Shown piece after piece: positions 1-58,094 of a stretch of DNA of 58,094 bases. The DNA comes from a virus (lineage: Duplodnaviria; Caudoviricetes). Position 1 is the stretch's first letter. The number at the start of each line of letters is the position of its first letter. Under the pieces are notes generated by a model. It worked only from the letters and a program-made list of their open reading frames with translations. It was not told where the DNA came from and did no database searches. The stretch spans positions 1 to 58,094 of the IMG/VR virus record IMGVR_UViG_3300027842_000016. One strand, given 5' to 3'. The position numbers and the translations under genes are program-made.

Positions 1-150
1 CGGAGAAATTTCTCTCGATCTATTGAAGCGACTACCAGGGGTTACTTGGTGGATTAACCGAACAAAGATGTTGGCTCACGTCCATAAGAGCGTTAAGACT
101 ATCTTCGGTCGAGTTATCCCTCTCCCGGATATTGATTCCCGAAACATCTA
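1..150. repeat. Terminal direct repeat (assembly overlap), copy 1
   Basis: 1-150 matches 57944-58094 except for one missing G (tattgaagcg vs tattggaagcg); indicates a circular or permuted complete genome. Confidence 0.97.
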
Positions 151-418
151 CGACAGGATGCACGCCGAGAGGACGGCAGTCAACTACATCATCCAGGGCG
201 GAGAGGCCGACATCATAAAGATGGGTATGCTTCAGGTGCGAGACAAAGGCTACATGCCGATCCTTCAAGTCCACGATGAGTTACACTTTGAAGTGTCACC
301 GAACGATGTCATTACGGCTTCCAAGGTGATCAAAGAGACGTTGGAAAACATCGTCAAGCTCGACATCCCCATTCTGGCGAACGGCGGGGCCGGGCGAAAT
401 TGGTTCGAGGCGAAATAA
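1..418 (+). CDS. polA: DNA polymerase family A, C-terminal part
   Basis: AERTAVNYIIQGGEADIIK and motif C ILQVHDEL, ends GRNWFEAK; joins the 56551 ORF through the terminal repeat. Confidence 0.95.
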   Translation, partial: GEISLDLLKRLPGVTWWINRTKMLAHVHKSVKTIFGRVIPLPDIDSRNIYDRMHAERTAVNYIIQGGEADIIKMGMLQVRDKGYMPILQVHDELHFEVSPNDVITASKVIKETLENIVKLDIPILANGGAGRNWFEAK

Positions 419-894
419 TGAAAAGCACACAAAAAGGAAACCAGTACGAGCGCGAGACGAGGGACATCCTACTTCGTGAGAAATGGATTGTGGAGGGTCA
501 GCACAGGAAGATTCTCTACATCAAGGACAAGTACACCGGGCAGATGAAGCTCATCATGGCGGGCCGGGACATCTTCGGCTGCGACCTTATTGCCAAGAAA
601 AACGGCTTCAAGACCAGGTACATTCAGGTCAGCACAGTCCCGCAGAAATCTGTGAAGGAGAAGCAAATCTTGGGCTTCCCGATCAACCTCGAATATGAGG
701 ACTATGAGTTGTGGCTGCGCGTGCATGGGAAGCGGGAGTTCCGGGTGTTCAAGCTCGTGTTCAACGACCGGGCCGGTGAGTATTACTTCGCGGAGACGGA
801 GACAAAGCACGTCAAAGGAGACGAGAATGAAATCGAGTACCCCGAAGGGCTTGAAGGACTTGAGAAAAAAGTGGTGGAAGGCGACGCTCGCTGA
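418..894 (+). CDS. Holliday junction resolvase-like PD-(D/E)XK nuclease (Hjc type)
   Basis: KGNQYERE...GCDLIAKK...YIQVS pattern; ATG overlaps the PolA stop. Confidence 0.7.
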   Translation: MKSTQKGNQYERETRDILLREKWIVEGQHRKILYIKDKYTGQMKLIMAGRDIFGCDLIAKKNGFKTRYIQVSTVPQKSVKEKQILGFPINLEYEDYELWLRVHGKREFRVFKLVFNDRAGEYYFAETETKHVKGDENEIEYPEGLEGLEKKVVEGDAR

Positions 895-1114
895 CGTAAA
901 GAGGCTTGGGTTGCCGCCACCCAATCACGACTATGGCTGGTCATGGCCGGTCCTGAAAGCAGCACTGACAGAGGAAGAGTTCCACAAATTTTCTGACTGG
1001 ATGAATGGTCAGACCCAGATGCTCGACGAGAAGCTGTGGCCAATCGCGTACACTCATGATGTGATCCGAGGAATAGACTTGATCCGAAATAAAGTCCCAA
1101 CGTACTGGGACTAA
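827..1114 (+). CDS. Hypothetical protein
   Basis: ATG after AAGGAG within track ORF 695-1114. Confidence 0.6.
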   Translation: MKSSTPKGLKDLRKKWWKATLADVKRLGLPPPNHDYGWSWPVLKAALTEEEFHKFSDWMNGQTQMLDEKLWPIAYTHDVIRGIDLIRNKVPTYWD

Positions 1115-1122
1115 GGAGCCTT

Positions 1123-1899
1123 ATGACAAACCAACTCAAGATACTATGCCTCGACATCGAGAATTTCCCCTGCCTGGTTTATAGCTGGGAGCTGGGAGAG
1201 GTTCGCTTGCCGCTCGACTTCCTGAAACGCGACTGGACCATTTGTGCATGGGCCGCCAAGTGGATGGACAATGACAAGATTTTCTACATGGACAACCGTG
1301 GTAGAAGGAACGTCTACAATGACAAGAAACTCGTAAAAGGCCTGATTAAGCTCATCAACCAGGCGGATGTGGTTATCGGTCAGAACATCAACCACTTCGA
1401 CCTGCGAAAGGTGGCCGCCAGGGCTACGTTCCACAAAATGAAACCGTTTAAGCCAGTGAAGGTGATTGACATCCTCACTGAGGAGCGGCGCGTGTTCGCA
1501 TTCACGTCGCACAAGCTCGCCTACAAGACCCGGATGAACAAGAACTACCAGAAGCTCGACCACAAGGAGTTCCCCGGCTTCGATCTGTGGGAAGGTTGTA
1601 TGGAGAACAAGCTTTCGGCCTGGAAAGCGATGGCTGAATACTGCATCCATGACGTTCTGTCCACTGCCGAGCACTACAACGACATCAAGGGCTGGATCAG
1701 GACGCCACATGCCACCGTGGCCGATGGAAAGACACGCTGCAAGTGCGGAAGCACGAATCTGAAGCCAAAAGGCTTTGCCAGGACCGATGCCGGTAAGTTC
1801 CAGATTTACCAATGCCGAGACTGCGGAAAATGGCCCAGGAGTCCAATAAATCTCTTGACAAAAGGACAAAAATCTGTTAGACTAAGGGAGGCCCAATGA
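1123..1899 (+). CDS. DEDD/RNase H-like 3'-5' exonuclease with C-terminal zinc ribbon
   Basis: LDIEN, GQNINHFDL, YCIHDV; C-terminal CKCGS...CRDCG. Confidence 0.85.
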   Translation: MTNQLKILCLDIENFPCLVYSWELGEVRLPLDFLKRDWTICAWAAKWMDNDKIFYMDNRGRRNVYNDKKLVKGLIKLINQADVVIGQNINHFDLRKVAARATFHKMKPFKPVKVIDILTEERRVFAFTSHKLAYKTRMNKNYQKLDHKEFPGFDLWEGCMENKLSAWKAMAEYCIHDVLSTAEHYNDIKGWIRTPHATVADGKTRCKCGSTNLKPKGFARTDAGKFQIYQCRDCGKWPRSPINLLTKGQKSVRLREAQ

Positions 1900-2918
1900 G
1901 GTTGCATAGTTACCCTTCGATTTACTCGTTTGGACATCGAGTAGTGAAGGACATCTTAAAAGACCCGGTGTACGTCCAGGAGAAAGTCGATGGTTCACAG
2001 TTCTCATTCGGCCTCGATGAAGAAGGAAACGTCATTACTCGCTCGAAGGGGGCTGACATCTATGCAGAGACTGCCGACAAGCTGTTCAAAGCAGCCGTGG
2101 AGTACGTTCATTCGATCAAGGATAAACTCACCCCAGGGTATACGTATCGTGGTGAGGTGCTTTGTCGTCCTCGACATAACACTCTTGCTTATGATCGCGT
2201 ACCGCGTCATAATGTCGTGATTTTTGACGTGAACACGGGCGAGGAATGCTACATGCCTTACTCGGAAGTGGTACAGGAAGCCGCCCGGCTCGACCTTGAG
2301 GTAGTTCCTCTGCTTCACGCCGGGATAGTCAGCTCTGTGGAGCAGTTTCAAGAGATTCTTAAGACCATGAGCTTCCTAGGTGGCCAGAAGATTGAGGGAG
2401 TGGTGGTGAAGCCTATCGGATACAATCAGTTCGGGATCGACAAGAAGGCGCTCATGGCTAAGTACGTTTCCGAGGAGTTTAAGGAGGTTCATGGTGGGAA
2501 CTGGAAGCAAAGCAATCCGTCGAACAACGAGGTCGTCGAGAAGGTGGCTCTCTTATACAAAACTCCTGCGCGATGGAACAAGGCTATACAGCATCTTCGT
2601 GAGGCTGGACAGATCGAGGACTCCCCGCGAGACATCGGCAAAATACTCGCGGAAATCCAAAAGGACACTCTTAAAGAGTGTGAAAATGAGATTAAAGAGG
2701 AGCTATTTAAGGCCGCTTGGCCGAAAATTGGAAGAATCCTTATTGCGGGATTTCCAGAGTGGTATAAAGAGCAGCTTCTGAAGAAGCAATTCGAGGAGAC
2801 GCCATGCGAGAACCAAGACAACGCTGCACCAAGTGCAAGCGACCAACAAGCCCAGCCCACACAGTCAATGGAGAGTGTCGGCGCTGCCGGAGGCCAAAAT
2901 GAAAGTAATATTTCTTGA
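1896..2918 (+). CDS. ATP-dependent RNA ligase (Rnl2-like)
   Basis: Motif I QEKVDGSQFSF, YRGEVL, IFDV, VVPLL, EGVVVK, AKYVSEEFKE. Confidence 0.85.
   Translation: MRLHSYPSIYSFGHRVVKDILKDPVYVQEKVDGSQFSFGLDEEGNVITRSKGADIYAETADKLFKAAVEYVHSIKDKLTPGYTYRGEVLCRPRHNTLAYDRVPRHNVVIFDVNTGEECYMPYSEVVQEAARLDLEVVPLLHAGIVSSVEQFQEILKTMSFLGGQKIEGVVVKPIGYNQFGIDKKALMAKYVSEEFKEVHGGNWKQSNPSNNEVVEKVALLYKTPARWNKAIQHLREAGQIEDSPRDIGKILAEIQKDTLKECENEIKEELFKAAWPKIGRILIAGFPEWYKEQLLKKQFEETPCENQDNAAPSASDQQAQPTQSMESVGAAGGQNESNIS
2804..2902 (+). CDS. Small CxxC...CxxC protein nested in the ligase 3' end
   Basis: GAGGAG RBS; MREPRQRCTKCKRP...ECRRCRRPK; its stop overlaps the next ATG. Confidence 0.45.
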   Translation: MREPRQRCTKCKRPTSPAHTVNGECRRCRRPK

Positions 2919-3390
2919 CTTTGACGGAGTGCTCAATTCGGAAGCCAGTGTCCGATGCGAGCAGAGACGCAAGAGCCAGCGAATCCAGGACATGCTGTCC
3001 CCCATCGCTTGCTCGAACTTGCAGTACATCCTTGAGCAGGACTCAAGCATCCGCTTGATCATCTCCTCTACGTGGAGGGCACTGCACACGAAGGTTGAGA
3101 TGCAGAACATCCTCAACAACTACGGCGTGGAGGCGGCCCGCATCATTGGCTACACGCCGCGCACGATGAGCGGCGACCGGGCGCACGAGATCAACCTCTC
3201 TCTTGAGGAGTGGCCCAACATCACCAAGTTCGTGATCCTGGATGACGACCCGGACGTGCTGAACGTGAAGGACCCTCGCGGCCATGTGTTCATGACCGAC
3301 TCACAGGATGGGTTGCTGCTTAAACAGGCTCGACAGATCATAAAGCTGTTCAAGGAGGTAGCCGATGTCGGACAAAGTGGAAGTAAATAG
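2899..3390 (+). CDS. HAD phosphatase, Swiss-Army-Knife RNA-repair type (HAD_SAK-like)
   Basis: VIFLDFDGVLN, ISSTWR, FVILDDD; adjacent to the RNA ligase. Confidence 0.8.
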   Translation: MKVIFLDFDGVLNSEASVRCEQRRKSQRIQDMLSPIACSNLQYILEQDSSIRLIISSTWRALHTKVEMQNILNNYGVEAARIIGYTPRTMSGDRAHEINLSLEEWPNITKFVILDDDPDVLNVKDPRGHVFMTDSQDGLLLKQARQIIKLFKEVADVGQSGSK

Positions 3391-3568
3391 TGGCATGGGT
3401 CTGGCCAGCTGGCTGACCGTCATTTTCGTCATTGCCAAGCTCGCCAAGGTCATAAACTGGTCATGGTGGCTCGTATTCGCGCCGGTCATAGTCAGCACGG
3501 CCATTGGGCTGACTATCCTTGCCGTGACGATGGTGGTGGCAGGTGTAGTCTACCTGAAAACACGATGA
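3365..3568 (+). CDS. Small membrane protein
   Basis: Two hydrophobic segments, INWSWWLVFAP. Confidence 0.7.
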   Translation: MSDKVEVNSGMGLASWLTVIFVIAKLAKVINWSWWLVFAPVIVSTAIGLTILAVTMVVAGVVYLKTR

Positions 3569-3783
3569 ACGGGCCTTTCTTCAAAGAAGCTGCCTATTCG
3601 AGTCTCGACGCGGACTTGAAAGAGATGATTCGTGTGAACCAGGCTGAGGCCGCCGAGGCGGTCCTGCTTCAGATGCTCAGGATCATGCGCGGAAGGCCCT
3701 TCAATGTGGAACTTCAGCCAAAATCTGAGGGCCACTGGTCGGCGGATGGCAAGAAGTGGTTGCCAAAGGCCCCAGGCACATGA
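3565..3783 (+). CDS. Hypothetical protein
   Basis: ATGA overlaps with both neighbours. Confidence 0.5.
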   Translation: MNGPFFKEAAYSSLDADLKEMIRVNQAEAAEAVLLQMLRIMRGRPFNVELQPKSEGHWSADGKKWLPKAPGT

Positions 3784-3945
3784 AAATTCACCCTGTTGTA
3801 CACATGACATGGGTCAGCGCCGTCATCGCATGGCTCATGCGTATGGAATTCATTAGCGACACCATCGAAAAGTTCTATGACCGCACCGCATGGTTGCGGG
3901 ACCTCCTTCACTGGGGTGATAAGAAAAAGAAAAGGAGGAAATGAC

Positions 3946-4746
3946 ATGGAATTTCTAAAGAAACTTTGGACCGTTGCCTACTTCGGGCTGTCAATCGTTG
4001 CCGGAGCGTATTTCACCTACAAATACGTTCACGCGACTTGGGCGATAAGTCATGTGCAGCACCAGCCCCTCGTTCGTCGGCCCGGCTACCCGATAGTGGC
4101 CAAGAACATCGAGAACACCAAGAAGTACACTACCCTCGTCAGCCTCGAAGGGTTCGAGGGCGGATACCGTGGCACTGGTATTCTAATCGACTCCATGACC
4201 GTACTGACCTGCTATCACATGGTTCACTCACTCGACGACGATGAATGGATTTATGTGTACCCCGGTAAGCGGGTCGTGAAGGCCCACCCCGACGCAGGTG
4301 ACCGAGAGCATGACCTGGCTGTGTTGAAGTTGGAAGAGCCGGTGCAGCTTGACCACTATGCCGTGTTCAATACTACGACGACCGTGGGTGAGCCGATCAC
4401 CGTCGTTGGCAATATGCTCGGCGCAATGAGGTGGATGGTGACTTACGGTGTGGTTGGCGGCTACGAGGGGAACTACATTCTGACTGACGCCCTGATTCAT
4501 GGCGGAAACAGCGGCGGCCCTTGGATCAACGACAAAGGTGAAGTGGTAGCCATCACAAATTGGGGATTAGACAGCGCAGGACATCAGGAGCTGGGCGTGA
4601 GCGGCGGGATGCGGGCCAGCGTGATCGTTGAGTTCATTGACAATTACCAACACCCGGAAAAAATGTGGAAGAGGTTGTTTGAAGCCCTCTTCGGCAAGCC
4701 CAAACCACATAAGAAGCCGCATCATCCAAAAGGACCGAAGAAATGA
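3946..4746 (+). CDS. Membrane-anchored trypsin-like (S1) serine protease
   Basis: N-terminal TM helix; catalytic triad LTCYHMV / HDLAVL / GGNSGGP. Confidence 0.88.
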   Translation: MEFLKKLWTVAYFGLSIVAGAYFTYKYVHATWAISHVQHQPLVRRPGYPIVAKNIENTKKYTTLVSLEGFEGGYRGTGILIDSMTVLTCYHMVHSLDDDEWIYVYPGKRVVKAHPDAGDREHDLAVLKLEEPVQLDHYAVFNTTTTVGEPITVVGNMLGAMRWMVTYGVVGGYEGNYILTDALIHGGNSGGPWINDKGEVVAITNWGLDSAGHQELGVSGGMRASVIVEFIDNYQHPEKMWKRLFEALFGKPKPHKKPHHPKGPKK

Positions 4747-5036
4747 CCATCACAGAGATGATGACAGAGGCCCATCAGACTGCCATCGAGCATGGATGGT
4801 GGGAGCAGGACCGAAATAACTACGAGCTTATTGCGCTCATGCACTCTGAACTAAGCGAAGCGCTAGAAGCGTATCGTAAGGGGGATGAGGGTCATGTCGT
4901 GGAAGAGTTCGCTGACGTTCTTATTCGTGTATTTGATATGTGCGCTGCTCGCGGGATGGACCTTGAAAGAGCAGTTGAAGAAAAAATGGCCTTCAATAAA
5001 ACAAGACCCTATCGTCACGGAGGTAAACGCGCATGA
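4743..5036 (+). CDS. MazG-like nucleotide pyrophosphohydrolase
   Basis: LMHSELSEALEA...EEFADVLIR...KMAFNKTRPYRHGGK. Confidence 0.85.
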   Translation: MTITEMMTEAHQTAIEHGWWEQDRNNYELIALMHSELSEALEAYRKGDEGHVVEEFADVLIRVFDMCAARGMDLERAVEEKMAFNKTRPYRHGGKRA

Positions 5037-5251
5037 TGGGAAAAACTGCACGAGCACGGGAATGGTTTCAGAGAGTGACCCTACGTGGAATCGAGGGGAT
5101 TATAGCGGATGCGTATCTACAGGATGTGTCTGTGGGCAATGACGTGTCCGTACTGGATGACTACTTCAATGCAAAATACATGGCCGAGCAGGTCTATGCA
5201 CAGTGCTGCGGGTGGGGTATGCAAGTCGGGCGAGTGGGAGCCGGACGGTGA
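5033..5251 (+). CDS. Hypothetical protein
   Basis: Coupled ORF in the operon. Confidence 0.5.
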   Translation: MMGKTARAREWFQRVTLRGIEGIIADAYLQDVSVGNDVSVLDDYFNAKYMAEQVYAQCCGWGMQVGRVGAGR

Positions 5252-5283
5252 GCCAGTCGAAGAAGTCGAGTCCATCGAAGAGG

Positions 5284-5487
5284 ATGAAGAGTGAACTGGC
5301 CGTCAAGGCCCTTCAGTGCATACAAACTATCGCTGAAGAGCATTGTCCCGGACCAAGCAATCATAAAGATGACTGCATATTCTGCTTCATCTTCGAGATT
5401 GCCCATGCCGGTTCATCGCCATCATGTCGAGACAGTCATCCCGATTGGGAAGGAAAGGTTTTAAAACTTCATGAAACTCTACGTTGA
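5284..5487 (+). CDS. Hypothetical Cys/His-rich protein
   Basis: ORF within track ORF 5203-5487. Confidence 0.45.
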   Translation: MKSELAVKALQCIQTIAEEHCPGPSNHKDDCIFCFIFEIAHAGSSPSCRDSHPDWEGKVLKLHETLR

Positions 5488-5839
5488 CGATCTAAGGAGA
5501 TGCCCCGATGGCTGGAAGCTTGCGCGAACGATTACTGATGCAATTAGCCTCCTCTATCGAGGCTTCGTCCATGAAATCTCGCTCGACCACGACATTGTGT
5601 TTGTGTGGGGAACAGATATTCGTATGCACAAGGAAAGCTTCATGTCCGTCTGCATGTACATGTGCGATATGCCAGTCGATAAGCGACCAGAGAAAGTCAG
5701 GATTCACACCGCAAATGTGGATGCCGGTTGGAAGATGCATGATATGCTCCGGGACGCGGGTTACAAAGATATTACTCTCGTCCCTCTAGGCGATAACGTA
5801 CTCCAAGAGGACGTTGAGAACCTGAAGAAGGAGCTATGA
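5471..5839 (+). CDS. Cyclic-phosphate-processing receiver (cREC) domain protein
   Basis: KLYVDDLRRCPDGW..AR, ISLDHD, IHTAN motifs. Confidence 0.75.
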   Translation: MKLYVDDLRRCPDGWKLARTITDAISLLYRGFVHEISLDHDIVFVWGTDIRMHKESFMSVCMYMCDMPVDKRPEKVRIHTANVDAGWKMHDMLRDAGYKDITLVPLGDNVLQEDVENLKKEL

Positions 5840-6126
5840 GAGTTTACGCACTCGACGAGAACCTGATCTGCACCTGTGGGCACAAATGGGAGGAGCATCA
5901 TCACGGTTGCGTGATGAACCCAGAGTATTTTGACTACCCACTTACGATCCAGGGACTGATCGCACAAGAGTGTGAGCACAACCAAGTCAATGGCGAATAT
6001 TTCATGAACAAAGGGGATAAGAAGTATTGCAAGTGCCCCGGCTTCAAGCCTCGCGCTCGCAACGTTCAGAAGCTCGTGGACGAATGGAACAAAAATCATG
6101 ATATGAAAAGGAAGAACAATGGTTGA
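5836..6126 (+). CDS. Hypothetical Cys/His-rich protein
   Basis: CTCGH...CKCPGF; GGAG RBS. Confidence 0.65.
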   Translation: MRVYALDENLICTCGHKWEEHHHGCVMNPEYFDYPLTIQGLIAQECEHNQVNGEYFMNKGDKKYCKCPGFKPRARNVQKLVDEWNKNHDMKRKNNG

Positions 6127-6469
6127 TGATAACGACATAATCCCATTGCCATCAGATGTCCCAACTCCCACGGAAGGCGGACTATTAAATGAAGCAGAAC
6201 AGACTCTTCAAGCTGCCGCCAACGCAGCTGAGAACGTGGTTGGCAAAATTACGATGGTGGCAGTGGCTTCTAGTGACGTTGCTGCCTGGGGGTATGATCC
6301 TGTTGGCTATAAGCTACAGATTCAGTTCACTAATAACCGAATCTACCTCTACGAGAACATCTCGCCAACCGAGTTCGAGCAGTTGACGCTTTCTCCCTCG
6401 AAGGGAAAAGCATTCTGGGCACTGATCCGAAGAAATCCTGTGGGTCATCCCTTCACGAGGTTACAATAA
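6119..6469 (+). CDS. KTSC domain protein
   Basis: VASSDVAAWGYD...LQIQF...YLYENI...SPSKGKAFWALIR. Confidence 0.8.
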   Translation: MVDDNDIIPLPSDVPTPTEGGLLNEAEQTLQAAANAAENVVGKITMVAVASSDVAAWGYDPVGYKLQIQFTNNRIYLYENISPTEFEQLTLSPSKGKAFWALIRRNPVGHPFTRLQ

Positions 6470-6687
6470 TGCTTAAACCAGAGATTCATGTCGAGCTGAA
6501 TTTGAAAGGTGCAGAGATGCGATGGAATGGAGGGACCGAGGTCCAGAAGTGCAAGCTCTATCCGGCGGTTGCATCTGGTTGGCTGCCTCTCGCGGAATGC
6601 GAGAGCATGTTGTTTAAGGTGGGAAGGCGCGAGTTCGCGGTCGTGATTGAGCGAGTCCGCAAGCCTAAGAGAGGGAAACGTGGCTGA
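6469..6687 (+). CDS. Hypothetical protein
   Basis: TAATG coupling. Confidence 0.55.
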   Translation: MLKPEIHVELNLKGAEMRWNGGTEVQKCKLYPAVASGWLPLAECESMLFKVGRREFAVVIERVRKPKRGKRG

Positions 6688-7393
6688 CTCTAAGAACGAC
6701 ATCACTAGCGAAGTAAGCACGACCGAGGTAGACATCGCCGAGGCGAAGAAGGTGCAGTTCGCCGAGAACCCGAACACCCGTCTGCCCCGCCCGGCCCAGG
6801 TGGCAGAGATTCAGTCCACCGGCCTTAACTCAGAGCTTGTGCAGCAGCTCAAGATGGGTCGTAAAGCGGCCATGTTCAGTGGGATGCTGCGCTGCATTCA
6901 GATCGTGGACGCCAACACGCCGCACGCCCACCACTGTATGTCACCTGTGGTCAACAATCTGACCACCAACGAGGCGCTGTGCACGCGGTGCACCAAGCAG
7001 CAGAACCCCGGTGTGGCTCAGCCGCGAGTCATAAACAGCTCCATGATCAGACTACCGGCCACGGACCTTCAGGAGCTTGGCCTCACAGAGGACCCGCTGT
7101 TTGGGAAGTTCAAGCCGGAAGGCGAAGCGCCAAAGAAATCTCGCCAAAATCCTGCCAAAGTGGCGGGATCGCCCAGGAGGGCCAAACACATGCCAGTACC
7201 TAATTCAGTAAAGATCGAGGTCACGATGTCCGACCTCAAGAGCAGCCCAAACCCGGCGGCCATCCTGCTTCAAAAGACATTGGACGCCATCTTCGAGCTT
7301 CCTGTCAAGAATTTTCGTGAGGCGGAAGAGATTCGCGTGGTAAAGGAGCGCGTAGAAACGCTTCTCAGCCAACAAGGAGAGACACCACAATGA
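6680..7393 (+). CDS. Hypothetical protein
   Basis: Long ORF; GTG start after GAGGG. Confidence 0.7.
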   Translation: MADSKNDITSEVSTTEVDIAEAKKVQFAENPNTRLPRPAQVAEIQSTGLNSELVQQLKMGRKAAMFSGMLRCIQIVDANTPHAHHCMSPVVNNLTTNEALCTRCTKQQNPGVAQPRVINSSMIRLPATDLQELGLTEDPLFGKFKPEGEAPKKSRQNPAKVAGSPRRAKHMPVPNSVKIEVTMSDLKSSPNPAAILLQKTLDAIFELPVKNFREAEEIRVVKERVETLLSQQGETPQ

Positions 7394-7839
7394 GAGAGAA
7401 CTATCTACACGGGCTGTTGAACCAGTTCCACGCCCGCTGCTCACAAGTCGAGAACAAACTACAAGGCCTCAACCATGTGCTTCAGGAGATCATCGGTAAA
7501 GAACTATTGCGCGGCCAGGCGCTGCACAAGGTCCTGATGGACAAGGGCATCTTTACCGACGAGGAATTGAAGGCTTCGCTTGAAAAGCTCATCGCCGAGT
7601 CCAAGGCCGACCTTGAGAAGATGGAGAAGGAAGCCGCTGAGGCCAAGGCGAAGGCCGTGGAGCTGCTCGTCCCTGCGGGCGCTAACACGAAGCCGCCTGT
7701 AGATGCTCCTGTTCCCGCACCGGCTGGTGAACCAACAGGTACACCACCAGCGGACACCGGCACGCCAGCTCCGGCTGAAGCGCCAGTTCAAACGACTCAG
7801 GAGGCTCCCAGTGCAGAACCCCCAGCAGCCAATGGATAG
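7390..7839 (+). CDS. Hypothetical coiled-coil protein with Pro/Ala-rich tail
   Basis: ORF with AGGAG RBS. Confidence 0.7.
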   Translation: MRENYLHGLLNQFHARCSQVENKLQGLNHVLQEIIGKELLRGQALHKVLMDKGIFTDEELKASLEKLIAESKADLEKMEKEAAEAKAKAVELLVPAGANTKPPVDAPVPAPAGEPTGTPPADTGTPAPAEAPVQTTQEAPSAEPPAANG

Positions 7840-8023
7840 ATGTAAGTGTTGGGGAACCACGAGAGTGGTCATCTCCATCGAGCACTGTCCCAGTATGCAG
7901 GGCAAGATTGGCAATGCGCTTGACAGCATCGTGCATTTTGCCATGAAGGATTCGCATCTTGACTCATTCGGGAAAGTTCAGATCAGTACAGCAACCTTCA
8001 CAAAGGCCGATGAGGTACAATAA
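7832..8023 (+). CDS. Hypothetical protein
   Basis: Fills the gap and is coupled to neighbours. Confidence 0.45.
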   Translation: MDRCKCWGTTRVVISIEHCPSMQGKIGNALDSIVHFAMKDSHLDSFGKVQISTATFTKADEVQ

Positions 8024-8508
8024 TGTCTTGTCCAGTTTGCCCCCTCAAACTAACCCAGGCAGTGTATCAGTGGTTCGATCAGGCGTGCGCGTCGTGTCAG
8101 AGGCACATGAAGCAGATGATGGCCGGGTTTAACGGAGTCCCTGTGGAACACAGGAAGGTGAAGGATACTTGGGACAACTCCGAGGCTTATGAGGATTGGA
8201 AATCCAGACTAATCCCAAGTGATACAGTTAGAGCGCAGCTAGACAAGAAGGGTGAGTACGTGGACCAGCGGTGCGACATCCGGGACATGAAGAGGGTCTG
8301 CGGGCTGCCGAAGTTCCTAGACCTTGAGCAGCAGGTGTTCACAGCCTGGATCGTAGAAGGAGAGAATAACGAGAGAATGCAGGAGGTTCTGGGGCTTACG
8401 TTTAGCCAGCTTTCACATGTCAAGACGGTGATCAAGATCAGGCTTCAAAAGCAAATGGCATACTACCACACCATCAAGAAGCTTGAAGAGGAGAATAAAG
8501 TTCGATGA
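8023..8508 (+). CDS. Putative transcription factor: N-terminal CxxC pairs plus sigma70 region-4-like HTH
   Basis: CPVC..CASC; LDLEQQVFTAWIVEGENNERMQEVLGLTFSQLSHVKTVIKIRL. Confidence 0.5.
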   Translation: MSCPVCPLKLTQAVYQWFDQACASCQRHMKQMMAGFNGVPVEHRKVKDTWDNSEAYEDWKSRLIPSDTVRAQLDKKGEYVDQRCDIRDMKRVCGLPKFLDLEQQVFTAWIVEGENNERMQEVLGLTFSQLSHVKTVIKIRLQKQMAYYHTIKKLEEENKVR

Positions 8509-9713
8509 CTCTCGAAGAAGTCTACATGCAACCAATCAATCTTTTGAAGGTCGGGGCAATCTGGCTGGCCGACACGATCAACCTGTGTTGGGACCCATTC
8601 GAGGATTACGTCGAGGAGCCTATGACGACTGACCTCACTGGTCTTGAGGCGCTGTTCGCTGCCGATTTAGAGGCTCGGTTTGTGCAACCGTCTGGTGAGT
8701 TCTGGTATCAGATACCCAGACCGTCTGATGCGGGCGATACCGCCCTCTTCCAGGGCCTCTACACCGGCTACAAGATCATCAAGGGCGACAACGTGGATAC
8801 GCAACTTGCGTTCATCAATACGTTTTTTAAGAACGGCGTCCTGGTCAGAGGGTACTACCCGAACGGAGAGCCAAATGATACGACTTCTAACGACTCAGCC
8901 ACAGGACTACTATTCTTCTTCTATGCAGCTCTGCGGTGGGGAAACAGTGATGTGCGTGCTAAAGCAGGAGCACTGCTTCGTACCTGGCTCAATAGCCTCA
9001 TTGCACATGGCGGTTGCCTCGTTGACCTTAATGGTCAGACTACTCCGTATGGAGCCCTCGACAACGGGGTGATGACGGACCCCCTCCGAATCACTCTCTA
9101 TTTGGCGCTCTTGGCTTTGGGGAAAGTCTACGCGCCGGACACTGTAATCTATCACAGTGAATACGCCAGAATCTACAGTACGTACTACCCGATTCTCGCG
9201 TACCCCAAGGTCAAGCTCCTGTGGTGGGACACGGACTACGACACCCATCGCGCTGCCATTCATCTGCACGTCCTGAAGTACCTTATGAACGATAAGGTAT
9301 ACGATAATGGACTTAAGCGGATATGGCGCATCTGCCACAAGACCAACAACGCATGGGTTTATGTGCTCGTTCGTGACGCCTTGGACAACCGGGATGACGC
9401 ATTGGTAGGGCGCATGTTGGGGACCTTCAGCTACCAGCGGAGAGAGCAAGGGAATATCCAGAGCCTAAACCCGACTGAGCCCAGTGTCTACTGGCCGCCC
9501 AAGCCTCCGGCATGGCTTCCGTCACTAGGCCAGCCAAAGCTCCGTTGCAAGCACGCCTTGCCGATCTATAAGCGTGGCAGCCAGGATTTCTTCTGGCAAC
9601 GGTCGATGTTCAGTCTGAATGAGTGGGTAGGAAACGTGAACGCTGACACTTACCACAGCGGCCTTGACATTCTCCTCTGTGGATGGATGGCAAGCAGGTT
9701 GGGGATTCTATGA
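8505..9713 (+). CDS. Hypothetical protein, helical and possibly an alpha/alpha-barrel enzyme (start may be 8622)
   Basis: 402-aa ORF, GDTALFQGLY and TSNDSATG segments; no family recognised with confidence. Confidence 0.7.
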   Translation: MTLEEVYMQPINLLKVGAIWLADTINLCWDPFEDYVEEPMTTDLTGLEALFAADLEARFVQPSGEFWYQIPRPSDAGDTALFQGLYTGYKIIKGDNVDTQLAFINTFFKNGVLVRGYYPNGEPNDTTSNDSATGLLFFFYAALRWGNSDVRAKAGALLRTWLNSLIAHGGCLVDLNGQTTPYGALDNGVMTDPLRITLYLALLALGKVYAPDTVIYHSEYARIYSTYYPILAYPKVKLLWWDTDYDTHRAAIHLHVLKYLMNDKVYDNGLKRIWRICHKTNNAWVYVLVRDALDNRDDALVGRMLGTFSYQRREQGNIQSLNPTEPSVYWPPKPPAWLPSLGQPKLRCKHALPIYKRGSQDFFWQRSMFSLNEWVGNVNADTYHSGLDILLCGWMASRLGIL

Positions 9714-9952
9714 GCGAACCGATTGACGTTCTTTATGACAGAGATGACCAGATGTACCCGGACTATCACTTACAGGTTGTAAGGGCCAAGGTGGGTGCTC
9801 ATCTGACCGTGAGCTACAAAGGAAAGCCGTTCTATGAGACAGAAGTCCCACTGTCCTATGGTGCTCCCTTTGGGCCGGACGTGTGCGACATCCAGGACTG
9901 GGGCATGATCGCTTGTGAGGTCACGGACAAGCACAGAGCAGACCATGCTTGA
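9710..9952 (+). CDS. Hypothetical protein
   Basis: ATGA coupling. Confidence 0.6.
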   Translation: MSEPIDVLYDRDDQMYPDYHLQVVRAKVGAHLTVSYKGKPFYETEVPLSYGAPFGPDVCDIQDWGMIACEVTDKHRADHA

Positions 9953-10379
9953 CATCAAAGCTGATCTTTGGAGTACCCCAGCCACAGGCATCTGCATAAC
10001 GACCAATGGATATGTAAAGCCCAATGGCCGCGCAGTCATGGGCCGTGGCTGTGCCTTGGAAGCCAAGCAAAGGATTCCAGACATTGATAAGACCCTGGGC
10101 CATGTCATCAAGATGTTTGGAAACCATGTGCATCCACTTCGAGTCATCGAGAACAAGGTGATCTACAGTTTTCCTGTGAAACACAACTGGTGGGAGAAGG
10201 CTGACATCGAATTGATTAAGCGGTCCTGCCTTGAGCTTAAGCAGTTTGCAGACGGGCCTGGTCATAAACTGGTTCTGTTGCCTCGACCTGGCTGTGGAAA
10301 TGGCCACCTGAGATGGGAGGACGTTAAGCCAGAGATTGAAAAACTTCTTCCTTTAAACGTGGCGGTGATCTCTAAATGA
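9945..10379 (+). CDS. Macro domain protein (TARG1/DarG-like ADP-ribosylhydrolase family)
   Basis: CITTNG...VMGRGCA...SFPVKHNW...LPRPGCGNGHLRWEDVKP. Confidence 0.82.
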   Translation: MLDIKADLWSTPATGICITTNGYVKPNGRAVMGRGCALEAKQRIPDIDKTLGHVIKMFGNHVHPLRVIENKVIYSFPVKHNWWEKADIELIKRSCLELKQFADGPGHKLVLLPRPGCGNGHLRWEDVKPEIEKLLPLNVAVISK

Positions 10380-10517
10380 CTCCTAGAGCGATTGCTTTTT
10401 TCTTCGGAGGTTACATATGCGTCCTTATATTGTGCTTTTGGCTTGTCTTGCGCTTTCAATGACCGGGTGTGCCTCGTGGATCACGGGCACTTGCACTCGT
10501 AAGCCTGGATCATATCA

Positions 10518-10874
10518 ATGGACTTGCCCGTGAAAACTATTATTGCTGGGTCAAGGAATGCACAGGTGACGATGAAGCAGCTGATGGACGCGATCCAACA
10601 GTCGGGGTTTCCTATCACAGAAGTGGTGAGTGGGAACTCAGGCAACGTGGACAAGCTTGGCGAACAATGGGCGAAAGCGATGAAGCTTCCCATCACCCAG
10701 TTCAACGCAGCCTGGCAAGCCTACGGATCAAGCGCCGGGCCTCGGCGAAACAGACAGATGGCTGCTTACGCAGACGCTCTCATCGCACTGTGGGATGGGA
10801 AGAGCCGTGGGACGTTGAACATGATCAAGGAAGCGACGAAGCACGAGTTGTCGGTCTACGTGATCAATATATGA
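10518..10874 (+). CDS. SLOG-superfamily protein (YspA/DUF2493-like)
   Basis: IIAGSR, VVSG..G.D, AGPRRNRQM, WDGKSRGT. Confidence 0.85.
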   Translation: MDLPVKTIIAGSRNAQVTMKQLMDAIQQSGFPITEVVSGNSGNVDKLGEQWAKAMKLPITQFNAAWQAYGSSAGPRRNRQMAAYADALIALWDGKSRGTLNMIKEATKHELSVYVINI

Positions 10875-11145
10875 GGCAAAAAGCCTCGGAGGAGATCAAA
10901 TGGCTAATTTCTTAGGCATTCTTGCAGGAGCGTCGTTGAGCGCGGCATTCGTATTCCCGAAGCCGATTTGTTATATTGCCGCCGTCGTATGCGCGGCTGC
11001 CGTGAGTCTGCTTCGCTTCTTTTTCTAATGGCGACGTTGGAAAGGGAGCAGCCGGAGGGAGAGATTCAGGTGTGTAAGTGGTGTCGAATGGGAATGCACT
11101 ACAAGTGCGAGAGGCACAAACTGCACACGATCTGCATATGCGATT

Positions 11146-11832
11146 GTGAGAGAGGGTACTGACATGTGGCATTGGCTGGTGCTTCATCTTCTGCTGTTCA
11201 ACCACAATGTGATCGGCGTGGAGAAGTATTGCGCTTACGACTTCGATTCTAAGAGGTGGGAGTGCAACTACAAGACCACGCAGGAGTGCATGGCGTACAA
11301 CACATATTGCGGAGAGAGGTCGGATGACTAGGAAGTTTGCTGTCGTCAAAGGACAGCGCGAGTACACCGTTCCCCTTTCGAGCGGAGTGGAGTATTGCGT
11401 GTCCGGCAGCGGCACGTTCACCCTTGAGGTTCTGCACAATGGAAACCTCGTCTACGCGCTGATCCTGCGTGAGGACTACGTGCAGTTACCGGCGTTCCAG
11501 GACAACGTGAACCTGCGGTTAGTAGGAAGGGACACGATGGAGTTCACGATCTTCGTGTCAGACAACAGGCTTTTTTAGGAGAGATATTGATGGACGATCT
11601 AGGGATGAGTTATTTAATTCGAGGATATGATGCGAAGCTGTTAAAAAGGTTGAATGATGAGTTGAAGTTCCTTGACTTATTCAAACGCCACGATCTTCCT
11701 GAGCCTACACCTGAAGAACTTCGACGAATGCGAATTCAGAATGCTTGGTATGAGCGCCGAGTTAACCGTGTCAAGAAGGTAATGGCAGCCTACCACATCA
11801 GTGCTTCAGCTCTATGCGATTGTGATTATTGA
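11146..11832 (+). CDS. Three small hypothetical genes (11146-11331, 11324-11578, 11587-11832); end of the + arm
   Basis: Closely packed ORFs with purine-rich RBS. Confidence 0.5.
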
Positions 11833-12263
11833 GTAGTAAAATCCTCATGAACGAGCAGTGTGATTTCTTCGCCCTGGTCAAAAGCATTCTTAAGCACCGG
11901 GAAAAGTCTGCCGAACGCGGCCTTCGACTGGTTTACAAAGTCGTCATTGACAATATTGTCAGCAACGATAACACACCCTTCGGTATCCTTGTCAGTGTCT
12001 CCGCAGTGGATTCGGATGCCCGTATAGCCGTTGACTTCGCTCCCATCCAGCTCAAGGATGTGGGGCATCAGTTTCTGGAAACGATTAGAGAAGTCAATGG
12101 TTACCTTGTAGGTCCTGGCGGGGATGCAGCTCTTATAACCTTCCGGGAATCCGACAGGGTGTACTGCTCTCTCCAATGTGTCGCAGAACGTATCGCCATT
12201 CACGAAAAACCTTCCTAACGTACTCTTCCCGCCCGTCCTAAACCTGTTGATCCGTAGTTCCAT
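11826..12263 (-). CDS. DUF5675-like L,D-transpeptidase-fold protein; candidate endolysin
   Basis: STLG...CDTLE...CIPARTY...GIRIHCGD..KDTEGCVIV; last gene of the structural arm, downstream of a holin-like gene. Confidence 0.72.
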   Translation of the reverse strand: MELRINRFRTGGKSTLGRFFVNGDTFCDTLERAVHPVGFPEGYKSCIPARTYKVTIDFSNRFQKLMPHILELDGSEVNGYTGIRIHCGDTDKDTEGCVIVADNIVNDDFVNQSKAAFGRLFPVLKNAFDQGEEITLLVHEDFTTQ

Positions 12264-12529
12264 TGATAATCAAACCCCCATTGTTAACGTTCGGTAATTA
12301 TCCCCGTTCTGGTATAAATCCCGATTATCCTTTTTAAGGGATACTTCGATGTGTTTAAATACATATAATCACTATCCATTTAGGTAGTTAAACACATATT
12401 TTTGAAAGAAAAATATACATGTTTTTCTTGCAAGCTCTACCTAAAAAGAAAGCCATAGACCTTGCGATCTATGGCTCGAATGGCCGGGGGAGGAGGCCCA
12501 ACCATCCTGTTCGCCGGTCGCGCAACCGG

Positions 12530-12733
12530 CTAAGCGTGCGGCCACGGCCTGAAGTAGGAGCCGCTGTCGTCCGGCTTGTCCACCTTGAGTCTGCCGTGGT
12601 TCTCCTCGATGTCGTAATTGAAATTGCACTGCTTGCAATACGTGATGAGCCAGGACTTCTTCTTGTTCTTACCGTCAACCTCGATGCGCTGGGCGAGCTG
12701 CGGGTAATGGTAGGTTCCGGGGCATGGTTCCAT
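12530..12733 (-). CDS. Hypothetical protein (CxxC)
   Basis: GGGAGG RBS; ORF track. Confidence 0.5.
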   Translation of the reverse strand: MEPCPGTYHYPQLAQRIEVDGKNKKKSWLITYCKQCNFNYDIEENHGRLKVDKPDDSGSYFRPWPHA

Positions 12734-12745
12734 AAGAGCCTCCCA

Positions 12746-13012
12746 TTATCGGACAAAGTGTTGCACTACTGCTGTCAGCACCGCAATCACCCCTCCACTG
12801 GCCACTAAAATCAATACCTCATGCCACGACTTCATTCGTGACTTCTTGTCATTCTCCAAGGCCTTTATACGCATGTCCTGCATACTCTGCGTGGCAACCA
12901 GGCCAAGGTTCCCATTCCCTCGTATGATGTGGTCAAGCCCGTCAACGGTCGATTTGACATCGGCCAGCGTGCTCTCCATCCTCCCTAAGCGAACTTCCCA
13001 TTTCTGTGCCAT
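12746..13012 (-). CDS. Putative holin or membrane protein
   Basis: N-terminal coiled coil and a single C-terminal TM helix; near the lysin candidate. Confidence 0.5.
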   Translation of the reverse strand: MAQKWEVRLGRMESTLADVKSTVDGLDHIIRGNGNLGLVATQSMQDMRIKALENDKKSRMKSWHEVLILVASGGVIAVLTAVVQHFVR

Positions 13013-13021
13013 GACTCCCCC

Positions 13022-13246
13022 TTATTCCGTCAGTCCCTTGACCACGGCCTTGTTATGGCTGACCGTTGGGAACTTCTTGTGCACCGCCGCCCGGACCCTG
13101 GCCATCTCAGCCGGTGAGCCGTGCTGGGCCACCCGCGCAAGGGCGTTGCGAGCATGGGCGAGGTCATTGATGGGGTAGGCCCTCTTCCCAGGGAACACGA
13201 ATGACTTCTTTGGAAGGTTTTTACGGGCTTCATAGCTCAATTTCAT
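13022..13246 (-). CDS. Small basic phage protein (DUF6582-like)
   Basis: RKNLPKKSFVFP..RAYPINDLAHARNALARV. Confidence 0.65.
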   Translation of the reverse strand: MKLSYEARKNLPKKSFVFPGKRAYPINDLAHARNALARVAQHGSPAEMARVRAAVHKKFPTVSHNKAVVKGLTE

Positions 13247-13320
13247 AGTCCAGCTCCTTTCTGGGGTTTTACCCCCGATTTTTCTTAAATCTGTGTGCCA
13301 GGATTGATTCTACAGCGTTC

Positions 13321-14670
13321 TTACTGAGTGAGGCCTTGGTAGACGGCATTGGCCGCCGCAGGAGCGCCCCGGATGGCCGATTGTATGGCCGGATTGATCA
13401 TGGGAACGCCACCGAGGAGAATCTTGCCCAAAAGTGACTGTTGGAGGGCGGCTTTGGCCGCCGCATTGGCCACATTGCCGGTCAGCTGGGCCCCGCCGGG
13501 GAGCGCCTCAAGCGCGGCCCGCGTCGCCAGGGCGTTCGGGTCCGTCACCTTGCCCAGGGCCTTGATCGTCCAGTCGGCTGGCTTGCCTTCCCGGACTCCT
13601 AAATTCGTTTGGAGCGTGTTCAGCGGCCCGCGAGTGGCGGCAGAGGCCTCGATGCCCTCTTTATAGGCTGGATTCTGGGCTTTCAGGGCGTTGCTGAGCT
13701 GCTGGCGCACCGTCCGCAGCTGATTTGACCAATCTGGCGCGGATTTGCTGTTATATTTGATCAGATCATCGAGATCGGAGACGGCCTGGCCGACGTTCGC
13801 CTCGGAAGAGTCCTTTTGGACTGATTTTACGATGTCCGCGAGCTTGTCAGTGGCCAACTGGTTGGCCGATTTGTCGTTGGTGAGCTTGCCGAGGGTGTCC
13901 TGGACCAATTTTCCTGCGCCTTCCACCTCAGTTTCATCGCTCAAAGCCTCGGTTGCCGTCTTGGCAGCCGCCTGACCACGTTTTGCGATGCCTTTTAAGA
14001 AGGAACCCACGTCCTCAGCCGTGCCTTTCATGCCCTGAGCGGCGCTCACAGCCTCTGGATTCTCTGCCAGGGCCGAAACGGCCTCTGGTTCAGTGCCTAG
14101 AACCTTGCCAGCGAACTCCGACACTGGCGGAACTGCGCCGGTCAGGCCCTTGAACACCGTGCTCGCGGCCTTTCCAAGGCCAGCCGCTACCGGCTCGGCC
14201 ACTGCGCCACCCAGTCCTTGTAAAGCGATCTGATTTGGCGTGAAAAACGATCCGATTCCAGCCCCCACCTTACCTGCGGTGCTGGTCGCCGGTTGCCCAG
14301 CCTCCACATTGGTGACATCCTGGCCAGCCTGTGCCAGCGCGTCAGTCATGCTGGGAGCCTGTAGATTTAGTCCGGGGACTAAAAGATTGGCAGTCTTGGG
14401 CAGTATCGAGGCGTCCAGGTCCGCGATCCCGGCCCCACCAGCCTTGACCATATTCCCTACGTCCTTGCTCGCACCCATGATTTCATCAATGGGCCCCTGT
14501 CCATTGGCGGACGCAAGATTCCCAAGCAGAGTTTTGTCACCCTCTTCCAACATGTCGCCGTACTGAGGGAATTTCGTCACGACCTTCTGGACGAGCTGCA
14601 AGTTGTCCATGTCGTTGTACTCAGGGTGCTTGGCTTTGATCTTCTGAGCCAGGGTGTCGATGGAGGACAT
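13321..14670 (-). CDS. Putative internal virion/ejection protein
   Basis: Ala/Gly-rich helical protein; position after the tail nozzle gene as in podoviruses. Confidence 0.6.
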   Translation of the reverse strand: MSSIDTLAQKIKAKHPEYNDMDNLQLVQKVVTKFPQYGDMLEEGDKTLLGNLASANGQGPIDEIMGASKDVGNMVKAGGAGIADLDASILPKTANLLVPGLNLQAPSMTDALAQAGQDVTNVEAGQPATSTAGKVGAGIGSFFTPNQIALQGLGGAVAEPVAAGLGKAASTVFKGLTGAVPPVSEFAGKVLGTEPEAVSALAENPEAVSAAQGMKGTAEDVGSFLKGIAKRGQAAAKTATEALSDETEVEGAGKLVQDTLGKLTNDKSANQLATDKLADIVKSVQKDSSEANVGQAVSDLDDLIKYNSKSAPDWSNQLRTVRQQLSNALKAQNPAYKEGIEASAATRGPLNTLQTNLGVREGKPADWTIKALGKVTDPNALATRAALEALPGGAQLTGNVANAAAKAALQQSLLGKILLGGVPMINPAIQSAIRGAPAAANAVYQGLTQ

Positions 14671-15854
14671 TATCTGATACCTAGCGGATCATTCGCAGCG
14701 GGTGCGCCCCCTGGTGCTGGGGCTGTGCCGCCGGTCGGAGCTGCGGCCCCGGCTGGCGCTGAAAGCTCCTGCTTCGCCTCTGTGATAGCTGGTCCTGCCC
14801 CGGCTGACAGCCCGGCCATGACTGTGCCGGTCTTGTCCTGAAGCATCTGCTGCCACCGGGCTGGGTCCTTCTGAATAATCTTCTTGTAACCAGCCTGTTC
14901 GGACTGGATGTCTGACACGAGCATGTTCTCCGAACTCACAAGGAGTCGACTGATGAGCTGGGTCAGGTATTGGCGCTGGTTACCGATGTCGCCCTGGAAG
15001 AAACTGAACTTGCCGGTGTACTTGGAGATGACCTTGTTGATCTCGTCCTTCGCCGTCAAAAATGATGTCGCGTCCTTGCCTGTGACGGGCGGAACGCCGC
15101 CTTGGAAGATACCCGCGATGTCGTCATGCACGAACCCAAGGACCTGGGGCGTCAATGGCTGACCGTTGGTCATTTCGTTTAGAGCACGAGTGGCACGCTG
15201 CACAGCTTGGACGAGCGAGTTGCCACGGCTCGTGCGCGTGTATTTATTGATCTCCGCGTCGAGCTTCTGCCACTGCTTCTCATCGGCCTCTGATTCCTTG
15301 AGATCGACTCCGGCTTCCTTGGCAGCAATGCCTTCGCCACCGGCTCGGATATACTGTGTCTCCCCAGTGTTGGGGTCTACGAACGCTTGATAGGACTGCC
15401 CGGAGATGAGAGGCTTACCGGCCTCGTCCACCTTCCCGGCCTTAACGTCCTCGTCAGTCGCCACAAATGGTTGTCCTGCCCGCTGAGCAAGCTGCTTCTT
15501 TCGGATCACGGTGTCAACCGACTGGCGGCTGACTTCCTTCTGATCACCAATAGAATCTGTGAACGCTTTGATGTCATCGTCACTGACGCCAGCGGCCTTC
15601 AGTTCTCCGACAGCCTCTTGGACAGAAAGAAAGTCTTTCAGCTCCGGGTTGACACCAAGGTCAGCAGCCGACTGGCTCTGCTTCAATTTGAGCTTGGCCT
15701 GGTCAATGAGCGCCTGTTGATACTGCTGTTGCTGGGAGTTCCGTGCAATCTGGTTGGCGAAATCCACATAGGTCATCGCCGGATTGTTATCGTTGAGCCC
15801 CTCGGCCTCATTGGCTTGCTGCTGAGTCGTCTGGATGTTAAAGTTTTCAGCCAT
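14670..15854 (-). CDS. Putative internal virion/ejection protein
   Basis: Gln-rich helical protein; synteny. Confidence 0.6.
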   Translation of the reverse strand: MAENFNIQTTQQQANEAEGLNDNNPAMTYVDFANQIARNSQQQQYQQALIDQAKLKLKQSQSAADLGVNPELKDFLSVQEAVGELKAAGVSDDDIKAFTDSIGDQKEVSRQSVDTVIRKKQLAQRAGQPFVATDEDVKAGKVDEAGKPLISGQSYQAFVDPNTGETQYIRAGGEGIAAKEAGVDLKESEADEKQWQKLDAEINKYTRTSRGNSLVQAVQRATRALNEMTNGQPLTPQVLGFVHDDIAGIFQGGVPPVTGKDATSFLTAKDEINKVISKYTGKFSFFQGDIGNQRQYLTQLISRLLVSSENMLVSDIQSEQAGYKKIIQKDPARWQQMLQDKTGTVMAGLSAGAGPAITEAKQELSAPAGAAAPTGGTAPAPGGAPAANDPLGIR

Positions 15855-15866
15855 TAGATTCTCCCC

Positions 15867-16862
15867 TTACGCGAGCAGCCCAGCATACGCCGGAGCCGCC
15901 GATGGACCATAGTTGCTTCCCGGAGGAGGCGTTGAAGCCAATCCCTGTTGGAAGAGGCTGGCATAGTCTTGTCCGCCACCTGTGTTACCGCCCGATGTTC
16001 CTGGCTGTGCCAGGGCTGAGAACAAATTCGCTCCTGTGCCGACTAGGCCGTTAACGACGGCTGCCTGGTTGGCGTTCTGAGCCACAGCATTCTCGTATGC
16101 GGCGTTGGAGCCGATGCCTTGGAGGGCAAGGGTCTGGCCCGTCTGCGTGCGCGACTGATTGATCAACTCCGCCAGCTGGTTCTGCAAGTCCTGACGACCC
16201 GACTGAAGGATTTGAGTAGCCTGGTCCTTGCTCATGCCGAAGATGGAATTGGCCGTGGCGTCATCCATCGCGGCAATCTTGTTCAGCGCGGCTTGCACAT
16301 TCTGTTGCTGGGCAGTCAGCTGGGAGCCCGTTACATTGGCCGCTTGCTGGCCGAACTGCAAGGCTGGTGCGATTGTGGCGTTCGTGATGGCGCGAGCCGC
16401 AGCACCACGGTTCAACCCGCCCGATCCGGCAAGGTTGGCCTTCAAAGCGTTGATGGTCCCCGGCAAAGTCGAGTAGTCCTGAGTCCGCAGAGCAGCGAGA
16501 GTGGCCTGGACGGCAGGGGAATTGGGGCCGTAAAGATTCTGTGTGTTGGTCAGGAGGTTCTGACCGATGCCAGTCGTGGCCCCTTGAAGCGTGGTTCCAG
16601 CCGTGCCCAAGGACGCCTTGTACTGCGCGTATAGAGGTTGAAGGTCAACTGGGAGCTGCTTGATGAGCTGTTGTTCATTCTGACCGGCTTTCGCTATGGT
16701 GTTGAATAGCGCGGCAAGATCAGGAGTGGGCTGACTGCGATCCCCATTCAAGAGGCCCGCGAGAACTCCACCCGCCCCTCCAATGACCGCTCCCCACGGT
16801 CCACCCACTGCTCCACCAGCGGCAGCGCCTTGAGCGCCATTTTGAACAACTTGATCAGCCAT
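15867..16862 (-). CDS. Putative DNA pilot/ejection protein
   Basis: Glycine-zipper N-terminus GAAAGGAVGGPWGAVIGG; Gln/Ala-rich. Confidence 0.65.
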   Translation of the reverse strand: MADQVVQNGAQGAAAGGAVGGPWGAVIGGAGGVLAGLLNGDRSQPTPDLAALFNTIAKAGQNEQQLIKQLPVDLQPLYAQYKASLGTAGTTLQGATTGIGQNLLTNTQNLYGPNSPAVQATLAALRTQDYSTLPGTINALKANLAGSGGLNRGAAARAITNATIAPALQFGQQAANVTGSQLTAQQQNVQAALNKIAAMDDATANSIFGMSKDQATQILQSGRQDLQNQLAELINQSRTQTGQTLALQGIGSNAAYENAVAQNANQAAVVNGLVGTGANLFSALAQPGTSGGNTGGGQDYASLFQQGLASTPPPGSNYGPSAAPAYAGLLA

Positions 16863-16874
16863 GTTATTTCTCCA

Positions 16875-17135
16875 TTAAATTGCCGTGAAGGCCGGTGACT
16901 TGAACCAGCCACGGTTTGTCTTTACGACCAGATAGACTGAACTTCCTGTGTCCACGATTGACACCTGCTGCAACGAGCCGTCCGTGGACTTAGGGTTCGA
17001 CGTTAAAATCAGGTGGTCGTGCGCCGCCCGGAACAAGTCCGACAGCGAGTATTGGATCGTCGCCGTGTAGTCGATCAGCATTGGCCTGTCCTCCTGCGTC
17101 GGAGGGTTGAGCGGCTTGCGCTGTGACTTAGCCAT
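16875..17135 (-). CDS. Small virion-associated protein
   Basis: ATG overlapping the end of the 1165-aa gene. Confidence 0.55.
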   Translation of the reverse strand: MAKSQRKPLNPPTQEDRPMLIDYTATIQYSLSDLFRAAHDHLILTSNPKSTDGSLQQVSIVDTGSSVYLVVKTNRGWFKSPAFTAI

Positions 17136-20100
17136 TGTTGAGGAACCGTCCCTTGCGAGCGTACATCGAGGGCTCGAAATTGATGATGGAGGCCGGGAAT
17201 GAATCATTCGACGTGATGCGGAACATCAGCGTCCTGCCCGGCACGAGCGTACCGGCGTCCGGCACGAAGATCGTGACGAATTCCATCCCGCTGGTGTTGG
17301 TCTGGTATCCAAATGACCCGAACTCGTTGAACATCTCGATCCAGGTGTTTCCACGATCAGTTGAGTAGTAGGCATGGAACAGAGTCCCGGTGTGGATGCC
17401 AGTGACCTTCATGCCACGAGCGATCTTGAGGAACATATTGTCCCTCTCGCTCCAAGCCTTCGTCCGAACGTCCATCGAGATCGGAGTGCCGTTGTCCGTA
17501 GGGGCGATGAACCCGTTGTAGATGTTTCCGTTCGTCCCGTCCGTGAAGTAAAGCGTGTTGAAGTAAAGGAGCAAAGTGCCCACAGAATTGTCTTTCTGTA
17601 TGCGAAACTTCCCGAACTGATCCAGCTGGATCAGCACATTGTTAAAGTTCGATCCGATGGTGGCCACAGACAGGTAGTAGGTCTTGTTGAAGAACAGGCT
17701 TGCAGCCCTGACACCTGACGCGCCGGTCCCCACAAACCAGTTGACTGTGATCGAGGTGACCTCTGGCGAGGCATTGGCCGAGGCCGTAAACACCAGCTTC
17801 CACTGAAGGAATTCCTGCGGGGTCAAATTCGGGAACGTTCCATTCGGGACGAGCACATAGCTCGCTGACGAGAGTCCGCCAGATGACGAGGCGGTGCGGA
17901 TGTACATCGTGACGGTCCCGACCCCGGAGTTGCTCTGCTCGAACTGCATAGTGCTGAACCCGGCTGGGGTCGTGCCTGTGTCAATGGGGCTGCTCTCAAT
18001 AGTTGACATCAAGTTCCAGGTCAAGGCCACGTCCGAGATGGACGGGCTTGTCGTGTTGCCAGGGTCGGTGGAGATGATGAACTGAATCTTCGCCCACGGC
18101 TGAGTCACCGCGCTGCCTATCGGGCCGAAGCTCGAATAGGTGATGTTGTCAGGCGACGTGGCAATGGCCAACGTCACACTGGTGTTGTTCGGCACGTTGC
18201 CAGAGAAGGTGAGCGTCCCCCACCCGGTATTGTCCGTGGTGGCATGGATCGGCTGGGACACCCAGGTCGCGGTGGTGCTGAAGTAAATCGTTGGTGCGCT
18301 GACAGACGGGACGTTCCGGCTGTCGGACGTGTTGATCGTGATGATGACCTGCCAGTACCGTAGGCCGGTCAACGTCAAGGCCAATGTGCCATTGGGGCTA
18401 CTGAAAGTCTGCGTGTTAGGACTTCCCATCCCAGGACTCGCTGAGGTGTACACAGTGACGCTGGACGACGTGACGCCGCCAGGGTACGAGCCGGAGATCA
18501 CGAGGCTCGCGGGAACGCTCGATATGGCCCCACAGTCATAGACTGGGGACGACCAAGTTCCTGATTCGGGAACCGGGGTCACGGTGTAGGTGTATGCGCC
18601 GGTCAAAGAAATAGGTGGTGAACTGGCATGGGGTGGTGAGAACGGAGCCCAAGTCACGCCGTTAGCAATCGCGTATGCCGAAAATCCTGCACTCCAAGTG
18701 CTGCTCTGTCCTGCCTCGCTGAAGAACCCTTGTCCTTGGCCAACCACAGTTCCAAGGCTGATGACGATCCAGTACCGCGTCCCGCCAGTCAGGCTAACGT
18801 TGAGCGTGGCCGGAGGAATGTTCAAAGGAGTGTCGCTCGACACTGGGCGGCTGAAAGTCTGAGAGGCCAGTGAGGAGCCTGGCAGTCCACCCACATCCGT
18901 GTAGACAGCGACCGTCACAGGAACGGTGCTGGGGCTGCCGAAAGCAAAGCTGTTCAAATCGAATCCAGAGACTGTGCCAAGCACGCCGGTCAAGGACGGA
19001 ACGAATGGCTGAGCGACCTTCGCACAGTTGTAGAAGGTGTTCAATGCCTCGTTGAAGAAGTTCGCCTTGAACGTCTCGCCATGCGACTCGCCAGTGAAGT
19101 TTCCTCCGCCCGGCAGTGTCACATTGGGGCCGGAAATCTGAGCTTGACCTCCAAGCACGCCGCTTCCCAACGATGGAGCAAACAGAGTCGGCGCTTCAGC
19201 AAAGTTTGAATCTGAGGTCTTGATGTTCGTCACGACTGATCCGCCAAGCCAATCTGAGGTTTGGTTATACTCTGACTCCGGGTTGATGGTCGTGATCGTC
19301 CCAGGGAGGGAAAGGATGTCTATCCCCTGCGTGTACGTGTCCCCAAGGTACTGAGGTTGCGAGTTCTGCGTGTTCTTGTTAGTCGAGTAGTTAACCTGTG
19401 CCAGATTCAGGTTAACAAGGTCCTGAATGAAGTCCGATCCATACTCGACTGTGTATCCGTTGGAATAGTAGAGTCCTTTGTCCGAGAGCCACCAAAGCGT
19501 TGGGACAGACACGATGCTACGAATCTGAATGGAGCGATTGTCCGTGCAGCCGATGGTGCGGCTGATGTTGTTGTAGAAGAACGTGTCGGGGGTCGTCCCC
19601 TCGATGCTTCCGAAGCTGTGGAGGCCGTGCACGTAGAGCTTGCCGTTGTAAACTGTAATGGCCGTGATGATGTCATCTGACTGGCACACGATGAAGTTGT
19701 CCGGGTCGAAGATGTCCGGGCTACCTGCGTTACTGTAGCGGATCGTGTTCGTCTCGCCGGTAGGAGTGATCCACAGGGAATCCAACCACAAGGCGATCTT
19801 GCTGAACGTCGGTGGCGGGTTGTTGAACTGCGGGATTGCAGTCGGCGTCGCGCCCTGGAACAGCGTGTCATTGAAGCTTGTGGTCGTGTTGTCGCTGATC
19901 GTCGTGAGCAGTAGGAAATTGTTGTCGTTGTTGTCACGATAGATGTTCCGTGCCGTGACACCATACCCACCTATCGGGATGTTCGTCAGTGGTATGGTCT
20001 GGTTCCCAGAGGTCGTGGTCTGGGTAGTTGACGAGGGAGAGCCATTGCTCTCCTCCGATCCGTAGTACACGAACGTGACCTTGTACTTATGAGGCCCTAC

Positions 20101-20625
20101 CGGGACGGAGCCACCAGCTGTGGGCGTGCCAGCAGTCGGGGCAGACCCAGGAGGCTGAGCCCCCATAGGCTTGGTCTTGCCGGTCGTGAAAGAGTAGGTG
20201 ACGCCACCATACACAGTGACGGTATCGTAGACCTGCGGGGCATTGATGCCATTGTCCCCGTACACGCGGTCCTGCGTCGTGGCCCATTCAAAGTTGCCGA
20301 AGGCCGAGTAGCCGGACGTGATCGTGGTGAACAGACCGTTACCCGTCGAGGCAGATAGGACTCCCTGGCCAACCCGGAGAAAGTGCCTTGCACCGCTCTC
20401 GAACACAGCTTCGTATGAGTCCGCAGCCGGGCCTGAAAAGGATGTTCGATTCCATTGAACCCCACCCTGCCTCTTGTCGATCATACCAGTCTGGTCCGTG
20501 ATGAAGTTCTTGGACCCGGCAGTGAACATGTTGTCCAATACCTTCTGGGAGTCAGGCTGATACTTGGAGATGTACGATCCCCACTCCACCTGTTGACCTG
20601 GCAAGATTATAGTTTGTTTGTTCAT
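17128..20625 (-). CDS. Large tail protein (nozzle/DNA-stabilisation type, with inserted beta-rich domains)
   Basis: 1165 aa, Ser/Thr/Gly-rich beta composition, IRYSNAGSPD and IGCTDNRSI propeller-like segments; podovirus synteny. Confidence 0.65.
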   Translation of the reverse strand: MNKQTIILPGQQVEWGSYISKYQPDSQKVLDNMFTAGSKNFITDQTGMIDKRQGGVQWNRTSFSGPAADSYEAVFESGARHFLRVGQGVLSASTGNGLFTTITSGYSAFGNFEWATTQDRVYGDNGINAPQVYDTVTVYGGVTYSFTTGKTKPMGAQPPGSAPTAGTPTAGGSVPVGPHKYKVTFVYYGSEESNGSPSSTTQTTTSGNQTIPLTNIPIGGYGVTARNIYRDNNDNNFLLLTTISDNTTTSFNDTLFQGATPTAIPQFNNPPPTFSKIALWLDSLWITPTGETNTIRYSNAGSPDIFDPDNFIVCQSDDIITAITVYNGKLYVHGLHSFGSIEGTTPDTFFYNNISRTIGCTDNRSIQIRSIVSVPTLWWLSDKGLYYSNGYTVEYGSDFIQDLVNLNLAQVNYSTNKNTQNSQPQYLGDTYTQGIDILSLPGTITTINPESEYNQTSDWLGGSVVTNIKTSDSNFAEAPTLFAPSLGSGVLGGQAQISGPNVTLPGGGNFTGESHGETFKANFFNEALNTFYNCAKVAQPFVPSLTGVLGTVSGFDLNSFAFGSPSTVPVTVAVYTDVGGLPGSSLASQTFSRPVSSDTPLNIPPATLNVSLTGGTRYWIVISLGTVVGQGQGFFSEAGQSSTWSAGFSAYAIANGVTWAPFSPPHASSPPISLTGAYTYTVTPVPESGTWSSPVYDCGAISSVPASLVISGSYPGGVTSSSVTVYTSASPGMGSPNTQTFSSPNGTLALTLTGLRYWQVIITINTSDSRNVPSVSAPTIYFSTTATWVSQPIHATTDNTGWGTLTFSGNVPNNTSVTLAIATSPDNITYSSFGPIGSAVTQPWAKIQFIISTDPGNTTSPSISDVALTWNLMSTIESSPIDTGTTPAGFSTMQFEQSNSGVGTVTMYIRTASSSGGLSSASYVLVPNGTFPNLTPQEFLQWKLVFTASANASPEVTSITVNWFVGTGASGVRAASLFFNKTYYLSVATIGSNFNNVLIQLDQFGKFRIQKDNSVGTLLLYFNTLYFTDGTNGNIYNGFIAPTDNGTPISMDVRTKAWSERDNMFLKIARGMKVTGIHTGTLFHAYYSTDRGNTWIEMFNEFGSFGYQTNTSGMEFVTIFVPDAGTLVPGRTLMFRITSNDSFPASIINFEPSMYARKGRFLNNG

Positions 20626-21653
20626 TAGCTTAAGGGTTCCAACTGGTTAAGATTCCTCCATCCGTTAACTGAGGGCGTCACAGGCTTTAACGAAATCCAG
20701 ACCGTAGCGAATAGGCCTGAGTAAAGCTGCACTCCATAAAGCGGGCGTCCGTATAAGGTACTGTATGCGACCAAAGGCTTCGATGAGGTGGTCCACAGTG
20801 ATGGCTTCTGAAGCCGAATGCTGATCCAGTCCTGAACAAGCAGGATGTCGTTCAATGCTTTATTGATGGTCAGCACAATGTGTGCATCCATCGTGTTCAC
20901 AAATTCGGAGAAGATGCGCGAGATGATCAACGCCTTTGAGTCCACGCTGGTGACTGTTTCTGTCAAAGCTTTTTGAACCGTGCGCGAAAAGGTATCGGCC
21001 AATGTCATGATCTCGGTCTTGCTCAGCCGGGAAGTCTTTGCAATCGCGTCAGCTGTGGTCACCACATCGGCAAATGACTTTCCAAATGCAATCTGGAACA
21101 CCTCGGCAAGGGTCATTGAGTCAGACAAGGCTTTGGTAGTCCGCACAACGGTTTGATCGGACAAGAAGTTGAGGTCACTGAGGACCTTCATCATGCGGAT
21201 CACAGCAGCATCAGATGGTGTTACGGAATCGGACAAAGGCTTGTTGACGCTCTTGGCAATGGCGTCGCTTGAGGTCGTCGAGTCGCTCAAGGCCTTGCTC
21301 GTGCTCAAAGTCTTGCTGTCAGTCGGCGTAACCGTGTCAGACAGTGGTTTGGTCGTGTTGACCTGAGTTGCATCCACGGATGTTAGCGAATCACTAACAG
21401 GCTTCTGCAAGGTAATCGCCTTGGCGTCCGCCAGGGTCATGGTGTCCGTCTTTACGACCTGCATGATCGTTATGTAAGCGTCCAGCAAGCTCATTGCATC
21501 CGAGAGAGGCTTGGTAACATCATTGCCGAGGGAGTCGGCCTGGCTGATCGTCTCGCTGAAGTTAAACTGGATCGTTACCGGGTCAAAGTTCTCGCTGTAG
21601 AGGGTGTTGCTGTAGAGCCGGTTGCCATATAGGACTGGTGTCAGGTTTGACAT
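20625..21653 (-). CDS. Virion protein with ~19-aa tandem repeats
   Basis: Recurrent K(P/A)LSDxxTxxD units. Confidence 0.7.
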   Translation of the reverse strand: MSNLTPVLYGNRLYSNTLYSENFDPVTIQFNFSETISQADSLGNDVTKPLSDAMSLLDAYITIMQVVKTDTMTLADAKAITLQKPVSDSLTSVDATQVNTTKPLSDTVTPTDSKTLSTSKALSDSTTSSDAIAKSVNKPLSDSVTPSDAAVIRMMKVLSDLNFLSDQTVVRTTKALSDSMTLAEVFQIAFGKSFADVVTTADAIAKTSRLSKTEIMTLADTFSRTVQKALTETVTSVDSKALIISRIFSEFVNTMDAHIVLTINKALNDILLVQDWISIRLQKPSLWTTSSKPLVAYSTLYGRPLYGVQLYSGLFATVWISLKPVTPSVNGWRNLNQLEPLS

Positions 21654-21662
21654 CGGTCCTCC

Positions 21663-22565
21663 TTAGAGATCAGCTGAAGCTGTGATTGAACCGCTTGCCA
21701 ATGATGCTCCGGCAGCATTAGTCCCGCCAGAGATTGTAGCCACAAATGAAACTCCGTCCGTGCCCACAGCGCCAATAATTGACGGTGAGCTGGCCGCAAA
21801 GTTTGCGTTTGGTTCCAGTAAGTTTATAGAAAATGTATTAAAGGTAATTGTCGGGGCAGCACGCATACTGACTTTAAATAGCCAAACAAGATGTACCTGA
21901 GTTGTTCCAAAACCACCACCGCCAGCCGAGGATTGTGTGGCCACTTGATAGTACCGTTGACACCGTTCCAAATCTTCCTTGGGATTGATCGGGATAAAAC
22001 TTGGTACTGCCGAGCCAAAGGTCAGCATTACAGAATCAAAATAGGCAGTTGAAACCTGGATGGTATCTCCAACAACCACTCCAATACGAACATTGATCTG
22101 TGAAGGCGTGCTTCCAGGCGTGAAAGTTGCTGACAGGGTATGGAATGCACCATCCCCAGGATGGTAGGAAGAAACAGCGAATCCTGATCCATCATTGATA
22201 GTTACACGAAATAGATTGGCAACTGAAGCTTTGACGCGCACGCTCACAGTAAGCGTCTTGCTGGCGTAAGCCAATGGATTCTCGACATTGGTCTGGACAT
22301 AAGCTTCGCCAAAACCAGAACCAAGAGCAGTAATGTCAAATTTTAAAGAATAAAGTCCTGAGTCAACATTGGCAGCAGTAGAGTTCTGTGTGACATTGAT
22401 GGTTGGAGTTCCCGATTTAGTGATATACCAACGATCCGCCGTAAAAGTCCCAGAAGCAGGATTGGAAAATGATGTACCCCTTTGCCAAACCTCAAACCCG
22501 CCATTGTCAATAATATTAGGCTGGACACTGGGAGTTAACGAAGGATCAAGGACTGTTCTGGACAT
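21663..22565 (-). CDS. Tail fibre/receptor-binding protein, paralogue B (carbohydrate-binding-like)
   Basis: NIIDNGGFEVWQRGTSF...ADRW...LERCQRYYQ. Confidence 0.75.
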   Translation of the reverse strand: MSRTVLDPSLTPSVQPNIIDNGGFEVWQRGTSFSNPASGTFTADRWYITKSGTPTINVTQNSTAANVDSGLYSLKFDITALGSGFGEAYVQTNVENPLAYASKTLTVSVRVKASVANLFRVTINDGSGFAVSSYHPGDGAFHTLSATFTPGSTPSQINVRIGVVVGDTIQVSTAYFDSVMLTFGSAVPSFIPINPKEDLERCQRYYQVATQSSAGGGGFGTTQVHLVWLFKVSMRAAPTITFNTFSINLLEPNANFAASSPSIIGAVGTDGVSFVATISGGTNAAGASLASGSITASADL

Positions 22566-22574
22566 GGTATCTCC

Positions 22575-22832
22575 TTATGCCGTCTTAACCAAAGCAAGCT
22601 CTACAGCATCAGCCGTTCCACCAGTTACCGGCCAAGAAGTAATCGCACTACACGATCCACCGATGTCAGCACATTTCAAATTGATGGTCTGATTACCCTG
22701 GCCATAAGTTGCATGGACATTCAAGTCCACACCCGAAGCAGATACCCCACAGACATCACACAGAAGGTCAGCAGCATGGGTGCTGTGATTAGTCTTGGGC
22801 GTCCCATCGGAATTTCGTTGAAGTTTAATCAT
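22575..22832 (-). CDS. Small tail-associated protein
   Basis: GGAGAG RBS; lies between the RBP paralogues. Confidence 0.55.
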   Translation of the reverse strand: MIKLQRNSDGTPKTNHSTHAADLLCDVCGVSASGVDLNVHATYGQGNQTINLKCADIGGSCSAITSWPVTGGTADAVELALVKTA

Positions 22833-22842
22833 TGTTCTCTCC

Positions 22843-23763
22843 TTACATGTCTGCTGAAGCAGTCCAATTAGCGGAAACATCTACAAGTTCCCAGGTCGTT
22901 TGATCAGAAGTTCTAGCCCACGCATCTAAAAATTCAGAGGTGCTGATACTTGCTGCGCTAACCGTCCAGTTTGTACTGTCCACTGAACTACCTGATCCAG
23001 TCGTAGGAAGATGGCGCAATAGTGCGAATTTATTAGTAAAAGTAACCGTTGGAGCAACTCGCATTGATACACGAAAAGGAACCGTCGTATTAGTTCCTTG
23101 ATTTGAAGCATCTTGTCGCCAAATCGGTGACCAGTGGTCTAAATTTCCAAGCTGGTAGTAACGTTGACATCGTTCCAAGTCAACTTCAGGATGAAGAACC
23201 TGGAACACAGGAGTTCCTGTTCCCACAGTCAGGATCGCTGAGTCAACATAGCTGTGCCCGGTCCCTGATGGAGGCTGCGATGGCCATCCGATGTAGATAC
23301 GCAGGGAAGTGGCAGATGCACTGATGGTTCGTGTACATGTCAGCGTCTCAAAGTTGCCGCTTCCACTGTGGTTATTTCCAGCCGTCACTCCGCCAATTCC
23401 GTCAAATAGTTCAATATGAAATCCTGTCAAGCTGGTCTTTACTCGGACCGAACAAGTCACGGTCTTTCCAGCATAAGCTAGATAATTCTCGATCAGCTGC
23501 TTGATGCTGGCGCTAGCAGTCCCCACAGTTGTGATATTCATGTCTAAGGAGAAGGAGCCAGAATCGACATTCGCAGAGTTCTGAGAAATTGTCATGACAG
23601 CACCACCACTCATGTCTGTTTCCCAGCGGTCAGCTGTATAGACATTGTTTGTGGAGAGACCAGCAAAAGAAGTGCCACGCTGCCATATTTCAAATCCCCC
23701 GTTGTCTAGGATGTTAACTTGGTTCGATGGGGACTGTGTAGGATCAAGTACAGTTGCGCTCAT
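22843..23763 (-). CDS. Tail fibre/receptor-binding protein, paralogue A
   Basis: NILDNGGFEIWQRGTSF...ADRW...LERCQRYYQ. Confidence 0.75.
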   Translation of the reverse strand: MSATVLDPTQSPSNQVNILDNGGFEIWQRGTSFAGLSTNNVYTADRWETDMSGGAVMTISQNSANVDSGSFSLDMNITTVGTASASIKQLIENYLAYAGKTVTCSVRVKTSLTGFHIELFDGIGGVTAGNNHSGSGNFETLTCTRTISASATSLRIYIGWPSQPPSGTGHSYVDSAILTVGTGTPVFQVLHPEVDLERCQRYYQLGNLDHWSPIWRQDASNQGTNTTVPFRVSMRVAPTVTFTNKFALLRHLPTTGSGSSVDSTNWTVSAASISTSEFLDAWARTSDQTTWELVDVSANWTASADM

Positions 23764-23764
23764 G

Positions 23765-23914
23765 TTATCTTCCTTGGTGTGCGGCTAGATAGGCATCATA
23801 CGTGGCCTTATCCACAAAAGTGGTAGAGCGACCCAGTTCCGCACGAAGTGATGTCACAGTGGCAGAGTCCATTCCCTCGTACATGCAACCATCTGATGTA
23901 TAAAGTGTAGACAT
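23765..23914 (-). CDS. Small protein (49 aa), possible fibre chaperone
   Basis: MSTLYTSDG...DKATYDAYLAAHQGR; TAATG coupling; read by hand. Confidence 0.5.
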   Translation of the reverse strand: MSTLYTSDGCMYEGMDSATVTSLRAELGRSTTFVDKATYDAYLAAHQGR

Positions 23915-25884
23915 TAACGAACCCTCCTAGCTGAGATGCGGCCATAGACTTTGGCGCTTCCCGTTGTAAATTGCGTCACGACAGATAGATAGACTGTCGT
24001 AGTAGCTGATAAAGACATTCTAACGGCTGGAATGTTGGCAGCAGTGTCACCGTTACCATTGGAGGTAGACGTAGTTTCTCCAATGTTGACAGCGTATACT
24101 CCATCTGACCCGTTAGATTGCACACCTACGTAAACTTCAACATCGAATCCTGTCGTGGCCGTGCCACCAAACTCCCCGACCTGACCAGTGACATCCCAGT
24201 CTCCTGCTGTCAAAGAGATGCTTGTCAATGCCACAAATGCTGTGGAATTCACATAGGTAACAGCTGCCGCTCGTGTAACATTAGCAGAGACGTATTCCCC
24301 AACCTTTCCAGCTGCGGCATTGTCGTTCGTCGTCGTTCCCTTGATGATGCCATTGCCATTCGTGAGGTCAACCTTCAGCGCGTCGCTACCGCTGATCACG
24401 TTGCTAGAAAGAGGGTAATAGGCAACCTGTCCAGTAGTGGCGGAGTTTACGGACCCGCCTGGGGCGACCGGCTGGCTGAATAGGAATGCGACTTTCTGCC
24501 CGCTAACCAGGGCATTATTGAACGTGACAGTTAAATTGTTTGTTTCCAAATAGTCCACGGACGCGCCAAGCGTCTGAAGGTCGCCATCCACGTAGACGAG
24601 CAAGCTCTTGGAGCCTGTCACGTAGGTGTTGACAAGGTTGAAAACTGTGGTGCTGCCTGTGTAGTTGTTGAGCGCGGTCCCGACCACGTAGTCCTCACGA
24701 ACATAGACCACGGAGTTGCTGACCGCCCCGCCGGACAATGACTTGAAGGCAATGATCCCGCCGGAAACAAGGGAATAGTTGAACGTGACTGTGGTGCTGT
24801 TCGTTTCAACGTAGTCGATGCCGACCGTCAGCACCTGGCCATTGTAGATGACCTGCAACGTCGCGTTGTTGGCCACGTATGAGAATGGGAGATTGACCAC
24901 AGTGAGGCTGCCGGTGTACGTCCCGGAGGCTGTCCCGATGGTGTACTCCTGGTACTGAGCCACGACGCCGCCGCTCCCGGAGGAGGTGCTTGCATCCCAG
25001 ACACCGGCAGCTGAGCCGATGTTCGTGACAGTGAAGGTGGTCTGAGCGCCAGCGGAAATGTTCTGAACCAAGCCGTTGCTGTTGTCGTTCACAGTGACAA
25101 CGCCGGTGCTGCGGTTCAATACGGTGATCTGATAGCCGATGGAAAGGGTCGTCGCGTTTGGTAGCTTGACAGTCTGAGTGGTCGTGCCGGTAAACTGCTG
25201 GATTGGCGAACTCGAAGCAGTGAGAGTGGTTGTACCGGCTGCCGTCACGGTCGTGGAGAAGTTCTCAACGAGGGTGTTGACCTTCGTGTTGCCGTTGGCG
25301 TCACGCTCCACAATGGTGCTGGGCGTGGCATTGGGCGTGGCCGTGGTGTTGGAGTCGGGGAGCGTCCCGGTCACGCCGGTCGTGAGTGGCAAGCCCGTGG
25401 CGTTGGTCAGGACGGCTGCGGAGGGAGTACCGAGGTTGGGAGTGACGAGGGTTGGGCTGGTCGATAGTACGACGCTTCCAGTCCCGGTCGAGGTGGTCGT
25501 TCCTGTTCCGCCGTTGGCCACGGAAAGAGGGAGTGCGAATCCTGCGCCGAGCGCAGTTTCAATGGCAATGATCTCATCCTTCAGGAAGTTGTGATGGGCG
25601 GCCACAATGGTAAGGCCGACCGTAACTCCCAGACTGTGAGGCGCTGCCGTTGTCCCGTCCGCACCGCGAGAACACCCAGTCAGGTTTGATCCACTGACGC
25701 CTGTGTATTTAACTACCTCGGAGTTGTCAATCGTGACGAACCCCGTTGCCGGGAAGTTCGATGTCGAGGTGAGCTGAATAGTCGTGTCAGTGGCCAGAAT
25801 GGAGGCCGCGAGCGTGGTCTGTAGTCCGTTGACCGCGATGTAAAGGTTCGCGTTAGTGGATACAGATGCAGGGAAATTTGCCAT
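23914..25884 (-). CDS. Tail fibre protein
   Basis: 656 aa, Thr/Gly-rich; VANGGTG and TSPTLVTPNLGTP fibre motifs; two internal DY(V/L)ETN repeats. Confidence 0.8.
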   Translation of the reverse strand: MANFPASVSTNANLYIAVNGLQTTLAASILATDTTIQLTSTSNFPATGFVTIDNSEVVKYTGVSGSNLTGCSRGADGTTAAPHSLGVTVGLTIVAAHHNFLKDEIIAIETALGAGFALPLSVANGGTGTTTSTGTGSVVLSTSPTLVTPNLGTPSAAVLTNATGLPLTTGVTGTLPDSNTTATPNATPSTIVERDANGNTKVNTLVENFSTTVTAAGTTTLTASSSPIQQFTGTTTQTVKLPNATTLSIGYQITVLNRSTGVVTVNDNSNGLVQNISAGAQTTFTVTNIGSAAGVWDASTSSGSGGVVAQYQEYTIGTASGTYTGSLTVVNLPFSYVANNATLQVIYNGQVLTVGIDYVETNSTTVTFNYSLVSGGIIAFKSLSGGAVSNSVVYVREDYVVGTALNNYTGSTTVFNLVNTYVTGSKSLLVYVDGDLQTLGASVDYLETNNLTVTFNNALVSGQKVAFLFSQPVAPGGSVNSATTGQVAYYPLSSNVISGSDALKVDLTNGNGIIKGTTTNDNAAAGKVGEYVSANVTRAAAVTYVNSTAFVALTSISLTAGDWDVTGQVGEFGGTATTGFDVEVYVGVQSNGSDGVYAVNIGETTSTSNGNGDTAANIPAVRMSLSATTTVYLSVVTQFTTGSAKVYGRISARRVR

Positions 25885-25914
25885 TTTAGATTCCTCTTAG
25901 TGTGGCGGTATGGC

Positions 25915-26376
25915 TTAGGAGAACGTCACGCTCCAAACGATGATCATCGTGTCGCCAGCTGCCTTGTTATAAACGTTGAACGTCTGATGCGCGAACATTG
26001 TGCCAGCCGAAGAGGCCGAGAAAAGGCCAGCTTCTTTAATGGCGTCAGTCCCGTTGCCAGGATTGAAGGTGGCGGTGTTGGTCCACACGTTCGAGGAGAA
26101 GCTCAGAACGCCCTGGACGCGGGAATACCCGGCCACGACTGACTCGGCATTGAGCGCGGTGTCGCCAGCGGACGGCCCCGTCTGAACGGTTCCGAGCGCC
26201 ACATAGGACATGAACGGGGTGGATTGGGTAGCCGCCGTCAGCCACTGCGCGAGATAGTTTTTGCCTACGGTCACAACGAGGTTGTGATCGACATGCTCCT
26301 GCTTGATCTTCCCATCAGCTCCGATCAGCTTTACACTGACGCTGCCTTTGAGTTGAACTGTTTCTTTGATTTCCAT
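25915..26376 (-). CDS. Virion structural protein (fibre-attachment type)
   Basis: NLVVTVGK..YVALGT..IKEAGLF..NKAAGDT..WSVTF. Confidence 0.7.
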   Translation of the reverse strand: MEIKETVQLKGSVSVKLIGADGKIKQEHVDHNLVVTVGKNYLAQWLTAATQSTPFMSYVALGTVQTGPSAGDTALNAESVVAGYSRVQGVLSFSSNVWTNTATFNPGNGTDAIKEAGLFSASSAGTMFAHQTFNVYNKAAGDTMIIVWSVTFS

Positions 26377-26391
26377 TGTTGTTTGCTCCTG

Positions 26392-27120
26392 TTAGAATAT
26401 GTCAAGCGGGTTAACAGACCCGGCGATTGACCTTGTACTGTCAGTGTTGCTGAAGGGCTGGTACGACTCGATGTCGATCTTGCGCTTCAGGTCCAAAACT
26501 CTTTGATTGCGCCACTTGATGCCCCAGCCGATCTCTTCTTTGAAAAGGTTGTGCTGCTCCTCTGCGAGCTGGTCCTCTTGGTCCTGCTTCCACATCTTCC
26601 ACAGGATGTAGGCGCGAAGCCCTGGGGACAGAGAATCGTCCACCGAGAGTGGCTGCGACAGGTCGGTCAGGGGAATCTCCCTTGACTGGTAGTACATGAA
26701 GATGTCGGCATTACCCGTCATCGCTGGCTTCGGATAGATGTAAAGATTGTTCTGATGCACAAAATATTTCAGTGGTTTGCTGAATGTGCTGGGGTCAGTG
26801 GACAGGAAGTTAGGGCTCTCCTGTGCCATCTTCTCCAAAGTCGTGGGCCGCAGACGCCGCCAGATGGGGCTCCCCGGCGTGGTCTGGTCCTGCCAGAACA
26901 CGTTCTCGCTGCCCAGCCAGTCGCTAGGCATGGGGTAGATTTGAATCCCCTGCACAGTGGAGGTGAAGGCGAAGTTCTGAAGGCAGCGTGTTTTCCTCAC
27001 GAACTCCTTTTGCGCGAGGTTGACCAATGCGAGCATCCGAGAGGAGGAGAAGAAAGCCGGATTCGGCTCAATCACTTCTGCTCTACAGTCATTCACAAGG
27101 TCTTGTCCAGTCGTTGCCAT
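26392..27120 (-). CDS. Head-tail adaptor / tail tubular protein A-like
   Basis: LVNLAQKEFVRKT, YPMPSDW, LYIYPKP; synteny. Confidence 0.65.
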   Translation of the reverse strand: MATTGQDLVNDCRAEVIEPNPAFFSSSRMLALVNLAQKEFVRKTRCLQNFAFTSTVQGIQIYPMPSDWLGSENVFWQDQTTPGSPIWRRLRPTTLEKMAQESPNFLSTDPSTFSKPLKYFVHQNNLYIYPKPAMTGNADIFMYYQSREIPLTDLSQPLSVDDSLSPGLRAYILWKMWKQDQEDQLAEEQHNLFKEEIGWGIKWRNQRVLDLKRKIDIESYQPFSNTDSTRSIAGSVNPLDIF

Positions 27121-27129
27121 TAAAAGCTC

Positions 27130-27264
27130 CTATTGGTAAACTATAAAAAATGTGTTACCGTTGTTCCACATGGTGAGGATAGTGTTGCCTGAGTGAGCAT
27201 CCAGCCATGTTTGAACTTCCACCGGGTTCGTCAAGTCCGTCACCGCAACAGGTACGATGGTCAT
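27130..27264 (-). CDS. Small hypothetical protein (44 aa)
   Basis: MTIVPVAVTDL...FFIVYQ fills the gap; read by hand. Confidence 0.45.
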   Translation of the reverse strand: MTIVPVAVTDLTNPVEVQTWLDAHSGNTILTMWNNGNTFFIVYQ

Positions 27265-27266
27265 GC

Positions 27267-27641
27267 TTATTTACCAGCCACTGTGGCCGTTATGTTGGCG
27301 GCGGCGGCAGCCTGCAATCGGCAGTACCGGGCCGCAAAAGTCAAGGACGTTCCCCAGTTACCCGTGGCAAGAGAGACGCTGCTGATGGTGTAAAAATTAA
27401 CTCCATCCTGGCTCGCCTGGATTCTCAGGGGGTTCAGGTTTGCACTCACAGTTCCGAATATGGTTAGCGTGGTCACATACTGGCAGTCAATGATTGCTGA
27501 TGTCGTTCCATTAACCACAGCGGTATTATTCCAGGCATTCGCATGTGCACCTATAGGTACGACCATGTTGGACACCGTGACAGTCCCTGATATAGGCTGT
27601 GTTACGCCGGAATTATCAACCTGCATCGGTATAGTAGCCAT
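27267..27641 (-). CDS. Virion structural protein (beta-sandwich)
   Basis: IQASQDGVNFY...ARYCRL. Confidence 0.65.
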   Translation of the reverse strand: MATIPMQVDNSGVTQPISGTVTVSNMVVPIGAHANAWNNTAVVNGTTSAIIDCQYVTTLTIFGTVSANLNPLRIQASQDGVNFYTISSVSLATGNWGTSLTFAARYCRLQAAAAANITATVAGK

Positions 27642-27642
27642 A

Positions 27643-27978
27643 TTATGCTGGGTGCGTCACAAGATCGACTGTGAACGTGAAACTTGGATTAGAGCCCGAT
27701 ATAGTCCAACTGATCCGAGCGTACTCTGCAATCAATGCCAACGCCGCCGGTGAAGCCGAAGCCGTGGATACGCCGGATACCGTGACGGCTATGTTCCCCA
27801 AATTGTACCAGACCACTCCATCTGGGCTGTGCTGAAGTTGAACCGTCATTGATGGAAGTGTACCGCTTGCGGCGGTCACGTTGACGAACATTCCACAAAG
27901 AGCCATGTTGCCAGTCCCAACGGAAGCACTGCTTCCACTATTCGTCTCTGTCGCGGAGGGGTGAACCAAAATATCCAT
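27643..27978 (-). CDS. Virion structural protein (beta-sandwich)
   Basis: LQHSPDGVVWY...AEYARISW; resembles the neighbouring gene. Confidence 0.65.
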   Translation of the reverse strand: MDILVHPSATETNSGSSASVGTGNMALCGMFVNVTAASGTLPSMTVQLQHSPDGVVWYNLGNIAVTVSGVSTASASPAALALIAEYARISWTISGSNPSFTFTVDLVTHPA

Positions 27979-28589
27979 TATTCCTCTGTCCATTCTACAT
28001 CAATGTTAAATGAGTTGGTCGATGCCGTAACACCGTTTAAATTGACTGCTACCCCTTCACTAGCGCTTCGCAGGACGATGGACTTACCGGGCCGGTCCCC
28101 AAATGTCCATTCTATCCTGTCGGCAGTGCCGGTCAGGTTAGTGGCAGGAATATCTAATTTTGCAACCCGTATGTTTCCAACTGCCGCACCTAACGCCGTT
28201 GGGTTAGCGCTATATGAAAGCACAGTTGCAGTTGCCGCTGCGTCATTAGAGTCCAAGGGAACCTTTGTAACTGCGCTAGAAGTACCACCTGTATTCGTCG
28301 CCGACCGCTTGATCAATACGATGTCACGAATGGCTGCCGTGTTCTCAGTGCCGGATACACCGATCCGAAGAATTTTTATAGTCTTGGTTGCGCTTCCGTA
28401 GATGGTGAAGATGTCTGTAGGAGTCAGGGCCGCAACGATTCCCAAAGCGGCTGCGGAGTACGTTGCAGTGAGGTGATCGGCATCCTCAACGAGCGCGGCT
28501 CGTTCGCTTGTAATTCCAAGTTCAAAACCACTCGTGTCATCGACAACCTCGATGGGAGTTGGACTTGCATCCAAACCAAGATCAGCCAT
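27978..28589 (-). CDS. Virion structural protein
   Basis: AGGAGGAG RBS; beta-rich; ends VEWTEE. Confidence 0.65.
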   Translation of the reverse strand: MADLGLDASPTPIEVVDDTSGFELGITSERAALVEDADHLTATYSAAALGIVAALTPTDIFTIYGSATKTIKILRIGVSGTENTAAIRDIVLIKRSATNTGGTSSAVTKVPLDSNDAAATATVLSYSANPTALGAAVGNIRVAKLDIPATNLTGTADRIEWTFGDRPGKSIVLRSASEGVAVNLNGVTASTNSFNIDVEWTEE

Positions 28590-28607
28590 CTACTCCTCCT
28601 TTACGGA

Positions 28608-29258
28608 TTAGTGAACGTGAATCGTACTGTACAGGTCCTGCGCTAAGGCCGGTTCAGTGTTCGTTCGGATAAGCTTCACAGTCATAGCCGAGGTGATAGA
28701 AATCGGCTGAGGAAAACGGAATGACACATTGAGATCACCTTTGCTGGTGAATTTCACGACCTTCGTGGTTTCAGAGCCGGTTGTCCCATACTGAAATTCC
28801 CACTTAGCTTGGCCAGACGCTGCACCATCGAATCCATCAAGATTCACGGTTGATCCGGGTGTGTAGGACTGCGTATTTGAAGCACCAGCAGCAACTGCCG
28901 CTGCGGTATTGTATTGTGGAGAATCCAGACCACTGCCTACAATCGTGACAGGAATTGAAGATTGATCAGACGCCAGAACCACTGGGGTTGAGACCGCCAT
29001 CGTTTTCTGGCCTTGTGTGTTGATGCGGGCCGTAAAAGTCGTATCCGCGAGGCGCGTTGAGAGCGCTACGTCTAAATTGTCAGTGTCAAGCTTAATCTCG
29101 TCGAGATCGACTTTGGAAGCTGCCGTAGAAGTATCAATCGTCGCAAGATGTCCATCTTCCTTGGCAGGATTGATCGTTGTGCCCGTTGAATCGGCAACCT
29201 CTGTGGTGTTGTCAATAGCTAAGCTGCGGATTGGAAGTTTCGCGTCATTGTCGGCCAT
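28608..29258 (-). CDS. Virion structural protein
   Basis: GQKTMAVSTPVVLASDQ motif; structural module. Confidence 0.65.
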   Translation of the reverse strand: MADNDAKLPIRSLAIDNTTEVADSTGTTINPAKEDGHLATIDTSTAASKVDLDEIKLDTDNLDVALSTRLADTTFTARINTQGQKTMAVSTPVVLASDQSSIPVTIVGSGLDSPQYNTAAAVAAGASNTQSYTPGSTVNLDGFDGAASGQAKWEFQYGTTGSETTKVVKFTSKGDLNVSFRFPQPISITSAMTVKLIRTNTEPALAQDLYSTIHVH

Positions 29259-29259
29259 T

Positions 29260-29463
29260 TTATGCTCCTAGGAGTTCTAATTGATGCTGCGTCTCGGCCA
29301 AATCTTTTTGGGCCGCTGTCTCGTTCTCTGTAATCTTTGTCAACTCGTCCTGCAACGTGAGGCGACGTTCCTCGATGCGCTGAAGCTGCAACTGCATCTC
29401 AAGGATGTGGGTCTTTAGGCGGGCCTTCGCAAGGTTCTTGGTGATGCCGATGTCCGCCATCAA
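29260..29463 (-). CDS. Small coiled-coil protein
   Basis: Heptad pattern. Confidence 0.6.
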   Translation of the reverse strand: MMADIGITKNLAKARLKTHILEMQLQLQRIEERRLTLQDELTKITENETAAQKDLAETQHQLELLGA

Positions 29464-29864
29464 TTCGTCCCTCCCAGGATGTTCGCTTTGAAATGTCTCG
29501 TCGCCGTCTTGTAGTGGATGATGCTAACCGTCACGACCTGTGCAGCCACGGCAACCACAGGAGCGCCGTCAAAGTCCACGTCCAACGTGATCTGAGCCGC
29601 CGTGGTCCATCCTCCACCCTTCTGCACGCCGTCCACGCGGATGAACACCTCGCCCACGTACTCTCCCCAGCACATAGCTCCCGTCAAATTCAAAGTCTTT
29701 CCGGCTGGCACAGTGTACGAAACGATGGTCGTCTCCGTAGCGTAGGGAACGTCCACCTCGCCAAAGACGTTGACCGGCGTCCCAAACTCGCTGACGACCG
29801 TGACTGGGACCGGGTTTGCGGGAGGGTTGTCAACAAAGACATCAGACTGATCAAAGGAACTCAT
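29460..29864 (-). CDS. Virion structural protein
   Basis: YTVPAGKT motif; beta-rich. Confidence 0.65.
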   Translation of the reverse strand: MSSFDQSDVFVDNPPANPVPVTVVSEFGTPVNVFGEVDVPYATETTIVSYTVPAGKTLNLTGAMCWGEYVGEVFIRVDGVQKGGGWTTAAQITLDVDFDGAPVVAVAAQVVTVSIIHYKTATRHFKANILGGTN

Positions 29865-30469
29865 GTCGTTGTTTTCACCATCAGCTTATACGATGGCGCT
29901 CCATTGATGTACTTCATGAAAATGTGAGTGGCGTTCGTCTTGTCGAGTACCGTTGACTGGCTGGGCTCGATCAGACCGTGATTGTTTATCCCATCCCAGC
30001 TATAAACGATACTCTTCAACCCAGTCATCTCCCGATTCTGGATCGTGATGTGCCGCGACGTGAGCGGGAACTGGAACACCGTAAACGTTGTCATCAGGGG
30101 CGTGATCGTGTCGTCCGCGTAAAATCCGTTGAAGTCCGGCTGCGCCCCGCCCGTCATGGCGGGACTGGACCCAGGCACATTCACGTCCGTCGAATGACCA
30201 GCTGCAATGGTGACAGACGTATAATCCCCAGCGCTCATCCCAGTCGGCGAGGGGATGGTCGCGTCTATCGCGGCCTTCACCTGCGCGTTCGTTGACACAC
30301 CGCTTTGAATCGTTACGAAAATGTTGTGGCTAGAGTCCGTGGTCGCTACTTCCTGCCCAGCTGTCCCGCCGCCCACAAGGGTGATGATCGGGTAGTAGCC
30401 CCACCGCTTCGCAGTGAACGTCATGAAGTTCAACGTCGATGTCGGAAAGACGTAACTCAGAACGCCCAT
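29861..30469 (-). CDS. Virion structural protein
   Basis: Thr/Gly-rich; structural module. Confidence 0.6.
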   Translation of the reverse strand: MGVLSYVFPTSTLNFMTFTAKRWGYYPIITLVGGGTAGQEVATTDSSHNIFVTIQSGVSTNAQVKAAIDATIPSPTGMSAGDYTSVTIAAGHSTDVNVPGSSPAMTGGAQPDFNGFYADDTITPLMTTFTVFQFPLTSRHITIQNREMTGLKSIVYSWDGINNHGLIEPSQSTVLDKTNATHIFMKYINGAPSYKLMVKTTT

Positions 30470-30485
30470 AGTTTACTAGCTCCAA

Positions 30486-31019
30486 TTATAAATAGATTTT
30501 GTTCTTGCCAGTCGCCTTGTCCAGGTCAAACTTGGCCTTGTCGCGCTCCAACTTCTGACCGTCTGTATCCTTCTTGCGAACATCATCCGCCACTTCCATG
30601 ATCTGATCGGCGGTCATGCCCTGCATACCGCGCTTGTTCTCTTCCTCGGTGACGAACTTGCCAATCTTCCGCACAATAGCGTCCGAGTTGTACCACTCTG
30701 CCTTGGGAACCCGTGACAGGAAAAACCCCGGCCAGACCTTCTGCACCAGCTGTGGCGTTGTCAAGTTTTGTGACAATAAAATTTTAACGACTCGATACCA
30801 ACCACTCTTCAGTATGTGGCCAACGTCATCAACGGTGGTGGCAACTGGAACCCACCCTTTGTCCACTCCACAGACCTGGATGTAGCCCTCCATAGGATCA
30901 ATGTAGTAGATGCCCGCCGCATGGTCCGTCTCCCCGCAGCATATTCGCAGCTTCGGGTTCAATGTCCTGAGACAGCGTTGAAACTCGCTCCCGTACAGCC
31001 CACAGATGGCGCGACCCAT
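30486..31019 (-). CDS. Hypothetical protein
   Basis: 177-aa ORF with GGAG RBS. Confidence 0.65.
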   Translation of the reverse strand: MGRAICGLYGSEFQRCLRTLNPKLRICCGETDHAAGIYYIDPMEGYIQVCGVDKGWVPVATTVDDVGHILKSGWYRVVKILLSQNLTTPQLVQKVWPGFFLSRVPKAEWYNSDAIVRKIGKFVTEEENKRGMQGMTADQIMEVADDVRKKDTDGQKLERDKAKFDLDKATGKNKIYL

Positions 31020-31022
31020 AGG

Positions 31023-31388
31023 TTAATACTCCTCTGATTTGTTTTGAACCTTTTTCTTCAGTTTGTCTAGCGGCATGGTAGCCGCATTCTCGGATTTGCC
31101 GTCGCTCTCAAGGTCCTTCGTTTCCTCAAAATACTTGAACAAGTCCAGGAGGGACTTCGGTGTTTCTACTTCCCCGGCTTTCCCCATCTTGATCAGCTTG
31201 TGGCAGATTTCTTTTGCCTTTTCAAGATGCTCCTCGGCGTGACGAAGGTTGTACTCATAACTATCCTTCGCGTGCTCAAGGCTCATCGCCTTGGTTCCGT
31301 CATCAAGCTGGTAGGAACCCTCATCGGCATACCCCTTGATGCTGACGCCGTTCTCGGCCATTTTATTCCTCGGACTCTTTGATGCCAT
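31023..31388 (-). CDS. Small charged protein with C-terminal NAATMPLDKLKKKV motif
   Basis: ORF track; motif shared with neighbours. Confidence 0.65.
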   Translation of the reverse strand: MASKSPRNKMAENGVSIKGYADEGSYQLDDGTKAMSLEHAKDSYEYNLRHAEEHLEKAKEICHKLIKMGKAGEVETPKSLLDLFKYFEETKDLESDGKSENAATMPLDKLKKKVQNKSEEY

Positions 31389-31734
31389 CTTCTGAGTGAC
31401 CTTCCATGTTGCGCCGCTTCTCGGTCATGTCTTGGACATGAGCCTTAAGCTCTTCCATCTTCATCTCAGAAGTGTTGGGTTTCTTGGATTTGTTCTCCTG
31501 CTTGTCCTGCTCAGCGTGATGCTGAATGTCATGGACTTTGATGTGCACATGGCCGGGACCAAAGTCGTCCTCGCTGTGGTTGTCATGCACATGGCCGTGA
31601 ATCACCAGCTTCACTCTGTCGCCGGGAGCCATTTTGTCTACTCCGTGCAGCATGTGGTGCTCGAAATTCAGGTCACCCTGTTGCTTCTTCTCTGTCGGCC
31701 CTATCTTTGGGTTTGCTGAAGGATAGTCTGTCAT
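31363..31734 (-). CDS. His-rich small protein with C-terminal NTSEMKMEELKAHV motif
   Basis: ORF track. Confidence 0.65.
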   Translation of the reverse strand: MTDYPSANPKIGPTEKKQQGDLNFEHHMLHGVDKMAPGDRVKLVIHGHVHDNHSEDDFGPGHVHIKVHDIQHHAEQDKQENKSKKPNTSEMKMEELKAHVQDMTEKRRNMEGHSEDGIKESEE

Positions 31735-32114
31735 TGCTGATTCTCCTGTTGGTCCTGAGTCTGCTGGAACAAGAAGGACTTGAAGGCATCCATCGGTCCC
31801 ATAGTGATCGACTTGTCTACCACGTCCGGCTTTGTATTGGCGGCTGCCGCCGGGGCCGGAGCCACAGCGTTTTGTACAGCATCGGGCACAACGGTAGCTG
31901 TTCCAGAGACAGGATCGACTCCCGTCACGGTCAGACTAATCCGTTGGCCAGGCCCGACTCCTGCCGGAAGAAGAGCTAAAGGAATCTTAGCCGTTCCAGC
32001 ATCCGCCTTCCCTGGCTGGGCATTTTTTAGAAGGTTGCTTAAACCTGTGAGTGTTCCAACCCCCTGGTCGTTCATACTGTCACGAGCGGGTTTGAACGGG
32101 TCGTTCAAGTCCAT
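31731..32114 (-). CDS. Small protein with C-terminal SITMGPMDAFKSFL motif
   Basis: ORF track. Confidence 0.65.
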   Translation of the reverse strand: MDLNDPFKPARDSMNDQGVGTLTGLSNLLKNAQPGKADAGTAKIPLALLPAGVGPGQRISLTVTGVDPVSGTATVVPDAVQNAVAPAPAAAANTKPDVVDKSITMGPMDAFKSFLFQQTQDQQENQQ

Positions 32115-32117
32115 CGC

Positions 32118-32372
32118 TTAGTAGGAACTCAGGTTCGGTGGAACCATCGGATTCTGGGGCATCCCAGGAACTTGGCTAATCTTGTGCTTCAGCTGCCCCA
32201 TCGGCATTGTCGCCGCGTTGGGCTGTGAAGTAGATTTCTGCTTGTTCCCGGACATGTAGTCGCTCCCTTCGTCCGAGTTCTCTTTGGGCTCGACAGACAG
32301 CATCTCGCCACAGGAAGGACATTTGAATGTCACTTCCTCGTTCGGGTTTTTATTAGGCATCCCGGTCGCCAT
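32118..32372 (-). CDS. Small CxxC protein with NAATMPMGQLKHKI motif
   Basis: FKCPSCGEML; ORF track. Confidence 0.6.
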   Translation of the reverse strand: MATGMPNKNPNEEVTFKCPSCGEMLSVEPKENSDEGSDYMSGNKQKSTSQPNAATMPMGQLKHKISQVPGMPQNPMVPPNLSSY

Positions 32373-32541
32373 AGTTCTTGAGGTCGCTCTGACCGTCAAT
32401 ACCAGTCTCTTCCGAGTTCATCGCATCATAGGCAGAGCCTTGATCGAATCCTTTGGAAGAAGGGCCAACTTCAACTTTCCCGGAACGAAGTGAAAACTTA
32501 TTCGGTCCGCTGGACTTCTCGCCGCCTTTTCCGTCACTCAT
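32353..32541 (-). CDS. Small hydrophilic protein
   Basis: CAGGAG RBS. Confidence 0.55.
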   Translation of the reverse strand: MSDGKGGEKSSGPNKFSLRSGKVEVGPSSKGFDQGSAYDAMNSEETGIDGQSDLKNYGDRDA

Positions 32542-32673
32542 GTTTTTATTTCTCCTGTTTGTCGGCGGGGTTCGTTACACCTGAATCCGCCTGACTTAGT
32601 GTCTGCTGCAAATCTGTGTGGGTTTTCTCCCCGCTACGCAGAGAAGGATAACCCACAAACCTCGGACTAAGGC

Positions 32674-33618
32674 TTATCCGTTGCTGGTCCCGATGACTTC
32701 GACGGCCCGGTTGGAGTCTAAGATCGGATATACCGCATAGCACTTCCACCCGATTGAACCGTTCAAGTTCAGGGGGTCGGCCACACCGCTATCTCCCGGT
32801 TGGTGGACGATTTTCTGAATCCCTTGGTTGGCAACATCGACAGCACCAAAGGCTTCTTTTCCGAACACCCAGCTGTGATACGTCACGGCAGACATCGCCC
32901 CGACGCCAGTGAAGATGTTCTGCGATTCTTGGAAGCGGATGTTGGACATCTTTCCAAGCTCGCCAGCTAGAGCCATTTCATGCACCCGCTCAATGCTGAT
33001 GTACTTGTTCAGCTCGATCCAGCTGGTAGCGTTGCTATCAGACTGCAAGTCGAACGAAGTATGAGGGGACACGATCCCGTGGTAGCAACCATCCTCGAAA
33101 GGAAGGACTGCCAACGAGCGCAGGAACGCTGACGCCCGGCGGAAGTCAACCGCGAGCGCAGGGGTGTTCACAGCGCCTTCGGTCATTGCACCGCCTGTAT
33201 ACTGGATCGTCATATTGCCGGTGAGGGCGTTACGAGCGATGGTATCCAGGGACAGTCCGGCCTGATAGCCAAGCACATCGTGGATGGCTTCAGTGATGTT
33301 GTCATACGCTTCCAGCATAAGCCGGTCAGAGTAAGCAACATACGCTCCGTATTGCACGGGCGTCGCCAAGATTTTCGTGGACTGCCAGACTTGGCCGTTC
33401 GGGTTTACACCTTCGCCTAGAGGCGTGGTGACCGCTGCCTGGTTCACAGGGCGGAGGAACTGAATTTGCGTACCAGACTGCCGAGGCAGGGTCCGCTTTT
33501 CAGCGTTCTCTTGGAAGAACAAAGAGAACATGAGACGGGTCAAGAGCTTGCGATCATAGAAGATCGCGGAAGCGTCATTCAGACCCGACGTGGAAGTAAG
33601 GTTCGTGTTAAGAGCCAT
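32674..33618 (-). CDS. Major capsid protein (N4-gp56-like family)
   Basis: FYDRKLL..LPRQSGTQIQF..LGEGVNP..QYGAY..GELGK..DPLNLNGSIGWK. Confidence 0.9.
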   Translation of the reverse strand: MALNTNLTSTSGLNDASAIFYDRKLLTRLMFSLFFQENAEKRTLPRQSGTQIQFLRPVNQAAVTTPLGEGVNPNGQVWQSTKILATPVQYGAYVAYSDRLMLEAYDNITEAIHDVLGYQAGLSLDTIARNALTGNMTIQYTGGAMTEGAVNTPALAVDFRRASAFLRSLAVLPFEDGCYHGIVSPHTSFDLQSDSNATSWIELNKYISIERVHEMALAGELGKMSNIRFQESQNIFTGVGAMSAVTYHSWVFGKEAFGAVDVANQGIQKIVHQPGDSGVADPLNLNGSIGWKCYAVYPILDSNRAVEVIGTSNG

Positions 33619-33671
33619 ATCTTTCACCTTTCATTTACGAAATACGCGGGAGCGCAAAATCTCCTTATGCA

Positions 33672-33791
33672 CGTTTGTACAAGCTCCAAGGTCCTGGCCG
33701 TCCAAGCCGCCAGCGCATCAATCCTATGTGGGGCGTCCGCGAAGGACGCTTGTCCGTTAGTAATGGACACATGCCTTATCTCGTACAAACG
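33672..33791 (-). ncRNA. Multi-branch structured RNA upstream of the capsid gene
   Basis: 9-bp closing stem CGTTTGTAC/GTACAAACG enclosing TGTCC/GGACA and GCGTCC/GGACGC hairpins. Confidence 0.55.
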
Positions 33792-33852
33792 AGGGGCTTT
33801 GCTTGTTACCAATCATCTTGTCCAATTAAGGGGCCTGTTTGGTAACTTTATA

Positions 33853-33928
33853 TGGTTGCTCGCCTGGGAATCGAACCCAGCCCTCTAGCTTATGAGACTA
33901 GAATGATCATCCAGATCACTTGCGTGCG
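33853..33928 (-). tRNA. tRNA-Met(CAT), atypical, with initiator-like C1:A72
   Basis: 76-nt cloverleaf; anticodon loop CT-CAT-AA; T arm CTGGG-TTCGATT-CCCAG; encoded CCA. Confidence 0.85.
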
Positions 33929-34025
33929 AAATTGGAACCCAGGGTCTATGTAACAAAAACTTCAACTTTTTATTACAGGAAGCGTCGCCTGGGTAACTTT
34001 ATGTTATCACGATAACGCCTTTCGG

Positions 34026-34101
34026 CGTAAAGCGGATGCTCTGCCAACTGAGCTACTCCCCCGATGGAGGAGGCCGGACTCGAACCGGCGACCTATCTGC
34101 T
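34026..34101 (-). ncRNA. Circularly permuted tRNA-like element (T arm, closed acceptor stem, D arm; Val-TAC-like)
   Basis: AGCAGA-TAGGTC-GCCGG-TTCGAGT-CCGGC-CTCCTCC-ATC-GGGGGAG-TA-GCTC-AGTTGGCA-GAGC-A-TCCGC-TTTACG. Confidence 0.85.
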
Positions 34102-34169
34102 AAAATTGTGCCCAGGGGGCCTTGTGAGTATCCCGATTTTACGGGCAGCTGACCCTGGGGCTTTGGTGA

Positions 34170-35186
34170 TTATCTTTGCTGAGCGTCCGGGTGATTCTGA
34201 AGCCACTCGCGCTGTTGCGCCAGTGTCATCTTCCTGAACGCGGCCAGGCCGTCTGTCGGCATACGGCCCGCGCCTTTCCCGGCGCTTGCCACAGTTCCGC
34301 CAGCTGCTTCGGCACGAAGGGCTGCTTGCGCTTCTTTCATCGCATCTTCCCTTGCGGCTTTGGCAATGGCCTCTTTCTCCTTGGCCAGCATTTCGGCCAG
34401 GATTTCCTTCATCTCTGATTCTTTGTAGACCTTCTCTCCGCTCGGTTCGGGAGCCGGGGCCGGTGCAGCCTTGGGATTCTCTTGGAGAGCCAACTCATAA
34501 AGCTGGTCCAAGACCTCGGCAGCCGGTTTGGTGAAGTCCACGCGGGGGTCGCCGTTGCCGGTCGCGCCCGTTGCCAGCTTCACGATGGAAGGATAAAGGC
34601 GCTTCCATTCCGGGTAGTTCTCGGCGTCGTTCTCGCGCCGCGTCCTCTCGATGAAGATGTCCTTCGCCTTGTTCTCGGCGGCAAGGGCTTCCAACTGTTC
34701 CTGGTGCTCTTGGGTCATCGCTTCCCGCTCGCTCTCCACAAATTTCTGAAGGGCTTCGGGGTTCTTCGCCAACTCTTTGTAGTCGATTGGCGTCTTTGAG
34801 AGGCTTGCTAAAAGCTTGTACGTCTTTTCCTGCGCTTCTTTGATCTCGGCCATTTCCTTTCGGAGCTTGGCGTTTTCCTGAGAGGTGCGGACGTTCCACT
34901 TTCTCAGCTCTTCCGGGTCGTTGGCTTCTTTCTTGCTCTTGGGAAGGAACTTCCCAGTGGCCGGGTCTTTCTCGACCTTGCCTTTCTCTGGATCGTCAGC
35001 GGGCTTCTTGTCCGCAGCTGCCTTCTCTTCAGCCGCCTTTTTGTCGGCCTCAGCCTTGTCAGCAGCGGCCTTCGCTTCCGCTTCCTTCGGATCGGGCTGT
35101 GCAACTTCCTCTTGCTTCTTCTCAAGGGCCTCAGCTCGTTGAGCGATTGAAGCCGGGTTTACTGTTGATTCGCTTGCGTGTCCCAT
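34170..35186 (-). CDS. Capsid scaffolding protein
   Basis: Acidic Ala/Lys-rich coiled coil, DPATGKF motif; lies between portal and MCP. Confidence 0.8.
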   Translation of the reverse strand: MGHASESTVNPASIAQRAEALEKKQEEVAQPDPKEAEAKAAADKAEADKKAAEEKAAADKKPADDPEKGKVEKDPATGKFLPKSKKEANDPEELRKWNVRTSQENAKLRKEMAEIKEAQEKTYKLLASLSKTPIDYKELAKNPEALQKFVESEREAMTQEHQEQLEALAAENKAKDIFIERTRRENDAENYPEWKRLYPSIVKLATGATGNGDPRVDFTKPAAEVLDQLYELALQENPKAAPAPAPEPSGEKVYKESEMKEILAEMLAKEKEAIAKAAREDAMKEAQAALRAEAAGGTVASAGKGAGRMPTDGLAAFRKMTLAQQREWLQNHPDAQQR

Positions 35187-35259
35187 TTTGTTTCTCCTTT
35201 ACTTGTTGATTGTCCCACCACAGGTGGGGTCAGGTAAAAATAGAAAGAAACTTCTCCTC

Positions 35260-35619
35260 CTACTCTAATCCTAAAGCTTTCTTTTCCTCGTTGATCGCCT
35301 TGAAGTGATCCGCGATTGCCTTCGATGCAACTTGCCCAATCGCGCTCTGGGCATAAATCCAATTACGAAGCTTCGTCATTCCCTGAACCTGGAAGATGAC
35401 CTTCCTATGGTCGCCATCCGGGTCATTGAAAATCTTCGTGTTCTCTTCCTGCATGTAGTTGTTGATGTACTCCTCAACCTTCTTCCATGCCGGATGTCGG
35501 CGCAAGTCCTCGAACAATGCTCCCGCGTGCGCCTGGCGCTCAAGAGCATCAAGCTTCATGAGAGTGTTCTTTTCCTCTTCCGTGTTATACGGGTCCTCCG
35601 CCTCTTTAGCAAAGTCCAT
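35260..35619 (-). CDS. Small head-module protein downstream of the portal
   Basis: LRRHPAWK...QVQG pattern; synteny. Confidence 0.65.
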   Translation of the reverse strand: MDFAKEAEDPYNTEEEKNTLMKLDALERQAHAGALFEDLRRHPAWKKVEEYINNYMQEENTKIFNDPDGDHRKVIFQVQGMTKLRNWIYAQSAIGQVASKAIADHFKAINEEKKALGLE

Positions 35620-35631
35620 TTGATCCTCCGA

Positions 35632-35820
35632 TCAGTATGACAATCCCTTGACTACCGCGCTGTGGTGCTTCGCTGCTTTCTTTTGCTTCTTCACATGGTA
35701 TGGCAAATTCTTTCGGCCCTTGCTGGCCCGGTCAAATTCCTTCACGACCTTGGGAGACATCTCTCCGCGCTCCATCGCTGCGTGGAAGTAACCTTGCTGT
35801 GCCCGGCTCGCGTAAGGCAT
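35632..35820 (-). CDS. Small basic protein
   Basis: MPYASRAQQGYF...RKNLPYHVKK. Confidence 0.65.
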   Translation of the reverse strand: MPYASRAQQGYFHAAMERGEMSPKVVKEFDRASKGRKNLPYHVKKQKKAAKHHSAVVKGLSY

Positions 35821-35821
35821 C

Positions 35822-35935
35822 TCAGTGCACCATCACCCAGAGCCAAACCAGGTTCAGCGCCTGAAAGGCCAGGTTGACAACGACCTGGGCCAGGATGAAT
35901 CCAACACCCAGTTTGAATCCGTCTTTTACGGTCAT
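35822..35935 (-). CDS. Small membrane peptide (37 aa)
   Basis: MTVKDGFKLGVGFILAQ...; fills the gap after the portal. Confidence 0.45.
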   Translation of the reverse strand: MTVKDGFKLGVGFILAQVVVNLAFQALNLVWLWVMVH

Positions 35936-35936
35936 A

Positions 35937-38033
35937 TTATTTTAACCCCACTGGTTGACTCGCCGCACCGGGAAGATTCACAGGTGGTACAGCTGTCGTT
36001 AGCTGTGGAAGTACCGATGCCGCCGTTCTTGTAGCCAGTGGTACGGTCGGTGATCCGCCGTTGCCGCCAGCTTGATGTGCCGCTAAAATTGCTTTGCCCG
36101 CCACAGCCGTGTCACTGGCCGGAGGTGGGACTGGTCCTGGGCCGCCGGGAAGGTTCGTGGGGCCGGGGCCACCTGCGCCCCCTGCACCTGCCGCTGGCTG
36201 AGGATTCAAACCAGCTGCACGAATATTCTTGGAGTCGAAGCCCATCAGCTCCCAGATTTGCTTCAGGATGGTGTCGATGGAGTTCGGGTCCAACTGGTTC
36301 TGCGCCAGCGTGAAGAACGTAGACATCTGGTTGACCTTCTGGTCCTTGTTGACCATTTCGGACAACACCGTCAATTTGAAGTTGACGCCCGCCGCCGTCC
36401 TGATCATGGCCGGGGTCACCACTGCCGGGTCCGCGAAGATGTGGCCGTAGAAAGCGCGGATGACCTGGGAGTTGGTCAGATACTGCAAATCGAGCATGTA
36501 GAAAAGCTGAAGGACCTTCTTGATCCCCTTGATCTCGATGGCCTTGGCCGCCGTGGCAAACTTCTCCATCGCCTGTGAAACGGCCACCTTCGCAACACCG
36601 ACACCAATAGCGCCCTTGTTGCCCTGCATGTCATCAATGTTCCCGGTCAGCGAGGCTGGCACAGTAGCATTGAACATGTCCTGCTGAATCATCTGCGCGT
36701 CCGTGTAGGCGGACTGTGTAACGTCCTTGCGCTCGATGGGCTGTAAGTTCTCCATCGCGTCCACGAGGACGACTCCGCTGGGCGAGGCCGTGAGCTTGTC
36801 AACGTCGATGCTCGTGTCCGTAGACAGCGCCTTGTACATCTGGTTGATGAGGAGGTTCACGTTATCGAGCCGCTGGCGGCGCACGAGGTTGGTTTCGTTC
36901 TGCAAGCTGAGCACTGGCTCAACCAGACCGATACCGTACCATTCCAACGGCACTTTGCAGAAGCAGACTTTCACCAGCGGAACTTCTTGGTGATCAAATG
37001 GGTTCGGAACTGCGCGGACCACTACTTGCCGGTTAGCGATGACGATCTGGCAAGGCTCTTCCTTCCCGTCGCCATCGAGGTCCCAATAGCCCCAGACCTC
37101 AACCAGCTCGATGTCCTTAGACACGACCGTAGAGATTTCACCACGCGCCGTCTTTCTCCACTGCCGGGTTTCCTGGTACTTGTAGGTCGTCCCAGTGGCC
37201 AGCGCCATCTCTTTGTTTCCAAAATAGGGTTGGGGACTGTCGCAGATTCGTGCGAACTCGTCCCGGTTCATAAATTTGCGGATCATCACGGAGGACTGGT
37301 TCTCCACATCGGCGTGGTCCTGTTCCGGGTACACGTCCAAAATGTCGAGCACAGTGAGCTTCGGTCGGCGTCCTACGATCTCGTAGCGCTTCTTCTCTTC
37401 GTAGGTGACCTTCTCCTGGTTGACGCCGTTGTCGTCCACGTAGGTGAATTTCTTCGGCTGGCGATTGACGCGCCATTTCCATTCCACTTCCCAGTCCACC
37501 CAGAAGTAGGACGTTCCGTAGAGTAGGAGCTGCTTCAAAAAGGTTTCGTACTTGTCGTTGAACTCGTTCTTGTCGAGCTGGTCGGCCAGGAGGCGGTTGA
37601 TGTTCTTTGCGATCTCGTCCTCGTTGATGTCGTTCGGCACAACGTCAAAGAGATTCTCGTTGCCGCTCGTGAAGCTGATGAGCTTCGGCGTGGCAATCTC
37701 GATGATCTGGAAAATGAGAGGGACGAAAATCTTGGACCGCGTGGGCGTCCGGCTGGTGACGTTGCCGTTCATGTAGGCAACGTAAATCTGCCACCACAGA
37801 ATCTCGTAGGCCTTGCGCCAGTTCTCGCGGAGCGTCAGCTCGCCCATGAACTGAGACACCATCGTCTTTTGAACGGCCAGGCTGTAGGCGTCCTCAGTCT
37901 CGTTCTTGGCATTGTCGTACCCTTCCGGCATTGCGATCTGAATCGGCCTGTCGCCTTGCAGTTGATCGAGTTCGTCAGACCCTTCCTGGTCCTCCATCTT
38001 CTGCAATTCGTCCGCGTTCTCAGTTAAATCCAT
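35937..38033 (-). CDS. Portal protein
   Basis: 698 aa after TerL; RSKIFVP, LLYGT, NPFDH, WYGIGLVE motifs. Confidence 0.88.
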   Translation of the reverse strand: MDLTENADELQKMEDQEGSDELDQLQGDRPIQIAMPEGYDNAKNETEDAYSLAVQKTMVSQFMGELTLRENWRKAYEILWWQIYVAYMNGNVTSRTPTRSKIFVPLIFQIIEIATPKLISFTSGNENLFDVVPNDINEDEIAKNINRLLADQLDKNEFNDKYETFLKQLLLYGTSYFWVDWEVEWKWRVNRQPKKFTYVDDNGVNQEKVTYEEKKRYEIVGRRPKLTVLDILDVYPEQDHADVENQSSVMIRKFMNRDEFARICDSPQPYFGNKEMALATGTTYKYQETRQWRKTARGEISTVVSKDIELVEVWGYWDLDGDGKEEPCQIVIANRQVVVRAVPNPFDHQEVPLVKVCFCKVPLEWYGIGLVEPVLSLQNETNLVRRQRLDNVNLLINQMYKALSTDTSIDVDKLTASPSGVVLVDAMENLQPIERKDVTQSAYTDAQMIQQDMFNATVPASLTGNIDDMQGNKGAIGVGVAKVAVSQAMEKFATAAKAIEIKGIKKVLQLFYMLDLQYLTNSQVIRAFYGHIFADPAVVTPAMIRTAAGVNFKLTVLSEMVNKDQKVNQMSTFFTLAQNQLDPNSIDTILKQIWELMGFDSKNIRAAGLNPQPAAGAGGAGGPGPTNLPGGPGPVPPPASDTAVAGKAILAAHQAGGNGGSPTVPLATRTAASVLPQLTTAVPPVNLPGAASQPVGLK

Positions 38034-39391
38034 TATTCGTCCTCTGATACGTTAGTGAATGCCGTGTACGGCAAAAGCTCGTTGGTGTCGCGCTCGACCT
38101 TGCGCCTTTCTGGTTTTTTGTTCAAATCAAGTGGGTCAAATGTCTTAGCCGCCTTTTTTCTTGCAAGGCCACCCAGCCTAACCAGGTCGTATACTCCGGC
38201 CAGGTTCTTAGAGAAACCGTACCGTAGAGCGTCAGGGCTGTGAGAACACTCATGAGCAGGTTTAGGAGCCTTTCCACTCGCGGGAGCCTTCTCATAGCAG
38301 TATCCCTCCATCTCCCGGATCAGGTCCTCGCACGTGTCGAAGAACACGAGCCGGTTCTCTTTCAAGAGCTTCGTGATGCGCTGGATGCCAACGTCGATGT
38401 CGTTGTCGGCCTGTTCAAATCGCAATTTGCATACCGTGCGCGTCTCGTTCATGACGGCCACAGCCGCCGGGTCCCAGATGGTGAAGGTGAACTTGTTGAA
38501 GTCGATGAACTTCCCAAGGACCTGCGCCAGGGTGTGATTCTTGTAGAACTGGGTGTAGACGTAGAACTTCTTCGACTCCGAGTCGTAGGTGATGCCCAGG
38601 ATGGACGTTGGGTCCGTCCACCCGTAGTCGAGCCCCGACCACTTCGGCCAATGGCTTGGAATGTCGAACGGCTCGCACACATGGTCGTGCCGGTTGAACT
38701 CCGGGTACACCAGGCCCTCGATCTGGACGAACCGCCCCTCGAAGTCCCGCTGGAAGATGGACACGTTCATCGTGGCCTTCGCCCGGTCGTAGACCGCCCG
38801 GTCGATGTAGGGGTTGTCGGCCATTGAGAAATTGATATAGAAGAGCCACGGCAGGAACTTCCGCTGCTCGATCAGCCTGACGTTCATCCACGAGGACGGG
38901 CTGCCATACGGCGTGGTCGTCATCAGGAGCCGTCCCTTGGGGTCCCCGGCCTTCTGGACCAAGCGCTGACAGAGCTTGTCGTAGGTCGTCTCGACGCAGA
39001 GCGCCGCCTCGTCCATCCACGCCCGGCGGGCCCACAGCCCTTCCACGGCGTCCGGCTTGTCTGCTGACCTGATCCACACGACTCCCCCGTTGGAGAGCTG
39101 GATCAGGGACTCCTGCTTCTTGTACTCACCCAGACCCTTTGGCCAGTAGGTGAACAGGGTGCGAAGCGTGGACTGATTCAAAATTCGGTACGTCGGCCCA
39201 AGGATTAGGTAGTCGGCCTTGATGCCCGCCTTCATGTCCGCCGCGATCTCGCGGATGAGCCAGATGGCCCCCACGGAGGTCTTACCGGAGCGGTGTCCCG
39301 CGACGGCCAGAATCTGCTCTGCCTCCGAGTCCAGGATTCTCTGCTGGGCCTCGTGCGGGGTGAATACCAGTTCCCTGGATTCCCCGGACAT
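38033..39391 (-). CDS. terL: Terminase large subunit
   Basis: PHEAQ, AGHRSGKT, WMDEAA, TTTP, GLDYGWTDP, HSPDALRY. Confidence 0.95.
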   Translation of the reverse strand: MSGESRELVFTPHEAQQRILDSEAEQILAVAGHRSGKTSVGAIWLIREIAADMKAGIKADYLILGPTYRILNQSTLRTLFTYWPKGLGEYKKQESLIQLSNGGVVWIRSADKPDAVEGLWARRAWMDEAALCVETTYDKLCQRLVQKAGDPKGRLLMTTTPYGSPSSWMNVRLIEQRKFLPWLFYINFSMADNPYIDRAVYDRAKATMNVSIFQRDFEGRFVQIEGLVYPEFNRHDHVCEPFDIPSHWPKWSGLDYGWTDPTSILGITYDSESKKFYVYTQFYKNHTLAQVLGKFIDFNKFTFTIWDPAAVAVMNETRTVCKLRFEQADNDIDVGIQRITKLLKENRLVFFDTCEDLIREMEGYCYEKAPASGKAPKPAHECSHSPDALRYGFSKNLAGVYDLVRLGGLARKKAAKTFDPLDLNKKPERRKVERDTNELLPYTAFTNVSEDE

Positions 39392-39392
39392 C

Positions 39393-39686
39393 TCAGTTCT
39401 TGTCCTTGAACTCCCCTTGGACGATGGACGCCCTGGGGCGCATCACATAGGCCACGAGCTGCTGGAACTGGGTCTGGATGGCCAGGAAGTTCTGGTTCTG
39501 ATTGTTGGCCAGCTGCTTGAACGCCTCCGACAGCATGACGACGGCTTGCTCAAGCCCCTGGATTCTCTGCTCCTGGTGGATCAGCCGGGCGATCAAAACC
39601 TCTTCCACGGAGACAGTCCGCTCAAGCGGCTGGTGCATCGGGGCTGGCGTGGGGGTCGGTTCCCCCTTCATGTCAAAGGGCCACAT
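39393..39686 (-). CDS. Hypothetical coiled-coil protein
   Basis: GGAGGAG RBS. Confidence 0.6.
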   Translation of the reverse strand: MWPFDMKGEPTPTPAPMHQPLERTVSVEEVLIARLIHQEQRIQGLEQAVVMLSEAFKQLANNQNQNFLAIQTQFQQLVAYVMRPRASIVQGEFKDKN

Positions 39687-39802
39687 TATTTGGACTCCTC
39701 CAAAAGACCCAGCTTCTTCATGTCCTCGCGGGAGAGGCCGAAGGCCTCCGGGTGTTTAAAATGGGGGTTGACCTGCTCCGGGTCGATCTGGACCTTGTTC
39801 AT
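39686..39802 (-). CDS. Small hypothetical protein (38 aa)
   Basis: AAGGAG RBS; MNKVQIDPEQ...; TAATG coupling. Confidence 0.5.
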   Translation of the reverse strand: MNKVQIDPEQVNPHFKHPEAFGLSREDMKKLGLLEESK

Positions 39803-39831
39803 TCGATTCTCCTTGAGTTCTATGCGCGTTA

Positions 39832-39905
39832 TGGGGTGACGTAAGGGAGTCGAACCCTTCCACAGTGGGTCACAGCCACCGGCCCTACCGATAGGCGAAT
39901 GTCAC
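39832..39905 (-). tRNA. tRNA-His(GTG)
   Basis: 74-nt cloverleaf, loop CT-GTG-AC, C73, encoded CCA. Confidence 0.88.
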
Positions 39906-40217
39906 ATTCGATTATGTTTTGTGCGCGGAAATCGTCCTGGCAGGGCACGAAGTGCACATAAAACATAACTCCAAAACAGGGCGAATTTTAGAGATTTTTA
40001 AAAAAAAAATTGGCTGAGGCTAAAGTGCCACTCTTGAGTGCGCGTTACAAAACGAGTTTATTTCACAGGGTGTTCTGAAGGGGGGTCAATTTGGTGATTT
40101 TTAAATGTCGCAAGCTTCCCGCCTAATACTAACCTGCCTTCCGACCTCCCTCCCCTTACCCGCCTTAACATTCGTTGATAAGGCTTAACATTGTAACATA
40201 TTGTTAAGACGCGCTGT

Positions 40218-40571
40218 TTACTTCTCTTCAGATTGTGAAGGAATGTTAACCGGCTCAATCGTGGTTTCGATTGAAGGAGGGTTACCCTCCGGCTGGTGCG
40301 CTATGCGATTGATGACGAGCTTGTCTATCTGGACTACTGCTTGATCGGCCTTCGGCGCGTTGGCAAGGTATGGGACCATCTTAACGAGCAGGTGCGCCAT
40401 GTCCAGCGCGTGCCGGTCGCCCTTGGCGGCCTTGTCTAAAAACGTGGTGAGCATCTTTTCATAATCGTAACCGTGCTCCGTCAACGATTCGAGTAGCCAA
40501 ATGGTCTTTTTATTGGGCGTGCCTTTGGCACGTCCGCCATAACGGACGCCTTTAGGCTGGTGATTGCCCAT
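40218..40571 (-). CDS. Putative terminase small subunit
   Basis: GGRAKGTPNKKT N-terminal motif; first gene of the packaging arm. Confidence 0.65.
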   Translation of the reverse strand: MGNHQPKGVRYGGRAKGTPNKKTIWLLESLTEHGYDYEKMLTTFLDKAAKGDRHALDMAHLLVKMVPYLANAPKADQAVVQIDKLVINRIAHQPEGNPPSIETTIEPVNIPSQSEEK

Positions 40572-40733
40572 ATAAAACGCTCCTATAAGTAGAGTTGATT
40601 TAACTAAGCAGAATGTTAACGAGAGGCTAATTTGAAGCTTTTGAGGCTGGCCGTAGGCCATAAGCCCATACTGCGGCTATGCGCTATAACCAAGGAAGGG
40701 CAGATACCAACGGTGCATAAAAATGCTTACATC

Positions 40734-40788
40734 CCCTCATATATGTATGGATACGTGACCAAAACATCAAAAACACCTCTATAACTCG
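40734..40788. promoter_or_regulatory. Tripartite repeat, copy 1 (candidate late promoter/operator)
   Basis: CCCTCATATA-N6-GATACGTGACCAA-N14-CTCTATAACTCG. Confidence 0.6.
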
Positions 40789-41062
40789 TGAGTTCACCCT
40801 ACAATCGTAATTATGTAAAGAAATGTTAAGCGCCCTGCACAGACTAAGCGCGGCCACAGGGCGCGAATGTCGAGCACGTCTGTAAAAAGTCCTCTCGCGC
40901 ACAGTGTCATTGATCTGACATCCTCGACGATCAGCGGGCGGCTGTCGGGGGGTTCTATCCCCTCTCCGCCCTTGCCGTCTGTGGCATCCTCGCCGTAACT
41001 CACCTCCGCCGGTTCGTCACGTCTCTGACACTACCAGCCTTTCGGCTGAAAGGTTAGCCCTG

Positions 41063-41117
41063 CCCTCATATAAGCGCTGATACGTGACCAATCCGTTTAA
41101 ATCCCCTCTATAATTCG
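41063..41117. promoter_or_regulatory. Tripartite repeat, copy 2
   Basis: CCCTCATATA-N6-GATACGTGACCAA-N14-CTCTATAATTCG; identical spacing. Confidence 0.6.
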
Positions 41118-41146
41118 GAGGTTATGTCTACATTCAAAAATAGGCC

Positions 41147-41175
41147 TTGACTTTTCGGGGTTCTGGGGCTAGACT
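41147..41175 (+). promoter_or_regulatory. sigma70-type early promoter
   Basis: TTGACT-17 bp-TAGACT, A-tract upstream, RBS and ATG downstream. Confidence 0.8.
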
Positions 41176-41195
41176 AGAGCAGGAGGTTAAACACA

Positions 41196-41486
41196 ATGGA
41201 AATCAAAAGCTTAGGCCTAAAGTGGTTAGCCGTCGAGGAAGAACAAAAAGAGTTACGGGCGGTAGGTGAGCGGGTGATACTGAAGCAGGAGCGGCCACAG
41301 AAAAATTACAAGCTCGTGGATGACATACCAGTGATGACGGGATGGCTCGAAATGTTTACCATTGAAAATGATTTCTTTGACTCTCTCGGACGTAACCGCA
41401 AGGGGTCTACATTCGGTATCGAGGGACTCACAGAGTTAGGCATCAAGCTTGAAGCGTGCACGATCCTAAAACAGGAGGTAAGATAA
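41196..41486 (+). CDS. Early hypothetical protein
   Basis: CAGGAGGT RBS. Confidence 0.7.
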   Translation: MEIKSLGLKWLAVEEEQKELRAVGERVILKQERPQKNYKLVDDIPVMTGWLEMFTIENDFFDSLGRNRKGSTFGIEGLTELGIKLEACTILKQEVR

Positions 41487-41626
41487 AATGATAGGCTTAA
41501 CCTTGCTACTCATCAAGCTTGCTATCTGTGTGCCGTTGGCGATCATGGGGCTATTCGCCGTGCTGTTTGTTGTGGGGGTGGCCGTGAGAGCACCTATCGA
41601 GATCATAAAAGCGGGGGTGAAATGAC

Positions 41627-41836
41627 ATGCGGCCTATCCTTCGCAAGCTCATCACCACTGAAACATGGGGATGTAAAGACGGCATGGCACGGACGTTCGA
41701 GGTCTGGGTTGACCCCGTGAGGCTGATAGCGATCATGGGCGCAAAGGCAACACGCAACAAGGACCACTATAGCAAAATCGGTCATGGGGCCGTCATGGTG
41801 AAGTTGATAGACCAAAAACTACAGGAGGTCAAATAA
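41627..41836 (+). CDS. Early hypothetical protein
   Basis: ORF with RBS. Confidence 0.6.
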   Translation: MRPILRKLITTETWGCKDGMARTFEVWVDPVRLIAIMGAKATRNKDHYSKIGHGAVMVKLIDQKLQEVK

Positions 41837-41837
41837 C

Positions 41838-42779
41838 ATGCGCGAAGCACTCCGAAACAACAATGAAGTGGCGCACGTCTGGGCGAATCAGTCACAGGCT
41901 AGAGGGCATGGCTCGCATTTCTTCTTTGACGGTCCTAGCATCTTTTCCTATGGCCGCCATTTCGAGATAGCCCGCCATGTGTCCGGCGTTGTGCTCTTCA
42001 CCACGGATGACTATAGCGTCACTACGGCGAGACATAAGACTATCGCTATCCGTGCAGTCAACCATAAAAAGGTGTTCTTTGTTCCATCGTTCACAGACCA
42101 TAATCAAAACGCGGACCATTACGTCAAGCTGTGCGCCTCACAGACAGAGAAAGGGAAGCGAGCGAGAGAGAATAAGAAATACTATTTTCAAGACGTTGTT
42201 AGATGGAGCAATGAAGCAAGGGAATACGTCGAGCACTTCAAGAGCGAGATAACCAAAGAGCGGCGCAAGGCCATACGGTCTTTGCCAGATGACGTATTCG
42301 ACATTCTGAACGCTAAGGAATGGGCGCATGAAGCGGACTTAGCGCAGGGGCGGGCACTGCGCGAAGAGGCTAACCGGCTGAAGTGCGCGGCGCGTTACGC
42401 GATCATTGAGCAAAGGCGCAAAGAGGAAACACAAGCCTTGAACGTATGGGGCGAAGAGATACAGGACCTGACGGCGAAGGCATGGAAGGCGGGGCTAGAC
42501 CTACCGCGAGACTTCTACTATAACGACAGTCTGCCTACGCTCTTACGTGTCAAAGGAAATGACATCGAGACAACGCGGGGCGCGTATGTATCTATAGAAG
42601 AGGCTCGCACACTGTGGGGCATGATGAAGCGCGGAGAGTCTATCCAAGGATTCAAAATCAGCGGCTATGAGGTGTCCGGCGTTCATGACGGGAAGTTAAT
42701 CATAGGCTGTCACCGTATCCCCATGCGCGAAGTGGCACGCATGGCGGTTACTCTCGGCCTAGAAAGTGAGGCGGCCTAA
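41838..42779 (+). CDS. Early hypothetical protein
   Basis: 313 aa; EVAHVWANQ, FSYGRHFEIAR, IIGCHRIP. Confidence 0.75.
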   Translation: MREALRNNNEVAHVWANQSQARGHGSHFFFDGPSIFSYGRHFEIARHVSGVVLFTTDDYSVTTARHKTIAIRAVNHKKVFFVPSFTDHNQNADHYVKLCASQTEKGKRARENKKYYFQDVVRWSNEAREYVEHFKSEITKERRKAIRSLPDDVFDILNAKEWAHEADLAQGRALREEANRLKCAARYAIIEQRRKEETQALNVWGEEIQDLTAKAWKAGLDLPRDFYYNDSLPTLLRVKGNDIETTRGAYVSIEEARTLWGMMKRGESIQGFKISGYEVSGVHDGKLIIGCHRIPMREVARMAVTLGLESEAA

Positions 42780-42780
42780 C

Positions 42781-42975
42781 ATGCTAGGATTGATCATATC
42801 AGCGTTGACGACGGCAAAGATAAACTATGAGGATCGGTTAGCGGCCTTGGAGGAAGAGCGCGAAGAGCAAAAGTCCTACGGGTTCGCGGATAGTGTCGCG
42901 GACATCGACGAGCAGATAAAGCATTATACGCTGTGCCATGACGAGGTAGTGAAAGCACTACAGGAGGTTAAATAG
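42781..42975 (+). CDS. Early hypothetical protein
   Basis: ORF with RBS. Confidence 0.6.
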   Translation: MLGLIISALTTAKINYEDRLAALEEEREEQKSYGFADSVADIDEQIKHYTLCHDEVVKALQEVK

Positions 42976-42977
42976 CC

Positions 42978-43445
42978 ATGCGTGAAATTACTGTGAAGCT
43001 TTACCAGTTCGACGAGCTAAGCGAATCAGCGAAGGAAAAGGCCCGCGAATGGTTCAGGGATGACGGCGGCCTTATGGCTCAATGGGCCTTTGATAACGTC
43101 ATTGAAGATGCAAAGAACATAGGTCTAGACATTCACACGCTGGATGACCGGCGAGCGAATGAGGGGGAATTCACCGGCGGCGCGTTGGACTGTGCAAAGG
43201 CCATTCGAGAGAACCACGGCAAGACGTGCGAGACGTTCAAGACGGTTAGCCGGTATTGGAAGGAGTTAAACTCCAACGATGAGACGGAGCGCGAAAATTC
43301 GGAGCATGAATTCTTGCATGACCTGTTAGAGGACTACCGCGTCATGCTCAATGAGCAGATAGAGTATGACTACTCGACGGAGCAGGTAGACGAGAGCATA
43401 AGGGCGAATGAATACGAATTCACAGAGGAGGGAAAGCGAGCATGA
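42978..43445 (+). CDS. Early acidic hypothetical protein
   Basis: LYQFDELSESAKEKAREWF...IRANEYEFTEEG. Confidence 0.75.
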   Translation: MREITVKLYQFDELSESAKEKAREWFRDDGGLMAQWAFDNVIEDAKNIGLDIHTLDDRRANEGEFTGGALDCAKAIRENHGKTCETFKTVSRYWKELNSNDETERENSEHEFLHDLLEDYRVMLNEQIEYDYSTEQVDESIRANEYEFTEEGKRA

Positions 43446-43759
43446 GGGACGCGGAGTACGACATAACCTATGGGTTACACTCGAACATACCGGCGTGTTG
43501 TATCGTGTTCTTTATGACGGAGTGGACGCGAGAGAATGAGCGCGATAGCCCGTATGCGCGGGCGGTGCATGGTGACCTAGTGCAATATGTGCCATGCCCT
43601 GAATGTTTCGCGTTACGCCGGTTCAATGGGCTAAGAGTCTGTGAGCGAGACTGCGGGCGGCGGTGCTATCAAGAGTACGGCACTCGTGAGCCTACGCCAT
43701 TAGAGCGGATGCAGATAGAAAGTGTGAGGGCTATGTGCGATGACCGACAGAGACTATAG
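43442..43759 (+). CDS. Early hypothetical Cys-rich protein
   Basis: ATGA coupling. Confidence 0.6.
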   Translation: MRDAEYDITYGLHSNIPACCIVFFMTEWTRENERDSPYARAVHGDLVQYVPCPECFALRRFNGLRVCERDCGRRCYQEYGTREPTPLERMQIESVRAMCDDRQRL

Positions 43760-43906
43760 GCACTTCATGGCGTGCATGGAAGCGAACGCATTCTATAACG
43801 CCCAGTCAGTAGCACCGGCGGGCCTGGTATTCATGGACTCACGGCGCGGGGCGTTGTTTAGCTTGTTGGCTGAAGTCTACCTATCAAGAGCGGAGGTAAT
43901 ACAAAA

Positions 43907-44344
43907 ATGAAATACCGCTGGTATTGTGAGACGTGCCAAAGACCATTACAGCATGACAAGGGCCCAGACAGTAAGCTACAACACGAGATGAACCGGCACA
44001 CGGTCACGGCCTTTATCTGGCCGCCAATCGAAGCAAACGAAACGGAGGTTACAGAGGCATGACTAAGCGAGCGGAGCTGATACAGAATGTGCAAGTGACA
44101 CTATGGGAGTACAACAGGCTAGGCGGATACCGGCGGGCCTTGCGGTTTTGGTTCGCGGCCATTGCCTTAGTTCAATTCGCTAACAAAGGGGTGACACATG
44201 TTTAACGGGATATGCACAAAGGCAACGTTACCGAATGGCGAGCACCGGCTAGACCCTGTGCGATTTGATCCATACGAAACAGAGTACAGGTGCTTAGACT
44301 GTGGCGAGACAATCATACAGTATCAGGATAGTCAAGGCTGTTAG
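43907..44344 (+). CDS. Three small coupled ORFs (43907-44062, 44059-44205, 44198-44344)
   Basis: Read by hand; GGAGGT/GGGGTG RBS and overlapping start-stops. Confidence 0.45.
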
Positions 44345-44704
44345 ATGAGTAATGCTGTTAGGGATCGTGACCGGCACATGAAGGCTGTACAGCGGGCCTT
44401 AGAGTACACCGCGATAAAACCTATGCTGTGGGCCTTGGAAAAGGCCCGCAAGCCTCAAAGGCTCACAGCATGGGAGGTACAGCGTTACCGGCGTTGGCTC
44501 TTCTGGAAGTATGGCGGGGCGGAGTGCGCCTATTGTGGGCGCGTTAACCCCTTGGACTGTCTCACGATAGACCATATACAGCCTATCAGCAAGGGCGGAC
44601 CTGTGAGAGACATTTCAAACATGGTGCTTTCCTGCATCGCTTGTAACAGAGCCAAGGGCAACAAGTGGTTTACACTACAGGAGGGCGAATTATGGGCGTT
44701 GTAG
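44345..44704 (+). CDS. HNH endonuclease
   Basis: CAYCG...TIDHIQPISKGG...NMVLSCIACNRAKG. Confidence 0.92.
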   Translation: MSNAVRDRDRHMKAVQRALEYTAIKPMLWALEKARKPQRLTAWEVQRYRRWLFWKYGGAECAYCGRVNPLDCLTIDHIQPISKGGPVRDISNMVLSCIACNRAKGNKWFTLQEGELWAL

Positions 44705-44790
44705 TGCAAGGGGGTTTTGAAGCCAGGATCAAAAGTTTAAGTCGAATCTTTTCTCACCGACGGAAAATCTTATGGATGTCAAAAAAGGGC

Positions 44791-44819
44791 TTGCAATTTT
44801 GGCCGACATCTGCTAGACT
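44791..44819 (+). promoter_or_regulatory. sigma70-type promoter
   Basis: TTGCAA-17 bp-TAGACT, A-tract upstream. Confidence 0.75.
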
Positions 44820-44837
44820 TGGAACGGAGGTAACACA

Positions 44838-45176
44838 ATGAACATGAGCGGACTGAGAGTGGACGCACCGAAGTTCTCGACGGAAACAAAGGCCAGAATT
44901 ATTACGGTCATAGACTTCATCCGAGACGCGATCACATTGCCGGACGAGGCAGAGAAGGGCACGAGATTCAAGAGCAACGATCATGTGATATGGCTCATCG
45001 AGTCCGGCGCGACAGAGGCGGAGGTCAACGAACAGTTGAACGAAGCCGTGCGCCTTGGACTCATCGAGGCCGCGAGGTCGGACTGGTGGTACAACCATGA
45101 GAAGGACTGGGGAGATGACTACGACTACGCGGAAGAGGTAGAGGATGAGGAAGCAACGAGCGCGGATTACGAATGA
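44838..45176 (+). CDS. Hypothetical protein with acidic tail
   Basis: GGAGGT RBS. Confidence 0.7.
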   Translation: MNMSGLRVDAPKFSTETKARIITVIDFIRDAITLPDEAEKGTRFKSNDHVIWLIESGATEAEVNEQLNEAVRLGLIEAARSDWWYNHEKDWGDDYDYAEEVEDEEATSADYE

Positions 45177-45514
45177 ATCCTTTACTCCTCATCGTGTCAC
45201 TCGGCACAATGACCGTGACGGCGTACCAACCGATACCGGCGCAGACGAAGCCGGAGTGCATCAACAGATACCACTGCACCACGTCCATCGACGACGGGAT
45301 CACGATGTACGGGTGCGCGGTGAGTCAAGACCTGCTTAAGTCGGGCGTCGTGAAGTACGGAGACGTGCTAAGCATTCCGAAGATCGGGCTGCGGGTGGTC
45401 AACGACACGATGAACGCGAGACACAAGCGATCAGTGGACGTGCTTGTGTTCTCATATGCGGAGGAGAAGCGGATAGGAGTCCGGCATCTGCCGGTCAGGA
45501 GGATTAGGCAATGA
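45173..45514 (+). CDS. 3D (MltA-like) domain protein; candidate peptidoglycan hydrolase
   Basis: VTAY, CAVSQDL, YGDVLSIP, VVNDT, SVDVL; hydrophobic N-terminus. Confidence 0.75.
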   Translation: MNPLLLIVSLGTMTVTAYQPIPAQTKPECINRYHCTTSIDDGITMYGCAVSQDLLKSGVVKYGDVLSIPKIGLRVVNDTMNARHKRSVDVLVFSYAEEKRIGVRHLPVRRIRQ

Positions 45515-45876
45515 CCAGATCAGAGATCATGAGCCGCATACGCAGCAAGGGGAACAAATCGACGGAGCTGGCAATCATGGAAGTGCTCAAGCGCGATGGA
45601 ATCAAAGGGTGGCGAAGGCACGTAAAGGTGCTTGGGATCGACGTTGATTTTTACTTTCGATCATCACGCACGTGCCTGTTCGTCGATGGATGTTTCTGGC
45701 ACGGCTGCCCGAAGCACCTCACGTTCAGGAAGGCGATGCGTCTCCCGCTCTACTGGTACAACAAGATAGCGACGAACAAGAGACGCGACGAGAGGCAGGA
45801 GTTGTTGCTCAAGAACCAGGGCTACAAAGTGTGGCGGGTATGGGAGCACGACCTGGTGGGGGTGACCAATGGATGA
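45511..45876 (+). CDS. vsr: Very-short-patch repair endonuclease-like protein
   Basis: RSEIMSRIRSK, FVDGCFWHGCP, RVWEHDL. Confidence 0.85.
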   Translation: MTRSEIMSRIRSKGNKSTELAIMEVLKRDGIKGWRRHVKVLGIDVDFYFRSSRTCLFVDGCFWHGCPKHLTFRKAMRLPLYWYNKIATNKRRDERQELLLKNQGYKVWRVWEHDLVGVTNG

Positions 45877-46131
45877 CATACAGGAGTTAAAGAAATTGTT
45901 CTACCAGTCCATGCTCGCCACCGAAAGGATGAGGGCGCGGCTGGAAGAACTGAAACGGGAGGAATCAAATGAACTTCAAATCGTACCCTAAAGCCAAAGA
46001 CACACCGAGCCGCAAGACACGGAAGTCACTACGCAACACTGTGTTCAGCCACAATTACAAGATGCGGGCGAGGCTCAATCGTGAGCGTCGAAACGCCCGT
46101 CTTAACGATAATTAACATTATAGGAGGAACT

Positions 46132-46668
46132 ATGGATAAATCAACACGAAAACGACGAATTGGTCACGTATCGGAGGTAAGTGCCGGTAACAGAGAGCGT
46201 GTCAGCAGCCATTGCCCGCCAGAAATGACGGACTCAGTGAAAGCGGCTCTCGAAGCAGAAATCGAAGCATTCAAGGCGGACCCGGCCAACGCCGAGATAG
46301 CAATACGAGAAGCACAGGCCAGTGCGAAGGGTGCACCAGTCAAAGATGACTATCAAGATTGGCTAGAGTTGCACGACTTCCGCGAGCCGCTAGAAGCAAA
46401 TCCTGACATCGTGTCCGACGAAGATGGCTTCATCTACGGACCTTCTAAGAAAGACGCTAACACGGTCAAGCTTTTGAAGGAATTTCGCCAGACTCTCACG
46501 GCACGAGAACTTCAGGTATGGAACATGGTGATGAAACATCAGTTCAGTTTGCTCAAGGCGGCAGGTCTGTTGAACATGTCGGAGTCGTCACTGCGGACTC
46601 ACCTGTGGCGGGCGACCAAGAAGTTTCACAAATTCATGGAGGACGCCAAACATGCTGGACAAGATTAA
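46132..46668 (+). CDS. Transcription regulator with C-terminal sigma70-r4/LuxR-like HTH
   Basis: LTARELQVW...AAGLLNMSESSLRTHLWRATKK. Confidence 0.75.
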   Translation: MDKSTRKRRIGHVSEVSAGNRERVSSHCPPEMTDSVKAALEAEIEAFKADPANAEIAIREAQASAKGAPVKDDYQDWLELHDFREPLEANPDIVSDEDGFIYGPSKKDANTVKLLKEFRQTLTARELQVWNMVMKHQFSLLKAAGLLNMSESSLRTHLWRATKKFHKFMEDAKHAGQD

Positions 46669-46846
46669 GTTCTACTGGGATTGGATTCAAAGTCTCTTAG
46701 ACATCGACGGTGACTGCATCATGCTGTGCTACACAGCCGCGATCATCTACAAGACCTTGCACTGTGGACTTAATGCGTATGACGCGGCGGCGTATGCGTC
46801 GGCGGTTGGATGCTTTGCCTATTCCAACAAGGGGAAACAGTCATGA
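46652..46846 (+). CDS. Small membrane protein (holin-like)
   Basis: Two moderately hydrophobic segments and a basic C-terminus. Confidence 0.45.
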   Translation: MLDKIKFYWDWIQSLLDIDGDCIMLCYTAAIIYKTLHCGLNAYDAAAYASAVGCFAYSNKGKQS

Positions 46847-47379
46847 CAACACGAGAGAACGTAGGCCTAATCGTCGTCGGAGTCTTGGGGTGTACGCTCC
46901 TGCTTCAGCGGTGTAACCGGCCCACGACTGTCAAGGGACCGGCACAGCTCACCTATCAAGATGGCGGCAACGTCATCGACATCAAGCACAAGGACAAGAA
47001 TGGCAAGGTTATAGATCAAAAGATTTATGAGCCGGACCCAGGATCGACAGTGGTTACCACAGACAAGAATGGAAATGTGACGGTGAAGGTCCGACAGTTC
47101 GGAGTTGGGTTCGAGCCAGGATTGGGTATCGGTTATAGCGACACGCTGCGCGTCGCCTTGGATGCGAGAGTCGTCTACTTCAAACGGGCCAGCATTCACA
47201 CTGGAATCGGAATGGCCACCGACCCAAAGATGTACAGCCTTAAGTCGAATCTTTTAGACATCGTTGATCCATACGTGGGTGTCGGATATGTGCCCTGGTT
47301 GCGGTTCGCCAACACCTCACTCGTGGCGTCATACACTGCGACGAAACATGCGTTCGTTTTCGTGAGGTTCAGGTTTTAA
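46843..47379 (+). CDS. Membrane protein, N-terminal TM and C-terminal amphipathic beta strands
   Basis: VGLIVVGVLGCTLLL; ends AFVFVRFRF. Confidence 0.65.
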   Translation: MTTRENVGLIVVGVLGCTLLLQRCNRPTTVKGPAQLTYQDGGNVIDIKHKDKNGKVIDQKIYEPDPGSTVVTTDKNGNVTVKVRQFGVGFEPGLGIGYSDTLRVALDARVVYFKRASIHTGIGMATDPKMYSLKSNLLDIVDPYVGVGYVPWLRFANTSLVASYTATKHAFVFVRFRF

Positions 47380-47380
47380 C

Positions 47381-48565
47381 ATGCCCATTTCGACAATCAT
47401 CGAAACGAGCGGCGTGCCGGTCAAGGTCTGGTCGAAACAGATCGAGGTCGAGGCCCAGCAGCAGCTTGAAAACGTAGCGAGATTACCGTTTGTTTTTAAG
47501 CATGTGGCTGTCATGCCTGACGTGCACGCCGGGCGCGGCGCGACCATCGGCTCGGTCGTGGCGACCAAGGGCGCTATTTGTCCGGCGTCAGTCGGCGTTG
47601 ACATCGGGTGCGGGATGATGGCCGTCAAGCTCAGTCTCAGTGCGGAGAATAAAGCCCTATTGCACGCAAAACTTGCGGAGATTAGGCACAGCATCGAGCG
47701 ATCAATCCCTGTGGGATTCGAGAGCAACCGCAACCTCACCACACAAGTTGAGGCTTGGGCGGGATGGACGGCGATAGGAAAGCCAGAGATCGGAAGCAAT
47801 GACACGAAGCGAGCGATGTCACAGATGGGCTCGCTCGGCGGTGGCAACCATTTTATTGAGGTCTGTCTGGACACGGAAGGCGAAGTGTGGGTGATGCTTC
47901 ACTCCGGCTCACGGAACATCGGAAAGGTCCTGGCCGAGAAGCACATCGACAAGGCCAAGGGCCTGATGAAACAGATGTTCATCAATCTACCAGACCCGGA
48001 CCTTGCATACTTTGCTCAAGGAACTCCTGAGTTCAGCGCATACGTGAATGATGTGCGCTGGGCCCAGGATTATGCCATGAGCAACCGCCATGAGATGATG
48101 CGTCGTATCCTCAAGGACCTCGGCTACTTCTTCAATGGCGGCGAACCTCTTGTGCCGGTCGTGTCAGTCAACTGTCACCACAATTACTTGGAGTGGGAGC
48201 ATCACTATGGCGAAAACGTTATCGTCACTCGTAAGGGCGCTGTCCGAGCCAGAGAAGGGGATATGGGAATTATCCCCGGCTCGATGGGAACACGAAGTTT
48301 CATTGTTCGGGGTAAGGGTAACCCCGAATCGTTCAATTCCTGCTCACATGGCGCTGGTAGAAGGATGTCGCGGACAAAAGCACGTCATCAATTTACAGTC
48401 GATGACTTGCGGCAGCAAACTGATGGGGTTGAATGTCGAAAGGATGCAGCTATCATCGACGAGATTCCAGCAGCTTATAAGGACATTGGCGAGGTTATGG
48501 AAAATCAAAGTGACCTCGTTGAAGTAGTGGCTGAGCTGAAACAAATCTTGTGCGTGAAAGGATAA
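47381..48565 (+). CDS. rtcB: RtcB RNA ligase
   Basis: MPDVHAG, VGVDIGCGM, GSLGGGNHFIE, HSGSR, CHHNY, PGSMG, SHGAGR, DEIPAAYK. Confidence 0.97.
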   Translation: MPISTIIETSGVPVKVWSKQIEVEAQQQLENVARLPFVFKHVAVMPDVHAGRGATIGSVVATKGAICPASVGVDIGCGMMAVKLSLSAENKALLHAKLAEIRHSIERSIPVGFESNRNLTTQVEAWAGWTAIGKPEIGSNDTKRAMSQMGSLGGGNHFIEVCLDTEGEVWVMLHSGSRNIGKVLAEKHIDKAKGLMKQMFINLPDPDLAYFAQGTPEFSAYVNDVRWAQDYAMSNRHEMMRRILKDLGYFFNGGEPLVPVVSVNCHHNYLEWEHHYGENVIVTRKGAVRAREGDMGIIPGSMGTRSFIVRGKGNPESFNSCSHGAGRRMSRTKARHQFTVDDLRQQTDGVECRKDAAIIDEIPAAYKDIGEVMENQSDLVEVVAELKQILCVKG

Positions 48566-48569
48566 TAAA

Positions 48570-48824
48570 ATGCAACCAACATCGACAATAGCGTATCAGT
48601 CAATCAAGCCTCAGTTATCAGGCCGGAGAGCACAGGTGCTCAGCATCCTGCGTTTGTTCCCCGCTGGTGCGACGCTCATGCAGCTCTCTGACGAGCTTGC
48701 GTGGCCGATCAACTGCGTCACGGGAAGAGTCAACGAGCTGGTGAAGGCTGGCTTGGTCCGGGACTCAGGGACACGCCGGGCGAATCGCGGAGGCCACACA
48801 GCTATTGTGTGGGAGATATGTTAG
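48570..48824 (+). CDS. Winged-HTH protein
   Basis: TLMQLSDELAWPINCVTGRVNELVKAGLVRDSG. Confidence 0.75.
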   Translation: MQPTSTIAYQSIKPQLSGRRAQVLSILRLFPAGATLMQLSDELAWPINCVTGRVNELVKAGLVRDSGTRRANRGGHTAIVWEIC

Positions 48825-49129
48825 CTCTTCCGCTCTCATTGTGGCTGACGTTCAGCCCGGTCTACTTGACCAGCATGGGATCAGGTTCTGAGTTCGGGGC
48901 CATCATGAGCTACCAGGTCACCAAGCGTGCGTCCTGGGACTTCGAGGCGGGCGTCACGACGGCGACGCAGTTCCGCGACCGGCATGGGTCGCTCGATCTC
49001 ACGTACTCATTGATCAAGGACCGTCTGGACGTGGCGACGGGTGTCGGGTATGAGCAGTATGACTTGTACGGTGTGGACCCCACGATCACAAAGGACCTGC
49101 ACTGTCGAGTCAAAGTCAAAGTGTTTTAA
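48818..49129 (+). CDS. Small exported beta-strand protein
   Basis: Hydrophobic N-terminus, alternating strands, terminal Phe. Confidence 0.55.
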   Translation: MLALPLSLWLTFSPVYLTSMGSGSEFGAIMSYQVTKRASWDFEAGVTTATQFRDRHGSLDLTYSLIKDRLDVATGVGYEQYDLYGVDPTITKDLHCRVKVKVF

Positions 49130-49316
49130 GGCCATCGCCTACCAACTCACATAAGCGGTAGGGAGTGTATGGGCAGCATCTCCTCAGTATGGCCTGGGAT
49201 GCACGGGCGGCAATAAAGTCCGCCCGTCAATTTGAAAGGACAGTATGGAAATACTATTCGCATCTGGCAACACAGTGTGCATAGACCAGTATTGGTCCCC
49301 TAAAGGAGGAAGTAAA

Positions 49317-49838
49317 ATGGGTGCTGCAACAACTGAAAGACCGCAGTCAGTAGAGAACATCAAGGTCCTGCAAGTAGGAAAGTTCGGCGTGCGTATCGAC
49401 GAGAAAACGTGGATGGGTGTGAATGAACCATTGACGCCCCAGCATTTCGCCGTCGGAAGCGGATATAAAGTTTCCGTCACCACGTCAAAGACCGGCAAGA
49501 AGTACATCAACTCGATCATCGGCGTGGAAGATGCTCAGACAGCTCCGACCACTGCTCCGGCAGAGACGGATGCCGTCAAAGCCGCCGAGGAAGCGTTGAA
49601 GAAGGCCAAGGCCAATGCTGAAGAAGCAGCCGCCAAAGCGAAAGCACAAGCTGAAGCTCCGAAGCCCGCAACTCAGGCCGCTGGCATGGACCTCAAGACC
49701 CGGCAGATACAGCGTCAAGGCAGCTTCCAGGCCGCGCTTCAGTCTCCGTTCCTTGGGCAGTTAGCCACGAACGTCACTGAGTATCTGTCCTTTGTGCGCC
49801 AGGCCGCTGATGAAGCCGTCAAATACATCAATGAGTGA
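49317..49838 (+). CDS. Putative ssDNA-binding/recombination protein
   Basis: OB-fold-like N-terminus, Ala-rich linker, QIQRQGS helix; first gene of the replication block. Confidence 0.45.
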   Translation: MGAATTERPQSVENIKVLQVGKFGVRIDEKTWMGVNEPLTPQHFAVGSGYKVSVTTSKTGKKYINSIIGVEDAQTAPTTAPAETDAVKAAEEALKKAKANAEEAAAKAKAQAEAPKPATQAAGMDLKTRQIQRQGSFQAALQSPFLGQLATNVTEYLSFVRQAADEAVKYINE

Positions 49839-49981
49839 TCCGACTGTAAACGAAATCTGCAAGGCTATCCTTCAGAAGCCCTGCATTTACACGAAGCCGC
49901 CATTCAAGTATATAGGCGGACATGAGTTCTGTCCATGTATCACAGAAGCAATTCGTCAAGCCTACATCGGAGGGTATCGTC

Positions 49982-50254
49982 ATGGAAAGTCAGGAGCTGA
50001 ACCAGAAGTCGGAAGAGAACCAATCGAGACGAGTAGCAGTAGTGCCGGTATCAGTGGCGCTTCTGGAACACCTGCTCCCGATGGGCAGCAAGATTCTGGG
50101 AGTAAGCCAGAATGACTACAGTCACACGGTCAATGTGCTGATAGCTCACGACTCTTTTGACGAGGTTCCATTTGGTGAATTACCTCCGACGAAAACATTG
50201 ATGGTCTATAAGTCACCATATCCTGTGGTATCAAAGGTAGAGTATGCCTCATAA
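49982..50254 (+). CDS. Hypothetical protein
   Basis: GGAGGG RBS. Confidence 0.55.
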   Translation: MESQELNQKSEENQSRRVAVVPVSVALLEHLLPMGSKILGVSQNDYSHTVNVLIAHDSFDEVPFGELPPTKTLMVYKSPYPVVSKVEYAS

Positions 50255-50915
50255 AGAAGTAGTCAGCAAAGGAATTCGCATCCCCTCGGTCACCCAGGTC
50301 ATCGGGTGTCTCGACAAGCCCGCGCTATATGCCTGGTACGGCAAGTACGGGAACGAGGAATGCAACAGGATCAAGCAAGAGAGCGCCGACTTCGGGACGG
50401 CGGTCCATGAACACATCGACCAGTACATCACGGGCCAGGAGCCCCATCCTGTGGAGTACAAGGAAGGCGTGAACGTGGAGATGGTCAAGCTGTGCTTCAC
50501 TAACTTCAAGGAATGGTATGATCATTCTGGAATGGAGGTCGTCAGTGCTGAGCCTAAGACAGCAGTTATTAGCAAGCGGTATAATTTCCAAGGTACTTGG
50601 GACTTCATCGGTAAAAGGAAAGACTGGAACGGCCTCTGGCTCCCTGCCGACTGGAAAACGTCGAACCAAATCTACGACACGGTTGGTATACAGCTCGCGG
50701 CTTACGCGCACCTCTACGGCGAGAACGAGGGACTCTCGGACGAAGAGATTTTTAAGAAATTTCGGGATGGGTTGGGAGTGAGGATTGACAAAAAGACGGC
50801 GAAGGTCTATGAGAAGCCGTTCACAGGCCTCGGCTTCTACTTCGAGGTGTTCAAGCACTTGCTGCATGTGTACCAGTTCCACACGAGGACTGGGGCCTGG
50901 GACGCGGGGGAATGA
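50244..50915 (+). CDS. PD-(D/E)XK exonuclease (RecB/Cas4-like)
   Basis: PSVTQVI, GTAVHE, GTWDFI, ADWKTS, QLAAY. Confidence 0.85.
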   Translation: MPHKEVVSKGIRIPSVTQVIGCLDKPALYAWYGKYGNEECNRIKQESADFGTAVHEHIDQYITGQEPHPVEYKEGVNVEMVKLCFTNFKEWYDHSGMEVVSAEPKTAVISKRYNFQGTWDFIGKRKDWNGLWLPADWKTSNQIYDTVGIQLAAYAHLYGENEGLSDEEIFKKFRDGLGVRIDKKTAKVYEKPFTGLGFYFEVFKHLLHVYQFHTRTGAWDAGE

Positions 50916-51472
50916 TGGACATCCAATCAGACTACAACATGGTGATGGTGGACCTCGAAACCATGAGCACGCGCCGGGATGCGGCCATCATATCCATCGG
51001 GGCCGTCAAGTTCTGGACCAATGTCAAACAGGACGAGTTTACCAATGATCAGCTGTTCTATCAGACGGTATCGCTCAAGTCCTGTGAGAAGGTCGGGCTG
51101 CACATCGACGCCAACACTGTGGAGTGGTGGCTTCAGCAGAGTAAAGAGGCGCAGTCGGCACTCTTTGATAACCGGCGCAAGGACCTGCACAGTGCGCTCT
51201 ATGCGTTCGCCAACTGGTTCCCAAAGGCCGCGTACCTGTTCGGCAATGGGGCCACGTTCGACAACATAATCCTCCGCAACGCCTTCGAGGCTTGTGGGGT
51301 TCAGTACCCAGTCTCGTATCGGAACGACATGTGCTACAGGACCTTGGCGCGTATGTCAGATGTCGTCGTGGAAAAGACAGAGGGTGTGAAGCACAACGCC
51401 TTGGATGACGCCATCCGTCAGACCAAGCATCTCATGGCAATTTTGGAGAAAACTCCGTGGCACGGAAAATAG
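50912..51472 (+). CDS. DEDDh 3'-5' exonuclease (Rv2179c/ExoVIII-like)
   Basis: MVDLET, IISIGAV, GNGATFD, HNALDDA. Confidence 0.88.
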   Translation: MMDIQSDYNMVMVDLETMSTRRDAAIISIGAVKFWTNVKQDEFTNDQLFYQTVSLKSCEKVGLHIDANTVEWWLQQSKEAQSALFDNRRKDLHSALYAFANWFPKAAYLFGNGATFDNIILRNAFEACGVQYPVSYRNDMCYRTLARMSDVVVEKTEGVKHNALDDAIRQTKHLMAILEKTPWHGK

Positions 51473-51481
51473 GAGCACTGC

Positions 51482-53317
51482 ATGGAAATAATGGAGCCGC
51501 AAGTACGACAGCTTTACAGGCTGCTCGGACATGGCGAGACGCCGGAAGGTCACTCCGATGTTAGATGTATTATCCCTCTGGGTTCTCCTGTGGAGCAGGA
51601 TAAAGAGTTCCAGGACCGGCTTACAGAGTTCAAGAGAAAGAACAGCCGGGAGCCAGATGAAAAAGAATTCCGGGACCTCCACGTCATCAGTCGTCTCATC
51701 ATCAAGGGAGAACAGGCTGTGGTGGACTGGGCTCGAAAGTTCAATGGACGTGGGAACTGCTATATTGGACGCACCGCCAGGAAAGCCAATGGTACTTTGC
51801 ACGAATTTAGGACGATCACTGCGGACATTGACCCTGATCGAGAACGCGGTTCGGCAGCGTCGATTGAACTCTCTACCCGCGCTATTCAGGCAGGTCGGGA
51901 GCTACTGCGTCACTTTACCGGCGGTTACATTGCCTCAAGTGGAAATGGGGTCCTTGTTCTCTACCGATTGCAGTCTCCTGTGGTCGGAGACTTTAAGGAC
52001 TTTGAAGGACGCTACAAAATCTTTGAGGAAGAAATGCGTAAGGTTCTTCCAGAAGGAGTCACGTTAGATGCCACATTCGACACTGCAAGGATGGTTAAGC
52101 TCCTGGGAACGACATCGACCAAGGGTGATCGAGCAAGTTGGCGCGTCGCCCGATTCATTGACTTTCCGAGTCTACCCTACCTTCGCAACGGAATTCTTGA
52201 CAGAATTAAAGCTTGTGCAGCAGCACCTTCAGCTGCCGTTAACACGCTCGCTCCTAAAGACATTGGCTACAAATCTCGAAGTGAGGCCGCCTACGGGCTG
52301 GTTGCTTTCTGTAAGGCAAAGGGACTTAGCCGAGAAGCTGCCCTTGCGAATCTTGAGAAAGACCCATTTGGCCGGGGCAACAAGCCAGAGGACAATCAGC
52401 GGATCATCACCAAAATCTACGACGGAGAGCCGGACCCAGAGTCCAAATCTGGACTCGAACTCCACGAACTTCAGTATCGCGCCGGAGGGGACAATCTCAA
52501 GGCGCACAGGAATCGTCTCTTCAGCCGAAAGAATGCCACACCAGAGATGGCCCTCGGACTTTCCATCATCGACCGTAACACTTGGGGATTCCGCCGGGGT
52601 GAAATCTTCACCATTGCAGCTCGTCCTTCTATCGGAAAGACTTCGATTGCTGTTTCAATCGCTGCAAGACTGGCAAGGGATGGTAAACGAGTGCTGTTCT
52701 TCACTTCCGAAATGTCTACTGACTCAACATACGACCGACTCCTACAGGTACTATCAACTGTGTCAGGCGATAAGTTCAACACTGGAAACTTTACAGACGA
52801 GGATAAAGGGAAGCTCGACGCTGCTTACGCAGAGCTGGACGGCTTTGGAGAGCGACTTGCGCTCTGTGACAAACCTTCTCCTAACATCTACCAAGTCAAA
52901 AAGCTCGCGGAGAAGCTCAGGCCGGACCTTGTGATCTATGACCATATTCAACACATCGGTGGAGAGGCAGACAGCAGTCGGGCGAACGTTTCGGGCTTCA
53001 TTCGAGGACTTAAGGATGTTGCGCGAGAACTTGATTGTGCTGTGCTTGCACTTAGCCAGATTAGAAGGCTGTATCGGGACCCTAAGACCGGCAAGGAAAT
53101 ACGGCCCACTCTCTCCGACCTCAAGGAAAGTGGCACGATTGAGGAAGAAAGCGGAGCGGTTCTCCTCTTTTCTATCCTCTCTGACGAGCCAGATAACTCT
53201 GTCCGATGTATATATGGTGAACTCGCTAAGAACCGATTCGGACCTCTTGCTGTGGTGGGTATTGAGTTCGACAAGTTTACCGACACCTGGAAAGACATGG
53301 AAGTCATACCACAATGA
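51482..53317 (+). CDS. Primase-helicase (N-terminal primase-like domain plus DnaB-like helicase)
   Basis: ADIDPD, SSGNG, RMVKLLGT; AARPSIGKTS, SEM, LSQIRR, SDLKESGTIEE, KNRFG. Confidence 0.9.
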   Translation: MEIMEPQVRQLYRLLGHGETPEGHSDVRCIIPLGSPVEQDKEFQDRLTEFKRKNSREPDEKEFRDLHVISRLIIKGEQAVVDWARKFNGRGNCYIGRTARKANGTLHEFRTITADIDPDRERGSAASIELSTRAIQAGRELLRHFTGGYIASSGNGVLVLYRLQSPVVGDFKDFEGRYKIFEEEMRKVLPEGVTLDATFDTARMVKLLGTTSTKGDRASWRVARFIDFPSLPYLRNGILDRIKACAAAPSAAVNTLAPKDIGYKSRSEAAYGLVAFCKAKGLSREAALANLEKDPFGRGNKPEDNQRIITKIYDGEPDPESKSGLELHELQYRAGGDNLKAHRNRLFSRKNATPEMALGLSIIDRNTWGFRRGEIFTIAARPSIGKTSIAVSIAARLARDGKRVLFFTSEMSTDSTYDRLLQVLSTVSGDKFNTGNFTDEDKGKLDAAYAELDGFGERLALCDKPSPNIYQVKKLAEKLRPDLVIYDHIQHIGGEADSSRANVSGFIRGLKDVARELDCAVLALSQIRRLYRDPKTGKEIRPTLSDLKESGTIEEESGAVLLFSILSDEPDNSVRCIYGELAKNRFGPLAVVGIEFDKFTDTWKDMEVIPQ

Positions 53318-53589
53318 AATCAGTCAATAAGGCCGTGTATATCGAGTGGCGGTATCCCAAGACCGTGGAAGAGGGGAACCTGTGCGGCCTGACGGAGTAC
53401 GAGAGCAAGTACGTGGCGAAGATATTCATAAACACGAAGATGGGGAAGAAGCACCTTACGGACACATTCTTTCATGAGATGGATCATATGTTCTTTGCAT
53501 TCCACCGTCGGCGGGGAAAAATGCACTCCAAAAGGGAGGAGGCACTTGCTACACAAATCGGTCAGTCTTGTGCCTACTTATTGAAATGA
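53314..53589 (+). CDS. Small HExxH metalloprotease-like protein
   Basis: DTFFHEMDH...EE. Confidence 0.65.
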   Translation: MKSVNKAVYIEWRYPKTVEEGNLCGLTEYESKYVAKIFINTKMGKKHLTDTFFHEMDHMFFAFHRRRGKMHSKREEALATQIGQSCAYLLK

Positions 53590-54164
53590 TAACAGCTTAT
53601 ACATGCCAGTCCATGACGGGACGGATGTGCGACGAAATGATCGTCGAAGCAAGGATGCTTGAGCGCGTGCTGCGGAACTATGGGATCAGGATACTGAATC
53701 CCGTCCTGGCCGAGTTGGCCTTCATTCCGAATGAGCACGTTATTCTGCCTCATGTGCCGACTGACATCCTCGAAAAATTCTGGAAGATGGATAAGGTCAT
53801 GATCAAGGAAGCCGATGTGATCATCGACTACAAGACGCAGAACAAGAGCGATGGCAGCAACAATGAGATCGGCTACAACCGCTGGTGCTTGTGGAAGCCC
53901 ACCGTCCGTGTGTGGGAAGGCCCCGGCGCTCTCATCAGCCGGATGGAGTACGAGGTCATCGTGCCGACGCTGAACGACGCCATAGACGTGATCAACGACA
54001 AGTGGGGCAGCTACGAGAAGCTGGGTGCATGGCGAACAGAGGTTTTAAAACGATCCTTCCCGAAATGGATCGACTATCAAAAAAGTCTGCTTGAGCGCTA
54101 CGGGATGGACAAGGACTTATTTGAGTCCATGATGTTCAAGCAGACGGAATTGGGAGGGCTATAA
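53586..54164 (+). CDS. Nucleoside 2-deoxyribosyltransferase-like protein
   Basis: ILNP, DKVMIKEADVII, SDGSNNEIGY...KP. Confidence 0.55.
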   Translation: MITAYTCQSMTGRMCDEMIVEARMLERVLRNYGIRILNPVLAELAFIPNEHVILPHVPTDILEKFWKMDKVMIKEADVIIDYKTQNKSDGSNNEIGYNRWCLWKPTVRVWEGPGALISRMEYEVIVPTLNDAIDVINDKWGSYEKLGAWRTEVLKRSFPKWIDYQKSLLERYGMDKDLFESMMFKQTELGGL

Positions 54165-54844
54165 TGCCCACTGCAACGACAGAATCACTGAGTCACAATG
54201 TTTGTGCAAAGTGTGAAAAATCATTCAATGGATGGGGAGATTATTACTACCACATCAACACAGTGAAGTGTATTAAGGTCATCAAACCCGTCAATACGAC
54301 CGGGAGAACGAGAGGAGAGATTATTATGAATGCAGAAAAAACTTGGTTGAAACCATTCCTGATCGCGCTGATGTTGAGCATCGCTTCGCTCGGCTACGCC
54401 AACTGTGGGAATGACAACGGCAACGGGAACGGATGTTCAGGTGGTCAAGTCGGCCCGCAAGGACCTCAAGGTCCACAAGGACCACAGGGACCGCAAGGCA
54501 ACCCCGGCACGAATGGTAGTAACGGGGCCAATGGAGCCAACGGCTCTAACGGTGCGAATGGCGCTAACGGCAAAGACGGCAAAAATGGAGCCAACGGCCA
54601 GAACGCCATCAACCCCGGCGCTCGGATGCTTGGCGAGCTGGATGTCCGATTGGCTGACACGAAGCACACGTCGTTCTACGTGTTCGACTCGTACAATTTC
54701 AACGACAGTCCCGGCCAGGATGTTGTGATGGATGGGCGAAATGCCTTTTATGGTTTCAAGTTCGTTGTCAAGCTCGGCAAGAGCTACGAGGAAGAGCGCA
54801 TTGACAAATTAGAAAAAGAAATCCAGGCGCTACGGAGGAAATAA
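54164..54844 (+). CDS. Collagen-like repeat protein (signal-peptide-bearing form likely starts at 54326)
   Basis: (GPQ)5 and (GAN/GSN)n triplets; LIALMLSIASLGYA signal-like segment. Confidence 0.8.
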   Translation: MPTATTESLSHNVCAKCEKSFNGWGDYYYHINTVKCIKVIKPVNTTGRTRGEIIMNAEKTWLKPFLIALMLSIASLGYANCGNDNGNGNGCSGGQVGPQGPQGPQGPQGPQGNPGTNGSNGANGANGSNGANGANGKDGKNGANGQNAINPGARMLGELDVRLADTKHTSFYVFDSYNFNDSPGQDVVMDGRNAFYGFKFVVKLGKSYEEERIDKLEKEIQALRRK

Positions 54845-55143
54845 TGCCCTTCATCAGACAAGACCGTCGAGAACAGGCAGCGAAGGGCCAGCTGCCGGAT
54901 ACACAGTCAGGGGACCGATGCTACAAGTTCTACAAAGAGATGGTTGACCTATTCAAGAAAGAACCGCGATGGACGACTGTCCACAACATCTACAAGGCCC
55001 ACCTGCACAGCCTTCACAAGACCCACATGGCGGACGTGCAGTGCGACGACTGCTTGGCAGCCCGGCTGGCCTGGCAGGTGTTCTTTCAAAAGTACGTGAT
55101 GCCGTATGAGCTTGAAAAGGAGGCAGAAAATGGCACTATATGA
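54844..55143 (+). CDS. Hypothetical protein
   Basis: MPFIRQDRR...YELEKEAENG. Confidence 0.7.
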   Translation: MPFIRQDRREQAAKGQLPDTQSGDRCYKFYKEMVDLFKKEPRWTTVHNIYKAHLHSLHKTHMADVQCDDCLAARLAWQVFFQKYVMPYELEKEAENGTI

Positions 55144-55321
55144 TCGAGAAGGTCCATGCGTGACGGAAGCGCCTCGTCCCCCGGAAGTCTACCGAGTCAT
55201 CGACGATGGTGACTGCATTCTCACGACGATGGACCCACGCAAAGCTCTTCTTGCCCTCAATGAACTCATTGAGAAGCATGATGTGACAAGCTGCTGGTCG
55301 GATGTGGAAATATTGAGATGA
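55130..55321 (+). CDS. Hypothetical protein
   Basis: AGGAGG RBS. Confidence 0.55.
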   Translation: MALYDREGPCVTEAPRPPEVYRVIDDGDCILTTMDPRKALLALNELIEKHDVTSCWSDVEILR

Positions 55322-55538
55322 CGCTCACCGAGCTGCTCGTCAATCGGGAACCACAAGAGGTTGGTCAAAGGGCTGTTACTCTGGCCATTGACTACATCAA
55401 CAGTTGTTTGCCTAATCCGATAGACATGCGCCGGGTTGTAGAAAAAGCCAAAAAGGACATGGAACATGACCGTTGATGAGGCAAAGAAAATGCCGTTGTT
55501 CTTCGTAAAACTCATCATGGTCTTGGAGAGGATCGCCA

Positions 55539-56030
55539 ATGCTCTTGAAAAGCTTGTGGAACTGGATGCGGAACGATAACCGCTGGTGGTTCAAGTACGC
55601 ACCACCGTTCGGGTGGTACAACTATTACGGTTACAGCACAAAGCCGTGGGTCTACTTCCACGATCTGTGGTTGCAGGTCAAGTGGTTCTGCCAGCGCGGA
55701 GCAAGAGGGTACGCGGACAACAGCGTGTGGAGCGTTGACTGGTATCTGTCAAGCTTCATGGGCAACGCCCTCCGTGATCTGTCCAAGCAAGTGCATGGTG
55801 TGCCGCTAATAGAAACCGGGAGGCCACTGGACCCACATGACCCTAACGACTGCGATACTCTCACGATGGAGGAGTGGAAGGCAACGATTCTTTACATCGC
55901 TGAGACTTTTGACCTGGCGCGTAAGATACAGGATTACGATATTCCCGGCGAAGAAATGCCAGCTGCCATGAAGAGGTTCAAGCAGGGAATGGCCATGTTC
56001 ACAGAGTATTTCTTCAACCTATGGGACTGA
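55539..56030 (+). CDS. Hypothetical aromatic-rich protein
   Basis: RGYAD..VWSVD...EYFFNLWD. Confidence 0.7.
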   Translation: MLLKSLWNWMRNDNRWWFKYAPPFGWYNYYGYSTKPWVYFHDLWLQVKWFCQRGARGYADNSVWSVDWYLSSFMGNALRDLSKQVHGVPLIETGRPLDPHDPNDCDTLTMEEWKATILYIAETFDLARKIQDYDIPGEEMPAAMKRFKQGMAMFTEYFFNLWD

Positions 56031-56173
56031 ACTCAATGCAGCACATGTGCTACTGCCCGACCAAGGACCTGTTCCTGGACAGTCTGGTGTATAAGGCGAA
56101 TAATCAAAACCACTATTCAAGATACTGCATGACGTGCAACGGACTCATTCTAACTTACGTGGAGGAGATCAAA

Positions 56174-56554
56174 ATGGAAGCACCTGTACAGGCACAGGAC
56201 GAAACGAACCCGAAGGACAGAATTGGTGTGAAGAAGCCGAGGTTATCTCTGGTCCCGCCAGCCGGGATCATTCACGAGGCCTTGGCGATGGCGAATGGCG
56301 CAGACAAGTACGGCCCCTACAACTGGCGTGACAAAAAAGTGCAAATGATGATTTACCTGGAAGCGGCCATGCGCCACATCATGTCATTCCAAGACGGAGA
56401 AGAGTTCGCCTCAGACAGCGGCGTGCACCACCTCGGACATGCACGGGCGTGCCTCGGTATCATCCTGGACGCCATTGCAACCGACAGCATCATCGACAAC
56501 CGGCCCAAGAAGGGATGCACGGCAGCGCTCATCGAGAGGTTCACGAAGAAATGA
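56174..56554 (+). CDS. dATP/dGTP diphosphohydrolase-like protein (DUF5664 type); the ORF extends in frame to 56021
   Basis: NPKD..KPRLSLVP..GADKYGPYNWR..AAMRH..DSGVHHLGHA; GGAGGAG RBS. Confidence 0.82.
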   Translation: MEAPVQAQDETNPKDRIGVKKPRLSLVPPAGIIHEALAMANGADKYGPYNWRDKKVQMMIYLEAAMRHIMSFQDGEEFASDSGVHHLGHARACLGIILDAIATDSIIDNRPKKGCTAALIERFTKK

Positions 56555-58094
56555 TAGCCGAGATGGAAACGCCAGCGCAGCCCACCTTCGGCCCGGACAA
56601 GTTCGGGGTTGAGCTTGTGATCAACCCTTCGGAGGTCCCGAATGGTTCGACAGCGGTCGTTGACGTGGAAACTGACGAGAAAGGTAATTTTGTGGGTATC
56701 GGAATTATGTGCGATCCCACTCGCGTTACTTATTATTCTACTCTTGGTCCCGACCTGCGGGCTTATCTTGCTGGTGCTAATCTCATTGGCCATAATCTTA
56801 AGTTTGATGCGACTGAACTACGCTCTTGGGGCGTTGACATTCGATCACGACTGCTCGTCCATGACACAATGCTCAAATCCTATGTGCGAAACAGCACCAA
56901 GGAAAGTCATGGGCTTAAGGAACTGGCCAGGGAATATCTTGGTATGGAGTGGCCAACTTATGAGCAGATGGTTGGCACTGGCAAGGACAAGGTTACCCTG
57001 GACCAGCAAGAAGTAGGCCGGGTGGCCGCCTACTGTGGATGCGACTGCGTGGCGACGTTCCGGCTCAACCAGTATTTCGACAAGGCGATGACGCCGCCCC
57101 AGAAGGGGTACTACAACACCCTCGAACTGCCGGTCATGCAGCTCCTCTTCGACATGGAGCAGCACGGCGTGACGGTGGATGTGCAATACCTGAAGGATTT
57201 GCGCGTCGATTTCGCAAAAGACGCTGAAATGCTCCTTTTGGACCTCAAGAACACTGTGAAGGATCGCGGCTACACCGTGCCCTGCCGCAAGAGCTGCCCA
57301 AAGAAGGCCCATTCCCACGAGTTTAACCCTGGGAGCCCTAAGCAGGTTTTGGAGGCCTTAAACACCTTCGGATTCGCTCTGACGGGCACGGCCAAGGAGG
57401 ACTTGGAGCCACATCGCGGGGACGAATTCATAAACATGCTCCTTGAGTACCGAAAGATCAACAAGGTGATCGGGACCTTCCTGGACGCCTGGCTGGCGCT
57501 CCCCACGTTGCCCAAGATTCACACGACCTTCAGCCAGGTGTCGTTCGACGACCAGACAGGGGACTGGAAGGGCATACGCACGGGTCGGCTCAGTTCCAAA
57601 GACCCGAACCTACAACAAATCAGCAAAGCGGGGGATGAAAATGAAGAGACGACTGGCAAAGCGCTACGTTCGGGATTCATACCGACGCCTGGCAAAGAAT
57701 TACTCGTTTTTGACTTTGATCAGTTTCAGTATCGCATCCTTGCTCATTACACTAAAGAAAAGGTTCTCATAGATGCCTTTCGCAGGGGCGAGGACGTTCA
57801 CGAGGCGACTGGGAAGGTTCTTTTCGGCAAGAGCAGCATCACGAAGATGGAGAGAAGCATCGCCAAGAACTGCAACTTTGGTGCGGTGTTTGGCGCTCAG
57901 GCTGAGAAGATTGCAAAGGTGGCTAAATGCTCCATCGAGGACGCGGAGAAATTTCTCTCGATCTATTGGAAGCGACTACCAGGGGTTACTTGGTGGATTA
58001 ACCGAACAAAGATGTTGGCTCACGTCCATAAGAGCGTTAAGACTATCTTCGGTCGAGTTATCCCTCTCCCGGATATTGATTCCCGAAACATCTA
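56551..58094 (+). CDS. polA: DNA polymerase family A, N-terminal part (3'-5' exonuclease plus motifs A and B); continues across the junction into 1-418, ~603 aa in total
   Basis: Open frame from ATG 56551, absent from the ORF track because it has no stop; ExoI VDVETD, ExoII IGHNLKFD, ExoIII YCGCD, RTGRLSSKDPNLQQI, motif A DFDQFQYRILAH, motif B RSIAKNCNFGAVFG. Confidence 0.95.
   Translation, partial: MIAEMETPAQPTFGPDKFGVELVINPSEVPNGSTAVVDVETDEKGNFVGIGIMCDPTRVTYYSTLGPDLRAYLAGANLIGHNLKFDATELRSWGVDIRSRLLVHDTMLKSYVRNSTKESHGLKELAREYLGMEWPTYEQMVGTGKDKVTLDQQEVGRVAAYCGCDCVATFRLNQYFDKAMTPPQKGYYNTLELPVMQLLFDMEQHGVTVDVQYLKDLRVDFAKDAEMLLLDLKNTVKDRGYTVPCRKSCPKKAHSHEFNPGSPKQVLEALNTFGFALTGTAKEDLEPHRGDEFINMLLEYRKINKVIGTFLDAWLALPTLPKIHTTFSQVSFDDQTGDWKGIRTGRLSSKDPNLQQISKAGDENEETTGKALRSGFIPTPGKELLVFDFDQFQYRILAHYTKEKVLIDAFRRGEDVHEATGKVLFGKSSITKMERSIAKNCNFGAVFGAQAEKIAKVAKCSIEDAEKFLSIYWKRLPGVTWWINRTKMLAHVHKSVKTIFGRVIPLPDIDSRNI
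57944..58094. repeat. Terminal direct repeat (assembly overlap), copy 2
   Basis: 151-nt copy of the window start; this copy keeps the PolA frame (IYWKRLPG). Confidence 0.97.

Follow-up and report, generated by a model that had tools for sequence, protein, structure and literature searches.

A tRNA-like element in which the 3′ half of a tRNA lies 5′ of its own 5′ half was found at positions 34029-34101 on the minus strand of a Caudoviricetes genome (IMG/VR record IMGVR_UViG_3300027842_000016). The whole record, 58,094 bp long and rated 100% complete, was analysed and is called the window below. We regard the element, with moderate confidence, as a permuted tRNA mimic with a closed acceptor stem, derived from tRNA-Ala, that does not decode and acts in trans, as a minimal and Ro60-independent variant of the tRNA-like module of YrlA Y RNAs.

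On the minus strand, the element begins with the equivalent of A38 (34101, as read from the sequence). This is followed by GCAGA (34096-34100), the 3′ strand (positions 39-43) of a closing, anticodon-like helix, which pairs with 34032-34036. In the variable region TAGGTC (34090-34095), one additional base precedes AGGTC, and this T can pair with A26 in the fold; the region is invariant in all eight contigs found to carry the element. Next come the T arm GCCGG/TTCGAGT/CCGGC (34073-34089) and a closed acceptor hairpin (34056-34072) consisting of CTCCTCC (34066-34072), the loop ATC (34063-34065) and GGGGGAG (34056-34062). The hairpin has 7 bp including G3:U70, a 3-nt loop and no CCA. The U8 and A9 equivalents, TA (34054-34055), are invariant across the contigs and lead into the D arm GCTC/AGTTGGCA/GAGC (34038-34053), which has an invariant stem and the equivalents of G18 and G19. 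Positions 34032-34037 comprise A26 (34037) and TCCGC (34032-34036), the 5′ strand (27-31) of the closing helix. TTT (34029-34031), the kept 3′ end of the module, is invariant in eight of eight contigs, and ACG (34026-34028) occupies the base positions following it in the window. An earlier note, made from the letters of the window alone, had described the permuted halves, the ATC triloop, the lack of CCA and the G3:U70 pair, and all of these are present in the minus strand sequence.

The permuted cloverleaf was the unguided minimum free energy (MFE) fold of five of the six distinct cores. The closing helix contains a C·A mismatch at 29:41 and is lengthened in the MFE fold by the pairs A38:U32 and U44:A26. 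Thermodynamic z-scores were weak (-0.9 to -1.95). In the native order, ARAGORN called neither a tRNA nor a tmRNA at the element site, and the Rfam tRNA model had no match there.

The same module was found 5′ of the capsid gene in 7 of 29 MCP-related viral loci. Including the window, the arrangement occurs in eight viral contigs from seven metagenome datasets, and it was found in one more metagenome contig. A scan with the family pattern recovered the same seven viral contigs. The pattern had two matches in metagenome contigs, one from the same phage as locus L009 and the other unrelated, and no match in genome contigs. Candidate matches in L021 and L023, extra matches in L006 and an A/T run of the window were rejected, since their loops were long or their linkers read ACCA, as at tRNA 3′ ends, and model R1 gave them no score. 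The element is accessory and patchy in distribution, being absent from the closest relative of the window, L004. The sole cellular match of the MCP, in a MAG, is 35% identical, and no cultured phage exceeds 35%.

Pairing in the module is strongly maintained between members. On seven distinct rows 95.2% of the cells were paired, compared with 34-66% when the partners were slid, and none of 500 shuffles matched any of five measures. Compensatory changes on both sides were seen in 8 of 21 pairs. They include three of the five pairs of the T stem (100% of cells paired), where pair 28:40 occurs as four pair types, three of the seven pairs of the acceptor stem, and two pairs of the closing helix, in which the central mismatch is kept. 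The acceptor stem of L012 is wholly different in sequence, yet perfectly paired, and pairing is kept by compensation among contigs whose flanks are merely 77-90% identical. The linker is closed and 3-4 nt long in all eight contigs; its sequence varies (ATC, TTC(G) or CTT), as does the base at the discriminator place. The bases of the D loop, T loop and variable region are invariant and represent the full set of tRNA tertiary-contact positions. This covariation, in six to seven distinct sequences of one phage clade, argues that the structure is real and under selection.

These data bear on whether the element has a function at all. It could have arisen through decay of a tandem-tRNA junction or through misassembly, or be an attP-type tRNA fragment, and its only DNA matches in cultured phages are indeed cyanophage tRNA-Thr/tRNA-Ala junctions (80% identity over 67 nt). 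The site, where HNH genes and tRNA remnants occur, is also a hot spot of recombination, and the absence of the element from the closest relative would fit a chance remnant. However, the acceptor strands of real junctions do not pair (at 52 of 80 sampled tandem tRNA junctions, at most four of the seven acceptor positions were paired), and the Rfam YrlA model, which recognizes the element as described below, had no match at E ≤ 1 in the tandem tRNA junctions of L001 and L002. The compensated pairing between diverged contigs and the recurrence of one arrangement across datasets likewise make a functionless remnant extremely improbable. No integrase was found; an attP or integration remnant was rejected on this ground and because of the mid-operon place and the compensatory evolution of the element. 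Where the earlier note had foreseen that relatives might reveal a tandem-tRNA remnant or a misassembly, the relatives carry the compensated module. An alignment of the 5′ half with cyanophage tRNA-Ala(UGC), extending through GGGGGA... and CTTT, supports tRNA-Ala as the probable ancestor of the module.

The Rfam YrlA model (RF02553) matched the core of the window, including the T and D arms, with 37.7 bits, the gathering score being 69. The E-value of 1.1e-6 in the 601-nt search indicates more than a chance match. The alignment covers model positions 27-81 and leaves about 1-24 and 84-114 unmatched. Core scores ranged from 37.7 to 41.2 bits across the window, L009 and L012. Four Ro60-linked phage modules obtained 34.5-45.5 bits with the same model, and none of the four reached the gathering score. 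Therefore, the gathering threshold is a weak discriminator for phage members. The element shares with YrlA the order of variable region, T arm, closed acceptor-like stem-loop, D arm and a helix that replaces the anticodon stem. The two also have in common the tRNA tertiary-contact positions, the lack of CCA and of an anticodon loop, and an irregular anticodon-like helix, which is kinked in the YrlA structure and has the conserved mismatch in the phage module. Judged by core score and topology, the module is of YrlA type, and both shared descent and a separate origin from tRNA would fit.

The phage module differs from YrlA in the parts connected with Ro60. According to PMC4201824, the Rsr-binding site of YrlA, GNCGAAN0-1G, lies in the 5′ strand of a basal helix formed by the two ends of the RNA, and a Ro60/TROVE gene in the same orientation lies no more than about 4 kb from YrlA. 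The phage module has no basal stem, no conserved Ro60-binding motif and no such gene. The 5′ flank forms a local hairpin and the 3′ flank is a tRNA-Met. TROVE/Ro60 was not detected in the 58,094-bp window record, nor in the other two near-complete element-bearing genomes (G001 and G002; zero of three in total), while control genomes were positive. Among eight searched comparator records carrying long-stem modules, five encode TROVE. The absence of a Ro60/TROVE gene and of a long Y-RNA stem, which the earlier note had reported for the window, thus extends to its relatives. That note had also claimed a GAAA hairpin, ACGCC-GAAA-GGCGT, which is present at 34015-34028 on the minus strand, in the window only. 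Within it, GCCGAAAG fits the Ro-site motif, but on the 3′ (wrong) side of the element. As the relatives lack that hairpin, we judged the fit to be due to chance and rejected it as a Ro60-binding site.

Other differences concern the acceptor stem, the genomic setting and the known partners. Known partners of YrlA are Rsr, which binds it, and the modifying enzymes TruB and DusA. The phage module is fused to tRNA-Met inside a capsid operon, and its acceptor stem has 7 bp, compared with 6 bp in Salmonella YrlA (10.1101/312249). The same paper cites the b7a-tRNA (Burroughs and Aravind 2016), which resembles the phage RNA in being a tRNA-shaped non-coding RNA of genomes with RNA-repair ligases that does not need Ro60. 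However, the b7a-tRNA is presented there as a near-authentic tRNA beside RtcB and a Band-7 protein, whereas the phage RNA is permuted, closed and encoded 13 kb from RtcB.

The YrlA of Mycobacterium smegmatis likewise has a closed, permuted module of tRNA-like shape whose acceptor stem is 7 bp long; RNase P cleaves this RNA both in vitro and in vivo, and CCA is added to it (PMC4201824). This is a precedent for loop opening, and the phage loop may not stay closed in vivo. It is thus conceivable, although unlikely, that the element gives rise to a two-piece chargeable tRNA-like RNA: RNase P would open the loop before G1 (34062), the 3′ end would be trimmed and CCA would be added. In the window, G3:U70 and A73 would then allow alanylation, as in the tRNA domain of two-piece tmRNA, and G3:U70 with A at the discriminator place is also present in L006, L009/L010 and L011. 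In two-piece tmRNA, as in the element, the gene order is permuted, the 5′ acceptor strand following the T arm and the 3′ acceptor strand; the alanine mark G3:U70 is a further feature in common with the window. Weak and partial matches were obtained with the Rfam models tmRNA_permuted (22.2 bits against 47) and beta_tmRNA (19.2 bits against 84), covering the T arm and acceptor only. However, L012 (G3:C70, loop CTT) and L007/L008 (C:G with a bulged A or an A·C mismatch, loop TTC(G)) do not have the alanine marks, and the loops keep to a length of 3-4 nt and contain no CCA-like bases. M. smegmatis YrlA is bound by Rsr and encoded beside it, and the phage loop has neither a conserved discriminator nor conserved C residues. 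A tmRNA proper differs in its removed intervening segment, encoded CCA, tag frame, pseudoknots and lack of a canonical D arm. It was rejected, since ARAGORN called no tmRNA, the scores were far below gathering, and neither a tag reading frame nor CCA was present.

Permuted tRNA genes of Cyanidioschyzon merolae, other algae and Thermofilum mature through a circular intermediate, by means of a splicing endonuclease and a ligase acting at a bulge-helix-bulge motif. Their linker is processed to free ends and a functional anticodon is kept. The phage element resembles these genes in the order of its halves and in yielding a cloverleaf when they are rejoined. Rejoined in silico at the 37/38 junction proposed in the earlier note, the halves from the window were called tRNA-Val(tac) by ARAGORN. 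All 30 rejoined variants (six distinct members at five junctions each) were called tRNAs, compared with none of the six native orders. Together with the invariant U runs at both open ends and the RNA ligase genes of these phages, this could point to a true permuted tRNA gene or circle. An RtcB or Rnl2-like ligase would join the ends, after which the acceptor would be opened for the RNA to decode, or the RNA would persist in circular form.

Several observations make such a gene very unlikely. The Val anticodon and G3:U70 are true of the window; among members, the anticodon at the junction is TAC, TCG or TGA, and in five of eight contigs its bases belong to the tRNA-Met, while G3:U70 is kept in only four of seven distinct rows. 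The only conserved reading of the rejoined anticodon is UUU with U37. The U runs are otherwise explained by the tRNA leader and the ancestral tRNA-Ala loop, and the A38:U32 pair of the MFE fold leaves no 7-nt loop. The outer flanks, a leader with a hairpin on one side and tRNA-Met on the other, do not pair together, so that a bulge-helix-bulge, which the earlier note had not seen either, is not possible. A 3-4 nt linker is also too short for normal maturation of 5′ and 3′ ends. In these respects, and in its bacterial host, the phage element differs from the algal and Thermofilum genes. The preference in the earlier note for a non-chargeable mimic, drawn from the short linker, is supported by the closed linker of all eight contigs and the YrlA core match. 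Its suggestion that the RNA serves anticodon nucleases as a decoy loses weight, since the members conserve no anticodon loop.

Both ligases named in the earlier note were identified by Pfam search on the plus strand of the window, namely RtcB (47381-48565; 430.7 bits) and an Rnl2-like ATP-dependent RNA ligase of family PF09414 (1896-2918; 62.8 bits). The two genes are 13-32 kb from the element and not adjacent to it. A PF09414 ligase is encoded in three of three near-complete element-bearing genomes, compared with one of eight records without the element; this co-occurrence, which is confounded by phylogeny and incomplete records, suggests a link between the element and the ligase. RtcB is present in two of the three genomes, including G001, and absent from G002, a 100%-complete genome carrying the element. 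The varying anticodon and this genome speak against a decoding tRNA matured by ligases, and the proposal of a permuted Val tRNA or circle matured by RtcB or Rnl2 is not supported. A related possibility, which we rate as quite improbable, is a pre-nicked tRNA: RNase P would leave UUU-3′OH, a cut in the invariant leader AAUUUUA would give a 5′ phosphate, and the Rnl2-type ligase of the phage would seal the two U-rich ends into a circle. If true, such a sealed circle would be an exonuclease-proof, tRNA-shaped RNA with a U-only loop from a bacterial virus without a splicing endonuclease.

Within the late structural operon, the element occupies the coding strand and is always found between a hairpin-leader unit and tRNA-Met. 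Minus-strand positions 34110-34161, 3′ of the stop codon of a 338-aa gene, form a hairpin with the stem CCCAGGG/CCCTGGG and a small inner hairpin; its sequence varies among relatives, and a hairpin is always present. The leader CACAATTTTA (34101-34110) is invariant in eight of eight aligned contigs, and its last A (34101), the A38 equivalent, has the first T of the 3′ TTT as a possible pairing partner. In relatives without the element, tRNA-Met is directly preceded by the same hairpin-plus-leader, with ..AATTT kept as leader. In five of the eight contigs (L007-L010 and L012), the module abuts tRNA-Met, which begins with the base that follows TTT. In the window, a second hairpin (ACCCAGG...CCTGGGT) with the leader TCCAATTT (33929-33994) directly precedes the tRNA-Met (CAT; 33853-33928). 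This tRNA was called by ARAGORN on the minus strand, has a C1·A72 mismatch and scored 26 bits with the Rfam tRNA model (gathering score 29). The second hairpin-leader unit of the window is comparable to the hairpin-CAAAATTT-tRNA-Met arrangement of L004. The 338-aa protein and the neighbouring 119-aa and 189-aa proteins matched no Pfam or PHROG family; from its position, the 338-aa protein might be guessed to be a scaffold.

This setting would also suit an element acting in cis, a possible but doubtful reading in which the tRNA-shaped fold and tRNA-Met punctuate the late polycistronic RNA. After cleavage by RNase P at tRNA-Met, the upstream mRNA (TerL, portal and the 338-aa gene) would have a compact tRNA-like fold at its 3′ end as a barrier to 3′ exonucleases, and the capsid mRNA would be released together with its own leader. 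The place of the element on the coding strand, its fixed position and frequent contact with the tRNA are consistent with this, as is the fact that no Rho-independent terminator and no sigma-70 promoter was called beside it on the minus strand, the 34110-34161 hairpin also being uncalled. Moreover, the site is a hot spot of RNA elements, with tRNAs, hairpin-leader units and a conserved capsid leader of about 220 nt. However, L004, L013, L015 and L017 manage with the hairpin-leader and tRNA-Met alone, a plain hairpin is already present upstream, and a 3′ blocker would not need invariant bases in the D loop, T loop and variable region.

The reading that we favour remains a tRNA mimic acting in trans, as suggested by the 3-4 nt linker, the lack of CCA and the unconserved discriminator and anticodon. 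In topology, the element matches the tRNA-like effector domain of YrlA, minus the basal stem that binds Ro60. It would most likely be transcribed together with the hairpin-leader of the 338-aa gene and tRNA-Met. Where the module abuts the tRNA, the established action of RNase P at the 5′ end of tRNA-Met would give it a ...UUU-3′OH end. The folded RNA keeps the elbow and body of a tRNA and lacks the free CCA end and the anticodon loop, and thus can neither be charged nor decode as it stands. Its most likely role is that of a stable tRNA look-alike, by which a factor reading the tRNA body would be occupied or recruited. The phage RNA-repair ligases are the leading candidate partners, as has been proposed for YrlA and RtcB; YrlA is frequently accompanied by RtcB in the same genome (10.1101/312249). 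Host enzymes that process or modify tRNAs, or a tRNA-directed defence, are other candidates.

In our literature search, which left supplementary tables aside (e.g. Chen et al. 2014 S1/S2; the IMG/VR structured-RNA catalogue, PMC10690425), no Ro60-less closed-acceptor tRNA mimic fused to a phage tRNA was found described. The element also reveals gaps in annotation: tRNA finders miss such modules, and the Rfam threshold for YrlA misses phage Y RNAs even in records that encode Ro60 (none of the four scored reaches it). The partner and role of the YrlA tRNA-like domain are described as still unknown in 10.1101/312249. Here, selection has kept the module with neither the Ro60 stem nor the Ro60 gene, suggesting an independent function of the tRNA-shaped body. 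With a length of about 75 nt, the element could serve in pull-downs and ligase assays as a minimal natural RNA. In these phages, a tRNA mimic is embedded in the capsid operon beside a tRNA, with which it may be jointly processed.

The earlier note's description of the element matched the minus-strand sequence base for base. On that strand A38 (34101) is followed by GCAGA (34100-34096), TAGGTC (34095-34090), the T arm GCCGG/TTCGAGT/CCGGC (34089-34073), CTCCTCC (34072-34066), the loop ATC (34065-34063), GGGGGAG (34062-34056), TA, the D arm GCTC/AGTTGGCA/GAGC (34053-34038), A, TCCGC (34036-34032) and TTT (34031-34029), and then by a GAAA hairpin (34028-34015). The acceptor stem has seven pairs, G3:U70 among them, and the sequence contains no CCA. 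Absent from that description were a C.A mismatch at 29:41 in the anticodon-like stem, one extra base before AGGTC, and, in single-sequence folds, a closing helix lengthened by A38:U32 and U44:A26, after which two unpaired U remain at the 3′ end. ARAGORN called only two tRNA genes in the window, tRNA-Met (33853-33928) and tRNA-His (39832-39905), both on the minus strand, and no tmRNA; Rfam at gathering thresholds gave no match across the window.

The window is an entire IMG/VR virus record of 58,094 bp, rated 100% complete. The minus-strand order starts with the large terminase (38033-39391) and portal (35937-38033) genes, followed by a 119-aa ORF, a 338-aa ORF (34170-35186) without Pfam or PHROG family, and a hairpin. 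The leader CACAATTTTA then precedes the element, which is separated from tRNA-Met by roughly 100 nt holding another hairpin-leader unit. After tRNA-Met come a conserved leader (about 220 nt) and the major capsid protein (MCP) gene (32674-33627). Neither a sigma-70 promoter nor a minus-strand terminator was called around the element, so the simplest inference is that it would be co-transcribed with the late genes. The hairpin-plus-..AATTT-leader unit occurs on the minus strand both before the element (34101-34161) and before tRNA-Met (33929-33994), which suggests that the element may have arrived as a cassette carrying its own leader. A search for tyrosine integrase was negative in the window and positive in control genomes.

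tRNA-Met (CAT), located just before the capsid leader in nearly all relatives, scored 26 bits on the Rfam tRNA model (gathering score 29) and has mismatches at C1.A72 and A4.A69. The C1.A72 mismatch is a trait of bacterial initiator tRNAs. The conserved leader (33628-33852, minus strand), which reaches the capsid start codon, is apparently structured: across ten sequences it showed invariant blocks and 38 predicted pairs, 12 of them changed on both sides, and altered forms extended to relatives with as little as about 66% identity in the MCP. It had no Rfam match at E ≤ 1, and an overlapping 62-aa ORF (33624-33812) is probably spurious.

An MCP search yielded 29 related viral loci (26-92% identity). 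The module was found upstream of the MCP gene in seven of them (L006-L012) by both the scanner and R1, the covariance model of the family, which scored 104-116 bits for these loci and the window. At E ≤ 1, R1 matched nothing in the other 22 MCP loci except tandem tRNAs in L014 and L016 (15.6 bits). A flank-independent family pattern recovered the same seven viral contigs and two metagenome contigs, one from the same phage as L009 and one unrelated, and nothing in 185,579 prokaryote genomes. On whole records, R1 found a single copy in each of two near-complete related genomes, G001 and G002, and none in eight other related records. The element is accessory.

The closest relative, L004 (92% MCP identity), has the arrangement hairpin-CAAAATTT-tRNA-Met without the element, as do L013, L015, L017 and others, which places the element exactly between the conserved tRNA leader and tRNA-Met. 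In five of the eight contigs (L007-L010 and L012), tRNA-Met starts one base after the TTT of the element; L006 retains a 5′ remnant of tRNA-Met, followed by a run of G and an inserted ORF, and in the window and L011 the spacer consists of a hairpin plus a U run. A role of the element in cis, in processing or stability, is rather unlikely in our estimation. The intergenic region is also a hot spot for HNH-like homing endonuclease ORFs (Cys pairs and His, judged by eye), which lie either within the MCP gene or ahead of it in L004/L005 (about 2420-2800), L006 (about 2290-2560), L016 and L026. The MCP match of L026 and L027 begins at residue 122 or 96, past an inserted ORF, suggesting that the capsid gene may be interrupted. 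A further Cys-like tRNA (GCA anticodon region) lies 3′ of tRNA-Met in L012 (2691-2764), L006 (2681-2753), L014 and L016; in the last three this tRNA has a seemingly degenerate T arm and is not called by ARAGORN.

The permuted cloverleaf was evaluated on an alignment of the family with eight rows, seven of them distinct. Paired cells amounted to 95.2%, against 34-66% with partners slid, 8 of 21 pairs had changed on both sides, and none of 500 shuffles reached any of five measures. Double changes numbered three each in the T and acceptor stems and two in the closing helix, whose mismatch is conserved in all seven rows, while the D stem is invariant, as are loop, variable-region and D/T-loop bases. 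The T-stem pair 28:40 appears as G:C, U:A, A:U and C:G, and the acceptor stem of L012 (CTGACTC-CTT-GAGTCAG) is wholly different yet perfectly paired. Since the flanks of the element-bearing contigs are just 77-90% identical, this pairing is being maintained. The unguided minimum free energy structure was the permuted cloverleaf in five of six distinct cores; the z-scores were weak (−0.9 to −1.95), and thermodynamics alone would be insufficient for the claim.

Among 50,697 phage records, the only DNA matches were 67-nt stretches (80% identity) in Synechococcus phages. These are ordinary tRNA-Thr/tRNA-Ala junctions with spacers of 2-3 nt, in which neighboring tRNAs show no pairing between the 3′ acceptor strand of the first and the 5′ strand of the second; in the alignment the 5′ half of the element resembles tRNA-Ala(UGC). 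At least 119 viral stretches matched a general pattern (T arm, short spacer, D arm), and among the 80 matches listed all seven acceptor positions were paired in seven junctions, six in six, five in 15, four in 12, three in 15, two in 21 and one in four, indicating that most such junctions are not closed. The element is thus poorly described as a remnant of ordinary tandem tRNAs, an origin the earlier note had allowed for: the cyanophage junctions lack acceptor pairing, whereas pairing here is compensated. That it has no function is the least credible reading.

When the halves of six distinct members were rejoined by script at five junctions, ARAGORN called a tRNA in all 30 constructs and in none of the six native orders. 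The valine anticodon proposed for the window (TAC) is not kept, however; at the same 37/38 junction L006, L007, L009 and L012 read TCG and L011 reads TGA, and where tRNA-Met abuts the element the anticodon-position bases are its first residues. The only conserved reading is UUU, which is alternatively explained by U runs from the tRNA leader and the ancestral tRNA-Ala loop. The ligases noted previously are present, RtcB at 47381-48565 and a PF09414 RNA ligase at 1896-2918. Among the element-bearing near-complete genomes (window, G001 and G002), RtcB is encoded in two of three (not G002) and the PF09414 ligase in all three, against none and one of eight records without the element. Because completeness among those eight ranges from 38% to 100% and most are more distantly related, this co-occurrence is only a hint. 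A ligase-joined tRNA or circle is very improbable.

G3:U70, present in the window, is kept in just four of seven distinct rows; L012 has G:C instead, and L007/L008 show C:G together with either a bulged A or an A.C mismatch. The discriminator position varies among A, T and C. Judging from these substitutions, alanylation cannot be the conserved function. In Mycobacterium smegmatis, a YrlA RNA with a 7-bp acceptor stem is described as being cut by RNase P and gaining CCA (PMC4201824). An RNase P-opened, CCA-tailed form is possible in some members; as an account of the element, an RNase P-opened two-piece RNA is improbable.

In E-value mode the Rfam model of the bacterial Y RNA YrlA matched 34038-34093 at 37.7 bits (E = 1.1e-6), covering positions 27-81 of 114; thus the tRNA-like core was recognized, below the gathering score of 69. 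L009 and L012 scored 37.7 and 41.2 bits, also core only, and the tandem tRNA control loci L001 and L002 had no match at E ≤ 1. Closed modules of four unrelated viral contigs (L046 3457-3567, L062 4149-4257, L049 4535-4600 and L048 504-570) scored 34.5-45.5 bits, two of them across the full model, so the curated threshold misses them. They sit on long basal stems built from their flanks in TROVE/Ro60-encoding records and are likely phage Y RNAs; with TROVE encoded in five of eight searched records, the unrelated long-stem modules appear to be ordinary phage Y RNAs. A second, weaker module lies close by in both L041 and L049.

In contrast, the element family has no basal stem, as the earlier note had observed, its 5′ flank being a local hairpin and its 3′ flank a tRNA. 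No TROVE/Ro60 domain was found in the window record, G001 or G002, with control genomes positive, nor in the three element-less records searched. The family therefore shares the effector-domain topology of YrlA and lacks the Ro60 module. YrlA is described as defined by closeness to Ro60 and an Rsr-binding motif (PMC4201824), and as having a kinked anticodon-like stem and an unknown partner (10.1101/312249); a role in assisting RNA ligation has been proposed for tRNA-like RNAs. L099 (10480-10565), closed by GTAA beside several tRNAs in a jumbo-phage-sized record (G009; 178,732 bp, 95% complete) without a TROVE match, is a second Ro60-less module outside this family. L038 and L094 also lack TROVE in records just 22% and 35% complete. 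L157 (529-588), on an unrelated AT-rich metagenome contig of 1,136 bp, has the closed acceptor CTCATCT-GTAT-AGGTGAG and scored 51.8 bits on R1.

We conclude that the element is genuine and under selection, a YrlA-type tRNA mimic with a closed acceptor, derived from tRNA-Ala. It lacks a Ro60 module and, in a small clade of phages, is fused into the region of tRNA-Met and the capsid leader. Between the options offered at first, a mimic or a permuted tRNA or ligase-matured circle, we favor the mimic and rate the others low. It would act in trans as a tRNA look-alike engaging a factor that reads the tRNA body, a mode of action that we consider somewhat probable. A Ro60-less module fused to tRNA-Met and the capsid leader represents a new form of YrlA-type RNA.
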